Part shown: positions 1-64,000 of the stretch, in pieces
How positions within the stretch are numbered: position 1 is the first letter of the stretch
Layout: every line of letters starts with the position of its first letter
Source of the DNA: a phage
Reading direction: 5' to 3' (one strand)
Sequence record: PX436236.1
DNA length: 64,000 nucleotides
Program-made: the position numbers and the translations under genes
The notes under the pieces: model-generated
Databases searched by the model: none
What the model was told of the DNA's origin: nothing
What the model saw: the letters and a program-made list of their open reading frames with translations, nothing else

Positions 1-18
1 CTTGCTGTAAACAACTTT

Positions 19-26
19 TATAAATA
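19..26 (+). promoter_or_regulatory. T4-type late promoter TATAAATA
   Basis: Exact TATAAATA about 29 nt upstream of the gene 24 ATG, followed by RBS AAGGAAAG. Confidence 0.8.
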
Positions 27-54
27 AACATATACCCTCAATAAGGAAAGCGCA

Positions 55-1338
55 ATGGCAAAGATTAACGAATTACTGCGCGAGTCAACAACTACTTCCA
101 GCAACTCATTGGGTCGCCCTAATCTTGTTGCTTTGACCCGTGCTACAACCAAATTGATTTACCGTGATATTATCGCCGAACAACGTACTAGCCAGCCTAT
201 TGCTGCACTGTATGGTGTCAAATATCTTACCCCTGATAATGAATTTAGTTTCCAGACAGGTGCCTCTTATGGTGGTGAAGTTGGTTCTAAAGACCGTGAA
301 ACTATCCCAGAACTCACAGATAAGGCCCAGGCGATTGCTCAGGGTGAATATTTCAAGTACCAGAATGTGGTTTATAAGGCTCTTAAAGCAAGCCCACTCG
401 CGTCCACTAGCGCCACAGAATTGGCTGATGCTCTTCAAGAAGGTTTAGTGTCATTAACATGTCGTCTGGTTCCTGATGCTGCCCATACCACTAAATTTGA
501 AGCGAGTGATGTAGAAATCTCTGATGCTGTATTCCAGGTTAATAAATGGAATGCTCCGGTTAAGACCCGTAAATTGAAGACGGCTTTGACTGTAGAATTA
601 GCGCAGGATATGGAATCAAATGGCTTTGACGCGCCGGCGTTCTTAGAAGACCTCTTGGCTACAGTAATGGCAGATGAAATTAATAAAGACGTTCTGCAAT
701 CTCTAATAACCGTATCCAAACGTTATAAAGTTACTGGTGTATCTGATAACGGCATCATCGATTTGTCTTATGACAGTGCTCCTGAATCTGCACGTAAACT
801 TTATGAACTCGTTTGTGAGATGAATTCTGAAATCCAGAAAACTACTTCTTATTCTGGCACGTTTGTTGTGGCTTCAAGTCGTGTGGCTGCAATGCTTGCA
901 GGTTCTGGCTGGTTAAAACATAAACCCGAAGATAATAATTGGCTTCCGGAAACTGCATACGGATATTTGTTGAATGGTCTGCCTCTGTTTTGTGACGTTA
1001 ACAGTCCATTAGATTATGTTACCGTTGGTGTTAAAGAGAATTACGGCGGTAATGAAGTTGTCGGTTCTATTTTCTACGCTCCCTATACCGAAGGCTTAGA
1101 TTTAGATGACCAAGAACACGTCGGTGCTTATAAGGTTATTGTTGACCCGGATTCATTACAACCTTCTATTTCTCTGATGGTTCGTTATGCACTATCAGCT
1201 AACCCGTACACCGTGGCTAAAGACGATAAAGAAGCTCGTGTTATCGATGCAACCAATATGGATTTAATGGCTGGACAGAGCAATATGTCTTATCTGGTTG
1301 GCGTTAAACTTCCGGCAATTATTTACGAGGCTGATTAA
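55..1338 (+). CDS. 24: Capsid vertex protein gp24
   Basis: 427 aa; near-identical over long stretches to remembered T4 gp24 (MAKINELLRESTTT..., FRIDKW/SRKLKT/TVELAQD block, C-terminal YALSANPYTVAKD). Confidence 0.9.
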   Translation: MAKINELLRESTTTSSNSLGRPNLVALTRATTKLIYRDIIAEQRTSQPIAALYGVKYLTPDNEFSFQTGASYGGEVGSKDRETIPELTDKAQAIAQGEYFKYQNVVYKALKASPLASTSATELADALQEGLVSLTCRLVPDAAHTTKFEASDVEISDAVFQVNKWNAPVKTRKLKTALTVELAQDMESNGFDAPAFLEDLLATVMADEINKDVLQSLITVSKRYKVTGVSDNGIIDLSYDSAPESARKLYELVCEMNSEIQKTTSYSGTFVVASSRVAAMLAGSGWLKHKPEDNNWLPETAYGYLLNGLPLFCDVNSPLDYVTVGVKENYGGNEVVGSIFYAPYTEGLDLDDQEHVGAYKVIVDPDSLQPSISLMVRYALSANPYTVAKDDKEARVIDATNMDLMAGQSNMSYLVGVKLPAIIYEAD

Positions 1339-2618
1339 TGTCTAAGATTGTAGACCTAATTAAAGAATCCACATTGACGGCTGCCAACTCGGTTGGCCGT
1401 CCTGCTCTTCTTTCATACACCCAAGCAACTAATAAACGAATCTTTAAAGCCCTAGTTGCTGAACAAAAAACAAATCAACCGGTTGCTGCTCTGTATGGGG
1501 TACGTGTACTGAATCCTGACGACAAAATGACTTATCTTGGTGGAGCAACATTTGCGGGCCAGATTGGTATGACGGAACGTGAAAATATTCCAGAATTTAC
1601 TGATTCATCTACAGCTTATGCGGTCGGTGATATGTTCCAGTTTGAAAGCGTAGTGTTTAAAGTTCTAGAAGCATCTCCTTTCGCCGGAACCACAGAAACC
1701 AACCTCAGCGAAGTTATTTCTGAAGCAGTGGCAGCCGGCCATATCCGTATGGTGTCGGATGCTGCTATTACTTCTAAATTTGAACAAGGCCATCCTGAAA
1801 TTGCTGAAACCGGATTCCGTATCGACAAATGGCAATCTGAAGTTAAATCACGTAAACTGAAAACTTCATTGACAGTCGAATTAGCCCAAGACCTAGAATC
1901 TAACGGGTTTAATGCTCCTAATTTTGTTGAAAATCTGCTAGGCATTCAAATGGCAGAAGAAATTAATAAGGATGTATTACAGTCATTAATTACCGTGAGC
2001 TCTCGTTTTAAAGTCCAGGGTGTTTCTGAAAAGGGTGTATTAGACCTTACCAACCCTCGCTACGATAATGCCCAGGACCGTGCTCGCACATTATATTATT
2101 ATATGTGTGAGATGAACTCTGCCGTCCAACGACAGACTTCTTTTGCCGGGACTTATGCAGTAGCTAGTTCTCGTTGTGCTGCTATTCTCGCCGCCTCTGG
2201 TTGGGTTGAGAAAAAGGAAGACCAGGACGAATTGGCTTATGGTATATTAAAGAATGGCCTACCACTTTATGCTGATATGAATAGTCCATGTGATTATGTT
2301 ATTGTTGGTGTAAATGCCCAGATGGGTGAAGGACAGACGGTCGCATCTTTATATTATGCGCCTTATACGGAAGGTTTGAATGTGGTTGACGAAGAAGGTG
2401 ATACTTCAGTTGGTGAATTTAAGGTTATTGTTGACCCGGAAAGCTTACAACCTACAGTAGCATTGCTTGCTCGTTATGCATTGTCTGCAAACCCTTATAC
2501 CGTCGCTAAGGACGATAAAGAAGCCCGCATTATTGATGGTTCTGATATGGACAAAATGGCTAATCAAAGTCAATTGAGTTCTTATCTCGGCGTAAAATTA
2601 CCGCCTTTAGAAAAATAA
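1338..2618 (+). CDS. gp24 paralog (second vertex-protein-like gene)
   Basis: 426 aa, roughly 55 percent identical to the upstream gp24 by eye, same conserved blocks; start overlaps upstream stop (TAATG). Confidence 0.8.
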   Translation: MSKIVDLIKESTLTAANSVGRPALLSYTQATNKRIFKALVAEQKTNQPVAALYGVRVLNPDDKMTYLGGATFAGQIGMTERENIPEFTDSSTAYAVGDMFQFESVVFKVLEASPFAGTTETNLSEVISEAVAAGHIRMVSDAAITSKFEQGHPEIAETGFRIDKWQSEVKSRKLKTSLTVELAQDLESNGFNAPNFVENLLGIQMAEEINKDVLQSLITVSSRFKVQGVSEKGVLDLTNPRYDNAQDRARTLYYYMCEMNSAVQRQTSFAGTYAVASSRCAAILAASGWVEKKEDQDELAYGILKNGLPLYADMNSPCDYVIVGVNAQMGEGQTVASLYYAPYTEGLNVVDEEGDTSVGEFKVIVDPESLQPTVALLARYALSANPYTVAKDDKEARIIDGSDMDKMANQSQLSSYLGVKLPPLEK

Positions 2619-2621
2619 AAG

Positions 2622-2637
2622 GGACCGTAAGGTCCCT
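2622..2637. terminator. Bidirectional intrinsic terminator hairpin
   Basis: GGGACC-GTAA-GGTCCC stem-loop with T-runs on both sides, between convergent gp24 paralog (+) and rnlB (-). Confidence 0.65.
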
Positions 2638-2644
2638 TTATCGT

Positions 2645-3652
2645 TTATTTGGATACTAGTTCAATCCATACATGTCTTAATGTTTCTTTTACGCACTCAA
2701 TGAGCTGCTTTTTAACTTCAACGGGATTTTCCGCATCAGTTAATTCCAATTCTTCACGGGCGGCTTCTTCAAGGATATCCTGGACTGTCAAGCCCATCAC
2801 CTTTCCGAAATCCTTCGGCGATACTTCGCCAATCTTACTGATGACATTGTTAATGCGGTTAACAGTCACATAATCGGTGAATTGCCACATCAAATCCATA
2901 TCGTCTTGGGACAATACCACTGCAACTTTAATAGGCTTATCAGACTTTTTCTTCTCGCTGAATTTAGAGTTCTTACATTTAATCGCCACACGATTTCCGT
3001 TTGGAAGCCAGGTAGGAACATCAGGTTTCAATACAAAGCCTTCAGCCGTGAATACCTTACCTTCTACCTTAGGAATAAAATCGGTTGAGTTTGCAATAGT
3101 TAAGCCTGCGTTATCCACTGCAAAATTATAATCAGGAACAACTGAATCAAAATCATTAGGAAGTTTAATAAGGTCTTCAAAGCTACCGGTGGCCAGACAT
3201 GGAGCTACCTTAAACTTATGGATAATACAGAAGGCTTCCATCAATGTATCGGTTAGAACAGATTCTGAGCCATCTTCTTTAGTAACTCGGATATCGAACA
3301 CATAAAAGTCTTTATCACCATAGTCCACATTCTTCTGGATACCTGGCCCAGCGAATTCGCCGTAAATCTGATATGACTGGTAATTAATCGATTCGATTAG
3401 ATGTTGAACAGATTTAATAGAATCAGCATAGTTCTTAAGTACAATTTCATAGCCATAGAAATCTTCAGCAGGGAGGATAGGGCCAGTGCGCTTGGCGCAT
3501 GTGACTGCGTCACGTTCTATGATTAAACTAAAGTTGGTTCCATGAATCTTCTCACGTGCTACCCATTCACCACCAGTCAAACCGTTAGTACGGAGTTTTT
3601 CGATAAACTTACTGTTGTAGTGGTTTTCGAGACTGCTATATTTCTTGAACAT
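2645..3652 (-). CDS. rnlB: RNA ligase 2
   Basis: 335 aa; [16 protein letters not shown]... with KIHGTN nucleotidyltransferase motif; T4 Rnl2 size and synteny. Confidence 0.9.
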
Positions 3653-3738
3653 AAATCACCATAATAAATATAATTAAATAGAAGAGCTAGTAGTCTTCTG
3701 TCACCAAGCCAAATGGTTTAACGGAAGGACCTAGACCC

Positions 3739-3765
3739 ATTATATCACACCTAAATTTAAAGCAT
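3739..3765 (-). promoter_or_regulatory. Candidate MotA-dependent middle promoter for rnlB
   Basis: Minus strand reads TGCTTTA (MotA-box-like), 13 nt spacer, then TATAAT; sits about 90 nt upstream of the rnlB start. Confidence 0.4.
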
Positions 3766-3766
3766 A

Positions 3767-3976
3767 TTACTTTGAACTAGAACGCGCTTTGCGCCGAACC
3801 TTGTTGTTCAATCTTTTACGATAAACAACCTTTTCTTTCGCTTTAAATTTGGCCTTGGCTTGTTCTACATCAACCCATGCTTTGGCCATGTCCTTAGCGG
3901 TCCCGCCCATTTTTTTAGCAATTTCTATAAAATTCAACCCAGATTCGTGTAAAAAATGTACTTTAACCTTATCCAT
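3767..3976 (-). CDS. Small HTH-like basic protein (hypothetical)
   Basis: 69 aa from internal ATG (track ORF extends to 4015 without RBS); helix-turn-helix-like N-terminus and Lys/Arg-rich tail. Confidence 0.45.
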   Translation of the reverse strand: MDKVKVHFLHESGLNFIEIAKKMGGTAKDMAKAWVDVEQAKAKFKAKEKVVYRKRLNNKVRRKARSSSK

Positions 3977-4059
3977 AACAATTCTCTCGTTGAGTTGGTA
4001 AACCCATCTTAACATAGAATTTTTAACTTGTAAACAGGAATTTTGTACTTTAATGCAAA

Positions 4060-4077
4060 ATGGGCCTTGCGGCCCAT
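4060..4077 (-). terminator. Intrinsic terminator after hoc
   Basis: mRNA-sense hairpin AUGGGCC-GCAA-GGCCCAU (GNRA loop) followed by UUUGCAUU, 2 nt after the hoc stop. Confidence 0.6.
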
Positions 4078-4079
4078 TA

Positions 4080-4928
4080 TTAATAAATGTAATCGTATAT
4101 AATACCAGCTTCTAAAGCGGTGCGATGAATAATTCGACCATTACGAGATTCTTGTACATCAACCTCTGAATAGTCGGTAATCATTTTTTGAAGTGTATAT
4201 CGGTGCAAATAATACGGGCTATCCGGGTCATCTGTTTTCCAGTCTTTGCCTTCAAGAGTCATTTTCTGGATTTCATCCATAACCCACCAACCAACCCAAA
4301 TATATGCTGAATTACGAACAGGGAGTGGATGAACGTAAGGTAATTCGCCATCCGGAACCGGTGCGACTTTAGCCGTGACTGTTACATTACCGGTTTTTGT
4401 GACAGTCGCCGGGTTATAATCAGTCGCCGAAACCACAACAGAAACTTCAATAACCTGTGAACCTTCAGTGCTTGTATCGATTGCTAGAGTATCCGTGGTG
4501 CCAACTACAGGAGAACCGTCTTTCTTCCAAGAATAGGCAAAAGTAGCACCAGCAGGAGCGCCGACCACATTCGCTTTAAAAGAAGCTGGAGTGCCTTCCG
4601 GAACATTAATCGAAGCTGGGGTTAATGTCACAGAAACACCGGAAATGGTTTTATTCTGGATAGTTAAAGTTGTTTCGGCTTCAGCTGTTTCTGGTTCGCC
4701 GTCCGCCGGTGTAGTTGTTGCAACAACTTTAATAGTCTTGCTGCCTGCCGGGCCAACAGCAACATAATCCATTGCAGCAGTCACAGAAGATTGAGGAACG
4801 CCATCAACAGTCCAGACAAATGATTCAGTACCTTCAGCTGCAGCACCGGAACCGGTCGCAGTGAAATTGGTTGTTGCTCCAATAACGGCCGTAGCCGCCA
4901 AAGGAGCCATATCTACGGTATAAGCCAT
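4080..4928 (-). CDS. hoc: Hoc outer capsid protein (Ig-like domains)
   Basis: 282 aa; Thr/Val-rich Ig-like repeats plus C-terminal capsid-binding-like region; T4 position between rnlB and inh. Confidence 0.7.
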   Translation of the reverse strand: MAYTVDMAPLAATAVIGATTNFTATGSGAAAEGTESFVWTVDGVPQSSVTAAMDYVAVGPAGSKTIKVVATTTPADGEPETAEAETTLTIQNKTISGVSVTLTPASINVPEGTPASFKANVVGAPAGATFAYSWKKDGSPVVGTTDTLAIDTSTEGSQVIEVSVVVSATDYNPATVTKTGNVTVTAKVAPVPDGELPYVHPLPVRNSAYIWVGWWVMDEIQKMTLEGKDWKTDDPDSPYYLHRYTLQKMITDYSEVDVQESRNGRIIHRTALEAGIIYDYIY

Positions 4929-4937
4929 AATAAACCC

Positions 4938-5609
4938 TTATTTTAAAGTGACAAAAGATGAGTTACGAGTTTCACGTACTAATACTGAACCATTACGATT
5001 AATGTAATAAATCAGACTAAATAATGTTTGGTGGGCAGAAGGATGTTGGAAAGCAGTTGGACGTTCTTTCCAATCCGGAGTCTCAGAAATCCATTGGTAA
5101 ATCCACCAAGGAACGGTGCAATAACCTGGGTTCTTACCGATAAGCAAAAGATTAGGACTGAAGTTTTCAGGTAAAGAGAATACAGGTTTTTCAGATTCAA
5201 CAACCTTGGCTATAGCCCCTTTGAATTTCTCTTCGTCAAATGGAACATCCTCTTCGATAATCTCTACCTTAGGAAGTTCGGCTACCTCAACGACTTCTAC
5301 TGCAGCCTCAGGGGCATCGAACAACAGGGTGGCTTCTTCTTTAGCTGGTTCAGCACCATCAACAAATTCGTTAGCACCTGTAAGTTCGTCGGCAGCATCA
5401 ATCAAATCAGAAATGGACAACCCTTCGGTTTCTGGGAGTGGTTCGTCAGCCAAGGCTTTAAGGCCTTCAGAGATATCGATAATCAAATTATCAAACGAAC
5501 GGGTTTTCTTAAGTTTTAAACCGAACTGTTCGCCGTATTCGATTAACTTAGCTTTAGCTTCTTTTTTATCTTCGAGTGCACGAAGCTCTTCAATATATTG
5601 AGTATCCAT
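4938..5609 (-). CDS. inh: Inh-like inhibitor of prohead protease
   Basis: 223 aa acidic protein in the T4 inh position (T4 Inh is about 226 aa); synteny-based. Confidence 0.55.
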   Translation of the reverse strand: MDTQYIEELRALEDKKEAKAKLIEYGEQFGLKLKKTRSFDNLIIDISEGLKALADEPLPETEGLSISDLIDAADELTGANEFVDGAEPAKEEATLLFDAPEAAVEVVEVAELPKVEIIEEDVPFDEEKFKGAIAKVVESEKPVFSLPENFSPNLLLIGKNPGYCTVPWWIYQWISETPDWKERPTAFQHPSAHQTLFSLIYYINRNGSVLVRETRNSSFVTLK

Positions 5610-5628
5610 AATTAGTCTCTTGTTGGTG

Positions 5629-5636
5629 TATAAATA
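5629..5636 (+). promoter_or_regulatory. Late promoter TATAAATA for uvsW
   Basis: Exact TATAAATA 29 nt upstream of the uvsW ATG in the inh/uvsW divergent intergenic region. Confidence 0.7.
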
Positions 5637-5642
5637 TAACTA

Positions 5643-5650
5643 TATTTATA
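5643..5650 (-). promoter_or_regulatory. Late promoter TATAAATA for inh-hoc
   Basis: Minus-strand TATAAATA about 34 nt upstream of the inh start; divergent partner of the uvsW late promoter. Confidence 0.65.
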
Positions 5651-5664
5651 ACTGAGAATTACTT

Positions 5665-7161
5665 ATGCAAATTCAAGTACATTTTGATAATTTTAGTCAT
5701 GTCCGTATTGAATGCGATGAATCTACATTCTACGAACTCAGAGACTATTTTAGCTTTGAAGCTGATGGATATAAATTCAACCCTAAATTTCGTTATGGTC
5801 AATGGGACGGACGTATTCGCCTTCTGGATTACAACCGTAAACTTCCTTATGGATTGGTCCCTCAAATTAAAAAGTTCGCTGAACAATTTGAATACTCTCT
5901 GTGGATTGACCCACGTATTCTTGAACAGGAAGATATTTCTCGTGAAGATTTTGATTCATGGGTGGCTTCTCAAGAAATTTATTCAGGGTCTACCAAGATT
6001 GAGCCTCATTGGTATCAGAATGAAGCCGTATACAACGGCCTGACAAAACGTCGCGCAATTCTGAATTTACCTACATCTGCAGGTAAATCATTAATCCAGG
6101 CACTCCTGAGTCGATATTACGTTGAGAACTATGAAGGTAAAATCCTCATCTTAGTTCCTACTACTGCACTTGTCGACCAGATGATTAACGACTTCATCGA
6201 TTATCGTCTGTTCCCTAAAGCCGCAATGCTTGGTATTCGTTCAGGTACTGCTCGTGATTCCGATGCAATGATTTATGTTTCAACTTATCAAACCGCTATC
6301 AAGCAACCTAAAGAATGGTTTGCTCAGTTCGGTATGTTTATGAACGACGAATGCCATTTGGCTACAGGTAAATCTATTTCTACTATCATCGAAGGCCTAA
6401 CCAACTGTATGTTTAAATTCGGTTTGTCGGGTTCTTTAAAAGATGGTAAAGCTAATTTAATGCAATATATGGGCTTGTTTGGTGATGTGTTTAAGCCAGT
6501 ATCCACCTCCCAATTAATGGAAGAAGGACAGGTTACTGACCTTAAAATCAACAGTATTTTCCTTCGATACCCAGACGAATTCACGGTTAAAATGAAAGGT
6601 AAAGATTACCAATCAGAAATCAAGGTCATTACTAAGGCTACTCGTCGTAATAAATGGGTTGCTAATTTAGCTGTTAAACTCGCTAAGAAAGAAGAGAACG
6701 TATTCCTGATGTTTAAAAACATCGAACACGGTAAAACTCTTTTTGAAATGGTTAAAGAGCAACATAAAGAAGTTTATTACGTATCAGGTGAAGTTAATAC
6801 CGAAACGCGTAATGCTCTGAAGGTAATGGCGGAAAATGGTAAGGGTATTATTGTTGTGGCAAGTTATGGTGTGTTCTCTACAGGTATTTCCGTTAAGAAC
6901 CTTCACCACGTTGTATTTGCCCATCCAGTAAAATCTAAAATCATTGTACTCCAGACAATTGGTCGTGTACTCCGTAAACATGCCTCTAAATCAACAGCAC
7001 AGGTGTGGGATATCATCGACGACATGGGTGTTAAGCCTAAATCAGCTACGGCTAAAAAGAAATATGTTCATTTGAACTACGCCCTCAAACACGCTTTAGA
7101 ACGTATTCAACGTTATGCTGATGAGAAATTTAATTACGTAATGAAACAGGTGGATTTATGA
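5665..7161 (+). CDS. uvsW: UvsW SF2 DNA helicase
   Basis: 498 aa; Walker A LPTSAGKS, DECH box; matches T4 UvsW size and position. Confidence 0.9.
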   Translation: MQIQVHFDNFSHVRIECDESTFYELRDYFSFEADGYKFNPKFRYGQWDGRIRLLDYNRKLPYGLVPQIKKFAEQFEYSLWIDPRILEQEDISREDFDSWVASQEIYSGSTKIEPHWYQNEAVYNGLTKRRAILNLPTSAGKSLIQALLSRYYVENYEGKILILVPTTALVDQMINDFIDYRLFPKAAMLGIRSGTARDSDAMIYVSTYQTAIKQPKEWFAQFGMFMNDECHLATGKSISTIIEGLTNCMFKFGLSGSLKDGKANLMQYMGLFGDVFKPVSTSQLMEEGQVTDLKINSIFLRYPDEFTVKMKGKDYQSEIKVITKATRRNKWVANLAVKLAKKEENVFLMFKNIEHGKTLFEMVKEQHKEVYYVSGEVNTETRNALKVMAENGKGIIVVASYGVFSTGISVKNLHHVVFAHPVKSKIIVLQTIGRVLRKHASKSTAQVWDIIDDMGVKPKSATAKKKYVHLNYALKHALERIQRYADEKFNYVMKQVDL

Positions 7162-7385
7162 AAACCTTTAAAGAAGTTATTCAAGAAGCATCTATTGAAA
7201 GCTTCATGGCTAAAATTGGTTCTTGTCAGACTATGGACGGTCTGAAGGAACTAGAGAAGTATTACAAAACTCGTAGTAAGGAAGCTGAACTTCGTGATTC
7301 GGACGATATTAGCGTGCGTGATGCATTGGCTGGTAAGAGAGCTGAATTGGAGTCGATGGACGACGAGGAAGAGGAAGATTTCTAA
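7158..7385 (+). CDS. uvsW.1: UvsW.1
   Basis: 75 aa acidic-tail protein; ATGA overlap with the uvsW stop; T4 UvsW.1 is about 76 aa. Confidence 0.75.
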   Translation: MKTFKEVIQEASIESFMAKIGSCQTMDGLKELEKYYKTRSKEAELRDSDDISVRDALAGKRAELESMDDEEEEDF

Positions 7386-7393
7386 ACAAAAAA

Positions 7394-7415
7394 GGCCCAA
7401 CCTTTCGGAAGGGCC
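7394..7415 (-). terminator. Intrinsic terminator at end of the uvsY operon
   Basis: Minus-sense GGCCC..CC-GAAA-GG..GGGCC hairpin followed by UUUUUUG. Confidence 0.55.
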
Positions 7416-7444
7416 AATAACCATAAATGGCTATACACACTAGA

Positions 7445-7612
7445 CTAAAGTAGTAATTGGGTTTCGTTCAGCTGTTCTTCAGTGTTTTCCGTAACAGGCA
7501 GGCTTTGAACGTAATTATAGCATGAGCCCGGATGAACCGGACCTTTTTCTGTTTCAACAACCAATGCAGCATCGATTGGAGTTTTACAGACAACGCAAAT
7601 CTTATCTGACAT
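7445..7612 (-). CDS. UvsY.-2-like small Cys-containing protein
   Basis: 55 aa ORF below the track cutoff: MSDKICVVCKTPIDAALVVETEKGPVHPGSCYNY...; RBS AAGGAG upstream; T4 uvsY.-2 position. Confidence 0.5.
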   Translation of the reverse strand: MSDKICVVCKTPIDAALVVETEKGPVHPGSCYNYVQSLPVTENTEEQLNETQLLL

Positions 7613-7640
7613 GATTGTCTCCTTAGTTTAACTTACATAC

Positions 7641-7745
7641 CTATTTATTACTTGCTAAAGCAGCATTAATGAATTTTTGGAGTTCGTCCATCCGCTCTTT
7701 AGATGGTTTAGGGCATTTATTGATGACTGGTTTACGATAACTCAT
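7641..7745 (-). CDS. Small ORF in the uvsY.-1 position (hypothetical)
   Basis: 34 aa ORF (MSYRKPVINKCPKPSKERMDELQKFINAALASNK); ATGA start/stop overlap with uvsY suggests translational coupling. Confidence 0.3.
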   Translation of the reverse strand: MSYRKPVINKCPKPSKERMDELQKFINAALASNK

Positions 7746-8176
7746 TTGCCCGCCTCAAATTGTCTCATCTCATGCATGGTCTTAAGGTTAAAACCACGAG
7801 CCTTAATAGCATCAAGTGCTGAACTACAAAAGTCTTGTAATAAAGCCCAATACTGAATTGATGTGTCGATTTTAATTACACTAGAATCCGCAGCCATAAC
7901 GGTCTTTAATTCAGATTTCTCATATTGGTCCATACAAACCTCATCACCAGGCTCTCCACGTCCCGTGTAGAAATCTAATCGCTTCTTAAGTGAGGTCTTT
8001 TTCTGGATTTCTAATCTCATTATTTCTTTCTTACAATTCGTATACAGCCTTAGCCATTTGCTGTGCAGCAAAACGTTGTTCTGTACTTCATATTGTAAAC
8101 GAGTTCCATCAATCTTTAAATCTTCATCCAAAGCATCTTGAAACGACTCCAACTTGTACTCAATCTCTTTACTCAT
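7742..8176 (-). CDS. uvsY: UvsY recombination mediator
   Basis: 144 aa from internal ATG with RBS AGGAAA; matches remembered T4 UvsY (KLQYE..NNV.L.SKWL, YEKSE.KTV, QYW..L.DFCS.ALDAIK.RGF). Confidence 0.9.
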   Translation of the reverse strand: MSKEIEYKLESFQDALDEDLKIDGTRLQYEVQNNVLLHSKWLRLYTNCKKEIMRLEIQKKTSLKKRLDFYTGRGEPGDEVCMDQYEKSELKTVMAADSSVIKIDTSIQYWALLQDFCSSALDAIKARGFNLKTMHEMRQFEAGK

Positions 8177-8234
8177 CGCATGTTTCCTGTGTAATAACCA
8201 TAGGACCATTATACACTATTCATTTGAACAGCAA

Positions 8235-8624
8235 TTAACCACTCTGTGAGAGCTGGATTCTAATTTGCTCTAATGTATCCGGGTCATCAACGATACTAAA
8301 CTGAACGGTCACGATAATCGAGTTATCATCGTACACAGGTGTCACACCTACAGCTAGAGCAGAAATTCTGGGTTCGAAGTTCCGCACTGCGGAAACTATA
8401 TTACGCTTAATGGTATCCGTGATTAATGGAGTAATATTCTCAAACAATTGGTTGCTGATGTCACAACCGAATTCAGGCATAAAAGGGCGCGAACCCTTGC
8501 GAGTAGTAATAATGCCTAACAAACTATTTTTTACTGCGCGAGCACCTGTAGCTTTAGCGACGTCTCTATTCCAAGACGTCCTCATTTCAGGGTCTAAATC
8601 TGAATACATTTTATTGATATTCAT
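8235..8624 (-). CDS. 25: Baseplate wedge protein gp25
   Basis: 129 aa; close match to remembered T4 gp25 (SLLGIITTRKGSRPF.PEFGCD). Confidence 0.9.
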   Translation of the reverse strand: MNINKMYSDLDPEMRTSWNRDVAKATGARAVKNSLLGIITTRKGSRPFMPEFGCDISNQLFENITPLITDTIKRNIVSAVRNFEPRISALAVGVTPVYDDNSIIVTVQFSIVDDPDTLEQIRIQLSQSG

Positions 8625-9247
8625 TACATCACCTTAAAGAACTCTTTAAGTCCCTCAATAACGTGGACGGTGTGTTCACCACATTCACAAGAAATAGGTA
8701 TAGCCAAAATAGGCTTAGGGGCGACTAGTGCATCATAAACTTCTTTTATATCTTTTTCTGTTATCACAGAATAAAGGTCATCAAGTTCCGCATCGCTTAA
8801 ATCGGAAAGAAGAAGCTTTTCGCCTGCAGAAGTTAAAATATAATCGATACACCCTGCGACCATCATAGCTCTATTTTTATCTTCAAAGAGTTTAGGATAT
8901 CTGAAAACAATTTTAAAGTTGCCAAAGTCTTTAATAACATCCGGCTCTTTACCCAATGTTGCTCGAGTTAGTGTCATAGGGACAACCTGTGAGCGACCAC
9001 AACTACAACTCCACTCACGTTCTATATTCACTTCAGCTAATGAATGGGCCCACAGGTTTATCACCAGGAGCTCAGATTCTTGCTTGTTTAAATCACGAGC
9101 ATCTGTGCAATTCGAAATGAGTTCATTGATAAAGGACTCTATTCTGCCTTCTAATTTAGCTTGGAGCAAGTCCTTATACTCTCTGAGGGTAAATGCTCTG
9201 CATTTTATGGTTTTGTTTTTAATTTTTACGTCAAAAGTATAATTCAT
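8624..9247 (-). CDS. 26: Baseplate hub protein gp26
   Basis: 207 aa in T4 gene 26 position; TAATG overlap with gene 25. Confidence 0.7.
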   Translation of the reverse strand: MNYTFDVKIKNKTIKCRAFTLREYKDLLQAKLEGRIESFINELISNCTDARDLNKQESELLVINLWAHSLAEVNIEREWSCSCGRSQVVPMTLTRATLGKEPDVIKDFGNFKIVFRYPKLFEDKNRAMMVAGCIDYILTSAGEKLLLSDLSDAELDDLYSVITEKDIKEVYDALVAPKPILAIPISCECGEHTVHVIEGLKEFFKVM

Positions 9248-9265
9248 TGTCTTCTCCTTTAAGCT

Positions 9266-9273
9266 TATTTATA
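9266..9273 (-). promoter_or_regulatory. Late promoter TATAAATA for genes 26-25
   Basis: Minus-strand TATAAATA about 19 nt upstream of the gp26 start; part of palindrome TATTTATAAATA. Confidence 0.7.
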
Positions 9274-9277
9274 AATA
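9270..9277 (+). promoter_or_regulatory. Late promoter TATAAATA for genes 51-27-28-29-48-54
   Basis: Plus-strand TATAAATA about 21 nt upstream of the gp51 ATG; overlaps the divergent minus-strand copy. Confidence 0.7.
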
Positions 9278-9297
9278 CATCAATAAGAGGACACCCT

Positions 9298-10050
9298 ATG
9301 GCTAATATAGTACGTTGTGAAATGCCTGATGGAGTCCACCGATTTAAACCTTTTACAGTAGCTGATTATCGTGATTTTATTTTGATTCGAAATGACATGA
9401 ATAATAAATCGCCTGAAGAGCAAAAACAAATTTTAGATGAGTTACTGGAAGAATACTTCGGTGAATATCCTATGTCATGGCGCCCATATATGTTCATTGA
9501 ACTTTATACGTCATCACTCGGCAAGACCAAAATTCCTATCCGATACACTTGTAGTAAGTGTGAAAAGGATAGACAAGTTTTATTCAATTTGAAACAGACC
9601 AAGTTAGATAATCCCACAATTGAAGTGGCCGGCTTGAAGCTAACATTCAAATTTCCGGAAATAGAATATCAAGACAAATCCGAATTGATTCTGAACACCC
9701 TCCAAACCGTGGAAGATGAAAACGGGAAATATAATTGGACTGACCTTTCTGAAGAAGACCAATTAGCCGTAATAGATGCTATAGACTTATCCACTTTAGA
9801 GGATATAGTCAAACAAACTAGCCCTATTAATTTTGAACTAAAATATGGATGCTGTAATCGTAGAACAATTACGTATACCGATATTTTAGAGGTGTTTAAG
9901 CTTATAGTCAACCCGGATGAGATATTTTTATTTTACCAAATAAACCATTTACTGGTAAAGAACAATTATTCATTAGAAAGCATTATGCAGATGATTCCAA
10001 TCGAACGCGGTATTGCTTTGTCTTTGGTTGAAAAGGACCTTAAGAAATGA
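9298..10050 (+). CDS. 51: Baseplate hub assembly protein gp51
   Basis: 250 aa from ATG with RBS AGAGGA (track ORF uses upstream TTG); T4 gene 51 position. Confidence 0.7.
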
Positions 10051-11216
10051 GTTCAAAAACTATGCAACGTGAAGGCTTTCCTAATATTAGTATACGCCTT
10101 TACGAAGATTATGACGCCTGGTTAGAGCATCGTTTTGTTGAACTAGGCGCGACATTTACTACTCTAACAATGCGAGATGGGCTTTACGGTAGTAATGAAG
10201 GGTTGCTTCAGTTTTATGATGCAAAGAACCTTCATACTAAAATGGATGGTGAGCAGATTATTCAAATTTCTGTTAAGAATGCTAACTCTGAACGTACCCA
10301 ATCAAGAATTTATGGAAGTAAACACTTTGCTGTAGGAGTGGATTCGAAGGGCGACAATATCATAACAATACAACTCGCCCCAATCCACTTTTTAGAGAAT
10401 CTTAAATTTAGTCGTATGTTCTTCCCGAGTGTTCAAGAAACATTAACTGAAATGATTGGTGTTATTTATCAAGACCGTCCGCTTCTTGCTCCTCCTTTGA
10501 ACGGGATAAACGTTTACGTTCCTAATGTTCCTTGGTGTGATTCAATGGACCGTTATATGGAATTTGTACGAGAAGTAGGTATGGCCGTTGAATCTGATAA
10601 ATTTGTATTTGTCTGGGAAGATATAGATGGTATTTCTATCATGGACTACGAATTTATGGTTAACCAAGAGCCTATTAATTTTGTAGTGGGTGAGCCGCGA
10701 TTAATAGGTCAATACGTTCAAGATATGGATACACCTATCGCATTTGATTTTGAATGGTTAACTAAAGCCAACCAACATTCCAGAAAACCATATGAAAACG
10801 CTACTGTATACGCCCACTCTTTCTTAGACAAAAACGCCACACGAATTACTTTTGGTGACGGGCAAAACAGTATATTGGTTTCTCGCTCCGGTGGATATTC
10901 TGATTATACCTACCGAAACGGTTTTGAAGAAGCCGATAGATTAGTTACTATGGCCCAATACGATGGATACGCTCATTGTAAGGTATATGGTAACTTTGAA
11001 CTAACTCCAGGCGATAAGATTAATTTCTATGACCCTAAAAACCAATTCCAGTACGATTTTTATGTAGACGAAGTTATTCATGAAGTGAGTAACAATACAT
11101 CAATTACAAACCTTTATATGTTTACTAATGGTAAGCCTATTAAGATTGAAGAACCGCCGAAGGTTAAAAATGAACTTAAAACTGATACTCCCGATCAAGA
11201 AAATAACGCTGGGTGA
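10047..11216 (+). CDS. 27: Baseplate hub protein gp27
   Basis: 389 aa (T4 gp27 is about 391 aa); ATGA overlap with gene 51. Confidence 0.8.
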
Positions 11217-11697
11217 CAAAGAGATTTCCATTCCTAAATTGGGTCTTAAACACCAGAAATTGGTTAAAGATGAAAAGGACCCTTACAAGGCCCTCTATAT
11301 GACAATGGAATCCATTTGTAAAGGACTGTCTGCAGCAGAAACAGATTTTGCTGCTTTACACCTTTTAGAATTCAACGGACGATTAAAAGAAAAAGTAACT
11401 AAAGATGGATTCACATATAATTTAAATGACCTTTATATTTGCCAACGACTTGAATTCCAGTTCCAAGGTAAGACATTTAAATTTAAATCACACGAACCAT
11501 TTCAAACATTTGGTCCTGTTGATAGTGTACTACAATCTCTTTATCTTGGTGATGATGTACCAGATTTTCTGGATATGCCTGCCTTTGTTGCTACATGGGC
11601 CGACGATATAACTTCTACTGTAGCTATCCCTGGTCCTAATGGTCCTATCAAAGGATTGCTTAAAATCATGGATATCTTAAATGAAGAACGAATCTAA
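11170..11697 (+). CDS. 28: Baseplate hub distal protein gp28
   Basis: 175 aa from internal ATG (T4 gp28 is about 177 aa); overlaps the gp27 3-prime end. Confidence 0.65.
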
Positions 11698-13417
11698 TCA
11701 GAATAGTTTTCGTCGCAATAAACTGATTGAAGAAATGGCTCCTCAGCGTCGTGCTGAGGCGCTAGCCCAAACTCAGAACGACGAATTAGGAAATATATCA
11801 GATGTTTTATCCGATTCCCAGGCGGCGTCTGAATTGCTCTCTGAAGTTGTTGAGACAAAGTCTAACCAGATTATTAATTCTGTAGACCGAGTAGACAAAA
11901 GCGTCCAAGATGTTGTCGCTGGAACAGAATTAACGGCTGAAGCCATATCAGAACAAACCCAACAGTCTAAAGCTCTTTCGGATGCATTAAACGAAAAGAT
12001 TAATAAGCTTTCTAATATGTTGGAGGCTAAATTTTCTGGTATTTCTATTCCACCGGAAGGGAGCTCATTAAAGGTTATTGAAGACTCTATTCCAGAAGAA
12101 CCTAAGGCCGAAACTCCTAAAGTTCCTGCTGTTGTTGAAGATATTCTTCCACCTGAAGATAATAAACCTGACGCCGAATTTATGCCTGAGCCTCCTAAAA
12201 ATTCAGATGAAGGTAAAGAAGGTGATAAGACTTCTCTTTCCGAGAAAATCGAAGCCCTTACTAAAATAACTGAAAAGGGATTTAAAGCTTCTATAGGCGT
12301 CGCTGATAGAATTTCAGGCATGCTTTTTAAGTATACCATTACCGCTGCCGCTGAAGCTGCTAAACTCGCAGCAGGTTTAGTCCTTTTAATATTTGGTATA
12401 GATGCCATTCGCGTATACTTCCAATATTTCATGGACCAATTTGAGTCAGGGTGGAAAGAATTTAACGATAAGTTTAAAGAGTGGGGACCATTACTTGAAG
12501 GGCTAATGACATGGGCCAAGAATGCTGAAGCCATGTTTAGTGAAGGAAACTGGTTAGGTCTGGCTGAAGCTATTATTCGTGGTATGGTTAATCTTACCAA
12601 AAATATGGCACAACTTTTAATGCTTGGTATTTCTAAGTTGATTTCTGCTATTTTAAGTAAAATACCTGGTATGGGTGATTTAGCTGAAAACGTAGAGGCT
12701 TCTGCTTTAATGTCATATCAGCAAAATACCGGAGCCACTTTGGACGATGAAGACCAAACTAAAGTGGCCAAGTACCATGATAGACGTTCAGCCGAGGCTT
12801 TAGAAACAGCCGAGAAAATGAATAAGAAGTATAAGGATAAACCTGAGCTTATAAACCAGGCAGAGAAATACGGTAATCTTACTAAAGAACAAGCCGACCA
12901 ATTACGCGCAGGTGGAATTGACACAAGCTTCCGTGACCTCCCTGAAGAAGAACGTTTAGAGTATTTCAAGAAACGTGATAAAGCTCAGGCTGATATTATT
13001 CGTTTGACACAAACCGCTGATAATATAATGAAGCCAGATTCTAAAGATATCGAAAATGCTAAAGCATTTAAAGCTGATATCGAGAAACAATTGGCCGACC
13101 CTATTATGGCTAAAGGTGGGGCACCGAAAGACCTTAATATCCAGCAATTACTTGATAAGATGAATAAATCTTTAGAGAAATTTAATGAAGCTGAAAAGCC
13201 TAAACCTGCTTCTGTAGCGGAATCTCCTGAAAATACCCAGGTTAAAAAGGTTGATGAGCAAATGAGAGCAAAGGAAAATGCTAAATATAGTCAGCAAGCT
13301 CCAACTCAAATAAATCAGCAAACGAATATCAAGAAAACGAGTAAGACAAGCTATAATATGCCCCCACAGTCCTCTACTCCTGCTCCTGGTATGCGTCAAG
13401 CTACTAAAGTTAATTAG
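11681..13417 (+). CDS. 29: Baseplate hub / tail length determining protein gp29
   Basis: 578 aa; extended, coiled-coil-like and low-complexity; T4 gp29 size and position. Confidence 0.8.
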   Translation: MKNESNQNSFRRNKLIEEMAPQRRAEALAQTQNDELGNISDVLSDSQAASELLSEVVETKSNQIINSVDRVDKSVQDVVAGTELTAEAISEQTQQSKALSDALNEKINKLSNMLEAKFSGISIPPEGSSLKVIEDSIPEEPKAETPKVPAVVEDILPPEDNKPDAEFMPEPPKNSDEGKEGDKTSLSEKIEALTKITEKGFKASIGVADRISGMLFKYTITAAAEAAKLAAGLVLLIFGIDAIRVYFQYFMDQFESGWKEFNDKFKEWGPLLEGLMTWAKNAEAMFSEGNWLGLAEAIIRGMVNLTKNMAQLLMLGISKLISAILSKIPGMGDLAENVEASALMSYQQNTGATLDDEDQTKVAKYHDRRSAEALETAEKMNKKYKDKPELINQAEKYGNLTKEQADQLRAGGIDTSFRDLPEEERLEYFKKRDKAQADIIRLTQTADNIMKPDSKDIENAKAFKADIEKQLADPIMAKGGAPKDLNIQQLLDKMNKSLEKFNEAEKPKPASVAESPENTQVKKVDEQMRAKENAKYSQQAPTQINQQTNIKKTSKTSYNMPPQSSTPAPGMRQATKVN

Positions 13418-13425
13418 GATTAATA

Positions 13426-14514
13426 ATGAAAGTAAAAGAACTTGACTTTGATGTAGCCTCCTTGTTTAAAGGAGGTTCAAAGACCTCCGCAGGTCAATCT
13501 AAAACACCACCAATAAAAACCACGGTAACCGCTCAGTATCCAGCTGAGCGGGCTTCAGGTAATGATACCTCAACCGATATGGTATTAAACGACCTCTATA
13601 AAAATGGATTGCTTTTTACCGCATATAATTTTAGTTCTCGTGTATCTCCGGATTTGCGTAACGACCGTTCGAGTCAAATGACTAAAAAGTTCTCAAGTGC
13701 AGCCAGCAAATTAACAGGCAATAGTGGAACATATAGTGCTGTTAAAAACTTATTTGGTGGAAATACTAAGGGCGTTAAATTTGATACCCAAGCCTTAGCT
13801 AATATCCTTTTACCTCGTTCTAAATCTGATGTGGATTCCGTGTCACATAAATTTAATGATGTTGGTGAGTCCTTAATTACTAAAGGCGGTGGTACTGCTA
13901 CAGGTATTTTAAGTAACGTTGCTAGTACCGCGGTATTTGGTGCATTAGAATCTGTGACCAACGGCGTAATGGCTGATTCAGGCGAACAGATATACACTAC
14001 AGCTCGTAGTATGTACGCCGGTCCGGATAACCGTACTAAGGTATTCACTTGGGAAATGACTCCACGAAATGCCCAAGACCTTATCCAGATTATTAAAATA
14101 TACGAAATCTTCAACTATTATTCTTACGGCGAAACGGGTAATTCGGCTTTCGCAGGTGAATTAAAAGAGAAGATTGATACTTGGTATCGTTCTACATTTA
14201 AAAAAGAAGCTATTGACAAGTTTGATGGTAAGCTATTAGGGGAAAGTATTACAAGCTTCCTTTCTAATGTTATTGTGGTAAGTAACCCAACCATTTGGTA
14301 TATCCGAAACTTTGGTGATAGCAGTTCATATGATGGTCGTGAAGATATTTTTGGCCCATGCCAAATCCAGAGTATCCGTTTTGATAAAACTCCGGACGGT
14401 CATTTTAACGGATTGGCTATTGCTCCTAACTTACCATCTACGTTTAGTTTAGAAGTTACTTTCCGTGAAATTATTACTCTGAACCGTGGCTCACTTTATA
14501 CGGAAGGATTCTAA
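13426..14514 (+). CDS. 48: Baseplate tail-tube junction protein gp48
   Basis: 362 aa (T4 gp48 is about 364 aa); synteny. Confidence 0.8.
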   Translation: MKVKELDFDVASLFKGGSKTSAGQSKTPPIKTTVTAQYPAERASGNDTSTDMVLNDLYKNGLLFTAYNFSSRVSPDLRNDRSSQMTKKFSSAASKLTGNSGTYSAVKNLFGGNTKGVKFDTQALANILLPRSKSDVDSVSHKFNDVGESLITKGGGTATGILSNVASTAVFGALESVTNGVMADSGEQIYTTARSMYAGPDNRTKVFTWEMTPRNAQDLIQIIKIYEIFNYYSYGETGNSAFAGELKEKIDTWYRSTFKKEAIDKFDGKLLGESITSFLSNVIVVSNPTIWYIRNFGDSSSYDGREDIFGPCQIQSIRFDKTPDGHFNGLAIAPNLPSTFSLEVTFREIITLNRGSLYTEGF

Positions 14515-15443
14515 TGTATACTTTACAAGAATTTCAGAATCAGGCAATTAATATTGACCTACAAAGGAATAACCTGTTTAGTGTGGTATTTGCCACAGTT
14601 CCTTCTTCTAAATCTCAGACGCTCCTCGACCAGTTCGGTGGAGCTTTATTTAACAATATCCCATTGAATAGCGATTTGTTTGGTATTACACAAGGAGAGT
14701 TGACCCAAGGTGTTACGACATTAGTGACAGCGGGCACTCAGAAGTTGATTCGTAAGTCAGGCATAAGTAAATATTTGATTGGAGCTATGTCATCCAGGGT
14801 TGTGCAGAGCTTACTAGGAGAGTTTGAAGTAGGTACATATCTGATGGATTTTTTCAATATGGCCTATCCTACGGCAGGTCTTTTAGTCCACGCCGTTAAA
14901 ATCCCGGATAATACTTTGAACTATGAAATGGATTTGAACCACAACTCACCTAACATCAAAATTACCGGAAGAGAATATTCTCCATTAGTATTAAGCTTCC
15001 GTATGGATTCTGAAGCTGCTAACTACCGTGCTTTTAATGATTGGGTCAATAGTGTTCAAGACCCTATTACACAATTAAGAGCATTACCGGAGGATGTTGA
15101 AGCTGACATTCAAGTCAACCTTCATTCCCGTAATGGATTACCACATACGGTAGTAATGCTTAATGGTTGCGTTCCAATGAGCGTATCTTCCCCGGAATTA
15201 TCTTACGACGGTGATAACCAAATTGCTTCATTTGATGTTACATTTGCTTATAGAAGTGTACAGACTGGTGCAGTTGGCAAACAAGCTGCTTATGAATGGT
15301 TGGAAGATAAAGTCCTTAAAGGCGTGGCGGGTATAAGTGAGAGCAATTCCCTGAGTTCTTCAGTAGCTAAATTAAGCCGACTTTCAGGAGCTTCTAGTGG
15401 ATTAACAGGATTGGTTAATAGTGGAATATCGAGGTTGTTATAA
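14514..15443 (+). CDS. 54: Baseplate tail-tube initiator gp54
   Basis: 309 aa; TAATG overlap with gene 48; T4 position. Confidence 0.8.
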   Translation: MYTLQEFQNQAINIDLQRNNLFSVVFATVPSSKSQTLLDQFGGALFNNIPLNSDLFGITQGELTQGVTTLVTAGTQKLIRKSGISKYLIGAMSSRVVQSLLGEFEVGTYLMDFFNMAYPTAGLLVHAVKIPDNTLNYEMDLNHNSPNIKITGREYSPLVLSFRMDSEAANYRAFNDWVNSVQDPITQLRALPEDVEADIQVNLHSRNGLPHTVVMLNGCVPMSVSSPELSYDGDNQIASFDVTFAYRSVQTGAVGKQAAYEWLEDKVLKGVAGISESNSLSSSVAKLSRLSGASSGLTGLVNSGISRLL

Positions 15444-15450
15444 CAAAAAA

Positions 15451-15468
15451 GGAGAGCATATGCTCTCC
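15451..15468. terminator. Bidirectional terminator (perfect 18-nt palindrome)
   Basis: GGAGAGCATATGCTCTCC flanked by an A6 run and T-rich sequence, between convergent gene 54 (+) and a small minus-strand ORF. Confidence 0.7.
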
Positions 15469-15477
15469 TTTAGGGGT

Positions 15478-15768
15478 TTATTTACGGAACGAAATGAAAC
15501 CTGCTGTGGTCATTAGTGGTTGCTTTTTAACAAACACCGTAACCGAAATAGGAGCTTCGGATTCGAGTTGTCCTGTCACTACACCGTTAAAAATGTTTTC
15601 GGTTTGTTCTGGATAAGAAAAATTCTCAACAGGTCGGATATCAAACTGTTTGTCTTCACCGAAAACTCGACGTAATTCATTACCCACTGCACTGTCAAAC
15701 TCTTCAGAAGCAGGGATAACGTTTTCAACTACCAGTTCTTGACCATTAAAACGGAATGCAGATTTCAT
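15478..15768 (-). CDS. Hypothetical early protein downstream of alt (alt.-1 position)
   Basis: 96 aa; own early-type promoter and RBS GAGGAGAACATT upstream. Confidence 0.55.
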   Translation of the reverse strand: MKSAFRFNGQELVVENVIPASEEFDSAVGNELRRVFGEDKQFDIRPVENFSYPEQTENIFNGVVTGQLESEAPISVTVFVKKQPLMTTAGFISFRK

Positions 15769-15796
15769 AATGTTCTCCTCATGTTTGTGTAAGGTA

Positions 15797-15826
15797 ATAG
15801 TACCACATCCTTGTGGTGTTGTAAAC
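15797..15826 (-). promoter_or_regulatory. Early sigma70-type promoter (GTTTAC-N18-TACTAT)
   Basis: Minus-strand -35-like GTTTAC and -10-like TACTAT about 25 nt upstream of the 96-aa ORF start. Confidence 0.55.
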
Positions 15827-17949
15827 TACATTTTGAATTTATTTGATAAAGAAGAGATATCCAAAGACGCTGCAAGGATTTCCATAGCCTCGTTGCTTTC
15901 AGAAACAGATTCATTAACCAAGAATTGACTGAACCCATCCATCAGGCGAACTTCACCAGTTTCCATCAAATGGTCACCATCGTAAACAGATTCGCTGAGC
16001 TCTGAAGGAGGCGTTACGGTAGCTTCCATAAGGTATTTGTGAGATACTCTATCATTCATGGCAAAAGCCGCTACTTTATCAACCTTCAACAATAATCCAC
16101 GCGGAAGGATAATTTCTGCTTCTTCGGCATATTCTGTAAGGTCACCAGGAGCGATAACTTTAACTGCTTCAGCACCTCGAATAACCATACCAATTTCAGC
16201 AATTCTATCTGCAGGACCTTCAGGTGCAATTGGATTACCAAACTCGTCTTCTTCCCATTCTACCTCTTCGTCATCGACTTCACCCACATCAGATGAACTA
16301 CCACTAGCCAATTTAAACAACTCATCAGCGGAGGACAAAGAACCTTCACCACCAACAAAAACGGCTTGGTTGTCGAGGGCCATATAATTTTTACCGAATT
16401 CACCAAAGATGTTAGGCTTTAATGAGGCTGACACAAAGTTCTTAAAGTAAAATGTTTTGTTATCGATATTATGGCGCAGAATTTTGTATGGCAAATCCTG
16501 ACCACGATACAAAATAGTACCCTTAGGAAGTTTAATACCCTTAGTAAATGCTGAGTCTAAATCCTTAATCAATTTAATAGCCGTTGTATTGTTTTCGGAT
16601 TCAGGTTTACCTAAAAGGAATAAGTTCATAGGAGCATATTCAGCCGCGCAATATTCAATAATAGCATTGCTTTCATCTTTGGTTAGGTCCTTAGGTTTAA
16701 TGAGCTCGCCTGAATAAGCATATGCATCACTAATAGAATCGTTAATCAGTTTATAAACGGCTTCCATAGCGAAAGCAATTCGAGATGCTTTCTCTGAAGG
16801 GGAACCCTTAAAACGGGTACTCAGGTTATTAACAATTTTCTTAATAATATCCAGACTATTGGTTGTATTGATTTGCGAAAGGCCACTTAAAAGTCTATCG
16901 ACTTCTGTATTAAAAAATGCCATATTATTAGAGTAAATTTCAAACCCTTGTTTATCTCTATTAGCATAATTTAGTTTAAATTTACTATCAGTCATTAAAG
17001 CGTGTGTGAGAGCAATAGTGTATCTAAAGTTGGCAAGGTCCTCGCTCTTAGATTTAAACTGAGAAGCCTGACGCATTTTAGTAATGGCACCTTTTTTAAA
17101 GTTCTGACTAATCTGTTCAATACCTTCGTTCTCAGGGCCTTCAGCCGTGTGAACCGGTACAGAAGCTTCAAACTCGTTATAAACCTGCAATTCTTTAGGG
17201 GACAAAGTTTCAGGCTCAGCAGTAGAATACTGCGCCGCCGCTGCCATACGACGCGAAATCTTAGTACGAGTAATGACAGCCTTATCAGTACGTTTCTCTT
17301 CAACTTGTGCAATAGATGCCGCTACGGCTTCGACCTTACTTACAGCCTGGCCGGTTTTCTTAGAAACATACACTTCGCCAACTTTAGACTCAACTTTAGT
17401 ATAAAGATCGGCATTAATTTCAGGCATACCCTTGATATCTTCAATATTAGCACCACGACGTACTAAAAGAACGTAGGTATGTTTTCCGCTGAATTGGAAC
17501 ATGTCGTCAACAACTTTAAACTTACCACCGGTACGAGCCATAGCCAAGCGAGCTAATACGCGCTGAACGGTAGGACCTTTACCTTTCATTTTCTTAGTAG
17601 GGAAACGGAACAAAACCGCGTCCATTTTAAGTTTGTTTATTTGTTCATATATGGTATCGAAAATGGTGTTCAGTGTACCGAGTGGATCGGTACCCAAACC
17701 ACCCTTGAGTTCTGCCGGGGCGCCTTTAGCAGATAAACTCATTAGGATGACATGGACGTACTTATCGCCTGGCTTAACCATTTTAATAGCGTCTCCTTGA
17801 GACGCATAAGATACCATACGAGCAACCAGATTATCATTACCTGGTGCTTGGATAGAGAAAATCTGTGGAATACCGGAACCCGGTTTAAGATTTGTTACTG
17901 GATAGTTTTTAGCGGAATCACTATCAAAAACCTCATTTAAATTTTCCAT
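15826..17949 (-). CDS. alt: Alt-like ADP-ribosyltransferase, paralog 1
   Basis: 707 aa; conserved N-terminal about 235 aa shared with the two upstream paralogs; C-terminal R-S-ExE ART motifs (LYRG, FVSASL, EAEIILPRG); N-terminal LNE gp21-protease-like site. Confidence 0.85.
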   Translation of the reverse strand: MENLNEVFDSDSAKNYPVTNLKPGSGIPQIFSIQAPGNDNLVARMVSYASQGDAIKMVKPGDKYVHVILMSLSAKGAPAELKGGLGTDPLGTLNTIFDTIYEQINKLKMDAVLFRFPTKKMKGKGPTVQRVLARLAMARTGGKFKVVDDMFQFSGKHTYVLLVRRGANIEDIKGMPEINADLYTKVESKVGEVYVSKKTGQAVSKVEAVAASIAQVEEKRTDKAVITRTKISRRMAAAAQYSTAEPETLSPKELQVYNEFEASVPVHTAEGPENEGIEQISQNFKKGAITKMRQASQFKSKSEDLANFRYTIALTHALMTDSKFKLNYANRDKQGFEIYSNNMAFFNTEVDRLLSGLSQINTTNSLDIIKKIVNNLSTRFKGSPSEKASRIAFAMEAVYKLINDSISDAYAYSGELIKPKDLTKDESNAIIEYCAAEYAPMNLFLLGKPESENNTTAIKLIKDLDSAFTKGIKLPKGTILYRGQDLPYKILRHNIDNKTFYFKNFVSASLKPNIFGEFGKNYMALDNQAVFVGGEGSLSSADELFKLASGSSSDVGEVDDEEVEWEEDEFGNPIAPEGPADRIAEIGMVIRGAEAVKVIAPGDLTEYAEEAEIILPRGLLLKVDKVAAFAMNDRVSHKYLMEATVTPPSELSESVYDGDHLMETGEVRLMDGFSQFLVNESVSESNEAMEILAASLDISSLSNKFKM

Positions 17950-17952
17950 TAT

Positions 17953-20034
17953 TTACCCTTGGATGAATTTTTCTGGGATGTCATAGAGGTCTATGCATGA
18001 AGCCAAAAGAGGCAGTACATCAAACCGTGTAGATTTAACAAATGAATCAAAAGATACAGGGCTTTCGGAAGTATCGAAGTCATCTTGATATACGACCAAC
18101 TCGCCGGTTTCCATTAGTACGTCACCATCATATACCACAGATTCTTGAAGCTCATCTGTTGTCATAACTTCAGCTTGGATGAGTTTTGTATTACTAGATG
18201 TTGTTCCATCATTATTAGAAGCATCTGTTATTTTATTAACTTTGACCATTAATCCACGTGGTAGAATAACTTCAGCTTCAGTTGCTATTCCGAGATTTCC
18301 TGGATATACGACATTAACTTTATGAGCTCCATCAATCGCCCATCCTATTTGAACTTTAACATAATCAGGATTTTCTTTATATGCTCTTATTTCATTAGGA
18401 TTAATAGTTATTCCTTCTTCATTTTTATCAACTGTCAATTCGTTGCGAACTTCCGGTTCTAAAAGACCAATACCAGCGTGCGTAACACCAAAACGTCCGA
18501 AAATTATAGGAGTTAAAGAAGTAGATACAAAATTTCTAAAATAAAACACTTTATTTTTAACTAGTGCTTCGTATATAGGAGCAGTCATACTCTGTGCACG
18601 ATAAACTGTAATGCCTTCCGGTATACGGTCACCATTTTCAAAAGCTGAATCTAAATTATTTACAGCGGATTCGATATCTTTTTCGCTCATAACCTCATAG
18701 TTCTGAGGATTATAACGTCCTAAAAGAAGATTATTTATGTCTGTATATCCTGAACCACAATATTCTCTGATACCACGCTTTTGTGATGGAGTATATTTAG
18801 AACCTTCACGAGCAATAGTAATATCAACCATAATACCACCACCCACACCAGCAAAACTATACACGCGTTTTTTAATGAACTTAGTCTTGGCTGCTTTCCA
18901 CTTGGCCTCTGTCAATTCGTTCCAAAGGTCATCAGGTTGGCCTTTACGAGTTCTGTTATGGATAGCCAGCCACTCGCCTTTATATTCTTCGAAAATGGTA
19001 TTAATAGCAGAGGCATATTTTTCTAGAGCTTTAACAGATGTCAAAGGTTCGTTTTTTATTGCTGTAAGAATTTTCTCTTTAATTTTCTCTTGGATTTCGC
19101 CAATACCGTGAAGTGGGAACATTTTATAATCGTAATGCAATTCTTCAGCAGTGCCTTCAGCCACTATATTAGCAACCTTATTTTTAGCCGCAGGAGAATT
19201 GTTATTAGTGACCATTTCCTGGGCCTCAGGGATTAATGGAACTGTTGCCGGTTTATTAAAATCTACTGCAGTAGCTTCATATTTCTTAAACAGCTCACTT
19301 TCATTACGATAAGATTCTAACGATTGACTTGCTGCAATAGCACGTCGAGAAATCTTAGTCTTGGTTATAACCATTTTATCAGTGCGACGTTCTTCAACCT
19401 TAGCAATACTACCGGCGATAGCAGTTTCTTTAGTAACCTGCACGCCTTCTTTTTTAGAAATATAAACTTCACCGACATCAGAATCTACCTTAGTATACAA
19501 TTCAGCATTAATTCCAGGCATACCTTTGATATCTTCTATATCAGCTTGTTTACGAACTACCAGGATGTAAGTATGTTTACCGGTAAATTGGTACATAGCC
19601 GGAACTACTTTAAAACGTCCACCTGTTTTCTGTGCTACCAAACGTTGGATAATCCGTTGAACGATAGGGCCTTGACCTTTCATTTTCTTAGTAGGGAAAC
19701 GGAACATCACGGCATCCATACGAAGCTTTTTAACTTGGTCATAAACCACATCAAAAATAGTATTAATCGCATCTACGGGAGTAGGGCCTAGGCCACCTTT
19801 AAGTTCGGCAGGCGAACCTTTAGCTGAAAGGCTCATAAGGATAACGTGGGCATATTTATCACCCATCTTAACCTGTTTAATAGCATCACCTTCAGAAGCA
19901 TAGGATACCATACGTGCTACTAACTGAGACTCCGCGTCTCCAATCTTCCAAATCTGAGGTACTTTAAGTTTTGGGTTCAAGTTCACAACAGGCAGTGTAC
20001 CTTCGGACTCGAACACTTCATTTAATTGGGTCAT
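17953..20034 (-). CDS. alt: Alt-like ADP-ribosyltransferase, paralog 2
   Basis: 693 aa; same N-terminal module; ART motifs VYRA, FVSTSL, EAEVILPRG; divergent middle and C-terminus. Confidence 0.85.
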   Translation of the reverse strand: MTQLNEVFESEGTLPVVNLNPKLKVPQIWKIGDAESQLVARMVSYASEGDAIKQVKMGDKYAHVILMSLSAKGSPAELKGGLGPTPVDAINTIFDVVYDQVKKLRMDAVMFRFPTKKMKGQGPIVQRIIQRLVAQKTGGRFKVVPAMYQFTGKHTYILVVRKQADIEDIKGMPGINAELYTKVDSDVGEVYISKKEGVQVTKETAIAGSIAKVEERRTDKMVITKTKISRRAIAASQSLESYRNESELFKKYEATAVDFNKPATVPLIPEAQEMVTNNNSPAAKNKVANIVAEGTAEELHYDYKMFPLHGIGEIQEKIKEKILTAIKNEPLTSVKALEKYASAINTIFEEYKGEWLAIHNRTRKGQPDDLWNELTEAKWKAAKTKFIKKRVYSFAGVGGGIMVDITIAREGSKYTPSQKRGIREYCGSGYTDINNLLLGRYNPQNYEVMSEKDIESAVNNLDSAFENGDRIPEGITVYRAQSMTAPIYEALVKNKVFYFRNFVSTSLTPIIFGRFGVTHAGIGLLEPEVRNELTVDKNEEGITINPNEIRAYKENPDYVKVQIGWAIDGAHKVNVVYPGNLGIATEAEVILPRGLMVKVNKITDASNNDGTTSSNTKLIQAEVMTTDELQESVVYDGDVLMETGELVVYQDDFDTSESPVSFDSFVKSTRFDVLPLLASCIDLYDIPEKFIQG

Positions 20035-20042
20035 AATCTATC

Positions 20043-21938
20043 CTATTTAAATAAATTTGCTAATTTTTCCATAGAATCTTCATACATAATTCTATCATAA
20101 TTTCCAAACGAGAATCCGGTGCTATATGAATTTTCCTCTGTGATTTGCTCGGTAGCTACAACTTCACATTCCACTAAAACATATTTACCAATTGAACCCA
20201 TAGGTCCCTTGGAAGCACCGTATACTTTATTAATCTTAAGCATAACCCCACGAGGAAGAATTACTTCGGTTTCTGTAGACCAATTAGCCAAGTCACCGGG
20301 CACAATAACCTTAATTTTATCAGCACCTTTAATAATTAACCCTAGCTTAATGGTATCTCTAGCACTTCCGGTCGCACTTTTAATGGTGTCTTCAAGATTA
20401 CTATCTATATCGCTAGAAAGAGCTTCAGGGTCTAAGTTGGATTGAGCATGACCCATTTCACCGAAAATATTAGGAGCCAATGAAGTTGATGCAAAAATAG
20501 GAAGATACATCACCTTATGTTTTATAGAATTCAAAGCCATTTCGGTAGGCATTATCTGAGAACGATACACTATGGTTCCTTTAGGAAGTTTTGTACCATT
20601 TTCAAATGTAGAATCCAACTCACCAATCATTTTTATCATTTCATCGGTGGTATCTGTTTTACCTAGCAAAAAGTTGTTTATATGGTTGTAGCCGCCACGA
20701 GTATACTTTTTGACTGCCTCTTCTTGAGGTTTGGATAAATTAGGATTATCAGATATCTTAAACAATGGTTGGATAGATTTTGTATAAACTGCTACTAAGG
20801 ATTTTATTACTTCCTTGATTTTAGATTCTCTAGCCCAAGTACCTTTAACTGAATCATCTAAAAGGGCCGCAGCGACTAGTCTAAGAATGTCTACATTAGA
20901 TTTACCTGATTTTAAAGCCTCTATGACACTATTAGATTTATCTAAAGAATCTGATGCCTCTAAAGCAAACTTTATATCAGCAATTAGTTTAAGTTTGCGC
21001 TCGTCTACTTCAAATGATGGATTAACACCGTTAAAAATATAATCCAAATATTCTGCCATTTCTTTAGAGGCGTCTTTTAATATTTTATTACTGGCTAAAG
21101 CTATTTGGCTTTCTTTAGAATCTTCAGAAGAATGAACGGAACTAGTAGCAGAATAATCTGCATAAGCTTTTTTGTGCTCTGCCGAAAATTTACTCAATCC
21201 TGTAGGCTCGGCGGTAGAATATAACGCATTTATAGCGGCCCGTTTAGAAACCTTAGTCTTGGTTATAACCATTTTATCAGAACGTGATTTTTCTATTTCG
21301 TCTATAGACTTAGCTATAGCTTCTAATTTGGTAACATCTTCGCCTGTTTTCTTTGAAACATACACATCACCGACTTCAGATTCGACTTTAGTATACAATT
21401 CCGGATTAATATTAGGAATACCGTTTATTGATTCTATATTTTTATTTTTACGATAGATAAAAACATATGAATGTTTGCCTGTATATTGATACAAGGCATC
21501 AAGGACCTTGAATTGCCCACCTGCTCTAGTAGCTATTAATTTGGCTAGAACTCGTTGTACAGCTTTTTCCTGACCTTTCATTTTCTTAGTAGGAAAACGG
21601 AACATAACGGCATCCATACGGAGCTTTTTAACTTGTTCATAAACCGTATCAAATATAGAACGAATAGCGGAAATGGGGTTACTACCTAAACCACCTTTGA
21701 GTTCTGCCGGGGCCCCTTTAGATGATAGGCTCATTAAAATAATATGAACGTATTTGTCACCCGGTTTAACTTGGCGGATTGTATCACCTTCAGAAGTATA
21801 TGAAACCATGCGTGCAACAAGGTTCTCATTACCTTCAGCCTTTATATTCCAAATCTGCGGTACTTTAAGTTTAGGGTTTAAATTGACAGCTGATAAATCT
21901 ATAGCGCCGTCAAATACCTCATTCAATTGTTCGGACAT
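20043..21938 (-). CDS. alt: Alt-like ADP-ribosyltransferase, paralog 3
   Basis: 631 aa; same N-terminal module; ART motifs VYRS, FASTSL, ETEVILPRG; divergent C-terminus. Confidence 0.85.
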   Translation of the reverse strand: MSEQLNEVFDGAIDLSAVNLNPKLKVPQIWNIKAEGNENLVARMVSYTSEGDTIRQVKPGDKYVHIILMSLSSKGAPAELKGGLGSNPISAIRSIFDTVYEQVKKLRMDAVMFRFPTKKMKGQEKAVQRVLAKLIATRAGGQFKVLDALYQYTGKHSYVFIYRKNKNIESINGIPNINPELYTKVESEVGDVYVSKKTGEDVTKLEAIAKSIDEIEKSRSDKMVITKTKVSKRAAINALYSTAEPTGLSKFSAEHKKAYADYSATSSVHSSEDSKESQIALASNKILKDASKEMAEYLDYIFNGVNPSFEVDERKLKLIADIKFALEASDSLDKSNSVIEALKSGKSNVDILRLVAAALLDDSVKGTWARESKIKEVIKSLVAVYTKSIQPLFKISDNPNLSKPQEEAVKKYTRGGYNHINNFLLGKTDTTDEMIKMIGELDSTFENGTKLPKGTIVYRSQIMPTEMALNSIKHKVMYLPIFASTSLAPNIFGEMGHAQSNLDPEALSSDIDSNLEDTIKSATGSARDTIKLGLIIKGADKIKVIVPGDLANWSTETEVILPRGVMLKINKVYGASKGPMGSIGKYVLVECEVVATEQITEENSYSTGFSFGNYDRIMYEDSMEKLANLFK

Positions 21939-21960
21939 AATAATTCCTCTTTAATAACCT

Positions 21961-21968
21961 TATTTATG
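21961..21968 (-). promoter_or_regulatory. Candidate late promoter variant CATAAATA for the alt operon
   Basis: Minus-strand CATAAATA (one mismatch to TATAAATA) about 23 nt upstream of the first alt ATG. Confidence 0.35.
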
Positions 21969-21974
21969 CCAGAA

Positions 21975-21990
21975 AAGGCCCGAAGGCCTT
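21975..21990 (-). terminator. UUCG-loop hairpin after the ligase-distal ORF
   Basis: mRNA-sense AAGGCC-UUCG-GGCCUU overlapping the stop codon, followed by UUUUCUGG. Confidence 0.55.
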
Positions 21991-22213
21991 AAAGTGGTAG
22001 CAACGTACGGTATACTTCAAATTTAGGACCCTTTTCATAGCGGTCGAAATTATCTTTAAAATCAGCGAATGCGATTTCATTTTCAAATTCAAGGACAATT
22101 TGGGACACTGCGGTGGAGACATCGCCACCTTCTTTATATCCAATAACCACGGTTTCTAAATAAGCTTTCATATTATAGTCCAGTTTGAGACCAATCGCCA
22201 AATACATCTTCAA
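21989..22213 (-). CDS. Hypothetical protein
   Basis: 74 aa ORF downstream of ligase; start uncertain (alternative ATG at 22171). Confidence 0.45.
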   Translation of the reverse strand: MKMYLAIGLKLDYNMKAYLETVVIGYKEGGDVSTAVSQIVLEFENEIAFADFKDNFDRYEKGPKFEVYRTLLPL

Positions 22214-23696
22214 ATGAATCGGCTTCCGTTTTATCGAAACGCCAACCTTTAATAGTTGGAAGGAAAATACTTACAGTATCAGTGCGTCCTTTAGAATGAA
22301 CCCACCCATTACATTCACAGTCGGCAATACGCCCAATCAACTTACCTTCACGGGCTTGTTTCATAAGAAGTTCACGGTCTAAATCAGGACGATCTTCCAA
22401 TGGAATCAATACCTTTTTACCAGATTTATCTTTCTTATGGGTGGTATCTTTAAAACCAGAACCACAGTCAGTTGTAATACGACGACAACGTGATACTAAC
22501 TCTATACCGCCAATCTTATTGGGGTCCTTCGAGTGTTCATAGTAACCTACTACTTCTAAAGCAATATCGATTACTTCTTTGAACTTGATAAGATTCTTAG
22601 AACGGCGGTTCTCCCAGTAGGAGTCCATGTTCTTAAGGATAATACCTTCCAAGCGTTTACCGATATATTTCTTATAAACCGCTTTAGCTTCAGCCAAATT
22701 GTTAACCCATTGGTTTTCAATAGCTTCAACACGCGTTGTACCATGCAATACGACATTATGGGCAACCATAAGTTCTAAGGCTGTAAAGCGTACATCATAC
22801 TTATCGCCTTTAATTTTACCTTCGGAATATACGACATCCAATGGGACATAATCCCATGCCTGTAATACCATACCTGCGGCTTCGGTCGGAGTAATAGTTC
22901 CTTGAAGAGCCTTGTTAGCCAAGCCGTTTGAAGTGGAACGATCGGCGACAGTTTGGAATTCCTTAGCCTTACTTAATTCAGGAAGTTCCTCATCAAACAT
23001 ACTAAACAAATCATTAGATGCTTTAGGTTCTACTTTAGGAGTATGGTAAACTAATTCACCATCAATCATAACACCATTAGGATGACGTTGACGAGCTTCT
23101 TCGGTCATCACCATTAATTCAGCAGCTAAAAGATGAAGCCCTTGGTATTCATTACCACCACGAGTAAGGAACGTCACACCATCATTACGAACTTCAGCAA
23201 AACAACGAGCGCCATCAGCTTTTAATTGAGCAAACGCTGGCCATTTAATATTTTTCTTAATCAAAGCTTCATCATAAGAACTCGCCAACATCTGCGGTTG
23301 TTCAGGGATTAAACCTTTCCAAACCTTGTTAGCAATAGAAATCGATGCACCACATTCAAGGTCGCGCATCATTACACGACGTAATACCTCGGCATCCGGG
23401 GCCTTAGCATCAGCAATGATTTGAGCCAGTTCTTCAATAGCCGCATTACCCGTAATCTTACGTGTGGCTAATGTGAATTCAGCGAAATCAAGAAGGTCTT
23501 CAAGAGTAATCATACCAAAGGATTGAGATGTAAATCCAGGTTCTGGCCACTTTTTAATACCGTAGTTCAGACGACGGGTATAAGCCATACGATAAACACG
23601 TTTCAGAAGCTCATTGTTCTTTTCACGAGCAATAATGGCTTCTTTAGCTTTAGTAGAATCAATAGCAGCAATTTCGTTTAAAATATCTAAAATCAT
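22173..23696 (-). CDS. 30: ATP-dependent DNA ligase gp30
   Basis: 507 aa from internal ATG with RBS GAGGTG; matches remembered T4 ligase throughout (MILKILNEIA.., FAQLKADGARCFAEV, ECNGW). Confidence 0.9.
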   Translation of the reverse strand: MILDILNEIAAIDSTKAKEAIIAREKNNELLKRVYRMAYTRRLNYGIKKWPEPGFTSQSFGMITLEDLLDFAEFTLATRKITGNAAIEELAQIIADAKAPDAEVLRRVMMRDLECGASISIANKVWKGLIPEQPQMLASSYDEALIKKNIKWPAFAQLKADGARCFAEVRNDGVTFLTRGGNEYQGLHLLAAELMVMTEEARQRHPNGVMIDGELVYHTPKVEPKASNDLFSMFDEELPELSKAKEFQTVADRSTSNGLANKALQGTITPTEAAGMVLQAWDYVPLDVVYSEGKIKGDKYDVRFTALELMVAHNVVLHGTTRVEAIENQWVNNLAEAKAVYKKYIGKRLEGIILKNMDSYWENRRSKNLIKFKEVIDIALEVVGYYEHSKDPNKIGGIELVSRCRRITTDCGSGFKDTTHKKDKSGKKVLIPLEDRPDLDRELLMKQAREGKLIGRIADCECNGWVHSKGRTDTVSIFLPTIKGWRFDKTEADSFEDVFGDWSQTGL

Positions 23697-23706
23697 AATC
23701 ACCTCA

Positions 23707-23985
23707 TTAGTCATGGATTCTATTATAAGCCACATCAGCCAAAAGCAAGTCTAATCGCTTATGATAAGAGAACACAAATCTCATTCGCCCATCAGATTTG
23801 AACTTGGACATAAAGTGGACATAAATGAATCCCTGTTCGACGCATTCGCGCCAAACAGGATGGTCTTTAGCCGGATTTACATCAAATGAGTAATCATGAT
23901 TCACATGACGAATAAACTGGTTTACATGACCATAATCCATTGTAGTGGTAGGACCATAGTCTGAAATTGTATGAACTACAAACAT
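23707..23985 (-). CDS. Hypothetical protein (30.1 region)
   Basis: 92 aa from internal ATG with RBS GAGG. Confidence 0.5.
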   Translation of the reverse strand: MFVVHTISDYGPTTTMDYGHVNQFIRHVNHDYSFDVNPAKDHPVWRECVEQGFIYVHFMSKFKSDGRMRFVFSYHKRLDLLLADVAYNRIHD

Positions 23986-23986
23986 A

Positions 23987-24625
23987 TTAACCTCGAGCAA
24001 TCCATTCAACTGCGGCATTATTACGAAGGGATTCGATTGCTGCGATATCGTCCCATGAATTAACCTTTACGGCTAAATTAGGTTTAAAGTCACGTTCACC
24101 ACGAGCTAACCAATAAACTTGGATATCCATGAGAACATTAGATGCAGCATCACAGTGGTGAGCCAAATCATCAACATAAAACTTAATACGTTTACCGTAC
24201 GTATTTTTAGCTCTTATGAAGAGGTCTTCTTTTGATTCTGAATGACCACACATCAGAATCTCCTTGAATGCGCCAGGGAACAAAGCATTCAAATTGAATT
24301 GTCTATTCAGCAGGGCATCAATTGAGTCGCCTAGCGCAGTCACGGCTACAAAATCGAAGTCTTTTTTGAGCCTGTTGATATGTTTTAATGCGTCCATGTA
24401 AGGAGACAGATAACGAATAAAATCTGACTGATTATATTTCTCGATTAAACGAGCGCCTAATTCATTATCACAATTAAACAGCTCGCCTGGAGATAAGAAA
24501 CGTTCGTCCTGAATCATATTCAAAATATGTTCTAAAGGCAAATTATATTTCTGTGCGAAATAAGGCAAGCCGGACTGCCAACTTAAACATACTCCATCGA
24601 TATCTGTTAAGATAACTGGTTTCAT
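23987..24625 (-). CDS. HAD-superfamily hydrolase-like protein
   Basis: 212 aa; N-terminal ILTDIDGV (HAD motif I DxDG), later TALGDS and VDD acidic motif. Confidence 0.5.
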   Translation of the reverse strand: MKPVILTDIDGVCLSWQSGLPYFAQKYNLPLEHILNMIQDERFLSPGELFNCDNELGARLIEKYNQSDFIRYLSPYMDALKHINRLKKDFDFVAVTALGDSIDALLNRQFNLNALFPGAFKEILMCGHSESKEDLFIRAKNTYGKRIKFYVDDLAHHCDAASNVLMDIQVYWLARGERDFKPNLAVKVNSWDDIAAIESLRNNAAVEWIARG

Positions 24626-25080
24626 AATAAATCTCTCAATTTGTTTAGGATGTCGATAAACTCTTTTTCAGTTAGTATTGTATCACATTCTGTAAGGTGG
24701 CTCGCCATCGAATGCTTTAAAACTTTGCCCTTTGTAGCTTGTAATGCGTCGCGGAATCCTTTGTTTTGGAGCGCTGCTTCAAAATATGCATTTGTATACA
24801 ACTCTTTCCATGATGTAGAGTATCTTGAAAAGGGAATTCCAAGCCAGAACAGCGTCCCACGGTCCGCAGCTCTAGCATAAGCTCTTCCAGTTTGTTGTGC
24901 GGCCAGACCGGACATCCCAAATATACGTTTTTGTTGTTCATGATTTCTCACCTTACATCCTTGGAGGAATCCTTCGAGCCCACCAAATTGGATACCATCC
25001 ATAACGAAAGGCCATTTAGCAAAGTTACTTAATGCACACGATGGCCATGGAAAATTGCTTCTTATTTCTAACTCAGACAT
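24622..25080 (-). CDS. NADAR/YbiA-like (DUF1768-like) protein, tentative
   Basis: 152 aa from first ATG (track uses GTG); segment LSNFAKWPFVMDGIQFGGLEGFLQGCK resembles the YbiA/NADAR SNF..WP..VDG..E.FQ..K core. Confidence 0.4.
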   Translation of the reverse strand: MSELEIRSNFPWPSCALSNFAKWPFVMDGIQFGGLEGFLQGCKVRNHEQQKRIFGMSGLAAQQTGRAYARAADRGTLFWLGIPFSRYSTSWKELYTNAYFEAALQNKGFRDALQATKGKVLKHSMASHLTECDTILTEKEFIDILNKLRDLL

Positions 25081-25285
25081 CTTTGACACTTATAATTTCG
25101 ACATCAGCCCAATGACCATAACCAGGTAGACGGTCTTTAATAGATAATCCGCCGTCAGATTTCAGCATTTTAATTGTTTTAGTATATGGTTCATCTTGTG
25201 GATGCACAGGAGATAAATCAGTTACACGATAAGTCACTTCGACCATTTCCGTACCTAATAATTTCTGAATCAATTTCTTAAACAT
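25073..25285 (-). CDS. Hypothetical protein
   Basis: 70 aa ORF with RBS GAGGA. Confidence 0.5.
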   Translation of the reverse strand: MFKKLIQKLLGTEMVEVTYRVTDLSPVHPQDEPYTKTIKMLKSDGGLSIKDRLPGYGHWADVEIISVKDV

Positions 25286-25286
25286 A

Positions 25287-25481
25287 TTATCCTCGCTTTA
25301 AACATTTGATTACAGACAGTTCACCGCCCATGCGAACGTCTTCAGTTCCATCGACCCATAAGACGGTGTAGGCTTCTTTAATAGTAACATTACCTAATTT
25401 AAAAGCAGGTAGAACCTTTGAAATCATTCCAGGAATACCTACGCCTTTTAACTGGACTGTTTGCGATAAAAATAGTTGCAT
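25287..25481 (-). CDS. Hypothetical protein
   Basis: 64 aa ORF; TAATG overlap with the upstream gene. Confidence 0.45.
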   Translation of the reverse strand: MQLFLSQTVQLKGVGIPGMISKVLPAFKLGNVTIKEAYTVLWVDGTEDVRMGGELSVIKCLKRG

Positions 25482-25768
25482 TAGAACCTCATCTGAAAGC
25501 CGTGTGATTTAACATTACCGCCGTAGATGTCAGAGGTGTTGACTTCACGGGCGGCACTAGGGTCGATATTGATATCACGGTTGAGCTTAGTGATTGCTAA
25601 GGTATCACGACCATTAACAGTACGGAATTCTACAGGGCATACAACATCAGCATAGGCCTTAATAGATTCACGAGTAGGTTGTTTGTCGGCAGGAACGTCT
25701 TTACCTGCTTTAGAGAAAACAACTTCACAGAAATTTTTACGAGTATCGAAATAAGTGGTCATAAACAT
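25481..25768 (-). CDS. Hypothetical protein
   Basis: 95 aa from internal ATG preceded by the conserved leader GAGGAAAATATT; the track start at 25801 lies inside a hairpin. Confidence 0.5.
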   Translation of the reverse strand: MFMTTYFDTRKNFCEVVFSKAGKDVPADKQPTRESIKAYADVVCPVEFRTVNGRDTLAITKLNRDINIDPSAAREVNTSDIYGGNVKSHGFQMRF

Positions 25769-25783
25769 AATATTTTCCTCAAA

Positions 25784-25799
25784 GGAGGCCGAAGCCTCC
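25784..25799 (-). terminator. C(UUCG)G hairpin
   Basis: mRNA-sense GGAGGC-UUCG-GCCUCC followed by UUU and then the RBS of the next gene; likely partial terminator or stabiliser. Confidence 0.5.
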
Positions 25800-25809
25800 A
25801 TTTTTAAGA

Positions 25810-26175
25810 TTAGATATCGAATTCGTTCAGAACTACATCAAAGATTGCTTCCAGGTGTTCAGGTTTAGCTCGGTTGCTCAGGATGTGACGAATCCAGGTT
25901 TTAACCAGAAGCTTACGATTAACGCCGTTCCAGCAAGGATGAGTACCTAAATCACGTTGACGGAAATCATCATCTAAAGCTATTTTAAAAGAAGAACCTT
26001 CTTTAGTGATTGAAAGAGTGATACCATTTTCAAAGCGCATATAAACGTAGTTAGGAGACATGCACTGTTCGATTTCGCACACCGCGCCGTTGTTGTGTTT
26101 CCACAGGCAAATAACTTCAGAAGAACCAGCGATACCGTTAGAAACATATTTACGTTCGAAGTTGATGTAGTTCAT
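25810..26175 (-). CDS. Hypothetical protein
   Basis: 121 aa; RBS AAACAAACTGGAGAATAAA identical to that of the next upstream gene. Confidence 0.5.
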   Translation of the reverse strand: MNYINFERKYVSNGIAGSSEVICLWKHNNGAVCEIEQCMSPNYVYMRFENGITLSITKEGSSFKIALDDDFRQRDLGTHPCWNGVNRKLLVKTWIRHILSNRAKPEHLEAIFDVVLNEFDI

Positions 26176-26216
26176 TTTATTCTCCAGTTTGTTTTCGTAT
26201 TATTTGGTACAGGTCT

Positions 26217-26246
26217 ATAATAACACAACCTGTACCAAAGTAAAAC
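26217..26246 (-). promoter_or_regulatory. Early promoter cassette with inverted repeat (PeSL-like)
   Basis: Minus-strand GTTTTAC-N17-TATTAT; the -10 sits inside an 11-bp perfect inverted repeat (26204-26214 / 26228-26238). Confidence 0.55.
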
Positions 26247-26248
26247 AT

Positions 26249-26581
26249 TTATTTCACAACATTCCAATTTTTCATATCAAGTTTACCAACTTTTTTCATC
26301 TGAGCAATCAGACGTTCAGCACGTGTACGGGCATTAACATAATAGAATTCACCATTTTTGTTTTCTTCAATACGACCAGTAATTACAGTTTTCAGTTCAT
26401 AAATCCAACCTGTAAAGAAGTTGTGAAGCTCGATGGTGAATGTAAAATCAGTACCCATACCTTCAGTTGTTTCAACTTCGATGATATCACCTTCAACTGC
26501 AGTCAGGACCCACATGGTTTCTTGATATTCACCGTTGAAACATTTAGCTTTAACAGATGCATTCAGATTTACAGTTTTCAT
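26249..26581 (-). CDS. Hypothetical protein
   Basis: 110 aa; promoter-leader nearly identical to that at 26176-26246. Confidence 0.5.
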   Translation of the reverse strand: MKTVNLNASVKAKCFNGEYQETMWVLTAVEGDIIEVETTEGMGTDFTFTIELHNFFTGWIYELKTVITGRIEENKNGEFYYVNARTRAERLIAQMKKVGKLDMKNWNVVK

Positions 26582-26622
26582 TTTATTCTCCAGTTTGTTT
26601 TAGTATTATTTGGTACATGTCT

Positions 26623-26651
26623 ATAGTATCATGCCTACCGGAGATGTACAC
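26623..26651 (-). promoter_or_regulatory. Early promoter cassette (duplicate of the 26217-26246 cassette)
   Basis: Minus-strand GTGTAC-N17-TACTAT; the flanking about 45 nt is near-identical to 26176-26220. Confidence 0.5.
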
Positions 26652-26679
26652 CCTTTTTTAAAGATTTAGAAACAAAAAT

Positions 26680-26697
26680 GGGACTCCGAAGAGTCCC
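26680..26697 (-). terminator. Intrinsic terminator with UUCG loop
   Basis: mRNA-sense GGGACUC-UUCG-GAGUCCC followed by AUUUUUGUUUC. Confidence 0.7.
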
Positions 26698-26702
26698 ATA
26701 AC

Positions 26703-26864
26703 TTATGCCTGAGGCTTACCAAAGCAAGCAGCATCTGCACGCAATACTGCACGAGCACGAGCTTGAAGCTTATCAACTACCTGATTGATACGCTTGTTGG
26801 ACGCACGCTTGTAACCAGCGCGTTTAGAGGTACCGTCAACTACTTTAACTTCTTTCTTAGCCAT
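26703..26864 (-). CDS. Small basic protein (hypothetical)
   Basis: 53 aa ORF below the track cutoff (MAKKEVKVVDGTSKRAGYKRASNKRINQVVDKLQARARAVLRADAACFGKPQA), pI strongly basic; weak RBS; terminator immediately downstream. Confidence 0.4.
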   Translation of the reverse strand: MAKKEVKVVDGTSKRAGYKRASNKRINQVVDKLQARARAVLRADAACFGKPQA

Positions 26865-27126
26865 TTTAAATCTCTTAAATTAGGATGCAGGACTTATTGG
26901 CGTTGCCTGCGCAAGCCCTCAAGGGGAACATAGGTTTCGGATATTTAACGACAGGATAACCATAAACCTCGTCATCATACCAACCACGACTTAGACAGAT
27001 AACCTTTTTCTGACGCGTGATAGTACAAAATACATTCAAGAGGTACACCGTAAAACTGTTGGGGTCTTAAAACTATAATGATTCGCAAATCATTAATCAA
27101 ACAGTTCGACGGCTCCTCGATTTAAC

Positions 27127-27375
27127 TTACTTCAGGGTAATAATAAAATGACGTACTGCTTTACGAGCTGCTGAAGCCAAAGGCTTAGCAAATTTCAGTT
27201 CATCTTTAGCTTCCAGTTCAGCAGCCAGAGTAGCCTGAGCAGGATTCAGATGTTTGAAATAACGCAGGATTTCCAGTGCTTCGGCTTCAACATCAATAGA
27301 TGCGCCGTAGTTTTCGTGACCGTTGTTCCAAGCGTTGCGTTGCAGTTCAAGAGCGTGATTCAATTGTTTGTTCAT
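27127..27375 (-). CDS. rIII: rIII lysis inhibition accessory protein
   Basis: 82 aa (T4 rIII is 82 aa); position downstream of gene 31. Confidence 0.6.
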   Translation of the reverse strand: MNKQLNHALELQRNAWNNGHENYGASIDVEAEALEILRYFKHLNPAQATLAAELEAKDELKFAKPLASAARKAVRHFIITLK

Positions 27376-27513
27376 TTTAGTTTCTCAATTCGAGATAAAG
27401 ATTGGTGGACACGTTCTTCTGAATTTCACTTCCTTTCGGCAAGTCTCTCAGTTGTAGTCCACCGCTTAGGATTCTCCGGTTAACTAACTAGTCCGGCAGC
27501 CAATCCATATTAT

Positions 27514-27521
27514 TATTTATA
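27514..27521 (-). promoter_or_regulatory. Candidate late promoter TATAAATA upstream of rIII
   Basis: Minus-strand TATAAATA immediately after the gp31 stop, about 140 nt upstream of the rIII ATG; could be a chance match in AT-rich DNA. Confidence 0.35.
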
Positions 27522-27845
27522 TCACTTATAAAGGCAAGGAATAGCTTTATAGTGACAGGTAACGAATTTTTGTTTAATTTCTTTAGGTTGTTTAATACCC
27601 AATGCAACCAAAGGATGAGGCACGTTAGCAATCTTACCAACAGGAAGTGGAGTCAAATCACCTACTTCACAAAAATCTTCAGGGACATCAGGTCCTACAG
27701 AATAAATTTCACAAAGTTCAGGGATTTCACCTTGATGAAGTTTGCCAATAACGATACCAGATGCAGTAGTTTCTTCATCACCAGCTTGTTTTGGTTCGGA
27801 AACGAGAATAACATATTCTCCGACCGCTTTAATAGGAAGTTCCAT
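27522..27845 (-). CDS. 31: Co-chaperonin gp31 (GroES-like)
   Basis: 107 aa; near-identical to remembered T4 gp31 ([41 protein letters not shown]). Confidence 0.9.
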
Positions 27846-27903
27846 ATTTAATCCATATTGTTTTGTTGATAGATTAATAATAACACGCTATTCTTAAAGC
27901 ATA

Positions 27904-28203
27904 TTACAGGACAAGCAGAGTTTCAGTCTGAAGGCCGTTAATAGAAATCAGCTTATCGAAACGGAATGAGCGCCAATCATTAACCTTGGTATCAAATACT
28001 CTGATATAATTAACAGGTTCTTTATTGGCTTCTGGCCCAGGGGCCTGGACTTCTTTATACGGCAGCAGGTCTAAGTCGCGAGTACAAGTCATACGACGGG
28101 CACTACCATCAGCTTTTTCAAACAGGACTTCGTGAAAACCAACAGACAAAATAGTCTTGACTTTTTCACGGAGACGAATAGTTTCTTGTTCGGTTAAAAT
28201 CAT
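27904..28203 (-). CDS. Hypothetical protein (31.1 region)
   Basis: 99 aa ORF, T4 31.x position. Confidence 0.5.
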   Translation of the reverse strand: MILTEQETIRLREKVKTILSVGFHEVLFEKADGSARRMTCTRDLDLLPYKEVQAPGPEANKEPVNYIRVFDTKVNDWRSFRFDKLISINGLQTETLLVL

Positions 28204-28205
28204 AA

Positions 28206-28439
28206 TTATTCCAGAATAGTTTTGATAGTGGTTGCATTACGCTCTTTTAGAGCTCTTAATAGGCTATGGCAATTATCAAGAATAGGCACCGTTTTATATT
28301 TCATTTCAGCGCGAACCCACTCGGATTTATAGTACGATTTCCAACGAGAGAAAAAGTACTTTTTATATTCTACTGAATAGGCTATCAGGTTTTCACCTTT
28401 TGAGTTCAGACCTGAAAATTTAACTAAACGAAATTTCAT
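28206..28439 (-). CDS. Hypothetical protein (31.2 region)
   Basis: 77 aa ORF. Confidence 0.5.
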   Translation of the reverse strand: MKFRLVKFSGLNSKGENLIAYSVEYKKYFFSRWKSYYKSEWVRAEMKYKTVPILDNCHSLLRALKERNATTIKTILE

Positions 28440-28462
28440 TTTGTTTCCTTCAATTAGGATGC

Positions 28463-28768
28463 TTAGCCTTCGATTTTTATATAATCAATGCGGACAATAT
28501 ACTTGGTTTCGCCGCCACGAGTTTCTTTACGAACTTCACGGACTAATACCAATTCTGGGTTTACATTTACCAATTGGTCAATAACATATTCGATATCACT
28601 AGTAGAATGAGTCGAAATTTCGCCAGTAGAATTGCCTTTAAGCTGTTCAATAACATAAAGTGGACCTACTTTAATAGATTTGATACCTTTTTGGAGAAGA
28701 GCATCAATAAATGTATCTGTGTAATCAACAGTAACCACTTGTTTAGGTTTTTCAAATAAAATATTCAT
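28463..28768 (-). CDS. Hypothetical protein
   Basis: 101 aa ORF; TAATG overlap with cd. Confidence 0.5.
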   Translation of the reverse strand: MNILFEKPKQVVTVDYTDTFIDALLQKGIKSIKVGPLYVIEQLKGNSTGEISTHSTSDIEYVIDQLVNVNPELVLVREVRKETRGGETKYIVRIDYIKIEG

Positions 28769-29313
28769 TATTCACCGCAATAGTTTTGAATTGATTCCCA
28801 GTTCAAAGAACGGAGACCTGTACGATTATACTGGATAACTTCGATGCCTGATTCACGGAGGATATCGTCCCAACCTTCAGGATTTCGGTCATAGAGCTCA
28901 GCATAAACCAATGTTTTAATTCCGGACTGCGCAATAGACTTAGCACAATCAGCGCACGGAGATAACGTCACGTACATCGTAGCGCCATCAATAGAACTTC
29001 CGGTACGAGCTGCAAACAAAATAGCATTCAGTTCGGCATGGATTTCATTTTTAGATGACCATGCAGCGTGAGCCATACGGTGTTCTTTAAGAAGAACGGA
29101 TTTGTGCGACATCCGCGTTGGGTCATACACAACACGAGTCCAGTCCTGTTCCACAGCATGGTCACAACAGTTAACACCGCCGGACGGTGAACCGTTATAG
29201 CCTGTAGAGATAATGCGACCATTCTTTTCAATAACCGCGCCTACTTTCCATGAACAACATTTTGATTCTTGAGAAATCAGATATGCAATCTGAAGATATG
29301 TGCTTGCTTTCAT
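28768..29313 (-). CDS. cd: dCMP deaminase
   Basis: 181 aa; cytidine/deoxycytidylate deaminase zinc motifs HAELNAI and SPCADCA. Confidence 0.9.
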   Translation of the reverse strand: MKASTYLQIAYLISQESKCCSWKVGAVIEKNGRIISTGYNGSPSGGVNCCDHAVEQDWTRVVYDPTRMSHKSVLLKEHRMAHAAWSSKNEIHAELNAILFAARTGSSIDGATMYVTLSPCADCAKSIAQSGIKTLVYAELYDRNPEGWDDILRESGIEVIQYNRTGLRSLNWESIQNYCGE

Positions 29314-29543
29314 TCTACGTACACTCGCTGCGCTTCGACCAGACCATCAGAACCAAGTTTCAACTGGGTAATCTGGTCGCCATTTTTAGGATTAACGATA
29401 ACCAATACCGCACGTGGTGATTCCTGAATTACTCGCAGAGTTGCGTCAGGAAAACGTACAGAAACCTTATTAATCAGGGCCTGAGCAAATTCTTTAACTT
29501 TAACTTGGAACTGCTCTACAGTAATAGGTTGTTCGCTCAGCAT
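29310..29543 (-). CDS. Hypothetical protein (cd.1 region)
   Basis: 77 aa; ATGA overlap with cd. Confidence 0.5.
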   Translation of the reverse strand: MLSEQPITVEQFQVKVKEFAQALINKVSVRFPDATLRVIQESPRAVLVIVNPKNGDQITQLKLGSDGLVEAQRVYVE

Positions 29544-30097
29544 TAGATGGTCTCCAACTTAAGTTGTTTGGTAGTGGTAGCTTGGGTAACGTCGCCTTTA
29601 ACAATATAACACACTTGTTGGAACGACTTAGTCAAAAGCTCTTCAGCCTGACGATCGGCTTGTTCCTTTGTGTTATGGCGAGAATGAACTTCAATCTTAC
29701 CATTTTTAACAATAAGCACTTTCCAATCGGCCGTAGCTTTTACTGGCTTAGGTTCTGGCTTTACAGCAATACTCGTAGTAGCCAGTGGACGTACTACTTC
29801 AATAAAGTATTCGAATTCATGGGCAAAGGCGCCTACTGAATTAAAAAGAACACTAGTTGCATCATCGGGATTACCTGTGATTTTGCTCAGGTCAACAAAC
29901 ATCAACTCATCGTATACACGAATTCGGCTTACACGTGGCTTCCCGTTATGGTAATCAATTTCAACTTCAAACGGGTTCATACCTACATACTTGGCAAAAG
30001 CTGTATTGAGGCCGTAAGCGCCGTTATTAGTGAATTTGTTTTTAGTGTATTCACCAACGAACTTATAAAACTTACGCTCTTCAAAGAACTGGCTCAT
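29543..30097 (-). CDS. Hypothetical protein
   Basis: 184 aa from internal ATG with RBS GAGGAAA; early promoter upstream. Confidence 0.5.
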   Translation of the reverse strand: MSQFFEERKFYKFVGEYTKNKFTNNGAYGLNTAFAKYVGMNPFEVEIDYHNGKPRVSRIRVYDELMFVDLSKITGNPDDATSVLFNSVGAFAHEFEYFIEVVRPLATTSIAVKPEPKPVKATADWKVLIVKNGKIEVHSRHNTKEQADRQAEELLTKSFQQVCYIVKGDVTQATTTKQLKLETI

Positions 30098-30127
30098 TTC
30101 GATTTCCTCATTTGTTTCGGTAGGACT

Positions 30128-30157
30128 ACTATACCACAGTCCTACCATAGTGTAAAC
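30128..30157 (-). promoter_or_regulatory. Early promoter cassette with inverted repeat (PeSL-like)
   Basis: Minus-strand GTTTAC-N18-TATAGT; -10 inside a 9-bp inverted repeat GGTAGGACT/AGTCCTACC (30119-30146). Confidence 0.55.
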
Positions 30158-30159
30158 AC

Positions 30160-30438
30160 TTAAATTGCTTCGACAACTACCGTTTGTTTCTGGAAGTCCA
30201 TTTTGCATGAAATAGTCAAAATGTGGTTATCAATTTTAAATGGAACGATTGCAAATGCTGCACCTGGCGTGAGTTGAACAGTGATTGCATCAACTGCATC
30301 CGGGAACATGATTTCCAGAATAGCAGACAAACGACCATGCACCTTTAGTTCAGTCGACGTGTCGACGGGTTCGTATAGGTAATCAGATACAATCTGACTA
30401 AAAACTACTTTAACAATTTCAGAATAAGTAGGGAACAT
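30160..30438 (-). CDS. Hypothetical protein
   Basis: 92 aa ORF. Confidence 0.5.
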   Translation of the reverse strand: MFPTYSEIVKVVFSQIVSDYLYEPVDTSTELKVHGRLSAILEIMFPDAVDAITVQLTPGAAFAIVPFKIDNHILTISCKMDFQKQTVVVEAI

Positions 30439-30445
30439 AATTACC

Positions 30446-30661
30446 TCAGTGTACAGTATGGACCTTCACGTTAACAATAAACCGGTCAACGACTTCAGTC
30501 AGAGGAACGAACTCAACATAGTACTCGCCTTTGTAACGTTCATTGAGGTCATTACGAAGGGCTGCTAGTGAGTTAACGAGGGTAGGAGACATATTCTGAC
30601 CTACCAGTTTCTGAAGCTCTTTATAAGCTTCTTCTTCAACTTCGTGGTGTTTGTTATACAT
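30446..30661 (-). CDS. Hypothetical protein
   Basis: 71 aa from internal ATG; the track ORF extends further upstream. Confidence 0.4.
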   Translation of the reverse strand: MYNKHHEVEEEAYKELQKLVGQNMSPTLVNSLAALRNDLNERYKGEYYVEFVPLTEVVDRFIVNVKVHTVH

Positions 30662-30850
30662 AATGTTCTTCCAAGAAGGCAAGGAGTTCAGGAGCGGATT
30701 TAAAAATACCACCATCGACCTTGTCTTCATCTTTATAGTCCATAACATCCAGGCCAATACGTCCATCAGTTAAAGGCCATACGCCGAAGAAAAAGCATTT
30801 ACGTTTTTCAATTTCTTCGATTGTACGAAAAATCTTTTCGATATTATTCA

Positions 30851-30851
<1 letters not shown>
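30654..30851 (-). CDS. Hypothetical protein
   Basis: 65 aa from internal ATG overlapping the pseT stop (TAATG). Confidence 0.45.
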
Positions 30852-32091
<1,240 letters not shown>

Positions 32092-32222
32092 TATACTCTG
32101 CTCCCAAGAGTTTGTAAACTACTTTCCGAAAAGACCATGCATACACATGCTGAACACAATCCCAAAACAAAAGAATGCAGCGCCAAATCTAACGGCATCC
32201 CAACCGCAAACGCATGTCTCAA

Positions 32223-32513
32223 TCATTTGCACTTCCCCTCTTTTAGTCCAGAACGATAATAACATAACATAGATTTCTGGTCTTGTACATATCTTTTTAC
32301 GTCATTCAACCAAATACGATGTTCTTGGGAGTCTTCGAAAGGCATTCCAACCCAGGCCTTACCGTCGATTACCTTAACCTGCCATTTAACATTATGTTCG
32401 GCGATAGGTTGTGGCCATGAAGGATGCAGTTGTTGCTTAGGCACTACAGGGATGTCCTGGGTACATCCAACTAACAAGCCAATAGATAATACTACTACAG
32501 ATAATTTAATCAT
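32223..32513 (-). CDS. pseT.2: Outer-membrane spanin subunit (lipoprotein)
   Basis: 96 aa; signal peptide with lipobox LVGC; ATGA overlap with the upstream i-spanin. Confidence 0.7.
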   Translation of the reverse strand: MIKLSVVVLSIGLLVGCTQDIPVVPKQQLHPSWPQPIAEHNVKWQVKVIDGKAWVGMPFEDSQEHRIWLNDVKRYVQDQKSMLCYYRSGLKEGKCK

Positions 32514-32863
32514 TCTGTAATGCTCCTGAAGTCTTGGGCAAAGGAATCGAAGGACTTGTTGATTTGTTTTTCGACCAATCCTGGCTTACTTGCCACCACG
32601 TGCGCCTTCTTCGAATCTTTACGGAGCTTTTCATTTTCTACCTTAATTTTATCCATTCGGGCATTCATTTCAGTAGTACGGAATTCAATATCAGAGTATT
32701 GACCACGAAGGTCCTCTACAGCTTCAGCGTTCTGTTTAGCTGTTTGCTGGGTTGTTTTCAGTTCTTCGGTAAGGGTATCAATACGGCTTGATTGATACGA
32801 AATAAAACCATAAGCACCTACTGCAATGGCTCCAGCTAAAAGGTAAATACTTAATTTAGACAT
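32510..32863 (-). CDS. pseT.3: Inner-membrane spanin subunit
   Basis: 117 aa; N-terminal transmembrane helix followed by coiled-coil-like periplasmic segment. Confidence 0.7.
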   Translation of the reverse strand: MSKLSIYLLAGAIAVGAYGFISYQSSRIDTLTEELKTTQQTAKQNAEAVEDLRGQYSDIEFRTTEMNARMDKIKVENEKLRKDSKKAHVVASKPGLVEKQINKSFDSFAQDFRSITE

Positions 32864-33351
32864 TTGGTAATAATCTCGATGATGTCATCACGTGACAGGG
32901 AATTAATAAGAACCGTTTTAGGATTTTCACACTGAATTTTATACGTTTCAAACATAAAACATAATTCTTCAGCAGTATGGTAAGGACTTGAAATGCCAAG
33001 GCGATTAAACTTGTCGCTTAATGGGTCACAAATCAAATAGAAAGTGATGCCTGAGATTTTAACATTAGGTTGGCTAATATTAATGAACACCTCGGCATCG
33101 TACTTGGAAAGGTTGTTTCGGAGAAACTCAACCATAGAGTTAACAGCTTCGGGCATGGCTTCACGCTTTTCTTCTGCATAACGGGTAGAGTATTCTTTTT
33201 GCTTGATTTTCTTTTTAGCATTTTTAGCTAAAGTAACACGAAGATCGGTCAGGTAACCTACTGCACGAGAACCTTTAAAAACTTGGATGCCGTCAGTAGA
33301 GTCACCAAAAGCCTTAACAACCATTTCGTTAGTAATCATTTGCATATTCAT
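32851..33351 (-). CDS. alc: Alc-like host transcription inhibitor
   Basis: 166 aa (T4 Alc is about 167 aa); position between rnlA and the spanins. Confidence 0.55.
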   Translation of the reverse strand: MNMQMITNEMVVKAFGDSTDGIQVFKGSRAVGYLTDLRVTLAKNAKKKIKQKEYSTRYAEEKREAMPEAVNSMVEFLRNNLSKYDAEVFINISQPNVKISGITFYLICDPLSDKFNRLGISSPYHTAEELCFMFETYKIQCENPKTVLINSLSRDDIIEIITKCLN

Positions 33352-33381
33352 TTTGTTTTCTCCTCATTAGTTGGTAAGTCT

Positions 33382-33410
33382 ATACTAACACGTCATGAGG
33401 AGATGTAAAC
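33382..33410 (-). promoter_or_regulatory. Early promoter cassette
   Basis: Minus-strand GTTTAC-N17-TAGTAT followed by the conserved leader and RBS for alc. Confidence 0.5.
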
Positions 33411-34558
33411 TACTCTACCACAATTTCTTTCAAATATTTTTCAGGGATTTGGGCCTTATGATTTTTCAAGAACACAGAGTTAATCTGGTCCATGACCGTA
33501 TCATAATTAATACCGCCTACGTACGCCTGCATAAGAATAGAGAACAACCCTGGGAAGTCCTTAAGGATTAGCTGTCCAGTAACGGCATAGTCTTTACGGT
33601 CGCGACCTTTGAGTTGAGAGTAAGCTGCTTCTAACAAGGCTAATGATTGTTCTAGGTAATCTAAATGGATGCGTTCAAAGGCATCGATTTTCTCGATAGC
33701 AAAGGAATCTGTACTGAACAGACCACGAAGGTCATCAGTTCCACCAGCCACTACAACTTCAAACAAACGTTCGTTGTTGTTAATGGAATCTTTGGTATGA
33801 TGCAGTGCACTGTACCAGGCGGTTTTGAGTTTAAAGAACGTACCATCTTTCAGTACAAAGATGAAACCTTCAATACCTTCTTGTTTACGGATGTTTTCTA
33901 CGAAATCACCTTCAGCGAGGTCATAGCTTTCAACCAAATGCTTACGCAGGGCCCCATCTTTAAACAATTCAGCATACGGAATATATTCACCTGTTTCATT
34001 ATTACGAACGTTTAACAGGATGAGGTTTGTTTCTTGGTAAGCCAGCACGATACGGTTGGTAGGTGCTACATATTCAAGGTTGCAGGTATACCCAGCTTTG
34101 GTGATTTCTTCTAGACGTGCGGCAAAAGCCTCGTTCTCAGGGAGACGAAGGAACCGTAAAGAATCATGCACCATTGATGAATGGATAGAGCCTTTAGATT
34201 TAACAGAAAGATACTGTCGGTCCATGAATGTAGAAATCAGAGAACCATCTTCCTTAGCCATTACGAGGTCGATATTTTCTGGCGACAAATCTAGACCGAT
34301 AGTCATAGGGTTTTCGTCGAGGTTAAAGAACTTTTGCATAGGACGAGCGGCAATACGTACAGGACCTTTCTCGTCCATTTCAAACATAATGCCTCGGCAC
34401 TCTAGTGCGCCGTCTTCCAACCAATCACTGTATGATGCGTAGTTATAACTAAAGATGCGATAGTTGACTCCTAGAGCACTCTGAAAGTCTTTAAAGAAGA
34501 ACTTAGATTTAGTCGAGTTTTTAACCAGGGCCATCAAGTTATCATATAATTCAATCAT
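33410..34558 (-). CDS. rnlA: RNA ligase 1
   Basis: 382 aa; strong match to remembered T4 Rnl1 (YRIFSYNYASYSDWL, ECRGIMFEMD, RIVLAYQE). Confidence 0.9.
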   Translation of the reverse strand: MIELYDNLMALVKNSTKSKFFFKDFQSALGVNYRIFSYNYASYSDWLEDGALECRGIMFEMDEKGPVRIAARPMQKFFNLDENPMTIGLDLSPENIDLVMAKEDGSLISTFMDRQYLSVKSKGSIHSSMVHDSLRFLRLPENEAFAARLEEITKAGYTCNLEYVAPTNRIVLAYQETNLILLNVRNNETGEYIPYAELFKDGALRKHLVESYDLAEGDFVENIRKQEGIEGFIFVLKDGTFFKLKTAWYSALHHTKDSINNNERLFEVVVAGGTDDLRGLFSTDSFAIEKIDAFERIHLDYLEQSLALLEAAYSQLKGRDRKDYAVTGQLILKDFPGLFSILMQAYVGGINYDTVMDQINSVFLKNHKAQIPEKYLKEIVVE

Positions 34559-34968
34559 TGCTTTATCCTATGTTGGGTATTCCAAGGTGGATTAAATTTC
34601 TTTATGAACATTGGCTCTTCAAGAGACATGGTCTCAACTGACATAGTTCCAAGTTCGTTAGTCATCGACAGATTAAAGCACTGCCGTGCATAGAACTCTA
34701 CCTTTTTACCTGCCATTAATGCTTCATGAATCAGAATGGACTTGGTCGAATCTGACGTTTGGTCCTTACGATTAATAGCGGTTCGGTAGTAGTTGATGCG
34801 CTTACGAAGATTTTTAGTCTTCCCGATGTAGACTAGTATATCATCAACCGCTATAGCATATATGACATTTTGTTTATTTGGTACTGTGAGTGGAGCAATG
34901 CTGGCGTCATCTTGGAGTTCTAGGGTGACGTACTTGATAAAGCTAAATTCGTCTGCGATTTCTTTCAT
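34555..34968 (-). CDS. denA: Endonuclease II (GIY-YIG family)
   Basis: 137 aa from internal ATG; GIY-YIG motifs (VIYAIAV...VYIGKTKNLRKRINYY); T4 DenA is about 136 aa. Confidence 0.75.
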   Translation of the reverse strand: MKEIADEFSFIKYVTLELQDDASIAPLTVPNKQNVIYAIAVDDILVYIGKTKNLRKRINYYRTAINRKDQTSDSTKSILIHEALMAGKKVEFYARQCFNLSMTNELGTMSVETMSLEEPMFIKKFNPPWNTQHRIKQ

Positions 34969-34976
34969 AGCAATAA

Positions 34977-34990
34977 GGGGCCGAAGCCCC
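34977..34990 (-). promoter_or_regulatory. C(UUCG)G hairpin upstream of the denA start
   Basis: mRNA-sense GGGGC-UUCG-GCCCC between the nrdB stop and the denA ATG; no U tract, so likely a stabilising or attenuating structure. Confidence 0.45.
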
Positions 34991-34995
34991 ATTCC

Positions 34996-36174
34996 TTAAA
35001 AATATTTCTTGTACGATGCCATTACTTTTTCATCGACATCGTTATCAATTTGTGCTACAAGGTAAGAACTGATTTCCACTTCCTGAGGAGCAGCCTGTAC
35101 AGCATCAGAGTTCAGGTATTCGCGAATCCAAGGATAAGGATGGCGGGCAGGAGCATCGGTAATAGGACACGGTAAGCCACATTGCTTCATACGAGAAACT
35201 GTCAGGTAATCGACAAAAGCACCCATGTTCTGAGTATTTAATCCAGGGCAAGTACCATCTTTGAACAGGTGAGCTGCCCATTCTTTTTCTTGACGGTTAA
35301 CTTCCATGAAAATATCAACTGCTTCTTGTTCACACTCTTGAGCAATTTTAACCCATTCATCACCATCAGTACCAAGTTGAAGTTGACGAATAATGTACTG
35401 GGTACCCTTAAGGTGAAGCTGTTCATCACGTGCAATGAACTTCATAATCTTAGCATTACCTTCCATGATTTCCATGTTTTTATGGAAGTTAAAGGTGCAT
35501 GCGAAAGATACATAAAAACGAATAGCTTCCAATGCGTTGATTACATGAAGGCAAAGGTAAAGGGATTTCATTAGCTCACGCTTCCAATACATCTCATGCT
35601 CAATAGCATCTTCAATATCGTCTTCGTCTGCATTAATTTCTTTTTGGTATTCGATATCAGCTTTAGCATTCTGCCAATAGCGAGTTTTCTCAATAACGTC
35701 GTCGTAATAACGACCAATAGATTCAGCACGTTTCATAATAGCGTCATCTAACAGAATTTCATCAAATACCTTTGACGGGTCTGTATAGAGGTTACGCATG
35801 ATATGGGTATATGAACGAGAGTGAATAGTCTCACTAAAGGTCCATGTAGCCACCCATGTATCAAGGCTAGGGTCTGAAATCAAGGCTTGAAGTGCAGCAG
35901 AAGGAGCACGTCCTTGGATACTATCCAGAAGTGATTGATACTTCAGATTATTGGTAAAAATATTTTGCTGGAATTGTGGAAGCTTATTAAACTGGGCAGC
36001 ATCCATCATCAAGTTAACTTCCTCTGGACGCCAGAAAAAACTCAACTGCTTCTCACAAAGCTCTTCGAATACTTTATGGCGTTGGATATCATAACGAGCA
36101 ATACCCAATCCTGAACCAAAGAACATCGGTTCGACTAAAACATCAACTGGGGTGGTATTAAAAACTGTAGACAT
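34996..36174 (-). CDS. nrdB: Ribonucleotide reductase small subunit
   Basis: 392 aa from internal ATG (alternative start at 36204); high similarity to remembered T4 NrdB; no intron or HEG interruption. Confidence 0.9.
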   Translation of the reverse strand: MSTVFNTTPVDVLVEPMFFGSGLGIARYDIQRHKVFEELCEKQLSFFWRPEEVNLMMDAAQFNKLPQFQQNIFTNNLKYQSLLDSIQGRAPSAALQALISDPSLDTWVATWTFSETIHSRSYTHIMRNLYTDPSKVFDEILLDDAIMKRAESIGRYYDDVIEKTRYWQNAKADIEYQKEINADEDDIEDAIEHEMYWKRELMKSLYLCLHVINALEAIRFYVSFACTFNFHKNMEIMEGNAKIMKFIARDEQLHLKGTQYIIRQLQLGTDGDEWVKIAQECEQEAVDIFMEVNRQEKEWAAHLFKDGTCPGLNTQNMGAFVDYLTVSRMKQCGLPCPITDAPARHPYPWIREYLNSDAVQAAPQEVEISSYLVAQIDNDVDEKVMASYKKYF

Positions 36175-36227
36175 GTTATTCTCATTTGTTAGTGACTCAT
36201 CCATGAGTCAATTATAATCAGATTTTA

Positions 36228-38483
36228 TTAAAGCTTACAAGCTGCACAATCGTCGGCTTTAGGAGTTTCGATTTCGTAGTCATCAGTACCAGAGCCATCA
36301 CGGGTGTTATGATAGTAAAGGTTCTTACCGCCGTAGTACCAGAAATACAGCAGGTCATCAAGCATTACCGACATCGGAACTTTTCCTTTTGGGAAAATCT
36401 GTGGGTCGTAATATGTATTCGCTGATGCTGATTGACACACCCATTTCAACGCTATTGCCACTTGGGTAAGATAAGGTTTATTACCTTTCTTAGCAAGGGT
36501 CCAAGCGTAATCGTAGAGTCCTTGGTTATGTTCTACATTAGGAACTACCTGACGGAAGTTACCTTCTTTAGATTCTTTAATACTTACCGGACCACGTGGA
36601 GGTTCGATACCGTTTGTAGAGTTGGAAACCTGGCTGCTTGATTCACACGGCATAAGTGCTGATAATGTGCTATTACGGATGCCATGTTTAGCCAAGTCTT
36701 CCCGCAACGACGTCCAGTCACAAACATAGTTAGGGGCTGCGATTTGGTCAATCTTTTTATTGTACCAGTCGATAGGTAATTCGCCTCGAGACCATTTAGT
36801 GTCTGAATAATACTCGCAAGGTCCTTTTTCTTCGGCCAACCTGATTGATGCTCGGATAAGTCCATATTGTAATCTCTCAAACAGTTCATGAGTTAAATCG
36901 TTTGCGTCTTCATAAGAAGCAAAGTTGCTTGCTAACCAAGCGGCATAGTTCGTAACACCAACACCCAGGTTGCGACGTTTCTTGGCCTTCAGAGCTTCAG
37001 GAACAGGATAATCTTGGTAGTCTAACAAGTTATCAAGTGCACGGACTTGTACTTCAGCCAGCTCGTTGATTTTGTCTTGGTCCTGCCAATCGAAGTTATC
37101 CAGCACAAATGCAGACAACGTACACAATCCGATTTCAGCGTCCGGACTATTCACATCAGTAGTCGGGATAGCAATTTCACAACACAAGTTGCTCTGACGA
37201 ATAGGAGCTTTTTCACGAATAAATGGTGTGAAGTTGTTAGTGTTATCAACGAACTGAGGATAAATTCGTGCAGTGCCTGAACGTTCAGTCATGAACAATT
37301 CGAAAAGGTCGCGTGCCTTAATACGTTTCTTACGAATACTAGGGTCTTTTTCTGCGGCTTCATACAATTCACGGAAACGGTCTTGGTCTTCGAAATAAGA
37401 ATAGTAAAGCTCACCACCCATTTCATGAGGACTAAACAACGTGATGTAATCATTTTTACCGAAACGTTCCATCATAAGGTCGTTCATCTGGATTCCGTAG
37501 TCCATATGGCGAATACGGTTCTCATCGACACCTTTGTTGTTTTTCAGAACGAGCAGATTTTCAACTTCCAAATGCCAAATAGGATAATAAGCAGTAGCAG
37601 CGCCGCCACGGATTCCACCTTGTGAACATGATTTAACAGCAGTCTGGAAATGTTTCCAGAATGGAATAACACCGGTATGCTTGACTTCGCCCATGCCAAT
37701 ACGAGAACCTTCAGCACGAATCATACCAACGTTGATACCAATACCGGCACGTTTAGAAATGTATTCAATTATTGAGTTAGCAGTTTTGTTAATAGATTTC
37801 AGTGAGTCGCCTGCTTCAATAACCACACAAGAACTAAATTGACGGGTTGGTGTACGTGCTCCAGCCATAATAGGAGTTGGTAATGAAACCTGACGGGTAC
37901 TTACAGCATCATAAAAACGAATAATATGTGCTAAACGATTACCTGGCTCGTCTTGGTGTAAGGCCATACCAATACACATGATAGCGAACTGAGGGGTTTC
38001 GTAGATTTTACCGGTTGTTTTATCTTTAACCAGATATTTCTCTTTAAGCTGCATCGCACCAGCATAAGTCAATTCGAAATCGCGTTCATGCTTTATATGA
38101 GATTCTAAGAAAGTAATTTCTTCTGCAGAATATCGAGACAACAATTCAGGGTCATATTTACCTTCGTTAACACAATAGGAAATATGGTCGATAAAGCTAC
38201 GTGGTTCGAACTGGCCGTAAACTTCTTTACGCAGTGCAAACATCAATTGCTTTGCAGCAACATACTGATAGTCAGGTTCTTCAACCGAAATAAGGTTGGC
38301 TGCGACCTTAACAGTCAGATTCTGGATATCTTTGGTAGTCATACCATCACGAAGGTGAGATTTGATTTCTTCGTATAATTCATAGGGGTCGATTTGGGTT
38401 CCTTCACAGCCCCAAGTCAGAACTTTAATAATTTTTTGTGCGTCAAAATCTTGGGATACACCACTACTTTTTTGTACTTGCAT
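36228..38483 (-). CDS. nrdA: Ribonucleotide reductase large subunit
   Basis: 751 aa; class I RNR alpha features; RBS GAGGAAA. Confidence 0.9.
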   Translation of the reverse strand: MQVQKSSGVSQDFDAQKIIKVLTWGCEGTQIDPYELYEEIKSHLRDGMTTKDIQNLTVKVAANLISVEEPDYQYVAAKQLMFALRKEVYGQFEPRSFIDHISYCVNEGKYDPELLSRYSAEEITFLESHIKHERDFELTYAGAMQLKEKYLVKDKTTGKIYETPQFAIMCIGMALHQDEPGNRLAHIIRFYDAVSTRQVSLPTPIMAGARTPTRQFSSCVVIEAGDSLKSINKTANSIIEYISKRAGIGINVGMIRAEGSRIGMGEVKHTGVIPFWKHFQTAVKSCSQGGIRGGAATAYYPIWHLEVENLLVLKNNKGVDENRIRHMDYGIQMNDLMMERFGKNDYITLFSPHEMGGELYYSYFEDQDRFRELYEAAEKDPSIRKKRIKARDLFELFMTERSGTARIYPQFVDNTNNFTPFIREKAPIRQSNLCCEIAIPTTDVNSPDAEIGLCTLSAFVLDNFDWQDQDKINELAEVQVRALDNLLDYQDYPVPEALKAKKRRNLGVGVTNYAAWLASNFASYEDANDLTHELFERLQYGLIRASIRLAEEKGPCEYYSDTKWSRGELPIDWYNKKIDQIAAPNYVCDWTSLREDLAKHGIRNSTLSALMPCESSSQVSNSTNGIEPPRGPVSIKESKEGNFRQVVPNVEHNQGLYDYAWTLAKKGNKPYLTQVAIALKWVCQSASANTYYDPQIFPKGKVPMSVMLDDLLYFWYYGGKNLYYHNTRDGSGTDDYEIETPKADDCAACKL

Positions 38484-38513
38484 AATTTCCTCAATGTGTT
38501 AGGTTCTACAATT

Positions 38514-38538
38514 ATTCTATCATAGAACCTGTTAAGCA
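38514..38538 (-). promoter_or_regulatory. Candidate MotA-dependent middle promoter for nrdA
   Basis: Minus-strand TGCTTAA (MotA-box-like), 12 nt spacer, TAGAAT; about 30 nt upstream of the nrdA ATG. Confidence 0.4.
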
Positions 38539-38611
38539 TGGACTGATATTTATAGAATGAAATTCAGTCCGACCATAATAACCAAAAACAGAGTACAGAT
38601 TATTTGAATTT

Positions 38612-40294
<1,683 letters not shown>

Positions 40295-40319
40295 TTTATT
40301 CTCCTTAGTTGATAAGGCT

Positions 40320-40349
40320 ATAGTATCACTACCATAGCCTGGTGTAAAC
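40320..40349 (-). promoter_or_regulatory. Early promoter cassette with inverted repeat (PeSL-like)
   Basis: Minus-strand GTTTAC-N18-TACTAT; 7-bp inverted repeat AGGCTAT/ATAGCCT (40315-40340) around the -10. Confidence 0.55.
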
Positions 40350-40595
40350 TTATTTTTGAATTAAGCCCATATAAAATTTAGCGTCTTCCGGGTGCATACC
40401 GTCACAATACTCGTCAGCCATAAAGCGGGTAAGGTCTTCAAGAGGACCTTGGACTTCAATTTGCATACTACAGAATTGGGTATCTTTAATATGGGTCATA
40501 ACTAAAGAAGGATAACGATTACGGATAACTTCGTAAGTGTATTCAAAATCAACGATATCAATATTAACCTTAGCCATTTTATTTTCCTCACTCAT
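40350..40595 (-). CDS. Hypothetical protein
   Basis: 81 aa; conserved leader and RBS GAGGAAAAT. Confidence 0.5.
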
Positions 40596-40609
40596 TAGTT
40601 GATAGGTCT

Positions 40610-40638
40610 ATAGTATCATGTTTAAAGGCATTGTAAAC
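40610..40638 (-). promoter_or_regulatory. Early promoter cassette
   Basis: Minus-strand GTTTAC-N17-TACTAT within the conserved motif GTTGATAGGTCTATAGTATCA. Confidence 0.55.
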
Positions 40639-40640
40639 AC

Positions 40641-40901
40641 TTATTTTTGAATTTTATCAAGCCATTTACCAAGTTTAATCATTTCTTTGGTAGCTTTTTC
40701 CATACTTCTAAATTTAACCAGTAAAGGTTGGGCATCAACACCCATAACTAAGGTGGTTACAAGACTATGTTCACCTACAAGCCATAATGAATAAGTTTGG
40801 ATATCGAGCCCGTAATTTCGGTCTTTATGAACTCGTACACCCATCACTTCAAATTTCTCACTGGCTTTTTCTACTGCATCCAGGAAATCATCTTTAGTCA
40901 T
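40641..40901 (-). CDS. Hypothetical protein
   Basis: 86 aa from ATG with RBS AAGG (the track ORF starts at an upstream TTG). Confidence 0.45.
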   Translation of the reverse strand: MTKDDFLDAVEKASEKFEVMGVRVHKDRNYGLDIQTYSLWLVGEHSLVTTLVMGVDAQPLLVKFRSMEKATKEMIKLGKWLDKIQK

Positions 40902-40902
40902 A

Positions 40903-41292
40903 TTAGGCCTTAAAAGTTTTTTGCAAAAGTTCAATGATTTGGTCAACGTTCTGTTCGGTGACAATGCAATGGATTTGAGTCACACCGGCCTTAGCAATAG
41001 GCTCATCGATTTCTTTATCTTCCACAACATATTCACGGAAGCAATAGAACTCGTCTTCATGCAACTCAAAATAATTTGGCGCCAACCCAACTTCATTATA
41101 AATCTCGCCGTTAGCGCATTCGATTTCAGTCACAAATTTGTCGCCATCCATAGTCACCATATCCTTTACTTCAAACCAACCGCCGTTGTCTTGGATAAGG
41201 CCGACCATGCTTTTATTATTTTCATATTCGTCCATTTCAATAAAGTCTTTAATGCATTCAGGACGAAGTTCATAAGTTTTACCGATTTCCAT
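40903..41292 (-). CDS. Hypothetical protein
   Basis: 129 aa acidic protein; conserved early leader. Confidence 0.5.
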   Translation of the reverse strand: MEIGKTYELRPECIKDFIEMDEYENNKSMVGLIQDNGGWFEVKDMVTMDGDKFVTEIECANGEIYNEVGLAPNYFELHEDEFYCFREYVVEDKEIDEPIAKAGVTQIHCIVTEQNVDQIIELLQKTFKA

Positions 41293-41320
41293 TTTATTTC
41301 CTCATGTAGTTGATAGGTCT

Positions 41321-41349
41321 ATAGTATCACGTTTAAAGGCGTTGTAAAC
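41321..41349 (-). promoter_or_regulatory. Early promoter cassette
   Basis: Minus-strand GTTTAC-N17-TACTAT. Confidence 0.55.
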
Positions 41350-41365
41350 CATTAAATGCCAAAAA

Positions 41366-41385
41366 GGGAAGACCGAAGTCTTCCC
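41366..41385 (-). terminator. Intrinsic terminator after gene 32
   Basis: mRNA-sense GGGAAGAC-UUCG-GUCUUCCC followed by UUUUU. Confidence 0.7.
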
Positions 41386-41401
41386 ATTATAAATCAATAA
41401 C

Positions 41402-42307
41402 TTATAGACCAGCTAACAGGTCGTCCAGACCATCGTCATCAGAAGGACTTACTGACGGCTCAGGAGTAGTGGAACGAGTCGGTGTAGATGGTTTAGAATC
41501 ATATGCATCAAGGTCTGCACTGAATGCGTCCAGGTCATCACCAATCTTATCAGCGGCTGCAGAAGCTTTAGCGGCAGCACCACCAAGAGCAGCTGTACCA
41601 ACAACTTTCTTAAACTTGGCTTCGTTAGTTTCGAATGATTTGAAATCGAGCAGTTTAGAAAGGTCGTGCATTTCTTCCATCAATTTAGCTTGGTAAGCTT
41701 CATCATTGATGTTAGGAATTTCAGACTGACCCATGAATTTGGAATCGTCATAGTTCTTGAAGTCGCCAACTTTCTTAGATTTCAGTACGAAGTTCGCACC
41801 ATCAAACGGACATGTTACGTCAACCGGCACTTCACCAATATCGGTATCAACTTCAACCATCTGGTTGATTTTATCCATAATTTTCTGACCGAAACGGAAT
41901 TTAAACACTTTACCTTCGTTAGCAGGCACTGCACTATCCTTAATAACAAGGATGTTAGCCCAGAAGGAAGTTTTACGTTTCATCAGTTTGTATTCGGCAT
42001 TATTAGTATTAAAGGTATCATTCTGGTTCATGTATTTACATACAGGACATGAATCGAAATCACCGTGTGTAGACGTACAGTTTTCAATGTACCATTGACC
42101 ATTTTTCTTAAAGCCGTGGTTAACGAGCTTAATGAATGGAGATGGATTTTCTTCGTTTTTCGAAGGTAGGAAACGAATTACCGCAGTACCAACGCCATTG
42201 TCATCTTTCAATTTCCATTCAGCTTTATCATCGGAAGAGAAAGAAGAACCACCTTTCATTGCAGACAGTTGAGCAGCCAGTTGGGAAGGGTCTTTACGTT
42301 TAAACAT
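41402..42307 (-). CDS. 32: Single-stranded DNA-binding protein gp32
   Basis: 301 aa; near-identical to remembered T4 gp32 (MFKRK..., [24 protein letters not shown], acidic C-terminus). Confidence 0.95.
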
Positions 42308-42396
42308 ATTATTTACCTTAGCAGATTTAGCAGTTATATTTTATTAACAGTTTTTAACAGATTGAGTTAGTATATTAACACAGTTGGTTTGAAGCA
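42308..42396 (-). promoter_or_regulatory. Gene 32 leader / candidate autogenous translational operator
   Basis: AU-rich 5-prime leader with repeated UUAA(A/U) elements (GTTAATATACTAAC...CTGTTAAAAACTGTTAATAAAATATAAC) resembling the T4 gene 32 operator. Confidence 0.45.
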
Positions 42397-43050
42397 TTAA
42401 AACTTACAAGATTTGATAGTTTCAATGAACAATTTACGAGCTTCTAAATTATCGATTATAAGAATTTTCTTATAAGCATTTAATTTAGTCGAATACTTAG
42501 ACCATACTAAATCGTTGGTCTGTTCATCATGTTTATTTATTATATCCATAAATGAATCAAGCAAAATAAACGTTTCGAATGAAATCACATTCGATTGAAG
42601 GAGCTTAAAAATATAGCTCGAGTTAACTTTTTTATTATAATCAAAAATTTCAGAAAGCGCTTGAACTTCCACTTTCTTACTAAAATAATAAATGTTTTTG
42701 ATATCATCCTCAAAAACTTGTTTTATTCTTTTAAGTCTACCGATATATTCTCGGTAAAAGACTAAGGCGTCAGCATCACTGATGTCGCCAATCCATGCGT
42801 CTTGGTTAGCCACCAAGTTACTCATGAAGATAAGAGCAAGCTCTTTCAAAGTGTATTTATCACTCAATTTCTCAAAGAAATATTTGTCACGACGTTTTTG
42901 ATAAGCCGTATCAGAGATTCGCATGACCCAGTTATATTTTATAACGTCGTATTTGGCATTGAAGTGATGTTTGAGCATTAAGTATAGTGAATATACGCTC
43001 TTACCATTCACCATACGGTTATTGTTTGGTGGCATGCGAATCTTAATCAT
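42397..43050 (-). CDS. 59: Helicase loader gp59
   Basis: 217 aa, same length as T4 gp59; long identical stretches (YDVIKYNW.MR.SD.AYQKRRDKYFF, ELALIF.SNLVANQDAWIGDISDADALVFYREYIGRLK). Confidence 0.95.
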   Translation of the reverse strand: MIKIRMPPNNNRMVNGKSVYSLYLMLKHHFNAKYDVIKYNWVMRISDTAYQKRRDKYFFEKLSDKYTLKELALIFMSNLVANQDAWIGDISDADALVFYREYIGRLKRIKQVFEDDIKNIYYFSKKVEVQALSEIFDYNKKVNSSYIFKLLQSNVISFETFILLDSFMDIINKHDEQTNDLVWSKYSTKLNAYKKILIIDNLEARKLFIETIKSCKF

Positions 43051-43349
43051 AACAAGAAATCCAGAGTATTAGTTTTTTGCGTTCGAGCCATTGAAGGTCG
43101 AAGCAAGTTATCATCAATGGCTTCGTTCATAATTTTATCAATAATTCCTGCAGGCAAATAACGAGCAAAGTTACCTTCAGGGATGCTGTTCTCTTCCAAC
43201 CATGCGGTAGCCGCTTCGAGGTAACTACAACCTTCAGCTTCAACAAAGGCCTCAATATCAAGGCCATTCTGTTGTTTGTTTACGAGCACATGGACAGGTT
43301 CGGAAGCGGTATTAACCGCTCCATCAAAATCATTCAAAGATTGTGTCAT
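43047..43349 (-). CDS. 33: Late transcription accessory protein gp33
   Basis: 100 aa; ATGA overlap with gene 59; T4 position. Confidence 0.6.
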   Translation of the reverse strand: MTQSLNDFDGAVNTASEPVHVLVNKQQNGLDIEAFVEAEGCSYLEAATAWLEENSIPEGNFARYLPAGIIDKIMNEAIDDNLLRPSMARTQKTNTLDFLL

Positions 43350-43599
43350 ACAGTTCTACCACTTCAGTTTTTTCGTCTTCGAAACGTTCACGGGTGCCTT
43401 TATGGTACAGAGAGAACAGTTGGTTAAACATTTTACCGTCTACACCAAGTTCAGTCTTAGCACGGTCTTTGATATCTTTAATTTCGTCACCGTAAGCTTC
43501 CATTTTTAATTTAGTATCAGAAGCCGACTTAATCAGTTGTGCCAATGTGTTACCATGTTCTTCTTGATTGAATTCAACTTTCACTTTTTCTTTAGCCAT
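43330..43599 (-). CDS. dsbA: Double-stranded DNA-binding protein DsbA
   Basis: 89 aa from internal ATG with RBS AAGGTGA; matches remembered T4 DsbA (ELGVDGKMFN.L..LYHK, VVELYDT.F). Confidence 0.75.
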   Translation of the reverse strand: MAKEKVKVEFNQEEHGNTLAQLIKSASDTKLKMEAYGDEIKDIKDRAKTELGVDGKMFNQLFSLYHKGTRERFEDEKTEVVELYDTIFE

Positions 43600-43609
43600 T
43601 ATATTCACC

Positions 43610-44557
43610 TTAATAAAAATCAGCTACTGTAGCAGTTAGTTTAGACAAACCAGATTTAACGAAATAAGGATAAACTTTAGATTTCGAAGGTTTGTTATAC
43701 GTATTATATCTTTCAGTAATTAAAGCAACAATATCATCTGGAATAAAGTCCATATCAATTAAGATTTGGTTTTCACAGAAACGTTCATATTGTTCTTCAG
43801 TAAGAAGTGTTTTAATTATATCATGGTCGTAATAATTCAGAGCAATTGCTTCAAGTTCCTTGGCACGAGTGCTAGGAGTACGTTCGCCTTCAACCATCGT
43901 CAACCAGTAATCACCACGAACTTTAATACTCGCGACGTTATCCTTGCGGTCGCCTTTAACAACCTTAGTTACACAATCTAATAATGAATCGCCAGATTTT
44001 GTTTTGACGAATTTTTTCTGCATTGGAGACCATTGTTTTACCCCAGGGAATTTATGGAGTTGAGTAAAGTCGCCATCCGAAGAACCAATCATAACTGGAT
44101 GGCCTAAAGCCGTGAGGATTCGGGTTAAAACAGCAATATGGTCATCAGCTTCGATTGTATCGATATTCATAACAATATAAGGCATGTTTTGTTCCAGTTC
44201 ATCAACAATAATATGCATTGCTGTGAATAAACCTTCCCAATCAAATGGTGATTCGTCACGTGCCTTAGCACGGTTTTTCTTATAATAAGGTGAATAGCGA
44301 CGACGCCAATAACCTGATTTAGAGTTATCAACACAAATAACCAGTTGGTTGTACCCCTGTTTTTTAAAGTCTTTAATATTTTTCTTAATTGAATTCAACA
44401 CGAGGTGTCGAAGCATTGCTGTAGTTACTTTAGGAAATCCAGCATTCTCACCAAACTCTTGGAAAGCTGCAGCCATAATGATTTGGCTGAAATCTAGGAG
44501 TAAAAATCCATCTTTTTGTTGGTCTTCTTCAGGAAGTAAAAAATCTAAATCGTTCAT
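43610..44557 (-). CDS. rnh: RNase H (5-prime to 3-prime exonuclease)
   Basis: 316 aa from internal ATG with RBS GAGG; conserved blocks (IDFSQI, GYWRR, ADDHIAVL, SSDGDFTQLHK, RTPS). Confidence 0.9.
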   Translation of the reverse strand: MNDLDFLLPEEDQQKDGFLLLDFSQIIMAAAFQEFGENAGFPKVTTAMLRHLVLNSIKKNIKDFKKQGYNQLVICVDNSKSGYWRRRYSPYYKKNRAKARDESPFDWEGLFTAMHIIVDELEQNMPYIVMNIDTIEADDHIAVLTRILTALGHPVMIGSSDGDFTQLHKFPGVKQWSPMQKKFVKTKSGDSLLDCVTKVVKGDRKDNVASIKVRGDYWLTMVEGERTPSTRAKELEAIALNYYDHDIIKTLLTEEQYERFCENQILIDMDFIPDDIVALITERYNTYNKPSKSKVYPYFVKSGLSKLTATVADFY

Positions 44558-44588
44558 ATGAACCTCTGTCCAATTAGTGTAGAGGTTC

Positions 44589-44617
44589 ATTATATCACGA
44601 CCCTAGAAGAAGTAAAC
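44589..44617 (-). promoter_or_regulatory. Early promoter for rnh
   Basis: Minus-strand GTTTAC-N17-TATAAT; the -10 overlaps the track's upstream ATG, which supports the downstream start at 44557. Confidence 0.5.
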
Positions 44618-44624
44618 ACTTTGC

Positions 44625-44632
44625 TATAAATA
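44625..44632 (+). promoter_or_regulatory. Late promoter TATAAATA for gene 34
   Basis: Exact TATAAATA 33 nt upstream of the gp34 ATG; RBS AAGGAAA. Confidence 0.75.
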
Positions 44633-44664
44633 GTTCTATACCCTGAAAACGAAAAGGAAATAAA

Positions 44665-47600
44665 ATGGCCGATATTTTAAAACCTGCCTTCCGTGCTACA
44701 TCCGGACTCGATGCTGCAGGCGAGAAAGTTATCAATGTTGCCAAAGCCGATTACAATGTATTAGACGACGGCGTCAACGTTGAATTCTTTATAGATGAGA
44801 ACACCATCCAGGCGTACGACGAGACGCGCGGATATAAGAAAGGGTTTGCCGTAATCCATGACCAACGTATCTGGGTTGCTCAACGTGATATCGATGCTCC
44901 AGCAGGAACCTTTGTACCGGGTTATTGGACTGCAACTCGTACTGACCCTAAATGGATTACCGTAGCATCTCCTACACGCCAGCTGGCTTCCGGTGAATAT
45001 ATTGCTGTGGATTCTGCTGCTAGCTTTACTACATTTACCCTGCCTCCGAACCCTACTGATGGTGATACCATCGTAATCAAGGATATTGGTGGCCGTGTAG
45101 GTTATAATGAAATTAAGCTCCAGTCTAGTTCTGCTCCAGGTGGTGGTAATCAGAAAATTGTCCGTTTCGGTAACCAGTTCACTGAGACCTTAATTACGAA
45201 GCCTTTTTCCTATAATATGATTATCTTTGCCAACCGTTTATGGCATTTCTGGGAAGCAGCTAATGAAGAACGTGGTATTCGTGTAGAACCGAACACCGCC
45301 CAGTTCCAATCACAAGCGGGTGATAACGTTTTACGTCGTTATACTTCGGGTGCAGTAATTAAGTTTACTCTTCCTAAGTATGCGAACCAAGGTGATATTA
45401 TTAAAACCGTTGATATCGATGGTTTAGGAAGTAAATTCCACTTAATCGTTGAAACATTTGATGCGTCATCTTCATTAGGTAAGCCTGGCCAGCATAGCAT
45501 GGAATTCCGTACTTCAGGTGATGGATTCTTTGTTTATAACTCTACCGAAAAATTATGGTATGTTTGGGACGGCGACCGACAAACTCGTTTACGTGTAATT
45601 CGTGACGATGTTGAACTCTTGGCTAACGAAAGTGTTATTGTTTTTGGTCCTAATAACACGACACCCCAGACAATTAATATCACATTACCTACCGGTGTGG
45701 CCCAGGGTGATGTCGTTAAGATTGCTCTGAACTATCTCCGTAAAGCTCAGACGGTAAATATTAAGGCTGCCGTAGGAGATAAGATTGCTTCATCCGTCCA
45801 GTTGCTTCAATTCCCTAAACGTTCAGAATATCCGCCAGAAACCGAATGGGTATTGAATGACGTACTGACCTTTAATGGCAATATAAGTTATACTCCGGTT
45901 ATTGAACTGAGTTATATCGAAGACACCACTACAGGTGGCAAATATTGGGTTGTTGCCCAGAACGTTCCTACTATAGAACGTGTGGATTCTAAAGATGATT
46001 TAACTCGTGCTCGTTTAGGTGTTATTGCCCTTGCGTCCCAGACTCAAGCAAACGTCGACCATGAAAATAATCCTGAAAAAGAACTGGCAATTACTCCGCA
46101 GACTTTAGCTAATCGTGTAGCGACTGAATCTCGTCGTGGTATTGCTCGTATTGCTACTACTGCTCAGGTGAACCAGGACACAACCTTCGCATTCCAGGAC
46201 GATTTGATTATTTCTCCTAAGAAATTAAACGAACGTACTGCAACCGAAACACGTCGTGGTGTTGCTGAAATTGCTACGCAAGTTGAAACCAATGCTGGTA
46301 CAGATGATACTACAATCATCACTCCTAAGAAGCTACAAGCACGCCAGGGTTCGGAAAGTCTTTCAGGTATTGTAACATATACCTCTACTGTAGGAACCAC
46401 TCCTGCGACTGCTAGGGACACCGTAGGTACTAACGTTTATAATAAGAACGTAGGCAATTTGGTTATTTCTCCTAAAGCTCTTGACCAGTATAAAGCTACC
46501 CAAGTTCAACAGGGTACGGTATATCTTTCTAACCAATCTGAAGTTAACGCAGGTCAAACTGCAAGTGGATTTGCCAACAGTGCTGTTTCTCCTGAAACAT
46601 TACATGCTCGTGTGGCTCTTGATACTCGTACAGGGTTAATTGAAATTGCTACGCAACAGGAAACTGATACTGGAACAGATTATACTCGTGCAGTAACGCC
46701 TAAAACGTTAAATGATAGGAAAGCTACGGAAGGATTGACTGGTATTGCTAGAATTGCAACACAGGTAGAATTTGATGCTGGTACGTTAGATAATGTTATT
46801 TCAACTCCGTTGAAAGTTAAAACAAGATTTAATGATACTGCTAGAACTTCTGTCTCAGCAGCCAGTGGTTTGGTTGAATCAGGAACCTTATGGAACCATT
46901 ATACACTAGATATTAGAGAAGCAAATGAGACTCAACGTGGTACTGCTCGCCTGGCAACCCAGACCGAAGTCAACGTTGGTACCGATGATAAAACTATCAT
47001 CACTCCTTTGAAATTGCATTCTAAAAAATCTACTGAAAGTTCTGAAGGTATTATTCGTGTTGCAACGAATACCGAAACAACTGCAGGAACTTCTAAAGTT
47101 CTGGCTGTAAGCCCTTCTGGTTTAAAATATGTAGTACAAACCGAAACCACTTGGGAAGCTACTGCACTTCGTCGTGGATTTGTTAAACTAACCGAAGGTG
47201 CTTTAACCCATTCAGGAAATAAAGTTACTGGTTCTGGTGTTAAATTTAACTCAGGTACAGGCCTTTACGAGAACGATGATACTGTTCTGAATGCAGCGAA
47301 CTATCCTAAAACAGGTTATGCTGTTTCATCTTACGAGATGAATAAAACTTTACAGAACTTTTTACCTATAAATGCTACGGCTGTGAACTCCGAGAAATTG
47401 GATGGCCTAGATTCACTTCAGTTCATTCGTAGAGACGTTGACCAAACGGTTAATGGTTCTTTAACGTTGACAAAACAATTGAACCTGGCAGCTCCTCTAG
47501 TGTCTTCTAGTACTGCTAATATTACCGGCAATACTATTTTAGGTTCTCTGGAAGTAACCGGAAATTCTACTTTTAAAAATGATGTATCTGTTAGCTCAGG

Positions 47601-48714
47601 TAAATCTATTAAATTTGTAGGCCCACAGTCAGGCGCCGGTACTTGGAACTCTCAAGGTGATACTTTAGCTCCGATTTTTGCCGAGATAAATTCGACCCCA
47701 GATGCCAAGTTCCATCCTATTGTTAAACAACGTTTAGGGCAAGGTACGTTCTCTTTAGGCACTGTAAATGATGGAACTCGTGATTTTAAAATACATTATC
47801 TTCCATCGCCGGGTTCTTTAGAATCTTTCTACTGGACCTTTAATACGACTGGTGACTTTGCTGTTAATAGTGGTTCCATTAGTATTTCTAAGAATGCTAA
47901 TATCACAGGTATAACCACTTCTAACGGTGTTTCTACAACTACATTAAATGCTTCTGCTCTGTCTTCATTACAAAACGTAACTACTTCAGGTACTATCGTT
48001 TCCACCGGACAGGTATCGGCAAATAATGGTTTGGTTGCTCAAAAATACGTCCGCTCTGTTGGTGTTAAACCTACATTAGCATCGCAGGCCCCTACTGCAG
48101 AAACAGTTGGCTTCTGGTCTGTCGATATCAATGATTCGGCTACATTTAACCTATTCCCAGGTTATTGGACGATGAAAACTAAACGTCAGGTTAATATTGA
48201 TACGGTCCAAACTAAACCTGCCGGTGTTTCTGATGAGATATGGAATGCTTCTGGTTGGTTGACGGAAACGGGTGCATTTAGTTCTCCGGCTATTCGTTAT
48301 CGTAACGAAGACGGTAGTTTTGGTGACGAAGTTCTCAGTACGACGGGTCAGAAATTACGTGGTACTTGGTTTGATTATTCTGTTCGTGATAAGGAAGTTA
48401 AATATCCTGGTACGTTAACTCAGTTTGGTAATACATTGGATTCATGTTATCAGGATTGGGTGTGCTATCCTACAGGACTGAATGGTGGTACTATTCGTTA
48501 TACACGTACCTGGCAGAAAAATAAAAACGCATGGACTACGTTCTCTATGGTCTATACGGCAGATAACCCTCCTTCTGCGGAAGAGGTTGGTGCATTGCCT
48601 GCTGATAACGCCACAATGGGTAACATTACAATCCTTGATTGGTTACGTATTGGTAACGTTCGTATTATTCCTGACCCGGTCACTAAATCCGTTAAGTTTG
48701 AGTGGATTGAATAA
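44665..48714 (+). CDS. 34: Long tail fibre proximal subunit gp34
   Basis: 1349 aa; long near-identical stretches to remembered T4 gp34, including shaft repeats and the C-terminus GNVRI.PDPV.K.VKFEW.E. Confidence 0.95.
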   Translation: MADILKPAFRATSGLDAAGEKVINVAKADYNVLDDGVNVEFFIDENTIQAYDETRGYKKGFAVIHDQRIWVAQRDIDAPAGTFVPGYWTATRTDPKWITVASPTRQLASGEYIAVDSAASFTTFTLPPNPTDGDTIVIKDIGGRVGYNEIKLQSSSAPGGGNQKIVRFGNQFTETLITKPFSYNMIIFANRLWHFWEAANEERGIRVEPNTAQFQSQAGDNVLRRYTSGAVIKFTLPKYANQGDIIKTVDIDGLGSKFHLIVETFDASSSLGKPGQHSMEFRTSGDGFFVYNSTEKLWYVWDGDRQTRLRVIRDDVELLANESVIVFGPNNTTPQTINITLPTGVAQGDVVKIALNYLRKAQTVNIKAAVGDKIASSVQLLQFPKRSEYPPETEWVLNDVLTFNGNISYTPVIELSYIEDTTTGGKYWVVAQNVPTIERVDSKDDLTRARLGVIALASQTQANVDHENNPEKELAITPQTLANRVATESRRGIARIATTAQVNQDTTFAFQDDLIISPKKLNERTATETRRGVAEIATQVETNAGTDDTTIITPKKLQARQGSESLSGIVTYTSTVGTTPATARDTVGTNVYNKNVGNLVISPKALDQYKATQVQQGTVYLSNQSEVNAGQTASGFANSAVSPETLHARVALDTRTGLIEIATQQETDTGTDYTRAVTPKTLNDRKATEGLTGIARIATQVEFDAGTLDNVISTPLKVKTRFNDTARTSVSAASGLVESGTLWNHYTLDIREANETQRGTARLATQTEVNVGTDDKTIITPLKLHSKKSTESSEGIIRVATNTETTAGTSKVLAVSPSGLKYVVQTETTWEATALRRGFVKLTEGALTHSGNKVTGSGVKFNSGTGLYENDDTVLNAANYPKTGYAVSSYEMNKTLQNFLPINATAVNSEKLDGLDSLQFIRRDVDQTVNGSLTLTKQLNLAAPLVSSSTANITGNTILGSLEVTGNSTFKNDVSVSSGKSIKFVGPQSGAGTWNSQGDTLAPIFAEINSTPDAKFHPIVKQRLGQGTFSLGTVNDGTRDFKIHYLPSPGSLESFYWTFNTTGDFAVNSGSISISKNANITGITTSNGVSTTTLNASALSSLQNVTTSGTIVSTGQVSANNGLVAQKYVRSVGVKPTLASQAPTAETVGFWSVDINDSATFNLFPGYWTMKTKRQVNIDTVQTKPAGVSDEIWNASGWLTETGAFSSPAIRYRNEDGSFGDEVLSTTGQKLRGTWFDYSVRDKEVKYPGTLTQFGNTLDSCYQDWVCYPTGLNGGTIRYTRTWQKNKNAWTTFSMVYTADNPPSAEEVGALPADNATMGNITILDWLRIGNVRIIPDPVTKSVKFEWIE
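46090..47110 (+). repeat. gp34 shaft repeat region (intragenic tandem degenerate repeats)
   Basis: Recurring about 40-codon units ending in ATExRRG(I/V)A(R/E)IAT(T/Q)..(V/E)N..T.DT; approximate bounds. Confidence 0.5.
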
Positions 48715-48722
48715 GAGGTATT

Positions 48723-49844
48723 ATGGAAAGATTTATGGCAGAATTTGGACAAGGATATGTCCAGGTTCCTACATTATCTGAAAACAATGCTGTAAGGTAT
48801 AAACTTAGTATAGCGGGTAGTTGTACTAAGTCTACCACAAAAGCATATGTTAAATTTCAAGATGGGAACTTCGGTTCCCAGAATTTTCAAAATGGATTAA
48901 ACCTTATAGAAATTGATGTTAGTGCTGAACCTAAAATAGTGGCTAACAAAACTTATAGTTTTACAAAAGATTTTGATGTTATTTCTGAAGCTTTTATAAC
49001 GTATATAAATTCTATACCGGCCAATAGAATAGTTTGTTTAGTATCTTCTGGTAGATTAAATGCTTCACAAAAACTTATCGATTGGTTCCGTGCAGCAGGA
49101 AGTACCGCATTCCCGTCTAAATGGTTGATAGACCGGTTTGAGCCGTCTTATTCTGCATTTTATGTTTCAGGAAGGAATGCTATAGTAATGGAACATGTGC
49201 TTTATAATGATGGGGTATTGGTCGAAGATGTTTCTACTCCATTAGAAGTGGTATTTGATGATATCAGTGATGTCGGTGGTACAGGATATCCTGTCAGAAT
49301 TGTTGAAGACGAAAGCACTTATCTAAGCAATGATGGAGATGAAATTAAGCGATTTCCTACCGAATCTCCTACCACCCCATTAACAGATTATAACATGAAG
49401 CCAGGTGAATTCTTTTACCTTAAGTTTCAATTAATGCGCGACCAAGCTTTAAAAGACGTAGGGACTTCTCAGATGTCTGTTAGATTTTTTAATGCCTCAG
49501 GTGCTTTAACCGGGACAGTTAATATGGACGTTCCTTCCAACGTTCCTGCCGGTGCATGGATGACATTTGAACGGGTTGTAATGGTTCCTGAAGGTACTAC
49601 AGACTTTACCCTTTATGCCAGAAAAACCGCTTCGGCTGGCCAAGGCGGAGTTCGAAATGTTATGTTCGGTGAGATATCTGAATCAGAACCTCAGCCAAAA
49701 CCTGCTGAATTTGGTGTTAACGGTATTCGTATGAACTTTGGTACGGAAACTAAAAATATGGGTACTACCATAGCCCAGCTATATGATAAAACAGGCACTA
49801 AACCTGGTCAGGTTTGGGTCGCTGAATTTAGAGAAAAATATTAA
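48723..49844 (+). CDS. 35: Long tail fibre hinge protein gp35
   Basis: 373 aa (T4 gp35 is about 372 aa); RBS AAGAGG. Confidence 0.8.
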   Translation: MERFMAEFGQGYVQVPTLSENNAVRYKLSIAGSCTKSTTKAYVKFQDGNFGSQNFQNGLNLIEIDVSAEPKIVANKTYSFTKDFDVISEAFITYINSIPANRIVCLVSSGRLNASQKLIDWFRAAGSTAFPSKWLIDRFEPSYSAFYVSGRNAIVMEHVLYNDGVLVEDVSTPLEVVFDDISDVGGTGYPVRIVEDESTYLSNDGDEIKRFPTESPTTPLTDYNMKPGEFFYLKFQLMRDQALKDVGTSQMSVRFFNASGALTGTVNMDVPSNVPAGAWMTFERVVMVPEGTTDFTLYARKTASAGQGGVRNVMFGEISESEPQPKPAEFGVNGIRMNFGTETKNMGTTIAQLYDKTGTKPGQVWVAEFREKY

Positions 49845-49860
49845 GGAACCTTCGGGTTCC
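49845..49860 (+). terminator. Intrinsic terminator after gene 35
   Basis: GGAACC-UUCG-GGUUCC followed by UUUUUCGUUUUC. Confidence 0.7.
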
Positions 49861-49878
49861 TTTTTCGTTTTCTACGGC

Positions 49879-49886
49879 CATAAATA
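49879..49886 (+). promoter_or_regulatory. Candidate late promoter variant CATAAATA for genes 36-37-38
   Basis: CATAAATA 33 nt upstream of the gp36 ATG, directly after a terminator. Confidence 0.35.
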
Positions 49887-49919
49887 TATAAAAGGCTATA
49901 ACTCCCAAAGGAAACTCAA

Positions 49920-50567
49920 ATGGCAGATTTAAAATTAGGTTCTACAGCAGGAGGTTCAGTATTATGGCACCAAGGTAATTTTCCCTTAACGCCTGTATCA
50001 AACGACCTTCTTTACAAAACATATAAAGTTTATACCGAATATAATAAACCACAAGCCACTGATAACGACTTTGTTTCAAAAGCAAATGGTGGTAATTATA
50101 AGAATAACGTGTATTTTGAAAAAGGGCTGACCTTTAATGATACTAATGGATACGGTATTAAATTAGGAACAAGAACTGGTGGAGCACCGTTCACGGCTTC
50201 TTTCCGTATTAAAGGCGCTTTTGGATATGAAACGGAAAACGGTACTCCATTTATAATATTTGACCCGAATACAGCAGTTGGTGCTAAACGACTTACCGTA
50301 ATGGGTGATTCATTATTCCGTCAGGTATACGATGAATCTGGCCGCGTATTCAGCCCAGGCAACACCCCTACTAAAGCCCAAGTCGGATTGCCATTAGTAG
50401 ATAACGCAAAACAAGTCCAAATAAATAATACTAACATGCAAACAATGACCGGAGTACTTGCTGCTCCTAACTTTATTTCGCTGAATCCGGCCTCTGACGC
50501 AGGACACGTTCCTCGTTTTGACCAGATTGTTATTAAAGATTCTATTCAAGATTTTGGTTATTATTAA
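49920..50567 (+). CDS. 36: Long tail fibre distal connector gp36
   Basis: 215 aa; N-terminus MADLK.GST.GGSV.WHQGNFPL and C-terminus HVPRFDQIVIKDS.QDFGYY match remembered T4 gp36. Confidence 0.9.
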   Translation: MADLKLGSTAGGSVLWHQGNFPLTPVSNDLLYKTYKVYTEYNKPQATDNDFVSKANGGNYKNNVYFEKGLTFNDTNGYGIKLGTRTGGAPFTASFRIKGAFGYETENGTPFIIFDPNTAVGAKRLTVMGDSLFRQVYDESGRVFSPGNTPTKAQVGLPLVDNAKQVQINNTNMQTMTGVLAAPNFISLNPASDAGHVPRFDQIVIKDSIQDFGYY

Positions 50568-50575
50568 GAGGCATT

Positions 50576-53500
50576 ATGGCTACTTTAAAGCAAATCCAAT
50601 TTAAAAGAAGCAAAGTAGCCGGTGTACGTCCGGCACCGGCCCAGTTGGCTGAAGGCGAACTGGCTATTAACTTAAAGGACCGATTACTTTTTACTAAAGA
50701 CGATACTGGAGCGATTATCGACCTTGGCTTTGCTAAAGGTGGTAATATTGACGGCAATGTTATTCATACCGGTAACTACAACCAGACTGGCGATTACACC
50801 CTAAATGGTACCTTTACCCAAACAGGTGATTTTAATTTAACCGGTATTGCTCGTGTAACTCGTGACATTATTGCCGCTGGCCAGATAATGACCGAAGGCG
50901 GCGAGCTTATTTCTAAGAGTGCATCGACGTCCCATTTGAGATTTTTTGACGGCGCATCCCGCGAACGTGGCATTATCTTTTCGCCAAATAATGCTGGAGC
51001 GACCACTCAGGTAGTTAATATTCGCGTACAAGATTATGCGACAAGTGGCGAAAGCACCTACGCGTTTTCAGGCAATGGTGTGTTTTCTTCCCCTGAAGTT
51101 TTTGGATGGAAATCTGTATCAACTCCGGTAATTTATACCAATAAAGTTATTACTAATAAAAAGGTTAAAGGTGATTATGATATCTATTCAATGGCCGATA
51201 ATACCCCATTGGCAGAAAGTGAAACAGCTATTAACCACCTTCGTGTTATGCGAAATGCCGTTAGTTCGAGCATTTTCCATGAAGTTAAAGATAATGACGG
51301 AATAACCTGGTATGCCGGCGACGGCTTAGAAGCTTATCTTTGGTCATTTACCTGGTCCGGTGGATTGAAAGCAGGCCATTCTATTTCTGTAGGCACCCCA
51401 GGTAACTCTAAAGGATATTCTGAATTAGGAACGGCTTCAATTGCTCTTGGCGATAATGACACCGGGTTAAAATGGCATCAGGATGGATATTATTTCAGCG
51501 TTAATAACGGCACGAGAACTTTCCTGTACGGCCCTGCAGAAACCACCAGTCTTAGAAAAATGGTTATGGGTTATTCTGTAAACGGTACCGATTTAACCAC
51601 TCCTCCGTCGGAAAACTATGCTTTGGCGACGGTTGTCACTTATCATGATAATAACGCGTATGGCGACGGTCAAACTCTTTTAGGTTATTATCAAGGTGGC
51701 AATTATCACCACTATTTCCGTGGTAAGGGTACTACAAACGTTAACACCGCTGGTGGTTTGTTAGTTACTCCTGGTAATATTGATGTTGTTGGTGGTTCGG
51801 TTAATATTGATGGCCGCAACAATGCTTCTACACTAATGTTCAGAGGAAATACTACAGGAAGTAGTTCAGTTGATAATATGACTATCAGCGTTTGGGGTAA
51901 TACCTTTACTAATGTTGATGGCGACCGTAAAAACGTAATGGAAATATCTGATGCTACTAGCTGGATGCAATATATTCAACGAACAACTGCTGGTAAAGTC
52001 GAATCGGTTCTAAATGGCACCCAGATTGTTAATGAAAACTTGACTGTAGTAAAAAATGCTACATTTGACGGTACAATCAGCGCAGCCGGTGAAATCGCGA
52101 CAAATGCTGTAAATGGTCTTCGTATTTGGAACAATGATTACGGTGCCATTTTTAGACGTTCAGAAGGAAGTCTTCATATTATTCCAACTGCTTACGGTGA
52201 AGGTAAAAATGGTGATATCGGACCACTTCGTCCATTTAGTTTGGCTTTAGATACCGGTAAGGTTGTTATTCCTGACCTAGATTTGAGTTATGCTTCTTTT
52301 GCAGCAAACGGCTATATTAAATTCGGTGGACATGGTGCAGGTGCAGGCGGTTACGATATTCAATATGCACAAGCAGCTCCTGTTTTCCAAGAAATTGATG
52401 ATGACGCGGTAAGTAAATATTATCCTATTGTTAAGCAGAAATTCTTACAAGGAAAAGCTGTTTGGTCTTTAGGTACTGAAATTAATTCCGGGACTTTTGT
52501 TTTGCATCATTACAAAGAAGACGGGACCCAAGGTCATACATCAAGATTTAATGCTGATGGTACAGTTAATTTCCCGGATAACGTGCAGGTTGGCGGTGGC
52601 GAAGCTACTATTAGCAAAAATGGTAACATCTGGTCTGATATCTGGAAAACGTTTACTTCTGCCGGTGATGTAACCAATCTTCTTGGTGCTGTCTATAGCC
52701 GTGTTTCTAAAGAAGGCGACACAATGACAGGCCGCTTAACTCTTAATGCAAACTCGGATGCTATTGTTATTAACAGTGCTGCAACCGAATCTGGTTATGT
52801 GAAAGGACAAAAAGCAGGCGTTAATAACTGGTATGTTGGTAATGGCGGCGCTGATAACGCCCTATCGTTTTATAGTTTCCAAACTAATTCAGGCGTTAAT
52901 ATTCATAATAGTGGAGAAGTTGGTTTAGCTCCTCAAGGGGCGGATACTTTTTATTTTAATAGGGACCGTCTTTATATAAAGGCTTCACAATGGGCTGCAC
53001 ACCAAGCTGGCGATTGGGGAACTCAATGGAAGCAAGAAGCTCCGGTGTTTGTAGATTTTGGTAATGTTGGTAATGATAGTTATTATCCGATTATCAAAGG
53101 AAAATCTGGTATTACTAATGAAGGATATGTATCGGGTGTTGATTTCGGTATGCGTCGTATTACTAATACATGGGCCCAAGCTATTATCCGTGTTGGTAAC
53201 CAGGAAAATGGCAACGATCCTGCAGGTATTTTCGAATTCCACTCTAGTGGTTTATTTTACGCCCCGTCTTTAGTCCAGACTCCTGCAATTGGTGTTGGTA
53301 CTGTTAATGGATTAGGCTCTCCTAGTATTGCTATTGGTGATAACGACACAGGATTATCGCATGGTGGTGACGGCCGAATCAATATGGTTGCCAATGGTAT
53401 GCATATTGCTTCATGGTCTAGTTCTTACCATATCCATGAAGGTCTTTGGGATACCACTGGTGCTTTGTGGACTGAAACAGGAAGAGCTATTATTTCTTTT

Positions 53501-53896
53501 GGTCATTTAATCCAACAAAGCGATGCCTATTCAACATTTGTCCGTGACGTTTATGTTCGTTCTGATATTCGTGTTAAAAAAGACCTTGTTAAATTTGAAA
53601 ATGCTTCTGAGAAGCTTTCTAAAATTAACGGCTACACTTATATGCAGAAACGTGGCCTGGATGAAGAAGGTAATCAGAAATGGGAACCTAACGCTGGTTT
53701 AATTGCTCAAGAAGTTCAAGCTATTTTACCTGAATTGGTTGAAGGCGACCCTGATGGTGAAGCTTTACTTCGTTTGAACTATAACGGTGTAATTGGTTTA
53801 AATACAGCTGCAATCAATGAGCACACTGCAGAAATAGCAGAATTGAAATCAGAGATTGAAGAACTTAAAGCATTAATTAAATCATTGTTAAAATAA
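50576..53896 (+). CDS. 37: Long tail fibre distal subunit gp37 with C-terminal intramolecular-chaperone-like domain
   Basis: 1106 aa; N-terminal fibre motifs; C-terminal about 110 aa contains SDIRVKKD and a coiled-coil tail resembling self-cleaving tail-fibre chaperone domains. Confidence 0.85.
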
Positions 53897-53901
53897 TAAG
53901 A

Positions 53902-53915
53902 GGGGCTTCGGCCCC
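53902..53915 (+). promoter_or_regulatory. C(UUCG)G stem-loop between genes 37 and 38
   Basis: GGGGC-UUCG-GCCCC with no following U tract; the gp38 RBS GGAGG follows immediately. Confidence 0.45.
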
Positions 53916-53927
53916 TTGGAGGTTTAT

Positions 53928-54725
53928 ATGGCAGTAGCAGGACCGTGGATAGGAACTTCTGCAAGGGCGCAGACAGGAGACCCTTGGATGGCAGGAGCCG
54001 CTGTAAGATTAAGAATGGGTGTCCCATTTTGGATGAGTAATATGAACGGTCGGTCTGTTGAAGTAATTCACACCATAACAGCAAACCATAATTTTAATGG
54101 CCAGTGGTTCCGCGACCGCTGTTTTGAAGCAGGCAGCGCACCTATTGTGTTTAATATCACAGGCGATATAGTATCTTACGACCGTAATGTTCCATTGTTC
54201 TTTATGAATGCCGACACACCTAATGAATATGTCAATTTGACTATTCATGGAGGCGTGCATATGTGGGGTCGAGGTGGCCACGGTGGGTGGACCCATTCAG
54301 GTGGCGACGGTAACGGTCAATGGGGCGGTGATTGTATAGTCAACCATATAGGTCATAGACTACGTATTTGGAACTATGGGGTTATCTGTGGCGGTGGTGG
54401 TGGCGGTGGTGGCATTGCGTATCGTCCTCACTCAGGTGCTAACTGGCAAGATATCGGTGGTGGTGGTGGACGTCCATTTGGTCCTGGTGGCGGTGGTGGA
54501 TACTCCGGTGGTGGTGCTTCTTATGAAAGCCCTGGCGGTGGATACGATTATGGTAATGCCCACTCAGGTCGTGGCGGTGATGCTGGCGGCGCTGGCGGCA
54601 ACGCATGGAATGATGGTGGTAAAGTTCTTAAAGTTGGGGCTGGGGGCGGTTCTGGGGCTGCTGTTGCCGTTTCTGCTCCTGCATGGGGCGCGACAGGTAC
54701 GATTTACGGTCCTTGGCTTAGTTAA
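53928..54725 (+). CDS. 38: Receptor-recognising adhesin gp38 (T2/T6 type, glycine-rich motifs)
   Basis: 265 aa from ATG with RBS GGAGG (track uses upstream TTG); conserved N-terminal block [27 protein letters not shown] and multiple poly-Gly motifs. Confidence 0.85.
54391..54413 (+). repeat. (GGY)n simple repeat encoding poly-Gly in gp38
   Basis: GCGGTGGTGGTGGCGGTGGTGGC run; similar shorter runs nearby. Confidence 0.6.
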
Positions 54726-54730
54726 GAATT

Positions 54731-54738
54731 TATAAATA
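54731..54738 (+). promoter_or_regulatory. Late promoter TATAAATA for holin t
   Basis: Exact TATAAATA 19 nt upstream of the t ATG; RBS AAGGAG. Confidence 0.75.
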
Positions 54739-54756
54739 TCTTTAAAGGAGAAAAGT

Positions 54757-55410
54757 ATGGAACCAAAAGTAGGAATATCATTATCAGACCTACTTTTTGG
54801 ACTTCTTGATAGAATTTTTAAAGATACTTCTTCCGGGAAAGTTGTTTTTTCCCGGGTCCTAGTCGTAATATTATTGTTCTTTATGGCATTGGTTTGGTAT
54901 AAAGGCGAGTATATTCTAAACTTTTACAAAGAGACAACTTATGCCTCTTATACTGAAATGATTAGACAAGACCAGGACAATAGATTTAAAATTGCGGCTA
55001 TCGAGCAGCTCCGAATAGTGCATTCTTCTTCAGGCGCAGACTTCACAGCAATATATTCTTTTAGACCAACCAACATGAATTATTTTGTGGATATGGTGGC
55101 TTACGAGGGTAAATTACCGGAAACGGTAGACGCAAAAAACACGGGAGGGTTTCCAATTGACAAAACGTCAGTAGAATATATGGCGGGAGTTAACGGGAAC
55201 TATTTTGAATCAAGTACCGAAACTGTATTCCTTCCTACAAAGAAGAAAACACAATTCACGTATATGTTTTCGTGCCCGTTTTTTAATTTGGATAACGTCT
55301 ACGCCGGCTCGATATCGTTGTACTGGTATGATATCAAACCGGATTTAGGATTTCCTAGACTTTCGTCTATGTGCGGTCAGGCTGGGAGGACATTAGGTCG
55401 AACACGTTAG
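54757..55410 (+). CDS. t: Holin T
   Basis: 217 aa (T4 T is 218 aa); N-terminal TM segment and conserved blocks (DLLFG.LDR.FKD..GKV, YEGKLP, LPTKK, FNLDN.YAG, GR). Confidence 0.9.
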   Translation: MEPKVGISLSDLLFGLLDRIFKDTSSGKVVFSRVLVVILLFFMALVWYKGEYILNFYKETTYASYTEMIRQDQDNRFKIAAIEQLRIVHSSSGADFTAIYSFRPTNMNYFVDMVAYEGKLPETVDAKNTGGFPIDKTSVEYMAGVNGNYFESSTETVFLPTKKKTQFTYMFSCPFFNLDNVYAGSISLYWYDIKPDLGFPRLSSMCGQAGRTLGRTR

Positions 55411-55682
55411 AAATTGGAGGTATACATCATTAAATAACGGTGTATATCTTCATATCCTTCATTAAATTGCTCAATAAGAGTGTCACGTTCATCTTCAGTT
55501 AAAGACTTAAATAATTTGTTATAAGACAAACCATTAAGTTCCTTTCCATGTTCATTACGAATACCCAACTCATTCAAAAAGGCAATAAACTCATCACGAC
55601 GTTGCATGATGTCTTCACAATCCGTTTTAATCAAAATGGAAACAATAGTAGCAATTTCGGAAACAATTTCAATTTTAGTCAT
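55407..55682 (-). CDS. asiA: Anti-sigma70 factor AsiA
   Basis: 91 aa; matches remembered T4 AsiA (ASILIK, FIAFLNE.G, LI..FNEG.E...RYL.MYT). Confidence 0.9.
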   Translation of the reverse strand: MTKIEIVSEIATIVSILIKTDCEDIMQRRDEFIAFLNELGIRNEHGKELNGLSYNKLFKSLTEDERDTLIEQFNEGYEDIHRYLMMYTSNF

Positions 55683-55723
55683 AATATTCTCTTCAATTCA
55701 GTACGTCATTATCTGATAGGGCT

Positions 55724-55752
55724 ATACTAACATATCCTTAGGGATTGTAAAC
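55724..55752 (-). promoter_or_regulatory. Early promoter cassette for asiA
   Basis: Minus-strand GTTTAC-N17-TAGTAT. Confidence 0.55.
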
Positions 55753-55896
55753 ATGTTCTTCGTTCTTTTTAACATATTCCTGATACATCTCTTCTATTGG
55801 TTCCTGGAACTTAAAATCAGCTCCCAGGAATTCCTCAAAGCACTCCTGCTCACGTGTACGCATGCCTGTTACGGTATTCTCTAAGTTATGACTCAT
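55738..55896 (-). CDS. Small hypothetical protein
   Basis: 52 aa ORF below the track cutoff; RBS AAGGG; its 3-prime end overlaps the asiA promoter. Confidence 0.35.
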   Translation of the reverse strand: MSHNLENTVTGMRTREQECFEEFLGADFKFQEPIEEMYQEYVKKNEEHVYNP

Positions 55897-55985
55897 AGCC
55901 TTTACCCTTATGTTTCTGTTTACGTTTAGACTCTTTAAAGTTTTTCTTCTTATCCTTATGGACAGAAGCCTTATTGAAATCGTGC

Positions 55986-56267
55986 TTAGCTACCAGATTG
56001 TTCACGTAATTTCCTTAATTGATATTCAAGAGAGCTGATAATTTCTTTATTAGTTGCAATATACATATCACGTAGGAACGGCTTCAACCCTTCCATATTA
56101 CCATGGATTGTCTTAGAACTAATATTCTTTATATATTCGTGGTCTAAGGCATCCCAAGCTGGTTGGTTCACATAAGTTCCCCAATTATCTTCCACCATGA
56201 CATTCAGTCGTTTAACATGATTAATATGGGCTTCGATTGCATCAATTTGGAGTTGTTTAAGATTCAT
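55986..56267 (-). CDS. Hypothetical protein (arn region)
   Basis: 93 aa ORF between asiA and motA; T4 Arn is about 92 aa but the sequence could not be verified. Confidence 0.5.
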   Translation of the reverse strand: MNLKQLQIDAIEAHINHVKRLNVMVEDNWGTYVNQPAWDALDHEYIKNISSKTIHGNMEGLKPFLRDMYIATNKEIISSLEYQLRKLREQSGS

Positions 56268-56755
56268 TAGTAAAGGTCCTCAGAGTAAAGTTCTTTTTCA
56301 CTACCGCCACGTTCAATACGAACTTGATTAGCATAAGTTGCAATAATCATTGCTTCTTCGCGAGTCCAATAGTTTGAATATTGGTCAATAAATCCTTGGT
56401 CATCACCACAAACATGGTCTGATACAAGTTTATCACTTACCTGGTCGAGAACTTCAGCCATATCTTTAGAATAATGACGAGCACCAGGAATAACCAGAGT
56501 CCCACCGTCTTTTAACTTAAAGCGGTTGGCAGCACACACAATCCTGCGCTGATATTTTTCATTGTTGTTCCAATAGGCAATCTGCCAACATATTTCAGGA
56601 ACCTCTTCTAAAACATCCTCTTCTGTATATTCGGTGTAATCACCGTATGCCCGTAATTTAGCTGCTAGACTTTCAGGCGTCTCACGAGAAAGAGCTTTAT
56701 CTAATAAAGCCATACGGTCTTTAAAGGATAATGCTTTACCTTTTAATAGATTCAT
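56267..56755 (-). CDS. Hypothetical protein
   Basis: 162 aa ORF; overlaps neighbours by start/stop coupling. Confidence 0.5.
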
Positions 56756-57099
56756 TTGAAAATCACCTTATGGCCGTTATCTTTAGCAAATTCTTGAATT
56801 TTGGTGGCAGTTTCAATTAAATCACCTTTATAATAGGATGATAATTTAATATTAACTGTTTGGCCCTCGCCATACGAAGTTATATTTACCTTTTCAATAA
56901 AAATAATCTCAAGAAATCGTAATAACTGCATACCAAATTCAAGATAAACGTTATCAATCTGGAGATCGAGTTGGTAAATTTTCTTAATACCGCTTACCAA
57001 AGCTACACGCTCGTCCCAATCATTACGTTGTTCTTCAATCAATTTAAGGGAATGACCTTCACCGTCCCAGTTAAGTTCCATCGGAATCATTTGAACCAT
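56752..57099 (-). CDS. Hypothetical protein
   Basis: 115 aa ORF. Confidence 0.5.
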
Positions 57100-57416
57100 C
57101 CTTTAACACGTTGCCATAAAGTTTTCTGTTGAGCTTTATTTACACCAATTGAACGAATAACAGGTTGTGATTCCTGGTATTCTTTGTAGTCTGCTTGGTA
57201 CACCTCACCAGCAGCATCAACGAAAGAACCTAATGCCGCCATAAAAGTATCACGAGAACCGTATGGAGCGCCTGAATCATTACGGACGATTAAGTATTTA
57301 CCGACTTTAACCTTTATGATACTTCCAAGATAAGCACCGTGATACCAGATATCCCAACCTTCTTGGGTGTTTTCTTTACAACGCTGTAATTCACACAGAA
57401 TATTAAACTTGTTCAT
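57087..57416 (-). CDS. Hypothetical protein (motA.1 region)
   Basis: 109 aa ORF immediately downstream of motA. Confidence 0.5.
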   Translation of the reverse strand: MNKFNILCELQRCKENTQEGWDIWYHGAYLGSIIKVKVGKYLIVRNDSGAPYGSRDTFMAALGSFVDAAGEVYQADYKEYQESQPVIRSIGVNKAQQKTLWQRVKGWFK

Positions 57417-57430
57417 AATAATTTCCTCAG

Positions 57431-58066
57431 TCAGATAATTGCGTTGGTTACGGTTTTGATAACTTCAGATGATACGTTTTGGAAGTCGATATAAGTATTC
57501 TTACCACCAGTCTTAATCTTAACATCAAGATTCAAGGAAGTAAACACTTGTTTTTCTTTATCAGTCATATTATAACCGAAGATGCGCATCATTCCGTCAC
57601 GACGGACTTCAATTTGACGAATACCATTGGTACGTTTGGCGAATCGAACTTCAAGGTTGCTACGGTTTTCAGCAATTTCACGAATCTCGATACGGTCTTC
57701 TAATAAAGCTTTAACTTCATCAGCCAGTGTTACCATTTCAGGAGTAACACCACGTGAACTACGCGTTTTACGTTTTTCCAACATCTCTGGGGCATTTTCA
57801 GAAGCGAACAGGTCGGCAGCTTTTTGAACTAGGTCCATTGCTTCACCTGTAGCCACTAGTCCGTCACCAGATTTTTCGATGAATCCTTTCTTAATTAATA
57901 CACCGATATTAGAGTTAACTACCGCAGCACTAAATTGCTCACTCAGGGCTTCACGGACTTCGCCTGAAGTGATGAAGTTATGCTTGATGATATGTACTAA
58001 GATCGAAGCCGTTTTTTCATTCAGGGCGTCTTCAGAAGCTTTGATGATATAAGTAATTTTAGACAT
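57431..58066 (-). CDS. motA: Middle transcription activator MotA
   Basis: 211 aa, same length as T4 MotA; near-identical N-terminus (MSKITYIIKAS.D.LNEKTA...NSNIGVLIKKG..EKSGDGL) and RTNGIR/RIFGY blocks. Confidence 0.9.
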   Translation of the reverse strand: MSKITYIIKASEDALNEKTASILVHIIKHNFITSGEVREALSEQFSAAVVNSNIGVLIKKGFIEKSGDGLVATGEAMDLVQKAADLFASENAPEMLEKRKTRSSRGVTPEMVTLADEVKALLEDRIEIREIAENRSNLEVRFAKRTNGIRQIEVRRDGMMRIFGYNMTDKEKQVFTSLNLDVKIKTGGKNTYIDFQNVSSEVIKTVTNAII

Positions 58067-58101
58067 TTTGTATCTCCGATAACCATTTATTTGATAGGTC
58101 T

Positions 58102-58130
58102 ATAGTATCATGTTTAAAGCAGATGTAAAC
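58102..58130 (-). promoter_or_regulatory. Early promoter cassette for motA
   Basis: Minus-strand GTTTAC-N17-TACTAT. Confidence 0.55.
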
Positions 58131-58154
58131 TCTTTTTGCACTAAACCTAAAAAA

Positions 58155-58170
58155 GGAACCCGAAGGTTCC
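58155..58170 (-). terminator. Intrinsic terminator with UUCG loop
   Basis: mRNA-sense GGAACC-UUCG-GGUUCC followed by UUUUUU. Confidence 0.7.
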
Positions 58171-58275
58171 TTACTTTTTAAAGTTGGCTGCTATTAAACC
58201 TATAGCTAAGCCTGTCGCCAGGCCTAGGATAACAGCAAAGATACAGAGTAACAAGAACTCGACTCCAAGGCTCAT
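58171..58275 (-). CDS. Small hydrophobic peptide downstream of gene 52
   Basis: 34 aa single-TM-like ORF (MSLGVEFLLLCIFAVILGLATGLAIGLIAANFKK); ATGA overlap with the gp52 stop. Confidence 0.4.
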   Translation of the reverse strand: MSLGVEFLLLCIFAVILGLATGLAIGLIAANFKK

Positions 58276-59600
58276 AGAGCCTCCAAATCTTTAACATACT
58301 CAGTTACAACATCAGTGGTTTTCCAATATTGATGCTCTTCTTTCTTAGCCTTGGCTTCCAAAGCCAGTTTCTTGGCTTCATCAGAAGTGATATGGAAAAT
58401 GTTCATGGCCACTAGTTTATCAGCGTATTCGCCATAGACTTTATTACTAGCCAATTCTTCGGTTAAAACCTTGCGAGTCTTACCTTGGATAACCACTACA
58501 CCATCAATAACATCTTTGATGAATGTGGCTTTAGCCAATGCCAGTTTGAAAGCTTCTTCAGTTTCGATGATTTTACCATCAATACGTTTCTGTACAAAGG
58601 TCTTACGGACCTCAACGAAATCACGAATCAGTTCAACTGCATCTTCGTAAACCTTAAGTTTACCTTTTTCATTAATGACGGTCAGGTTTTGTGAACGACG
58701 TTCGATTAACCCGAAGTCCTTCATGATTTTTTCGTGCTTCTTGTTTTCTTCAGTAGGCAATTCATATTCTTTACGAATCTTAACCTTGAAGCCGAAACCG
58801 TTCTCGTCACAATCATCATCATATGTGATATACCCTTTGTCTTCCAGAGGGTCTAATATCTTGGCCACATACGTTTCACGGTCGTATTTGTATGGGATTT
58901 CCGTGATATGCATTTGGGTTCGAGATGTGAACTTATAGGTTCCACGAATCTCATAACTACCAGGTTCAATCTCAACAACATCACCGCGGAATTCAGGATA
59001 AGCCACTTTAGGTTTGGTTACGCGTTTTTCCTGAAGAACTTGCAATACAGTTTTCTTAACAGAATCAAAACTATGAGGAAGAATATTAGTTGCATAACCA
59101 GTTGCAATACCGGAAACGCCATTAAGAAGAACAGTAGGAATAATAGGCAGATAAAAAGCCGGTGGCTTATGTTCAACATCCGCATGAACCGGAGCATATT
59201 CTGTGTCCTTATAAACTTTTGCAAAGTTACTTCCAATACGAGCAAAAATATAACGAGAGGCTGCAGCTTTTTGAACCAATCGGGAGCCAAAGTTACCTTG
59301 ACCGTCTAACAATGGATAGTTGTTGTTCCATGTGTTAGCCATCAAAGCCCCTGCTTCCTGAGCAGAACCTTCACCGTGGTGATATCCGAGGTCGGCTACA
59401 CCACCAGCGATAGAAGCCAGTTTGTGGAATTTTTCTTTATTACCACGAGCCATATCAAGACAACGAGCCACTACAAAACGTTGTACAGGTTTAAAGCCAT
59501 CAATCATATTTGGAATGGCTCGGTTTTCGACAGTATACATTGCATAAGCCAATGCTTCGTTGTCGATAATACTTTTTAAACCACGAGATGTTAATTCCAT
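58272..59600 (-). CDS. 52: DNA topoisomerase II medium subunit gp52
   Basis: 442 aa, same length as T4 gp52; type II topoisomerase A-subunit-like N-terminus. Confidence 0.85.
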   Translation of the reverse strand: MELTSRGLKSIIDNEALAYAMYTVENRAIPNMIDGFKPVQRFVVARCLDMARGNKEKFHKLASIAGGVADLGYHHGEGSAQEAGALMANTWNNNYPLLDGQGNFGSRLVQKAAASRYIFARIGSNFAKVYKDTEYAPVHADVEHKPPAFYLPIIPTVLLNGVSGIATGYATNILPHSFDSVKKTVLQVLQEKRVTKPKVAYPEFRGDVVEIEPGSYEIRGTYKFTSRTQMHITEIPYKYDRETYVAKILDPLEDKGYITYDDDCDENGFGFKVKIRKEYELPTEENKKHEKIMKDFGLIERRSQNLTVINEKGKLKVYEDAVELIRDFVEVRKTFVQKRIDGKIIETEEAFKLALAKATFIKDVIDGVVVIQGKTRKVLTEELASNKVYGEYADKLVAMNIFHITSDEAKKLALEAKAKKEEHQYWKTTDVVTEYVKDLEAL

Positions 59601-59604
59601 AATT

Positions 59605-59745
59605 TTACCATACTAGTGAATGAATAGCCATAATAACATCGGAAATAAAAAGCACAACTTGGATAAGTCCGAACATTACTCCGTAATACAGCGCTACTAA
59701 TAATGCAGCAAGGGCTAAAGAGTAGCCCAAGATTTTATTAATCAT
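59605..59745 (-). CDS. Small membrane protein
   Basis: 46 aa hydrophobic ORF from internal ATG; overlaps the upstream small ORF stop. Confidence 0.4.
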   Translation of the reverse strand: MINKILGYSLALAALLVALYYGVMFGLIQVVLFISDVIMAIHSLVW

Positions 59746-59899
59746 TTTTAATCGTCTTAAGTAAACCGACAAAAGTAGAAAGAACCCAACCAATAAGCAG
59801 AAAACTTAAGAATATCGGACCAGGGGTCCACACACCTAAAAAGAAGCAAACTGAACAGACTATAGCCATAATAAGTTCAATAAAAACTAGGATAACCAT
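59738..59899 (-). CDS. Ac-like small membrane protein
   Basis: 53 aa hydrophobic ORF below the track cutoff with RBS GAGGAAAAT, in the T4 ac position (T4 Ac is about 51 aa). Confidence 0.45.
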   Translation of the reverse strand: MVILVFIELIMAIVCSVCFFLGVWTPGPIFLSFLLIGWVLSTFVGLLKTIKND

Positions 59900-59909
59900 A
59901 TTTTCCTCA

Positions 59910-59987
59910 TTAGCGTCCGAAGACGCCTTTAGTTTTAAGATTGTTACGATAGAACTGCATCACATGCTCGTTATGGAAATTACTCAT
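59910..59987 (-). CDS. stp: Stp peptide
   Basis: 25 aa [28 protein letters not shown], matching remembered T4 Stp; TAATG overlap with the ndd stop. Confidence 0.75.
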
Positions 59988-60436
59988 TAGTAAGCCTGCA
60001 GGATGAATTTAAAGTTATCAGCCAACATACGGTTCATTTCTTCCAGTGTCTGGAGGTCGGAACTATGATTACGAGTGAAAGCCATTGCAATTTGACCCTT
60101 ACCAAAACCTGTAGTCAGGGGTTTCATCTTAGAAGCCGGTACATAAAGAACTTCATACACAACACCGTTCACTGCCATAGTGCGAGCTGATTGAGAACGT
60201 TTCTTACGAATGTTAGCCACGATACCGTCGAGCCCTTGGGCCGAACGTTGATTACCGACATAAAAACGAGCCGCTACGACACGAGAATCAGCACCACCTT
60301 TAACAAAGAAGTAGAAGCCTGGTTGAGCAGAGATTTCTTTAGAAGGTTTACCATTTTGGTATTCACCGTTCTTAACATAAGCAACAGTAGTAGCACCAGC
60401 AGACAGAACGTTACGGCGAGTCATATAAGTATTCAT
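59987..60436 (-). CDS. ndd: Nucleoid disruption protein Ndd
   Basis: 149 aa; C-terminal half near-identical to remembered T4 Ndd ([56 protein letters not shown]). Confidence 0.9.
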
Positions 60437-60485
60437 ATCAATTTCCTCAGTAGATTAATGTTTTGTTATCCAGTCAACGAGAACC

Positions 60486-60514
60486 ATTATAACATGATTC
60501 TCGAGGTTGTAAAC
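60486..60514 (-). promoter_or_regulatory. Early promoter for ndd
   Basis: Minus-strand GTTTAC-N17-TATAAT (perfect -10). Confidence 0.6.
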
Positions 60515-60858
60515 TATTTTTGTAGCTGTTCTAAAATAAATCCGCTGGTGTAAAGGCTTGCATTATACAGGCGGTCAAGAGATAACGAATCCAATCCATA
60601 AGCTTCACGAATTGCATTGATAACACTTTCATAACTTGTATAATAAACGTCACGATAATCGCGGTCCATAGTCATGCGGAACTTAATAAATTTGTAGAAA
60701 CCAGTTTCAGGGTCCTGATAGAATGCAAATTCTGCAGACGCTAAATTTTTAAGGTTAACAGCTTTTGTGTCACCCGAATAACTTAAATCAAATGTTTCTG
60801 ACATGCTAATCTGTTTAAAGAACATAATGTTGCGATTACCAAAAAATAATTTAGACAT
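60514..60858 (-). CDS. Hypothetical protein (ndd.1 region)
   Basis: 114 aa from internal ATG with RBS AAGGAAAA. Confidence 0.5.
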   Translation of the reverse strand: MSKLFFGNRNIMFFKQISMSETFDLSYSGDTKAVNLKNLASAEFAFYQDPETGFYKFIKFRMTMDRDYRDVYYTSYESVINAIREAYGLDSLSLDRLYNASLYTSGFILEQLQK

Positions 60859-60868
60859 AATATTTTCC

Positions 60869-61081
60869 TTATTCAGCGTCAACAGAAATAGCCATCAGTT
60901 CATCAACAGTAAGGCATTGCACACTAGGGCCTACACAAAAACGCTTAGTTGAATCATAAAGGTCTGTAGCATTAACAGGTTGTAATTCAGTCCCAACTTG
61001 CAAAGGAGAAATGCGAATCAGTTGTTGGCCATTATGCAATACAAAGCTCTCGCCGACTACCACATCTTTAAAAAGTTTCAT
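60869..61081 (-). CDS. Hypothetical protein
   Basis: 70 aa from internal ATG with conserved leader GAGGAAAATATT. Confidence 0.5.
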   Translation of the reverse strand: MKLFKDVVVGESFVLHNGQQLIRISPLQVGTELQPVNATDLYDSTKRFCVGPSVQCLTVDELMAISVDAE

Positions 61082-61091
61082 AATATTTTCC

Positions 61092-61208
61092 TCAGAAGTT
61101 AAAGAATACACGTACATGGTCAATCATAAAAACGATTGGGAAAATGCTCAATACCATTAACAACACAAACATGTTCCAAATTGCTTTAAGTAAGTTTTTC
61201 ATAATCAT
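61092..61208 (-). CDS. Small hydrophobic peptide
   Basis: 38 aa ORF (MIMKNLLKAIWNMFVLLMVLSIFPIVFMIDHVRVFFNF) with RBS GGAG; below the track cutoff. Confidence 0.35.
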   Translation of the reverse strand: MIMKNLLKAIWNMFVLLMVLSIFPIVFMIDHVRVFFNF

Positions 61209-61228
61209 CTCCATTAGTTGATAGGTCT

Positions 61229-61257
61229 ATAATACCATGATTAATGGAGATGTATAC
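61229..61257 (-). promoter_or_regulatory. Early promoter cassette
   Basis: Minus-strand GTATAC-N17-TATTAT in the conserved GTTGATAGGTCTAT motif. Confidence 0.5.
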
Positions 61258-61347
61258 TGATTTATGCCAATTTCCACAACAATAAACTAAAACATACGCA
61301 AATCACTGGGATACAGGCCATCCAAATAAGGCACCACATTTTGCTAC

Positions 61348-61614
61348 TCAAAACACCACCTCTTTTATCTCAATTAATCCCCTGTGCAATGCAGTACGAA
61401 GGTCATAAAGAATATCTATGCCGTCAACATTATCCAGTTTTCCATCAATAAGCTTTTCTAAATCTTCCTTTGATGCGATTAAGGGACGGAGAAATTTACA
61501 TTCAGAAAGAGATAACTCTGTAGTAACATCACCACCTTCACCTGATGCATCATACATAGCGGCAACAACCATACCTGTAACTTTGTGTTTAGCGTAATAT
61601 AATTTGATATCCAT
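61348..61614 (-). CDS. Hypothetical protein
   Basis: 88 aa ORF with conserved early leader. Confidence 0.5.
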   Translation of the reverse strand: MDIKLYYAKHKVTGMVVAAMYDASGEGGDVTTELSLSECKFLRPLIASKEDLEKLIDGKLDNVDGIDILYDLRTALHRGLIEIKEVVF

Positions 61615-61642
61615 TTTGTTCTCCTCATTAGTTGATAGGAAG

Positions 61643-61671
61643 ATAGTAACACCGTCCGTGGCATTATAACT
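61643..61671 (-). promoter_or_regulatory. Degenerate early promoter cassette
   Basis: Conserved TACTAT -10 and leader, but the -35 region is replaced by AGTTAT/TATAAT-like sequence. Confidence 0.35.
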
Positions 61672-61898
61672 TAAGCAACAGAATGTTTTGGATGCTGTTT
61701 AGCCCAACCTACTAAAAATTCCCAATACTTTTCGATAGAACCGTAAAGATTAATTACTGTAGGAGTGGTAACTTCAGTCCAATCTTTTTGAACATTACCC
61801 GTTTTAATATTGGTAAGCTTGTGAAACACTTTACCATTCTCAAATTTATATTCTTCGATTTTACGATTGATTGCTTTAACATAAGTAATAGAAGTCAT
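61671..61898 (-). CDS. Hypothetical protein
   Basis: 75 aa from internal ATG with conserved leader GAGGAAAATATT. Confidence 0.5.
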   Translation of the reverse strand: MTSITYVKAINRKIEEYKFENGKVFHKLTNIKTGNVQKDWTEVTTPTVINLYGSIEKYWEFLVGWAKQHPKHSVA

Positions 61899-61929
61899 AA
61901 TATTTTCCTCTCGTGTAGTTGATAGGAAG

Positions 61930-61959
61930 ATAGTAACACCATCCATGGCGTATGTAAAT
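61930..61959 (-). promoter_or_regulatory. Early promoter cassette
   Basis: Minus-strand ATTTAC-N18-TACTAT. Confidence 0.5.
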
Positions 61960-61973
61960 ACTATTTTAAAAAT

Positions 61974-62531
61974 TTATAAGGCGAGATACCAGCCGTTGTA
62001 ATTACTCTTACGGACTAGCTTTGTGATGGCTTCTCTGTCACCAGAGAACTTAGGAGTGAACAGGACGTCGCCTGCCTCATTTACTGAAGTGTCGAATATA
62101 ATTATACAGTCTGCAACTTTATGATTCAGGAGCGGTCCCAGGTTAATCCCTGTTCCATACGGGAAGTCACCAGAGTATCCTGTAGTGCAGGAAATCCACT
62201 TAGAATCTGATTGGTGGGTCTTAACCTCTACACGAAGTCCACAGTACATAGGATGCGCTAAAACATCCCAGGCATAGGTATAAGGGTCATCATGGTCTTC
62301 CAGACCACTGTTAACGTATCCTTTCAACCAATCAGCCACCATATACTCGGCATACGTTGCAATGACACACCGAGTCAATACTTCTTTCTTATCTTGGGAC
62401 GGGTCTTGGCTTAAGGAATACAATACGGTGTCCTTAATCTTGACCTTCATTTCACCTGTTAAATCAGATGTCTTCAGGGTAAATGTCGGCATCTTCGACA
62501 GTCGAACTAGTCCCGGATTTGACGGATTCAT
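61974..62531 (-). CDS. denB: Endonuclease IV DenB-like
   Basis: Start at the ATG with RBS GGTGGTGA gives 185 aa, equal to T4 DenB length; position between ndd and rIIB; sequence not verified from memory. Confidence 0.55.
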   Translation of the reverse strand: MNPSNPGLVRLSKMPTFTLKTSDLTGEMKVKIKDTVLYSLSQDPSQDKKEVLTRCVIATYAEYMVADWLKGYVNSGLEDHDDPYTYAWDVLAHPMYCGLRVEVKTHQSDSKWISCTTGYSGDFPYGTGINLGPLLNHKVADCIIIFDTSVNEAGDVLFTPKFSGDREAITKLVRKSNYNGWYLAL

Positions 62532-62781
62532 AATCACCACCAATATACAATTCTTCGACGTGAACATTACCAAAATAGATACGAGAGTTTTCACTCAATT
62601 TACTGTGGTCTAATTTTTTAAGGTTTTCAATTGAATCAAAAATCACGTCTGCGGCGAAAAGATGGCCCGTGGCTTTATCGGATTTGATTACATCTACACA
62701 ATAAACCTTATCTACCACATGGTTACCTTGGAGATATGAATTTTTGATATCTTCGTCGCCAACATTCATATAATTAATCAT
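62464..62781 (-). CDS. Hypothetical protein
   Basis: 105 aa from ATG with RBS GGTGAG; overlaps the proposed denB start by about 68 nt. Confidence 0.45.
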   Translation of the reverse strand: MINYMNVGDEDIKNSYLQGNHVVDKVYCVDVIKSDKATGHLFAADVIFDSIENLKKLDHSKLSENSRIYFGNVHVEELYIGGDYESVKSGTSSTVEDADIYPEDI

Positions 62782-62782
62782 T

Positions 62783-62980
62783 TTACTCACCGAAATAAGA
62801 AATACGAACTTCTAAACAATGAGCATAAGCACCCATCGCGTCCAGTTGGGCAATCAGTAACCCTTGTTGACGGATATCAAGAGTTTCAAAAACACCACCT
62901 TCAATAAAGGTTTCTAGTGCGTTAATTTTAAGAACCAACTGGTCGTATTCTTCAACTACACGTGCTTGGTAACCTAACAT
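62783..62980 (-). CDS. Hypothetical protein
   Basis: 65 aa ORF with RBS GAGG directly downstream of rIIB. Confidence 0.5.
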   Translation of the reverse strand: MLGYQARVVEEYDQLVLKINALETFIEGGVFETLDIRQQGLLIAQLDAMGAYAHCLEVRISYFGE

Positions 62981-62992
62981 AATTCCTCATTA

Positions 62993-63008
62993 GGAGGCCG
63001 AAGCCTCC
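62993..63008 (-). promoter_or_regulatory. C(UUCG)G hairpin after rIIB
   Basis: mRNA-sense GGAGGC-UUCG-GCCUCC, identical to the hairpin at 25784-25799; no U tract; next RBS follows immediately. Confidence 0.5.
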
Positions 63009-63017
63009 GTTATTTAT

Positions 63018-63986
63018 TTAGTATTTGTATTCGTTTGCGAACTGTTCGGTGACGTCTTCCAGAACTTCATAATAACATACACGCATTTTAGCATCACCGT
63101 AATCGACCGGAATACTAACAACATCACGTGGGTTAACTTTACATGAAACCACTTTACAGCTTGAGTTACCAAAATGACCGATATAACTACGAGAGCAAAC
63201 GTGCAGACCACTTGAACAGGTTACTTCATCATCGTCATTTACACGAGAACGAGGCATTTTAACCGGTTTGCCTGGTGAGTTATCAAACGTACCGGTACGG
63301 CAGTCGGTGTAATCGGAGTTAACCACCTTCCACGTAATAAAGTGACCATCTTCAGTAATTTTGATGTCGTTTGCCACCAAGAAGTCGAACAAACGTTGTA
63401 CAGCTTTTTCGCTTGGGTTTTCTAACAGGTTCTCAAGGAACGGCAGGTAGAATTCGAAGTCTTCACCGTTTTCCATTGAAGTGATAATACGGTCAATCAA
63501 CCCTGAACGCAATTCAATGCCTTGGTAAACCAGACGTCCACCTTCAATACGAACGTTGCCTTTAACAAAGGCCTTAACGGCTTCTTTAATGGAAATCAGT
63601 TTAATCGCGTCATCGAAACGAGATTCTTTAAGAGCCTGTACGATGGCATCAAAATGTTTGTTCTTATTAGTGGTGTTCCATACTGTACGACCTTCAGTGA
63701 TGGATACGAATTTAGAACTCGCGTTCCAGATAATTTCAGGGCGAGAGCCGCCAATAGTAACTTCAACGGGAACTTCACGAGGCTCGTTAGGAACTGTTAC
63801 TTTGATATTTCCGGTAATAACTACCTGGGCCTGTCCAGCTCCTTTAGCATTTTTCAGGACTTTACGGATTGTATCAACTGATACACTGTACCAGTCAGCC
63901 AACTCATTCTGAGTATAATTACCAGAAATATATAACTTAACGATTTCAACTTGCTCAGCGGAGGTCAAACACTTAATATTGTACAT
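63018..63986 (-). CDS. rIIB: rIIB membrane-associated protein
   Basis: 322 aa; N- and C-termini match remembered T4 rIIB (MYNIKCLT..EQ.EIVKLY.SGNYTQ.ELADW, KPVKMPRSRVNDDD, CYYEVLEDVTEQF). Confidence 0.9.
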   Translation of the reverse strand: MYNIKCLTSAEQVEIVKLYISGNYTQNELADWYSVSVDTIRKVLKNAKGAGQAQVVITGNIKVTVPNEPREVPVEVTIGGSRPEIIWNASSKFVSITEGRTVWNTTNKNKHFDAIVQALKESRFDDAIKLISIKEAVKAFVKGNVRIEGGRLVYQGIELRSGLIDRIITSMENGEDFEFYLPFLENLLENPSEKAVQRLFDFLVANDIKITEDGHFITWKVVNSDYTDCRTGTFDNSPGKPVKMPRSRVNDDDEVTCSSGLHVCSRSYIGHFGNSSCKVVSCKVNPRDVVSIPVDYGDAKMRVCYYEVLEDVTEQFANEYKY

Positions 63987-64000
63987 AATATTTCCTTAGA

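Follow-up and report, generated by a model that had tools for sequence, protein, structure and literature searches.

The interval between asiA and motA in the window (the whole stretch analysed, 64,000 nucleotides of phage DNA, record PX436236.1) is, by gene content and order, the arn cluster of a Dhakavirus of the JS98/WG01 type. The arn gene itself is absent, and profile and pairwise comparisons show that the arn.3 product is a two-part protein, in which a T4_Y16D domain follows a head that shares homology with the two N-terminal helices of the antitoxin CmdA. The descriptive parts taken together (gene identities, absence of arn and homology to CmdA) are held with high confidence. The overall explanation, in which they are combined with antitoxin mimicry by Arn.3, is given a probability of roughly 0.55.

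The window is of Dhakavirus origin and 98% identical to Salmonella phage ABTNLS3. A preliminary description had placed five ORFs of 52, 93, 162, 115 and 109 aa between asiA and motA; all five were found on the minus strand with the coordinates given below and all five are real, but the count was one short, since a 39-aa ORF with a GTG start had been overlooked. The two flanking regulators had been named correctly. The features are as follows.

55407-55682, flank: asiA (Pfam AsiA, E 1e-21)
55738-55896, minus strand: 52-aa asiA.1-like ORF (phrog_5245; likeness to T4 asiA.1 and RB69 ORF258c)
55886-56005, minus strand: 39-aa DUF7230 ORF with GTG start (Pfam DUF7230, phrog_1359)
55986-56267, minus strand: arn.2 orthologue, 93 aa (T4/RB69 homology, Pfam PF26819, phrog_1844)
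56267-56755, minus strand: arn.3 orthologue, 162 aa (T4 homology, Pfam PF26092 (T4_Y16D), phrog_839)
56752-57090, minus strand: 112-aa ORF (phrog_14178; longest reading 115 aa from 57099)
57087-57416, minus strand: arn.4 orthologue, 109 aa (T4 homology, Pfam PF26821)
57431-58066, flank: motA (MotA_activ, E 2e-38)

The Pfam assignments of arn.4, arn.2 and arn.3 are precomputed ones on homologues. In the direction of transcription, beginning with arn.4, consecutive ORFs are coupled by ATGA, ATGA, TAATG, a 20-nt overlap and an 11-nt overlap, and this chain is continuous because the 39-aa ORF fills an apparent gap of 90 nt. The gene order is the same in the annotated genomes of ABTNLS3, Bp7, JS98, T4, RB69, VR20 and JS10. 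A core of five genes (arn.4, arn.3, arn.2, the 39-aa DUF7230 gene and the asiA.1-like gene) is present at this place in each of the Tevenvirinae genera compared (Tequatrovirus, Mosigvirus, Gaprivervirus and Dhakavirus), and three cassette slots are located at junctions between core genes. Purifying selection acts on each of the six ORFs (dN/dS 0.03-0.27 against JS98, T4 or RB69 orthologues). The absence of recognizable motifs, as described earlier, is true by eye; all six ORFs nevertheless fall in described families of unknown function, and the five noted previously match PHROG families with E-values from 1e-22 to 1e-72. These five did not prove to be confident homologues of housekeeping proteins, the outcome named in the preliminary description as speaking against its view of the interval. 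No RNA families were detected by an Rfam scan of 55300-58400.

A consensus scan, the only basis for both assignments, detected two early-type promoter-like sites in the region.

58102-58129, minus strand: promoter-like site upstream of motA (TTTACA, 16 nt, TACTAT, with TG)
55724-55751, minus strand: promoter-like site before asiA (TTTACA, 16 nt, TAGTAT, with TG), within the 3' end of the 52-aa ORF

The upstream site is preceded by a terminator-like hairpin at 58153-58172, and no terminator-like sites were detected on the minus strand from motA to the 52-aa ORF. The pattern used for the MotA box gave no match on the minus (coding) strand of the interval. The putative promoter at 58102-58129 is likely the start of a transcript reading through motA into the six ORFs, and the six co-oriented, translationally coupled small genes are probably expressed by read-through from this early promoter of motA.

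The arn.3 product is 75% identical to T4 Arn.3 (E 3e-85) and matches phrog_839 with an E-value of 1.6e-72; its homologues form 384 clusters, and its AF2 model has a pLDDT of 87.8. Two parts can be distinguished.

56636-56731, minus strand: CmdA-like head, Arn.3 residues 9-40 (PADLOC, hhalign, pairwise identity)
56270-56608, minus strand: T4_Y16D core, Arn.3 residues about 50-162 (family conservation)

CmdTAC (PD-T4-9) is a toxin-antitoxin-chaperone abortive-infection system against T-even phages, which ADP-ribosylates mRNA (Vassallo 2022, PMC9519451; Vassallo 2024, PMC11618068). PD-T4-9_B, the second gene of its operon, is the antitoxin CmdA (PMC9519451), which carries a pair of N-terminal helices followed by a long unstructured C-terminal domain and is degraded by ClpP (PMC11618068). 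The PADLOC profile PD-T4-9_B matched Arn.3 with an E-value of 2.3e-9 over positions 2-33 of its 77 positions, while none of the other five ORFs gave a PADLOC match. The same profile was matched by 14 of the 47 members of the Arn.3 family (best E 2e-12), and all of the 10 T-even-type Arn.3 proteins tested matched at positions about 1-31. For direct comparison a genuine cmdTAC locus was taken from E. coli N2250, where a primer listed in the PMC11618068 supplement led to its cmdA; searches for bacterial cmdA with back-translated patterns in genome contigs and by tblastn in plasmids yielded nothing. The N2250 CmdA is 77 aa in length and ends in LAA, and both CmdA proteins used for comparison are from E. 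coli prophages. By hhalign, Arn.3 and CmdA were aligned with a probability of 97.7% (E 2.3e-12). Residues 9-40 of the window Arn.3 are identical to the N2250 CmdA at 19 of 32 positions and to a second allele at 20 of 32, and the Smith-Waterman score of the head against CmdA was 86, as compared with 25.1 +/- 4.2 for 20,000 shuffles (z 14.5). When 903 ORF pieces of the window were searched with CmdA, Arn.3 was the sole match. The match begins at CmdA residue 1-2, and in the Arn.3 proteins of T4, RB69 and Bas38 at their own residue 1; the head comprises two helices in the AF2 model, predicted at residues 11-23 and 27-36.

The homology does not extend to the tail of CmdA: positions 34-77 of PD-T4-9_B are unmatched in Arn.3, which has neither this tail nor the LAA degron, continues into a confidently folded domain and ends in LYSEDLY. 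The neighbours of arn.3 are the 112-aa ORF and arn.2, not a cmdTAC-type operon, and phmmer searches of all six-frame window ORFs with CmdT and CmdC gave nothing better than E 0.2. Within the Y16D domain, R93, H94, Q120, G121, F122, D124, R132, Q144 and S158 are invariant and position 74 is Cys or Ser throughout the family; no PDB neighbour of the domain was found. The head is absent from 84 of the 120 Arn.3 clusters listed, indicating that Y16D must serve some function independently of it. In one phage protein (P0001) two unlike heads follow each other, and the distant Y16D proteins (L006, L009 and L010) are on ORFan-rich phage contigs, where the context is uninformative.

Based on this architecture, Arn.3 is proposed to act as a protease-resistant, degron-less antitoxin mimic. 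In the proposed sequence of events, the capsid protein would draw off CmdC, ClpXP would then destroy CmdA, and the Arn.3 head, in place of CmdA, would bind CmdT-type toxins and hold them inactive, with the Y16D domain as a stable body or effector. From the general architecture of TAC antitoxins we infer that the N-terminal helices of CmdA are its toxin-binding part. This mechanism is tentative, and the odds are somewhat against it. The anti-defence role that the preliminary description had considered likely for this interval thus gains one support, the homology of the Arn.3 head to CmdA, and homology alone falls short of a functional proof. In a wider form, Arn.3 would be the first natural, ClpXP-resistant phage inhibitor of CmdTAC, its head docking on CmdT-type mRNA ADP-ribosyltransferases and its Y16D domain being a new-fold effector or scaffold armed with differing targeting heads in different phages; the alleles of the head would record an arms race with the highly variable CmdA/CmdT pairs, the head being degenerate in T4, well kept in Dhakavirus, Gaprivervirus, Bas35 and Bas38, and present in tandem in one phage. 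This whole reading is speculative and more probably wrong than right.

The phage-restriction data bear on the proposal from both sides. The ECOR22 CmdTAC restricts T4 and 10 of the 12 BASEL Tevenvirinae by 100- to 100,000-fold, Bas35 and Bas38 being the T-evens of this collection that escape, and escape mutants of T4 were mapped to alt.-3, not to arn.3 (PMC11618068). Every phage compared here, T4 and four of the 12 BASEL Tevenvirinae, carries arn.3. That CmdTAC still restricts T4 and most T-evens weakens the mimic reading. The Smith-Waterman scores of the heads are 68-72 for the escapers Bas35 and Bas38, as against 52-54 for the sensitive T4 and Bas39, and the better heads of the escaping phages are suggestive. 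Bas47, a sensitive Mosigvirus, however has nearly the same head as the insensitive Bas35, indicating that, among T4 and these four BASEL phages, the head alone does not predict escape. The conservation of Arn.3 (75-97% identity, dN/dS 0.03-0.13) appears unusually strong for an arms-race gene, and a housekeeping-like partner would fit better. This type of cmdTAC is also rare, being detected in 3 of 5426 complete E. coli genomes.

The same observations can be read as a set of generic early accessories for host takeover with no link to defence, the head being a captured or shared two-helix module with another use such as dimerisation or docking of Y16D on a host protein, or the head of CmdA being itself derived from phages. 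This alternative is a possible one, though we consider it doubtful. It accounts for the retention of Arn.3, Arn.4 and the DUF7230 peptide across four genera with low dN/dS, the DUF7230 peptide reaching phages of Klebsiella, Enterobacter and Aeromonas, for the Y16D proteins being mostly headless, for the restriction of T4, Bas39 and Bas47 by CmdTAC despite arn.3, and for the silence of PADLOC on the other five ORFs. It leaves to coincidence, which is hard to credit, an identity of 59-66% over about 30 residues with the antitoxin of a system aimed at this very phage subfamily, and the part of CmdA lost in Arn.3 is exactly the degron-bearing part, as a mimic needs. For the other five proteins, the likeliest putative role is that of small early host-takeover factors binding conserved host machinery.

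The Arn.3 result is what gives the region its importance. CmdTAC belongs to a small group of defence systems with specificity for T-even phages, and arn.3 of most T-even lineages opens with a copy of the head of its antitoxin; the ORFs of the window are otherwise ordinary, annotated as hypothetical genes in a well-sampled phage genus. If true, the proposal would give a function to a conserved T4 gene, would identify the first natural anti-CmdTAC factor and would explain the wide variation of CmdA. Should the mimicry prove wrong, the module in common still shows that a prophage-borne defence system and the phages that it targets have exchanged a domain.

Arn is described as the anti-restriction DNA mimic of T4, with the structure 3WX4 (Ho et al. 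2014, PMC4175342, cited in PMC12871103). The T4 interval contains arn and several small genes, as the preliminary description had stated, and its question of whether any ORF here is an Arn orthologue can be answered: none shows likeness to T4 Arn or to 3WX4. By blastp of all window ORFs no match to T4 Arn was obtained, and 3WX4 was absent from the PDB matches of every ORF or its family profile; the positive control, T4 Arn itself, matched it with E 3e-57. An Arn-like sequence was likewise not detected by tblastn and an Arn-family HMM over the whole 64-kb window. A match of the VR20 Arn homologue at 18331-18540 lies inside a 693-aa Alt-like ORF and was rejected as a chance match. With T4 Arn as a query, 485 phage records were retrieved, every one at least 88% identical.

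The exact slot that carries arn in T4 and a divergent Arn homologue in RB69, VR20 and JS10 is empty here.

55893-55898, minus strand: empty arn slot, junction CTATGA, where the 39-aa ORF runs directly into the asiA.1-like ORF

An acidic ORF of 92-99 aa between these two ORFs, expected from position, is absent, the two overlapping by 11 nt. In JS10, GGCTATGA is followed by the 93-aa Arn homologue and then by a second CTATGA before GTCATAAC; the window junction reads GGCTATGA continued directly by GTCATAAC, which, on this alignment, is the product expected from a deletion by recombination between two CTATGA repeats. A profile of the JS10, VR20 and RB69 cassettes gave T4 Arn (3WX4) as the top PDB match with an E-value of 0.0093, and the cassettes in the slot are, by this profile, divergent Arn homologues; in RB69, VR20, JS10 and Bas38, such homologues of 93-99 aa and pI 4.05-4.3 are found in one fixed slot. 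The arn.1 slot is likewise empty in the window, and with both slots empty no McrBC inhibitor would be expected here. The functions of arn.1-4 are stated to be unknown (bioRxiv 10.64898/2026.06.19.733364). The labels "anti-restriction nuclease" on arn.2, arn.3 and arn.4 orthologues look like name propagation, and the absence of arn corrects these misleading labels in public records.

It may be asked whether one of the acidic ORFs, of 52 or 112 aa, is a functional analogue of Arn, a DNA mimic in place of the missing gene. This is very unlikely. Both products are acidic (pI 4.6 for the 52-aa ORF; net charge -5 and pI 4.99 for the 112-aa ORF in its 115-aa reading), the locus is the arn operon, and the 112-aa ORF is limited to Dhakavirus and Gaprivervirus, several members of that lineage being without arn. 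Orthologues of the 52-aa ORF, however, are situated alongside arn in T4, RB69, VR20 and JS10, which speaks against its being a replacement. In VR20 and JS10 an Arn homologue occurs together with the 112-aa ORF as well, and neither ORF is similar in sequence to 3WX4.

The arn.4 gene, which codes for a basic protein of 109 aa, is the first after motA, 14 nt downstream, and is preceded by the ribosome-binding site GAGGAAA; its product is 72% identical to that of T4 (blastp E 2e-37). The true start of the 115-aa ORF is most likely the ATG at 57090, giving 112 aa: this ATG overlaps the arn.4 stop codon as ATGA, follows a Shine-Dalgarno-like AAGGA, and fits both the PHROG profile and the annotation of ABTNLS3. 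The ORF matches phrog_14178 (E 3.5e-68), shows a dN/dS of 0.11 against JS98 and is found in 49 phage records only, all of Dhakavirus or Gaprivervirus; its homologues form only 3 clusters among 1.84 billion representatives, and no counterpart was found in T4 or RB69. Its residues 1-20 match the N-termini of three proteins (P0031, P0021 and P0044) and correspond to the module with which Arn.3 begins in other phages. The 112-aa ORF thus appears chimeric, and probably arose when an insertion entered an ancestral arn.3 at its 5' end, filling the slot between arn.4 and arn.3. The 52-aa ORF matches phrog_5245 (E 5e-35; dN/dS 0.20 against JS98), is present in 185 phage records and shares 46% identity with T4 AsiA.1 in the first 24 aa and 41% with RB69 ORF258c over 51 aa. 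In position and at its N-terminus it corresponds to T4 asiA.1 and RB69 ORF258c, orthology to asiA.1 being weakly indicated.

The 39-aa ORF is lysine-rich (pI 10.2), shares 20 nt with arn.2 and 11 nt with the 52-aa ORF, and matches DUF7230 (E 6e-13) and phrog_1359 (E 1e-22). It was detected by tblastn in 1277 records, from phages of Escherichia, Klebsiella, Enterobacter and Aeromonas, and is 84% identical to an unannotated ORF of T4 (NC_000866; dN/dS 0.06), no other gene of the interval that was compared with T4 being as well conserved. A likeness of this peptide to ArfA was considered and rejected (hhalign probability 0.3%). Since the ORFs of 39, 52 and 112 aa are short and one or more of them is unannotated in several GenBank records, they might be taken as chance frames in a spacer. 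This can be given hardly any credence, in view of a dN/dS of 0.06-0.20 at dS 0.3-1.4, frames kept open in 49 to 1277 phage records and, for each ORF, a coupled start, a Shine-Dalgarno-like motif and membership in a PHROG or Pfam family.

Arn.2 is 38% identical to T4 Arn.2 (E 2e-21) and 62% to RB69 Arn.2, and matches phrog_1844 with E 1.4e-40. The resemblance of its C-terminal helix to helix alpha-2 of RaiA, a ribosome-associated inhibitor and hibernation factor, is a weak lead. An action of Arn.2, and possibly of the 39-aa peptide, on the ribosome, with the Arn.2 helix as a copy of RaiA alpha-2, is unlikely, though several matches point toward it: RaiA/YfiA entries were the top PDB matches of the Arn.2 profile (E 0.058-0.084, residues 66-90 on RaiA 67-90), hhalign of Arn.2 and RaiA gave 87.6% over 25 columns with 52% identity, and 5 of 18 Arn.2 proteins matched the NCBIfam RaiA model (best E 0.0098); the basic pI of 10.2 and the extreme conservation of the 39-aa peptide agree with such a role. 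The NCBIfam score, however, is 13.8 bits where the cut-off is 158, database correction leaves the E-values marginal, Pfam Ribosomal_S30AE is not among the Arn.2 matches, and the ArfA similarity of the 39-aa peptide was discarded. The likeness is confined to this one helix, with no full-length match to the S30AE/HPF family, whose fold is beta-alpha-beta-beta-beta-alpha. Arn.2 and RaiA/YfiA share the C-terminal helix motif DMY.A.N.E.I..LE.QL.KL at an equal distance from the N-terminus. Outside this helix (residues 65-90), Arn.2 is unlike RaiA, and appears by eye to be helical without the RaiA beta-sheet.

One of the closest known systems is the arn operon of T4 and T2, with the order arn.4-arn.3-arn.2-arn.1-arn, followed by asiA.1 and asiA. 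The window agrees with it in position (motA to asiA), strand and gene order, and in identity to T4 (72% for arn.4, 75% for arn.3, 38% for arn.2, and the N-terminus of asiA.1); the 39-aa DUF7230 ORF is present in both, the T4 copy being unannotated. It differs in that arn and arn.1 are missing and the 112-aa ORF is additional between arn.4 and arn.3. Related phages carry Arn in this operon, whereas the ORFs of the window are all unlike Arn. The ArcZ pairing site CCAGGGAAAT at the end of arn.2 is not in the window, and neither is the intergenic region that T2 is described as having after it. CmdA and Arn.3 share an N-terminal module of about 32 residues with 59-62% identity and a helix pair predicted in both. 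In CmdA it is followed by an unstructured tail with chaperone addiction and LAA, in contrast to the folded Y16D domain of 110 aa in Arn.3; CmdA is encoded on a P2-like prophage with CmdT upstream and the SecB-like CmdC downstream, whereas Arn.3 is phage-encoded without either. A phage antitoxin substitute is already known in Dmd of T4, which acts against the toxins RnlA and LsoA and is not known to be related in sequence to host antitoxins. Arn.3, with its putative activity, would differ from Dmd in mimicry by homology and in a fused second domain, and the proposed logic is the same for both, a stable phage protein neutralising a host toxin after the labile antitoxin is gone.

Six ORFs are packed on the minus strand between asiA and motA. 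The ORF listing gave the five ORFs of the preliminary description at identical coordinates, but the count was one short, as a sixth ORF of 39 aa (55886-56005) had been overlooked.

Features of the interval and its neighbours (ORF listing; promoter- and terminator-like sites by consensus scan)
Upstream of asiA, other strand: holin gene t and glycine-rich gp38-type adhesin
55407-55682: asiA (Pfam AsiA, E 1e-21)
55751-55724, minus: second early-type promoter-like site, before asiA, within the end of the 52-aa ORF
55738-55896, minus: 52-aa ORF
55886-56005, minus: 39-aa ORF, GTG start (Pfam DUF7230, E 6e-13; phrog_1359)
55986-56267, minus: 93-aa ORF (arn.2)
56267-56755, minus: 162-aa ORF (arn.3)
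56752-57099, minus: 115-aa ORF (longest reading)
57087-57416, minus: 109-aa ORF (arn.4)
57431-58066: motA (MotA_activ, E 2e-38; MotCF, E 1e-13)
58129-58102, minus: early-type promoter-like site upstream of motA
58172-58153, minus: terminator-like hairpin preceding the motA promoter-like site
Beyond motA: 34-aa hydrophobic ORF and gene 52

The 39-aa ORF overlaps both neighbours and fills what looked like a 90-nt gap separating the 52-aa ORF from the 93-aa ORF. For the 115-aa ORF the most likely start is at 57090 (predicted protein of 112 aa), since AAGGA lies upstream of this codon, which overlaps the arn.4 stop as ATGA. All six ORFs showed dN/dS of 0.03-0.27 (dS 0.3 to about 2) against the JS98, T4 and RB69 orthologues, indicating that they are protein-coding genes, not chance frames.

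By megablast the region belongs to Dhakavirus: identity is 98.0% with Salmonella phage ABTNLS3, 96-97% with WG01 and Bp7, and 88% with JS98, and there are partial matches to 691 T-even records in all. The T4 gene order is asiA, asiA.1, arn, arn.1, arn.2, arn.3, arn.4 and motA, in agreement with the earlier statement that this interval of T4 holds arn and small genes. Blastp against T4 proteins identified the 93-aa ORF as Arn.2 (38% identity, E 2e-21), the 162-aa ORF as Arn.3 (75%, E 3e-85) and the 109-aa ORF as Arn.4 (73.5% over the 68 aa annotated in T4). The likeness of the 52-aa ORF to T4 AsiA.1 is confined to the first 24 residues (46%); RB69 ORF258c at the same position is 41% identical to it over 51 aa. 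In the same search the 39-aa and 112-aa ORFs had no annotated T4 counterpart, and no window ORF matched T4 Arn or Arn.1. The interval is real and mostly ordinary: its hypothetical genes form an already known and annotated T-even cluster, here minus its one characterised member. The PHROG families matched by its ORFs are all of unknown function, and arn.1-4 are without known function according to a preprint of 2026 that deals with the arn transcript of T2 (bioRxiv 10.64898/2026.06.19.733364). The name "anti-restriction nuclease" that some GenBank and UniRef entries give to arn.2/3/4 orthologues therefore looks like gene-name propagation.

The arn.4 protein of the window (57087-57416) is 76% identical to the Bp7 allele (L002 2188-2517) and 100% to that of ABTNLS3, while the flanking 112-aa ORF is 100% identical to that of Bp7 and motA 100% over the alignable residues 65-211, a pattern that indicates replacement of the arn.4 allele by recombination within Dhakavirus. 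The Bp7 record splits motA (L002 2532-3166) into two CDS of 426 and 210 nt, which points to either a frameshift or a sequencing error there. The T4 reference gives Arn.4 a length of 68 aa, although all 109 codons of the frame are intact (L004 2631-2957, minus strand); the translated frame has 72% identity with the window protein, and the start-position codon is ATA in T4 and ATG in the window. Close Arn.4 relatives (e.g. P0129 and those of BASEL-collection phages Bas35, Bas38 and Bas39) are annotated at the full 109 aa, and T4 arn.4 would carry either a non-canonical start or a start-codon mutation.

Whether the interval holds an Arn orthologue had been left open; none was found. T4 Arn gave no match to the window by tblastn, and a small Arn-family HMM gave 0 matches among its 903 ORF pieces; the same tblastn query matched 485 phage records, each at least 88% identical. 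With the 39-aa ORF as anchor, arn always lies between it and an asiA.1-like ORF in the phages compared.

Arn-slot "hypothetical proteins" and the 39-aa ORF in other phages
RB69, L005 1038-1337: slot protein ORF259c, 99 aa
VR20, L011 2308-2604: slot protein gp167, 98 aa
JS10 (Dhakavirus), L013 608-889: slot protein, 93 aa
Bas38: slot protein, 99 aa
T4 (NC_000866), L004 1581-1700, minus: 39-aa ORF, between arn.1 and arn
RB69, L005 1327-1446, minus: 39-aa ORF
VR20, L011 about 2199-2318: 39-aa ORF

The slot proteins of JS10, VR20 and RB69 have a computed pI of 4.05-4.3. The best match of their joint profile in the whole PDB was T4 Arn (3WX4, E 0.0093, 82 positions aligned), and comparison with Arn by hhalign gave E 1e-3, which identifies the slot proteins of Mosigvirus, Gaprivervirus and some Dhakavirus as divergent Arn homologues at the level of profiles; the Arn family therefore extends beyond the 485 Tequatrovirus records that tblastn matched. 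The JS10 slot reads ...GGCTATGA-TTACT...(cassette)...ACCTATGA-GTCATAAC, and the window reads GGCTATGA-GTCATAAC at the same junction, the cassette missing and the arn slot empty. Judged by its sequence, this junction is the product expected from recombination between two CTATGA repeats. The slot for arn.1, which lies between arn.2 and the 39-aa ORF, is likewise empty.

Although 1277 phage records contain the lysine-rich 39-aa ORF (DUF7230), it lacks annotation in VR20, RB69, Bp7 and the reference record of T4. The T4 copy overlaps arn.1 and arn at their ends, and is 84% identical to the window ORF, as against 51% for AsiA and MotA. The C-terminal helix of its neighbour Arn.2 (residues 65-90, window 55986-56063, RDMYIATNKEIISSLEYQLRKLREQ) resembles helix alpha-2 of E. 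coli RaiA, both lying equally far from the N-terminus; this likeness is limited to one helix with marginal E-values, the remaining Arn.2 being unmatched.

When the six proteins were scanned with PADLOC, a single match appeared, between Arn.3 residues 9-40 and positions 2-33 of the 77 in profile PD-T4-9_B (E 2.3e-9). The profile was matched by 14 of 47 aligned Arn.3 relatives (best E 2e-12), and all ten T-even-type Arn.3 proteins tested singly matched at the same positions, T4 being the weakest (E 0.0026). PD-T4-9 is CmdTAC (PMC9519451, PMC11618068), a toxin-antitoxin-chaperone defence of which the second gene encodes the antitoxin CmdA (PMC9519451). In CmdA, an N-terminal helix pair precedes a long, unstructured tail that confers chaperone addiction and has LAA at its end. 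ClpP degrades CmdA, and the T4 capsid protein titrates away CmdC, a chaperone of the SecB type (PMC11618068). Traced by a primer sequence in the supplement of the 2024 paper (PMC11618068), the cmdTAC locus was found in a P2-like prophage of E. coli N2250, encoding CmdT (192 aa), CmdA (77 aa, MLSFEQRMALLNKALQQYNPESLYEKLSSYPAY...LDLAA) and CmdC (129 aa). Compared with CmdA residues 2-33, window Arn.3 is identical at 19/32 positions, VR20 at 19/29 and T4 at 12/30; a second CmdA allele shares 20/32 residues with window Arn.3. The Arn.3-head alignment matched CmdA by hhalign with a probability of 97.7% (E 2.3e-12), and the Smith-Waterman score was 86 against 25.1 +/- 4.2 (maximum 53) for 20,000 shuffles. 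The matched segment corresponds to the two N-terminal helices of the Arn.3 model, and the head is present in 36 of the 120 listed Arn.3 clusters. Arn.3 was the sole window ORF matched by CmdA; CmdT and CmdC matched none, and Arn.3 has no toxin or chaperone partner in the window. Arn.3 carries a head homologous to CmdA that has lost the degron-bearing tail and is fused to a folded domain. One of the 36 head-bearing clusters, P0001 (203 aa, on a 170,556-bp contig), has tandem heads, Dhakavirus-type (Smith-Waterman 86 to CmdA) then T4-type (34), before one Y16D core, and may be either a recombination scar or a double-headed protein.

The folded core is Pfam PF26092, named T4_Y16D, and by Foldseek against BFVD its fold occurs in many unrelated phages and within "large polyvalent proteins". 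The invariance of its polar residues R93, H94, Q120, D124, R132, Q144 and S158, together with Cys or Ser at residue 74, suggests a putative binding or catalytic site.

The Arn.3 head may bind CmdT-type toxins, and Arn.3 would therefore act as a protease-resistant antitoxin mimic. We give this function a probability of about 0.35-0.4; the gene identities, the absence of arn and the CmdA homology are jointly held with high confidence. All BASEL Tevenvirinae except Bas35 and Bas38 are restricted by CmdTAC (PMC11618068). Both of these escaping phages have well-conserved heads (Smith-Waterman 68 and 72), and the sensitive T4 and Bas39 have degenerate heads of the MNPF.NRLKMLNVPL type (52-54); the sensitive Mosigvirus Bas47, however, has a head almost the same as that of Bas35 (75). 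In this small check of T4 and four BASEL phages, the fit of head type to published phenotype is only partly favourable. Escape mutants of T4 were mapped to alt.-3 (PMC11618068). As to the proposal that the interval is a likely anti-defence locus, the CmdA-like head, with the counter-defence role it may confer, speaks for it. In the searchable literature, arn.3 appears in one paper only and is absent from the CmdTAC papers; two surveys list "a component of PD-T4-9" in phage genomes without interpretation. The worth of the finding lies in this head, left uninterpreted until now: it offers a counter-defence hypothesis, concrete and quick to test, for a T4 gene that is conserved but has no known function.

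The 112-aa ORF next to arn.3 was found in 49 phage records, all Dhakavirus or Gaprivervirus, and in 3 clusters among 1.84 billion representative proteins. Its first 20 residues are the module with which Arn.3 begins in several metagenomic relatives and in Serratia phage X20; in the Arn.3 relative P0021, this module is directly followed by the segment opening window Arn.3. The junction TTCAAATGA is located at both ends of the ORF. The simplest reading is that about 300 bp were inserted into the 5' end of an ancestral arn.3, which would have generated a chimeric ORF and a new arn.3 start. In Bas35 (WilhelmHis) the arn.4/arn.3 slot holds a different ORF of 51 aa (L017 4841-4996, minus strand).

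From motA to the 52-aa ORF the consensus scan detected no terminator-like site on the coding strand, nor any match to the MotA-box pattern used, and Rfam found no RNA family within 55300-58400. With a promoter-like site upstream of motA and no terminator-like site between, the six genes are probably co-transcribed with motA and translationally coupled, as judged from pattern matches. The 34-aa hydrophobic ORF (58171-58275, minus strand, MSLGVEFLLLCIFAVILGLATGLAIGLIAANFKK) overlaps the gene 52 stop, with a strong terminator-like hairpin after it; the ORF shares its position, but no sequence similarity, with T4 MotA.1, a predicted membrane peptide. A pairing site for the host sRNA ArcZ was reported at the 3' end of T2 arn.2 (bioRxiv 10.64898/2026.06.19.733364). 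The site CCAGGGAAAT, derived from T4 arn.2 by applying the T2 positions +285..+294, is not present in the window interval between asiA and motA (compared at window 55986-56010 and T4 L004 about 1877-1900). In T2, arn.2 has an RNase E-sensitive spacer after the ArcZ site, whereas in the window, without this spacer, arn.2 overlaps the next ORF.

What the first reader, a model, noticed from the sequence alone, without database searches (positions are those of the whole stretch)
58171..59899. Cluster of very small hydrophobic peptides around gene 52
Three short single-TM-like ORFs flank topoisomerase gene 52 (34 aa at 58171-58275, 46 aa at 59605-59745, 53 aa at 59738-59899), and a fourth lies at 61092-61208 (38 aa). 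All are on the coding strand with RBS or start/stop coupling, and all but one are below the ORF-track cutoff. T4 has one comparable gene here (ac). Such micro-proteins commonly modulate membrane transporters or host envelope functions and are routinely missed in annotation.
Basis: seen in the sequence. Interest (0 to 1): 0.35.

Follow-up and report, generated by a model that had tools for sequence, protein, structure and literature searches.

The report
Known T4-type small membrane protein genes
The tiny hydrophobic reading frames around topoisomerase gene 52 are real, conserved early phage genes for one- or two-helix membrane peptides, but they belong to gene families already annotated in T4 and its relatives, and their functions are still unknown.

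Summary
The window is a Dhakavirus (T4-like coliphage, 98.4% identical to phage QL01). All four ORFs exist at the stated coordinates on the coding (minus) strand. All four are under purifying selection (dN/dS about 0.05-0.2), and QL01 annotates all four. Identities:
- 59605-59745 is gp52.1 (Pfam DUF7396, 44/46 identical to T4).
- 61092-61202/61214 is Ndd.4.
- 59738-59899 is PHROG family 9347, a predicted two-helix hairpin. It sits in the T4 ac slot but is not Ac, because phage JS98 carries both.
- 58171-58275 is PHROG family 16377. It sits in the motA.1 slot but is unrelated to MotA.1.

T4 has the same cluster (motA.1, 52.1, ac, stp, ndd.2-ndd.6), not only ac.

An early promoter, a chain of start/stop coupling (p53, then 52.1, then 52, then p34) and a terminator define one operon.

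The likely role, inferred only, is early insertion into the host inner membrane to modulate host membrane complexes, as proposed for Ac and the AcrAB-TolC pump.

Verdict: a real cluster that is already known, and of low interest.

The parts
61262..61351 (-). Ndd.6-like micro-gene: 29 aa, TTG start that overlaps the stop of the upstream 88-aa ORF, one hydrophobic helix. Not in the finding and not annotated in QL01.
   Evidence: phrog_8851 at E=4e-16, the same family as T4 Ndd.6. tblastn to T4 Ndd.6 gives E=7e-7. The start codon alternates between TTG and ATG at the same position among relatives. GAGG lies 7 nt upstream.
61229..61256 (-). Early-type promoter-like site (TATACA-16-TATTAT, with an extended TG) in front of the Ndd.4-like gene
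   Evidence: Consensus scan only.
61092..61214 (-). Ndd.4 homologue, with one transmembrane helix. Three in-frame ATGs give 40, 38 or 36 aa; the most likely start is 61202 (36 aa).
   Evidence: phrog_3098 at E=5e-21, with the profile starting at residue 5 of the 40-aa form. Alignment to T4 Ndd.4 has z=16.5. Found in 595 phage records. dN/dS is 0.09-0.2. GGAG lies 6 nt before the ATG at 61202.
60486..60513 (-). Early promoter-like site (TTTACA-16-TATAAT, 11 of 12 matches, extended TG) upstream of ndd. Probable start of the transcription unit ndd-stp-p53-52.1-52-p34.
   Evidence: Consensus scan. The T4 orthologues are classed as early transcripts.
59910..59987 (-). stp, 25 aa, activator of the host PrrC anticodon nuclease. 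Not hydrophobic, not in the finding, and not annotated in QL01.
   Evidence: 25 of 25 residues identical to T4 Stp. Pfam PF08133 at E=2e-20, 72 bits against a cutoff of 25. Its ATG overlaps the ndd stop (TAATG).
59738..59899 (-). p53, 53 aa, predicted two-helix membrane hairpin of PHROG family 9347. It occupies the slot that ac has in T4 but is not an Ac homologue.
   Evidence: phrog_9347 at E=6e-27, with no hit to the Ac family phrog_2501. hhalign against the Ac family gives 0.6% probability. JS98 carries both families. AlphaFold2 predicts helices 2-21 and 28-52 at pLDDT 75. About 57 Dhakavirus records plus more distant copies in Enterobacter, Edwardsiella, Kosakonia and Serratia phages. dN/dS is 0.11-0.2 against the Karam-like copies.
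59605..59745 (-). gp52.1, 46 aa, very hydrophobic. No Shine-Dalgarno sequence; its start overlaps the p53 stop by 8 nt.
   Evidence: Pfam DUF7396 at E=6e-22, 78 bits against a cutoff of 27. phrog_3595. 44 of 46 residues identical to T4 gp52.1, against 81% for gp52 itself. 716 phage records. Directly upstream of gene 52 in 35 of 44 loci. dN/dS is 0.05 against T4.
58272..59600 (-). Gene 52, the medium subunit of topoisomerase II. No Shine-Dalgarno sequence; it starts 4 nt after the 52.1 stop.
   Evidence: Annotation of QL01 and T4. Sequence context.
58171..58275 (-). p34, 34 aa, one transmembrane helix with a C-terminal KK, PHROG family 16377. It occupies the motA.1 slot but is unrelated to MotA.1.
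   Evidence: phrog_16377 at E=2e-21, with no hit to the MotA.1 family phrog_3487. hhalign against the MotA.1 family gives 0.8% probability. 55 phage records at 94-100% identity, plus diverged copies in L018 and L019. dN/dS is 0.05. ATGA overlap with the gene 52 stop plus GGAGG.
58153..58172 (-). Intrinsic terminator hairpin AAGGAACC-TTCG-GGTTCCTT followed by a T run. It begins inside the p34 stop codon and ends the transcription unit.
   Evidence: Terminator scan. Sequence.
58102..58129 (-). Promoter-like site TTTACA-16-TACTAT upstream of motA (57431-58066)
   Evidence: Consensus scan.

Best explanation
The ORFs are genuine early genes of a T4-like phage (genus Dhakavirus). They encode very small inner-membrane proteins and form part of the known cluster of predicted membrane-protein genes between ndd and motA.

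Identities:
- gp52.1 (46 aa)
- Ndd.4 (36-40 aa)
- an Ndd.6 homologue (29 aa)
- p53 (PHROG 9347, two-helix hairpin) and p34 (PHROG 16377, single helix). These two families are centred on Dhakavirus. They occupy the positions that ac and motA.1 hold in T4 but are not homologous to them.

Shown by the sequence: an early sigma-70-type promoter-like site at 60513-60486 precedes ndd, stp, p53, 52.1, 52 and p34. A hairpin terminator at 58172-58153 follows p34. p53 has its own ribosome-binding site. 52.1 and gene 52 have none and start on or 4 nt after the preceding stop. p34 starts on the gene 52 stop (ATGA).

Inferred for expression: these genes are transcribed as one unit, and ribosomes pass along the chain p53, 52.1, 52, p34.

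Inferred for function (about 0.4 confidence for this step): within minutes of infection the peptides insert into the host inner membrane. [quoted passage not shown] They are dispensable accessory functions that are swapped as small cassettes between related phages.
For: Identity and family membership:
- The locus is 98.4% identical to QL01, which annotates all four ORFs.
- T4 has the same gene order.
- Pfam and PHROG matches.
- Pairwise alignments to the T4 proteins.

Coding status:
- dN/dS is 0.05-0.2, with significant excess of synonymous change.
- The frames are intact in 55 to 716 phage records.

Membrane character:
- GRAVY is 1.4-1.8, with uncharged runs of 21-39 residues.
- AlphaFold2 predicts helices.

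Operon and coupling.

Early expression of the orthologues: T4 motA.1, 52.1, ac, stp and ndd.2 to ndd.6 are classed as early transcripts (PMC9697503 Table S2).

Functional analogy: expressing T4 Ac sensitises E. coli to acriflavine, and an interaction with AcrAB-TolC has been proposed (bioRxiv 10.1101/2025.06.30.662393; PMC13250531).

Cassette behaviour:
- JS98 and IME341 carry extra micro-genes (an Ac-like 49-aa ORF and a 57-aa ORF) that the window lacks.
- Exchange mediated by promoter/stem-loop (PeSL) elements has been described for ndd.4 and ndd.5 (PMC4122927).
Against: - There is no direct evidence of translation or membrane location for any of these peptides. The T4 orthologues were not detected in the proteome data set (Class_P = NA).
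- The Ac and AcrAB-TolC mechanism is itself only a proposal in a preprint.
- p53 and p34 are not Ac or MotA.1 homologues, so the analogy rests on size, hydrophobicity and position.
- gp52.1 is much more conserved than its neighbours (96% against 81% for gp52, 63% for Ndd and about 49% for MotA). That could point to a phage-internal partner rather than a host target.
Confidence: 0.8

Rival explanations
1. Topoisomerase-linked role. gp52.1 and the peptide coupled to the gene 52 stop would serve gene 52 itself. They could act as upstream and downstream coupling ORFs that set gp52 translation, or as membrane tethers or partners of the gp39/gp52/gp60 topoisomerase.
For: - Gene 52 and 52.1 have no Shine-Dalgarno sequence and depend on the preceding stop.
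- gp52.1 lies directly upstream of gene 52 in 35 of 44 loci.
- A hydrophobic ORF overlaps the gene 52 stop in 31 of 44 loci, although it belongs to at least 8 unrelated sequence families.
- gp52.1 is more conserved than gp52.
- Mutations in topoisomerase genes 39 and 60 also give acridine resistance (cited).
Against: - Coupling alone does not explain strong amino-acid conservation (dN/dS 0.05).
- More distant T4-like loci (gp52 identity 63% or less) and some closer ones (L010, L047, L021-L023) lack the downstream peptide, and some lack gp52.1.
- Phage vB_EcoM_005 appears to have lost most of 52.1.
- From my own knowledge, the purified T4 topoisomerase is described as gp39, gp52 and gp60 only.
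Confidence: 0.12
2. p53 is a strongly diverged orthologue or functional replacement of Ac, and makes infected cells sensitive to acridines in the same way.
For: - It occupies the same slot, with the same 8-nt overlap on the 52.1 start, a similar length (53 against 51 aa) and a similar two-helix prediction (Ac prediction).
- An iterative HMM search started from Ac drifted into the p53 family through one hit at E=0.001.
Against: - Pairwise z-score is 0.8.
- The two belong to different PHROG families.
- hhalign gives 0.6% probability, no better than against unrelated membrane-peptide families.
- JS98 and L020 carry both an Ac-family gene (phrog_2501, E=4e-20) and p53.
- The shared C-terminal 'ND' is imposed by the overlap with the 52.1 start.
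Confidence: 0.1
3. The peptides act in phage-phage or phage-defence conflict at the membrane. Possible roles are superinfection exclusion, blocking a membrane-bound defence system, or tuning lysis timing. In this reading they do not act on transport.
For: - Early expression of the orthologues.
- The genes are accessory, and their presence or absence varies within one genus.
- The neighbour stp interacts with a host defence nuclease.
- From my own knowledge, other small T4 membrane proteins (Imm, Sp, RI) have such roles.
Against: There is no sequence relationship to any of those proteins. No test of this idea was possible with these tools.
Confidence: 0.15
4. The ORFs are chance open frames in T-rich spacer DNA and are not translated.
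For: They are short, and codons with T at the second position give hydrophobic residues. The T4 orthologues were not seen by mass spectrometry.
Against: - Synonymous substitutions are in strong excess.
- The frames are conserved across genera.
- Ribosome-binding sites or coupling are present.
- All five gap-filling hydrophobic ORFs lie on the coding strand.
- Mutations in the T4 member ac have a genetic phenotype.
Confidence: 0.02

Closest known systems
T4 gp52.1 (UniProt P18922; Pfam DUF7396; phrog_3595)
   Same: The 46-aa ORF at 59605-59745 is a member. 44 of 46 residues are identical, the position 4 nt upstream of gene 52 is the same, and so is the 8-nt overlap with the preceding micro-gene.
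   Different: Two conservative substitutions only. The function is unknown in T4 as well.
T4 Ndd.4 and Ndd.6 (phrog_3098, phrog_8851)
   Same: The ORFs at 61092-61214 and 61262-61351 are homologues, lie in the same region upstream of ndd and ndd.1, and each has a single hydrophobic helix.
   Different: Identity to T4 is 57% and about 45%. The Ndd.6 homologue uses a TTG start here. T4's ndd.2, ndd.2a, ndd.3 and ndd.5 have no counterpart in the window.
T4 Ac (acridine sensitivity protein, 51 aa; phrog_2501)
   Same: p53 has the same slot directly upstream of 52.1, the same overlap, a similar length and a predicted two-helix hairpin. It may therefore work in a similar way, as a small membrane hairpin acting on a host membrane complex.
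   Different: There is no detectable sequence relationship. p53 co-occurs with a true Ac homologue in JS98, so it is a separate family. The window has no Ac gene.
T4 MotA.1 (49 aa; phrog_3487)
   Same: p34 has the same position, with an ATGA overlap on the gene 52 stop. It is the last gene before the terminator and the motA promoter, and it is hydrophobic.
   Different: Unrelated sequence (hhalign 0.8%). It is shorter, with one helix and a C-terminal KK. It is restricted to Dhakavirus and two more distant loci.
E. coli AcrZ, a 49-aa single-helix protein that binds the AcrB efflux pump (own knowledge: Hobbs et al. 2012, PNAS)
   Same: Size class and architecture. It shows that a small membrane peptide can tune a transporter.
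   Different: A host protein, not a phage one. No sequence similarity was found to any solved structure chain. This is an analogy only.

Membership tests
gp52.1 / Pfam DUF7396 (phrog_3595) | Match to the family profile above the curated cutoff | tested here: met
   PF24129 at E=5.9e-22, 78 bits against a cutoff of 27, over the full length 1-46. phrog_3595 at E=1.4e-25.
gp52.1 / Pfam DUF7396 (phrog_3595) | Position immediately upstream of topoisomerase gene 52 on the same strand | tested here: met
   The gap to gene 52 is 4 nt in the window, as in T4. The same position holds in 35 of 44 loci.
Ndd.4 (phrog_3098) | Profile match and similarity to T4 Ndd.4 | tested here: met
   phrog_3098 at E=5.2e-21. 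Alignment to T4 Ndd.4 has z=16.5. QL01 annotates it as Ndd.4.
Ndd.6 (phrog_8851) | Profile match and similarity to T4 Ndd.6 | tested here: met
   phrog_8851 at E=4.3e-16 for the window ORF and 1.6e-17 for T4 Ndd.6. tblastn gives E=7e-7.
Ac, acridine sensitivity protein (phrog_2501) | Sequence homology of p53 to T4 Ac | tested here: not met
   No phrog_2501 hit at E<=1. Pairwise z=0.8. hhalign gives 0.6% probability. JS98 has both families.
Ac, acridine sensitivity protein (phrog_2501) | Position directly upstream of 52.1 with an overlapping stop/start, and a two-helix membrane hairpin | tested here: met
   The 8-nt overlap ATGATTAA is the same as in T4. AlphaFold2 predicts helices 2-21 and 28-52.
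Ac, acridine sensitivity protein (phrog_2501) | Confers sensitivity of phage growth to acriflavine | not testable with these tools
   Needs plating of QL01-type phage and a p53 deletion mutant on acriflavine.
MotA.1 (phrog_3487) | Sequence homology of p34 to T4 MotA.1 | tested here: not met
   No phrog_3487 hit. MotA.1 is not among the three best-scoring T4 peptides for p34, and the best of those has z=1.8. hhalign gives 0.8% probability.
MotA.1 (phrog_3487) | ATGA overlap with the gene 52 stop, and last gene before the terminator and motA | tested here: met
Stp, anticodon nuclease activator (Pfam PF08133) | Profile match above the cutoff, and identity to T4 Stp | tested here: met
   E=2e-20, 72 bits against a cutoff of 25. 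25 of 25 residues identical.
Small inner-membrane proteins (general class) | Translation and membrane insertion shown experimentally | not testable with these tools
   Only hydrophobicity and helix predictions are available. The T4 orthologues were not detected by mass spectrometry.

The most novel reading that the evidence does not exclude
The micro-genes flanking gene 52 form a functional unit with the topoisomerase. In this reading, a translationally coupled chain (hairpin peptide, then gp52.1, then gp52, then a C-terminal-side transmembrane peptide) delivers or tethers the topoisomerase or replication machinery at the inner membrane. The downstream slot is refilled again and again by unrelated hydrophobic peptides: at least 8 families in 31 of 44 loci. 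Alternatively, p53 is a new, non-homologous phage inhibitor of a host efflux pump that replaces Ac in phages lacking it.
Probability: 0.1. Interest if true: 0.5.

Novelty: already known. Interest (0 to 1): 0.15.

Why it matters
As features, these genes are already in GenBank records and in the PHROG and Pfam families, so nothing new is found here. Three points may still be useful:

1. Annotation. stp and the Ndd.6 homologue are unannotated in the nearest relative, QL01. gp52.1 and p34 are missing from about half of the related records sampled. The 53-aa gene should not be labelled 'ac'.

2. A testable prediction. QL01-type phages lack Ac, so they should be acriflavine-resistant unless p53 substitutes for it.

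3. An open question. gp52.1 is among the most conserved proteins of the locus, yet it has no known role. T4-type phages invest in many early membrane micro-proteins, and only Ac has a phenotype.

Tried and rejected
- Iterative HMM searches on ORFs from 47 loci merged the Ac and p53 families through one borderline hit (E=0.001). I treated this as profile drift on hydrophobic composition. hhalign between strictly defined families gave 0.6% probability, which is no better than between clearly unrelated peptide families.
- hhalign between all pairs of the eight micro-protein families gave at most 7% probability. There is therefore no evidence that the cluster arose by duplication of one gene.
- I searched the whole window for Ac, the JS98 57-aa protein, the 43-aa micro-protein of the Karam-like loci L007-L009 and L042 (labelled K43), MotA.1, Ndd.2, Ndd.2a, Ndd.3 and Ndd.5. 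Only chance-level hits appeared.
- PDB sequence searches for gp52.1, p53 and p34 gave nothing below E=0.1. NCBIfam gave nothing.
- An Rfam scan of 57300-62700 gave one chance hit at E=0.79, so there is no sign of an RNA element that would explain the conservation.
- Literature searches for 52.1, motA.1, ndd.4, ndd.6 and DUF7396 found no functional study. The T4 genome review (PMC150520) is not held in the library.
- The partial tblastn match of p34 in phage IME540 looked like a truncation. The record annotates a full 105-nt CDS there.
- I did not run fold searches on the models, because one or two isolated helices give meaningless matches.
Full report
**What the window is**

The stretch 57400-61700 is 98.4% identical over its full length to Escherichia phage QL01 (Straboviridae, Tevenvirinae, Dhakavirus). 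It matches 761 T4-like phage records at lower identity. All genes between about 56 and 62.6 kb are on the minus strand.

In the direction of transcription (high to low coordinates), the order is:
- an 88-aa ORF
- a 29-aa ORF, 61262-61351
- the 36-40-aa ORF, 61092-61214
- ndd.1, 60869-61123
- a 122-aa ORF
- ndd, 59987-60436
- a 25-aa ORF, 59910-59987
- the 53-aa ORF, 59738-59899
- the 46-aa ORF, 59605-59745
- gene 52, 58272-59600
- the 34-aa ORF, 58171-58275
- a terminator hairpin
- motA, 57431-58066

**Check of the observation**

Their translation signals are:
- p34 starts on the gene 52 stop (ATGA) and has GGAGG 4 nt upstream.
- The 46-aa ORF has no Shine-Dalgarno sequence and overlaps the stop of the 53-aa ORF by 8 nt.
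- The 53-aa ORF has GAGG 5 nt upstream.
- The fourth ORF has three in-frame ATGs. Only the third, at 61202 (36 aa), has a well-spaced GGAG.
- Gene 52 itself has no Shine-Dalgarno sequence and starts 4 nt after the 46-aa ORF's stop.

The third ATG of the fourth ORF is also the start that QL01 annotates, and it is where the PHROG profile begins.

The cluster is not a chance effect.
- The window holds 292 ATG-ORFs of 25-80 aa. Eleven have GRAVY >= 1.4. Only five of those lie in gaps between long ORFs.
- All five are on the minus strand between 58.1 and 61.4 kb. Shuffled sequence gives 2.1 +/- 1.4 such ORFs per window over all six frames.

**Are they genes?**

I fetched 44 loci around gene 52 from IMG/VR, with gp52 identity from 47% to 99%. 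To these I added T4, QL01 and IME341.

Codon-level comparison shows purifying selection in every case:
- p34: 9 synonymous against 2 non-synonymous differences to L006 (dN/dS 0.05, binomial P = 1e-4).
- gp52.1: 13 against 3 to T4 (dN/dS 0.05, P = 2e-6).
- p53: dN/dS 0.11-0.21 against three of the four Karam-like copies, and 0.50 against the fourth (L009).
- Ndd.4: dN/dS 0.09-0.2.

Among very close Dhakaviruses, p53 shows too few changes to judge (3 synonymous, 6 non-synonymous).

The frames are intact in 55 phage records for p34, about 57 plus distant copies for p53, 716 for gp52.1 and 595 for Ndd.4.

**What they are**

- The 46-aa ORF is gp52.1. It is 44/46 identical to T4 gp52.1. It matches Pfam DUF7396 at 78 bits against a cutoff of 27 and phrog_3595.
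- The 36-40-aa ORF is an Ndd.4 homologue (phrog_3098, E=5e-21; z=16.5 to T4 Ndd.4).
- The 53-aa ORF is phrog_9347, and the 34-aa ORF is phrog_16377.
- QL01 annotates all four: QL01_262, QL01_264 '52.1', QL01_265 'putative membrane protein' and QL01_269 'Ndd.4 ... inner membrane'.
- T4 annotates motA.1, 52.1, ac, stp and ndd.2 to ndd.6 in the same places.

The statement that T4 has one comparable gene here is therefore wrong. A preprint on Ac, citing the T4 genome review, describes this as one of three T4 gene clusters for predicted membrane proteins.

**p53 is not Ac, and p34 is not MotA.1**

p53 sits exactly where ac sits in T4, with the same ATGATTAA overlap on the 52.1 start. That overlap also forces the shared C-terminal 'ND'. 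Even so, the two are not related by sequence:
- Alignment with T4 Ac scores no better than chance (z=0.8).
- The two belong to different PHROG families (9347 and 2501).
- Profile-profile comparison gives 0.6% probability. That is the same range as comparisons with plainly unrelated peptide families.
- JS98 (L004) and L020 carry both a 49-aa Ac-family gene (phrog_2501, E=4e-20) and p53.

An iterative HMM search did merge the two families through one hit at E=0.001. I regard this as drift on hydrophobic composition.

Likewise, p34 shows no relationship to MotA.1. The window has no Ac-family gene at all.

- 59910-59987 encodes Stp, 25 of 25 residues identical to T4 Stp (PF08133, E=2e-20).
- 61262-61351 encodes a 29-aa Ndd.6 homologue (phrog_8851, E=4e-16). 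Its start codon is TTG here and ATG at the same position in JS98, T4 and others, with GAGG 7 nt upstream.

Neither is annotated in QL01.

**Architecture of the peptides**

- p34, Ndd.4 and Ndd.6 each have one uncharged run of 21-26 residues.
- For p34, the C-terminal KK suggests a cytoplasmic C-terminus. This is an inference from the positive-inside rule.
- p53 has a 39-residue uncharged run broken by the conserved GVWxP motif. AlphaFold2, run on a 7-sequence alignment, predicts helices 2-21 and 28-52 at mean pLDDT 75. It is therefore a hairpin, not single-span.
- gp52.1 is predicted as one continuous helix, residues 2-45, at pLDDT 96 from a single sequence. That is longer than a bilayer is thick, so its topology is open.
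- No solved structure, NCBIfam family or Rfam family matches.

**Expression logic**

- An early-type promoter-like site (TTTACA-16-TATAAT, 60513-60486) precedes ndd.
- A second such site (61256-61229) precedes the Ndd.4 gene.
- A hairpin with a UUCG loop followed by a T run (58172-58153) begins inside the p34 stop codon.
- The motA promoter follows.

The inferred unit is ndd-stp-p53-52.1-52-p34, with ribosomes coupled along p53, 52.1, 52 and p34.

In T4, the orthologous transcripts are classed as early, but the proteins were not detected by mass spectrometry (PMC9697503, Table S2).

**Comparative pattern**

- gp52.1 lies directly upstream of gene 52 in 35 of 44 loci with a complete gene 52.
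- It is far more conserved than its neighbours. Identity to T4 is 96%, against 81% for gp52, 63% for Ndd and about 49% for MotA.
- A hydrophobic ORF overlaps the gene 52 stop in 31 of 44 loci. It belongs to at least eight sequence families with no detectable relationship.
- It is absent in some close loci and in all loci with gp52 identity of 63% or less.
- The stretch between ndd and 52.1 differs by whole micro-genes even within Dhakavirus. This fits the cassette exchange at promoter/stem-loop elements described for ndd.4 and ndd.5 (PMC4122927).

**How it most likely works**

Shown: these are conserved coding sequences for very hydrophobic peptides. They lie in a stretch bounded by an early promoter-like site and a terminator-like hairpin, with stop/start overlaps or short gaps between successive genes.

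Inferred: the stretch is transcribed as one early unit. The peptides are made in the first minutes of infection, insert into the inner membrane, and act by binding larger membrane complexes.

The only member of the T4 cluster with a phenotype is Ac. Its loss makes T4 acriflavine-resistant, and its expression sensitises E. coli to acriflavine and ampicillin. A preprint proposes inhibition of AcrAB-TolC, and a 2026 paper repeats this as an assumption.

I give about 0.4 to 'modulators of host membrane complexes' for p53, p34, gp52.1 and Ndd.4. The rivals are a topoisomerase-linked role for gp52.1 and p34, a role in exclusion or defence conflicts, p53 as a functional Ac replacement, and non-coding chance ORFs. 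Each is weighed in the rival-explanation entries.

**Verdict**

The features are already known and annotated gene families of unknown function, so interest is low. The remaining open points are:
- the function of the strongly conserved gp52.1;
- the recurring coupled peptide at the end of gene 52;
- whether p53 replaces Ac in phages that lack it.

Noticed in passing
window 59910-59987 (-): stp gene, 25 aa, identical to T4 Stp over all 25 residues (T4 has one more residue, Q). It is not annotated in the nearest relative, QL01. JS98 and several other loci carry a diverged Stp type ([26 protein letters not shown]), so this small gene appears to be exchanged between lineages.
   Followed up: partly
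window 61262-61351 (-): Unannotated Ndd.6 homologue with a TTG start that overlaps the stop of the upstream 88-aa ORF. The same codon position is ATG in JS98, T4 and others.
   Followed up: yes
L038 2744-3060 (phage vB_EcoM_005), aligned with window 59560-59920: A deletion of about 100 nt removes most of 52.1 and fuses the end of the p53 gene to the 52.1 tail in another frame, giving a 70-aa product. The start of gene 52 also differs. Either this is a natural 52.1 knockout in a viable phage, or it is an assembly problem: the record is 155 kb against about 170 kb for relatives.
   Followed up: partly
L004 2153-2556 (JS98) and IME341, compared with window 59899-59987: Relatives in the same genus carry extra micro-genes between ndd and p53. 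One is a 57-aa two-helix-like protein (phrog_5941) and another is a 49-aa Ac-family protein. The window lacks both. Presence or absence of micro-genes therefore varies within Dhakavirus.
   Followed up: partly
window 59605-59745 compared with neighbours: gp52.1 is 96% identical to T4, while the flanking gp52, Ndd and MotA are 81%, 63% and about 49% identical. This is unusually strong constraint for a 46-aa protein of unknown function.
   Followed up: partly
window 58090-58112 and 61217-61240: The motif GATAGGTCTATA(A/G)TA(C/T)CATG recurs just downstream of the -10 element of the motA promoter-like site and of the site upstream of the Ndd.4 gene. It may be part of the repeated promoter/stem-loop (PeSL) elements described for T4-like phages.
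   Followed up: no
L007-L009 and L042, about 4463-4549: In the Karam/PEi20-like loci, the MotA.1 homologue is followed by a further coupled 25-26-aa hydrophobic ORF (MTFYGLFVGMIFFLWIIYLVIEYFF) before the next gene.
   Followed up: no

Follow-up and report, generated by a model that had tools for sequence, protein, structure and literature searches.

A probable 25-codon orthologue of the T4 PrrC activator gene stp in a Dhakavirus

Introduction

Does the very short reading frame that follows ndd in a T-even phage genome encode Stp, the peptide that activates the host anticodon nuclease PrrC, and does the peptide account for all that is conserved at this locus? In phage T4, the 26-residue Stp is necessary and sufficient for activation of the latent tRNA-Lys anticodon nuclease PrrC, and it relieves restriction by the type Ic systems EcoprrI and EcoR124I, not by type Ia (PMC3014915, a review whose statements on Stp summarize Penner et al. 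1995). Loss-of-function mutations cluster at residues 4–14, inside an N-proximal functional region of 18 residues, and deleting the eight C-terminal codons lowers both activities only moderately (PMC3014915). The tRNA that PrrC cleaves is healed and sealed by Pnkp and Rnl1, which acts as a counter-defense (PMC3014915). The gene is not essential to T4; when repair is defective, prr+ hosts select for stp-null mutants (PMC3014915). The mechanism by which Stp inhibits EcoprrI is given as unknown even in recent literature (PMC12707154).

The locus studied here lies in a 64,000-nt stretch of phage DNA (record PX436236.1), which we call the window. A preliminary description of it reported a hidden 25-codon stp gene overlapping the ndd stop codon, identified the peptide as T4 Stp, and counted the gene with pseT, rnlA and rnlB as a dispersed counter-defense set. 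The window belongs to a Dhakavirus: the 1-kb region around stp shares 99.2% identity with phage QL01 and 98.7% with Bp7. We conclude that the short ORF is very probably the orthologue of T4 stp in a Dhakavirus, a T-even phage of the JS98/QL01 type, as supported by sequence, family profile and gene order.

Results

Identification of stp

The stp ORF occupies positions 59910–59987 on the minus strand and consists of ATG, 24 further codons and TAA, directly followed by a second in-frame stop, TGA (tandem TAA TGA). An AGG lies 7 nt 5′ of the ATG and is kept in T4. The ATG overlaps the TAA of ndd by one base (TAATG), with base 59987 common to both ORFs as first described. The plus-strand reading of 59910–59987 was rejected; its translation is meaningless, and the gene is on the minus strand.

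The encoded peptide scores 72.1 bits (E=2e-20) against Pfam PF08133, the anticodon nuclease activator family, aligning to profile positions 1–25 of 26 and lying above the curated threshold (cut-off 25 bits). It also matches PHROG 6763 (‘activator of host PrrC lysyl-tRNA endonuclease’) with E=1.6e-20. In an alignment to T4 Stp (AAD42660.1; AF158101.6, 165505..165585), which the preliminary description had proposed as a check, all 25 residues are identical, the N-proximal 18 among them (18/18), and nucleotide identity is 97.3% over 75 nt; the peptide first given was correct. The two differ in length. The T4 codon for Q26, CAG, is TAA in the window, directly before T4’s own TGA, so that the window peptide has 25 residues and T4 Stp 26. 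No solved structure of Stp or a relative turned up in the PDB, even with hits allowed up to E=10.

Short ORFs abound here, with 42 of at least 20 aa in the ORF list overlapping the 3-kb stretch around stp, and the identification therefore rests on homology and not on ORF length. That abundance is what a chance ORF without coding function would have in its favor. We regard a chance ORF as ruled out, with a probability close to nil, by the two profile matches, by 100% identity to an experimentally characterized peptide, and by its retention as an ORF in hundreds of genomes and, with different codons, in unrelated phage families.

Gene neighborhood

The genes around stp are all on the minus strand. 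Upstream is ndd (59987..60436), encoding the nucleoid disruption protein of 149 aa (Pfam Phage_T4_Ndd, E=1.1e-68). Downstream are a membrane-like ORF of 53 aa in the place that ac has in T4 (59738..59899; PHROG 9347, function not known), gene 52.1 (59605..59745; 46 aa, DUF7396, Pfam PF24129, E=5.9e-22), which is called 52.1 in KIT01, QL01 and T4, and gene 52 (58272..59600), encoding the topoisomerase II medium subunit of 442 aa (Pfam DNA_topoisoIV, E=4e-75). When the window ORFs are compared with the annotation of T4 and KIT01, the order ndd-stp-(ac position)-52.1-52 is that of T4, with stp in the same slot upstream of the ac position, 52.1 and 52. A difference from T4 is that the ORF just downstream of stp is not homologous to ac: BLASTP found no similarity between the 53-aa protein and T4 Ac, and Pfam gave no match to it. 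It is a non-orthologous replacement at a conserved slot, and only 56 records matched it.

A consensus scan places a sigma-70 promoter-like site, TTTACA-16-TATAAT with an extended TG, 5′ of ndd at 60486..60513 on the minus strand (11/12 positions). It is a candidate promoter for an ndd-stp-...-52 unit, by consensus match only. At the other end, 3′ of gene 52, the terminator scan and hairpin script find a C(UUCG)G hairpin, AAGGAACCTTCGGGTTCCTT, which with the T run after it resembles a terminator (58153..58172, minus strand). Positions 59500–60600 contain no Rfam family; the sole match was a chance snoRNA at 18.8 bits versus a gathering score of 90.

Gene 52 has a 5′ end that is 51 nt longer in WG01 (L014 1101-1452) and several other Dhakaviruses, reading MADVIDTLFKQALDVYDDSFTRRDLKSIIDNE... 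versus MELTSRGLKSIIDNE... in the window (from 59600 downward). This explains why nucleotide alignments to these relatives fall into two pieces.

Stp in other T-even phages

A tblastn search finds the Stp peptide at ≥99% identity in 439 phage records. The 25-aa form is common to the Dhakaviruses QL01, WG01, KIT01 and IME341, and the 26-residue Stp of RB55 has the same sequence as that of T4. Other T-even phages have more divergent versions. The Gaprivervirus/JS98-type Stp (VR25, YP_009210023.1) shares the genomic slot, the N-terminal 11 residues, a GVFGR tail and the 3′ hairpin described below, with a UUUG or UUCG loop, but it has 26 residues and is 80% identical to window Stp; in VR25, stp comes directly after ndd without overlapping its stop codon. 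The T2-type Stp (27 residues) begins with the same 18 residues as window Stp but has a different C-terminal tail and no hairpin.

Whether the gene is hidden depends on the record consulted. It is not annotated in the closest records, QL01, Bp7 and WG01, as the word implies, but it is annotated in KIT01, a Dhakavirus with the same 25-aa ORF, and in T4, RB55 and VR25. What had been called hidden is an annotation gap, not an unknown gene; the gene and its arrangement are already known. Automatic naming near stp is often at fault as well, as in the public records OL964745.1, OP856590.1 and PP693301.1, with ‘naphthalene 1,2-dioxygenase’ placed over the stp locus and small neighboring ORFs named ‘clamp loader small subunit’ and ‘recombination endonuclease subunit’.

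The locus is mosaic in several relatives. In WG01, stp is unchanged. IME341 (L016 714-957) has an intact stp after an inserted 57-aa membrane-like ORF between ndd and stp. JS98 (L015 716-1559) has an extra 57-aa ORF between ndd and an intact Gaprivervirus-type stp, with a different ORF at the ac position; UPEC01 (L012), which also has the Gaprivervirus type, apparently has a 57-aa ORF 5′ of stp too, judging from its upstream sequence. Further on in JS98, a 52.1 fragment is joined through a GAGTAAT microhomology to a relic of T4/Dhaka-type stp that has no start codon and has its F4 codon changed to S. This relic is followed by a window-type ORF and then by 52.1.

Stp-like ORFs in siphoviruses

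Stp-like ORFs of 25–30 codons were also seen in the Kagunaviruses Ro145clw and ZCEC5, the Tunavirus Lg3, the Tlsvirus Stevie, the Deseoctovirus S192 and the Skatevirus seszw (L004:2501-2578, L005:822-914, L006:2501-2581, L007:2501-2581, L008:2501-2584, L009:2501-2584). They match PHROG 6763 at 1e-13 to 1e-15 and share a core of the form [SI]-[NS]-[FW]-H-N-E-H-[VI]-M-Q-[FW]-Y-R; most are unannotated. Unlike window stp, they stand in an unrelated genome context, and their tails diverge except in Kagunavirus. There the ORF has 25 codons in Ro145clw and about 30 in ZCEC5, and both peptides are 88–92% identical to T4 Stp; the Kagunavirus gene encodes a GVFGK tail in different codons and has no hairpin. 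For the Tlsvirus Stevie protein (AIX12335.1), the annotators had noted the similarity to Stp, and 1.2 kb downstream of its gene is one for a polynucleotide kinase. In the literature searched, we found no paper on Stp in Drexlerviridae and no functional test of the siphovirus peptides.

Across 11 diverse T-even and siphovirus versions of Stp, the residues H5, N6, E7, H8, M10, Q11, R14 and K18 are invariant. This core agrees with the published mutational hot region, residues 4–14 (PMC3014915).

Intactness of the window gene

The window peptide is one residue shorter than that of T4, and the premature TAA could be read as a first step of loss, in which case stp would be a decaying or untranslated relic from which no active Stp is made. 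A gene that is dispensable in T4, and whose null mutants can be selected on prr+ hosts, might decay in this way, and JS98 carries a true relic. However, the remaining 25 codons are intact and encode a protein identical to that of T4, and the start codon, the AGG and the coupling context are all conserved. The shorter form is shared by several Dhakaviruses, the Kagunavirus versions also have 25 residues, and T4 Stp tolerates a far longer C-terminal deletion with only a moderate loss of activity. The CAG-to-TAA change also keeps the outer pair of the hairpin stem, as G-U. We therefore consider a relic very improbable. The preliminary description had named absence or disruption of the ORF in close relatives as evidence against its reading; all close relatives examined, mosaic variants included, have an intact ORF. 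The window stp is a real and ordinary gene, and probably a working one.

The C(UUCG)G hairpin

The 3′ coding end of stp was first described as a C(UUCG)G hairpin, and folding bears this out. The element (59912..59927, minus strand; GGCGUC-UUCG-GACGCU, by fold and stem-extension script) has six pairs with G-U outermost and a C-G closing pair, and folds at -9.3 kcal/mol (z=-3.1; 3 of 200 shuffles were as good). It covers codons G21–R25 (GGC GUC UUC GGA CGC) and the first base of the stop codon. The GAGG ribosome-binding site of the next ORF lies 4 nt downstream. The whole 106-nt stp RNA folds no better than its shuffles (z=-0.17). In T4 the hairpin covers the same codons, and its outer pair is G-C, giving -11.5 kcal/mol. 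It is kept with wobble changes in T4 and Gaprivervirus and is absent in T2 and Kagunavirus.

The first description of C(UUCG)G hairpins came from T4 mRNA (Tuerk et al. 1988, as told in PMC4371310), and the stp hairpin is of the T4 type, with a UUCG loop, a C-G closing pair and a G+C-rich stem. The motif is enriched in the window, with 38 copies of CTTCGG versus 20.2 expected, a count not attained in any of 100 shuffles. Twelve of these copies top a stem of 4 or more pairs, the one in stp included, and several are closely followed by a T run or by a GAGG ribosome-binding site. Other CTTCGG hairpins in the window are at 21975-21990, 25784-25799, 26678-26699, 34977-34990, 41366-41385, 48863-48880, 49843-49862, 53900-53917, 58153-58172 and 62993-63008. 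Two stems each occur twice in identical form: AAGGAACCTTCGGGTTCCTT at 49843 (+) and 58153 (-), and GGAGGCTTCGGCCTCC at 25784 (-) and 62993 (-).

An intrinsic terminator on the coding strand was considered for the stp hairpin and rejected, since there is no T run; the minus-strand stem is followed by AATGAGGAAAAT / AAUGAGGAAAAU. One record (G9062) annotates a putative terminator at this hairpin. On the plus strand, the complement of the hairpin, GCGTCCGAAGACGC (59913-59926), precedes CTTTAGTTTT and has a terminator-like score. There it could end antisense transcripts that would otherwise run into the early region.

Most likely, the stp hairpin is a general structural or stabilizing element of T-even mRNA that also leaves the ribosome-binding site of the next gene accessible. 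From the comparison of versions we infer that the GVFG tail is selected as protein and that the hairpin overlies it only in T-even phages and can be lost, because Kagunavirus encodes GVFGK in other codons without a hairpin and T2 has no hairpin either.

Nucleotide conservation at stp

Conservation of stp extends to its codons. Between the window and the T4-type phage RB55, the codons of stp that encode the same amino acid are identical in 23 of 25 cases, versus 50–59% in ndd, the ac-position ORF and gene 52, and 73% in 52.1. We compared the genes further with blastn queries of equal length (78 nt) against the phage collection. The stp query matched 607 records, 543 of them at ≥90% identity. 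The conserved part of gene 52 matched 742 (45 at ≥90%), 52.1 matched 580 (50 at ≥90%), the middle of ndd matched 50 (31 at ≥90%), and the ac-position ORF matched 56 (50 at ≥90%). Sliding identity to T4 is 0.9–1.0 at about 60050–59900, falls to about 0.5 across the ac-position ORF and is about 0.87 in 52.1. The conserved island thus runs from ~50 nt before the end of ndd through stp to the next ribosome-binding site, with flanks 50–80% identical to T4. It ends exactly at the ATG of the next ORF, beyond which the sequence cannot be aligned to T4.

These observations raise the possibility that the peptide reading is right but incomplete. The stp DNA or RNA might have a role of its own, as a homology arm together with 52.1 or as an mRNA processing or stability element, or the sequence might have spread through T-even phages in a recent recombinational sweep. 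The codon identity, the skewed record counts and the sharp edge of the island all point this way, as does the junction of the JS98 cassette inside stp. Kagunavirus makes the same peptide with other codons, which argues that the peptide alone does not force the codons. Against a nucleic-acid role, T2 retains only the N-terminal core, with its entire C-terminal part and the hairpin replaced, and the hairpin is therefore dispensable; nor does the stp RNA match an Rfam family or fold better than shuffled sequence over its full length. In a sample of 25 codons, these data do not separate a sweep from an RNA constraint or a recombination arm. We consider this fuller reading, taken as a whole, fairly unlikely.

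Recombinational exchange in a mosaic locus is the most economical account of the island, and an added RNA- or DNA-level constraint on stp is possible. A more specific proposal is that the stp block (~60050–59900) and 52.1 act as a homology arm or mRNA element through which small, unrelated ORFs for membrane proteins can be exchanged at the ac position. The block would for this reason be near-invariant across T-even genera, and JS98 would be a frozen intermediate. We consider this proposal distinctly unlikely.

tRNA repair genes and predicted function

The genes for repair of the cleaved tRNA are found where the preliminary description had placed them, both on the minus strand. The pseT gene (30851..31759) encodes a polynucleotide 5′-kinase/3′-phosphatase of 302 aa, with a P-loop kinase domain at the N-terminus (AAA_33, residues 6–149, E=2e-21) and a phosphatase domain at the C-terminus (HAD_PNKP, residues 160–302, E=3.7e-59). 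The rnlA gene (gene 63; 33410..34558) encodes RNA ligase 1 of 382 aa, with a nucleotidyltransferase domain (RNA_lig_T4_1, residues 53–246, E=3.3e-23) and T4_Rnl1_C (residues 256–375, E=6.5e-46). RNA ligase 2 (335 aa) is encoded by rnlB at 2645..3652, also on the minus strand (RNA_ligase, E=4.1e-20; T4_Rnl2_C, E=8.5e-19). Judged by these Pfam domains, the window encodes the full T4 set of PrrC trigger, healing enzyme and sealing enzyme. ARAGORN found no tRNA or tmRNA gene in the whole 64,000-nt window, and hence no phage tRNA-Lys that could act as a decoy.

To call these four genes a counter-defense set needs qualification. All four are encoded, and this part of the description stands. Stp, however, is an anti-restriction peptide and the trigger of PrrC, not a repair enzyme, and we know of no established role for Rnl2 in the PrrC tRNA-repair pathway.

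Window Stp should work as T4 Stp does, since the 18 N-proximal residues are unchanged and only Q26 is absent. The loss of Q26 should not matter, given the moderate effect of removing eight C-terminal codons in T4. By analogy with T4, stp would be transcribed early with ndd and then translated, possibly coupled to termination of ndd. The N-proximal 18 residues of Stp would act on type Ic complexes (EcoprrI, EcoR124I) and block DNA restriction. In hosts with prrC inside the hsd locus, this would unmask the latent PrrC, which would cut tRNA-Lys 5′ of the wobble base. Pnkp, from pseT, would heal the ends and Rnl1, from rnlA, would reseal the tRNA, allowing infection to proceed.

Discussion

T-even DNA is normally hypermodified, which makes the need for an anti-type-I peptide puzzling. 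Stp, PrrC, Pnkp and Rnl1 are the textbook case of an anti-restriction factor that is sensed by a back-up abortive-infection nuclease and countered by RNA repair. The same logic, in which an inhibitor of type I restriction-modification triggers an abortive-infection effector, applies to T7 Ocr with PARIS and to Ronin, and recent work places Stp-PrrC beside them (bioRxiv 10.1101/2023.04.06.535777; PMC12409349). The proteins and effectors are unrelated, and the analogy to Stp is functional only.

Finding stp in a Dhakavirus adds nothing conceptual to this picture. The invariant eight-residue core, the nucleotide island and the JS98 relic form a compact comparative data set, and we offer them as modest leads, not as discoveries. 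The practical value lies in annotation. Most deposited T-even genomes either lack a call for this 25-codon gene or carry a wrong name over it, and it should be called wherever the host range of a T-even phage meant for therapy is predicted on prr+ or type Ic hosts.
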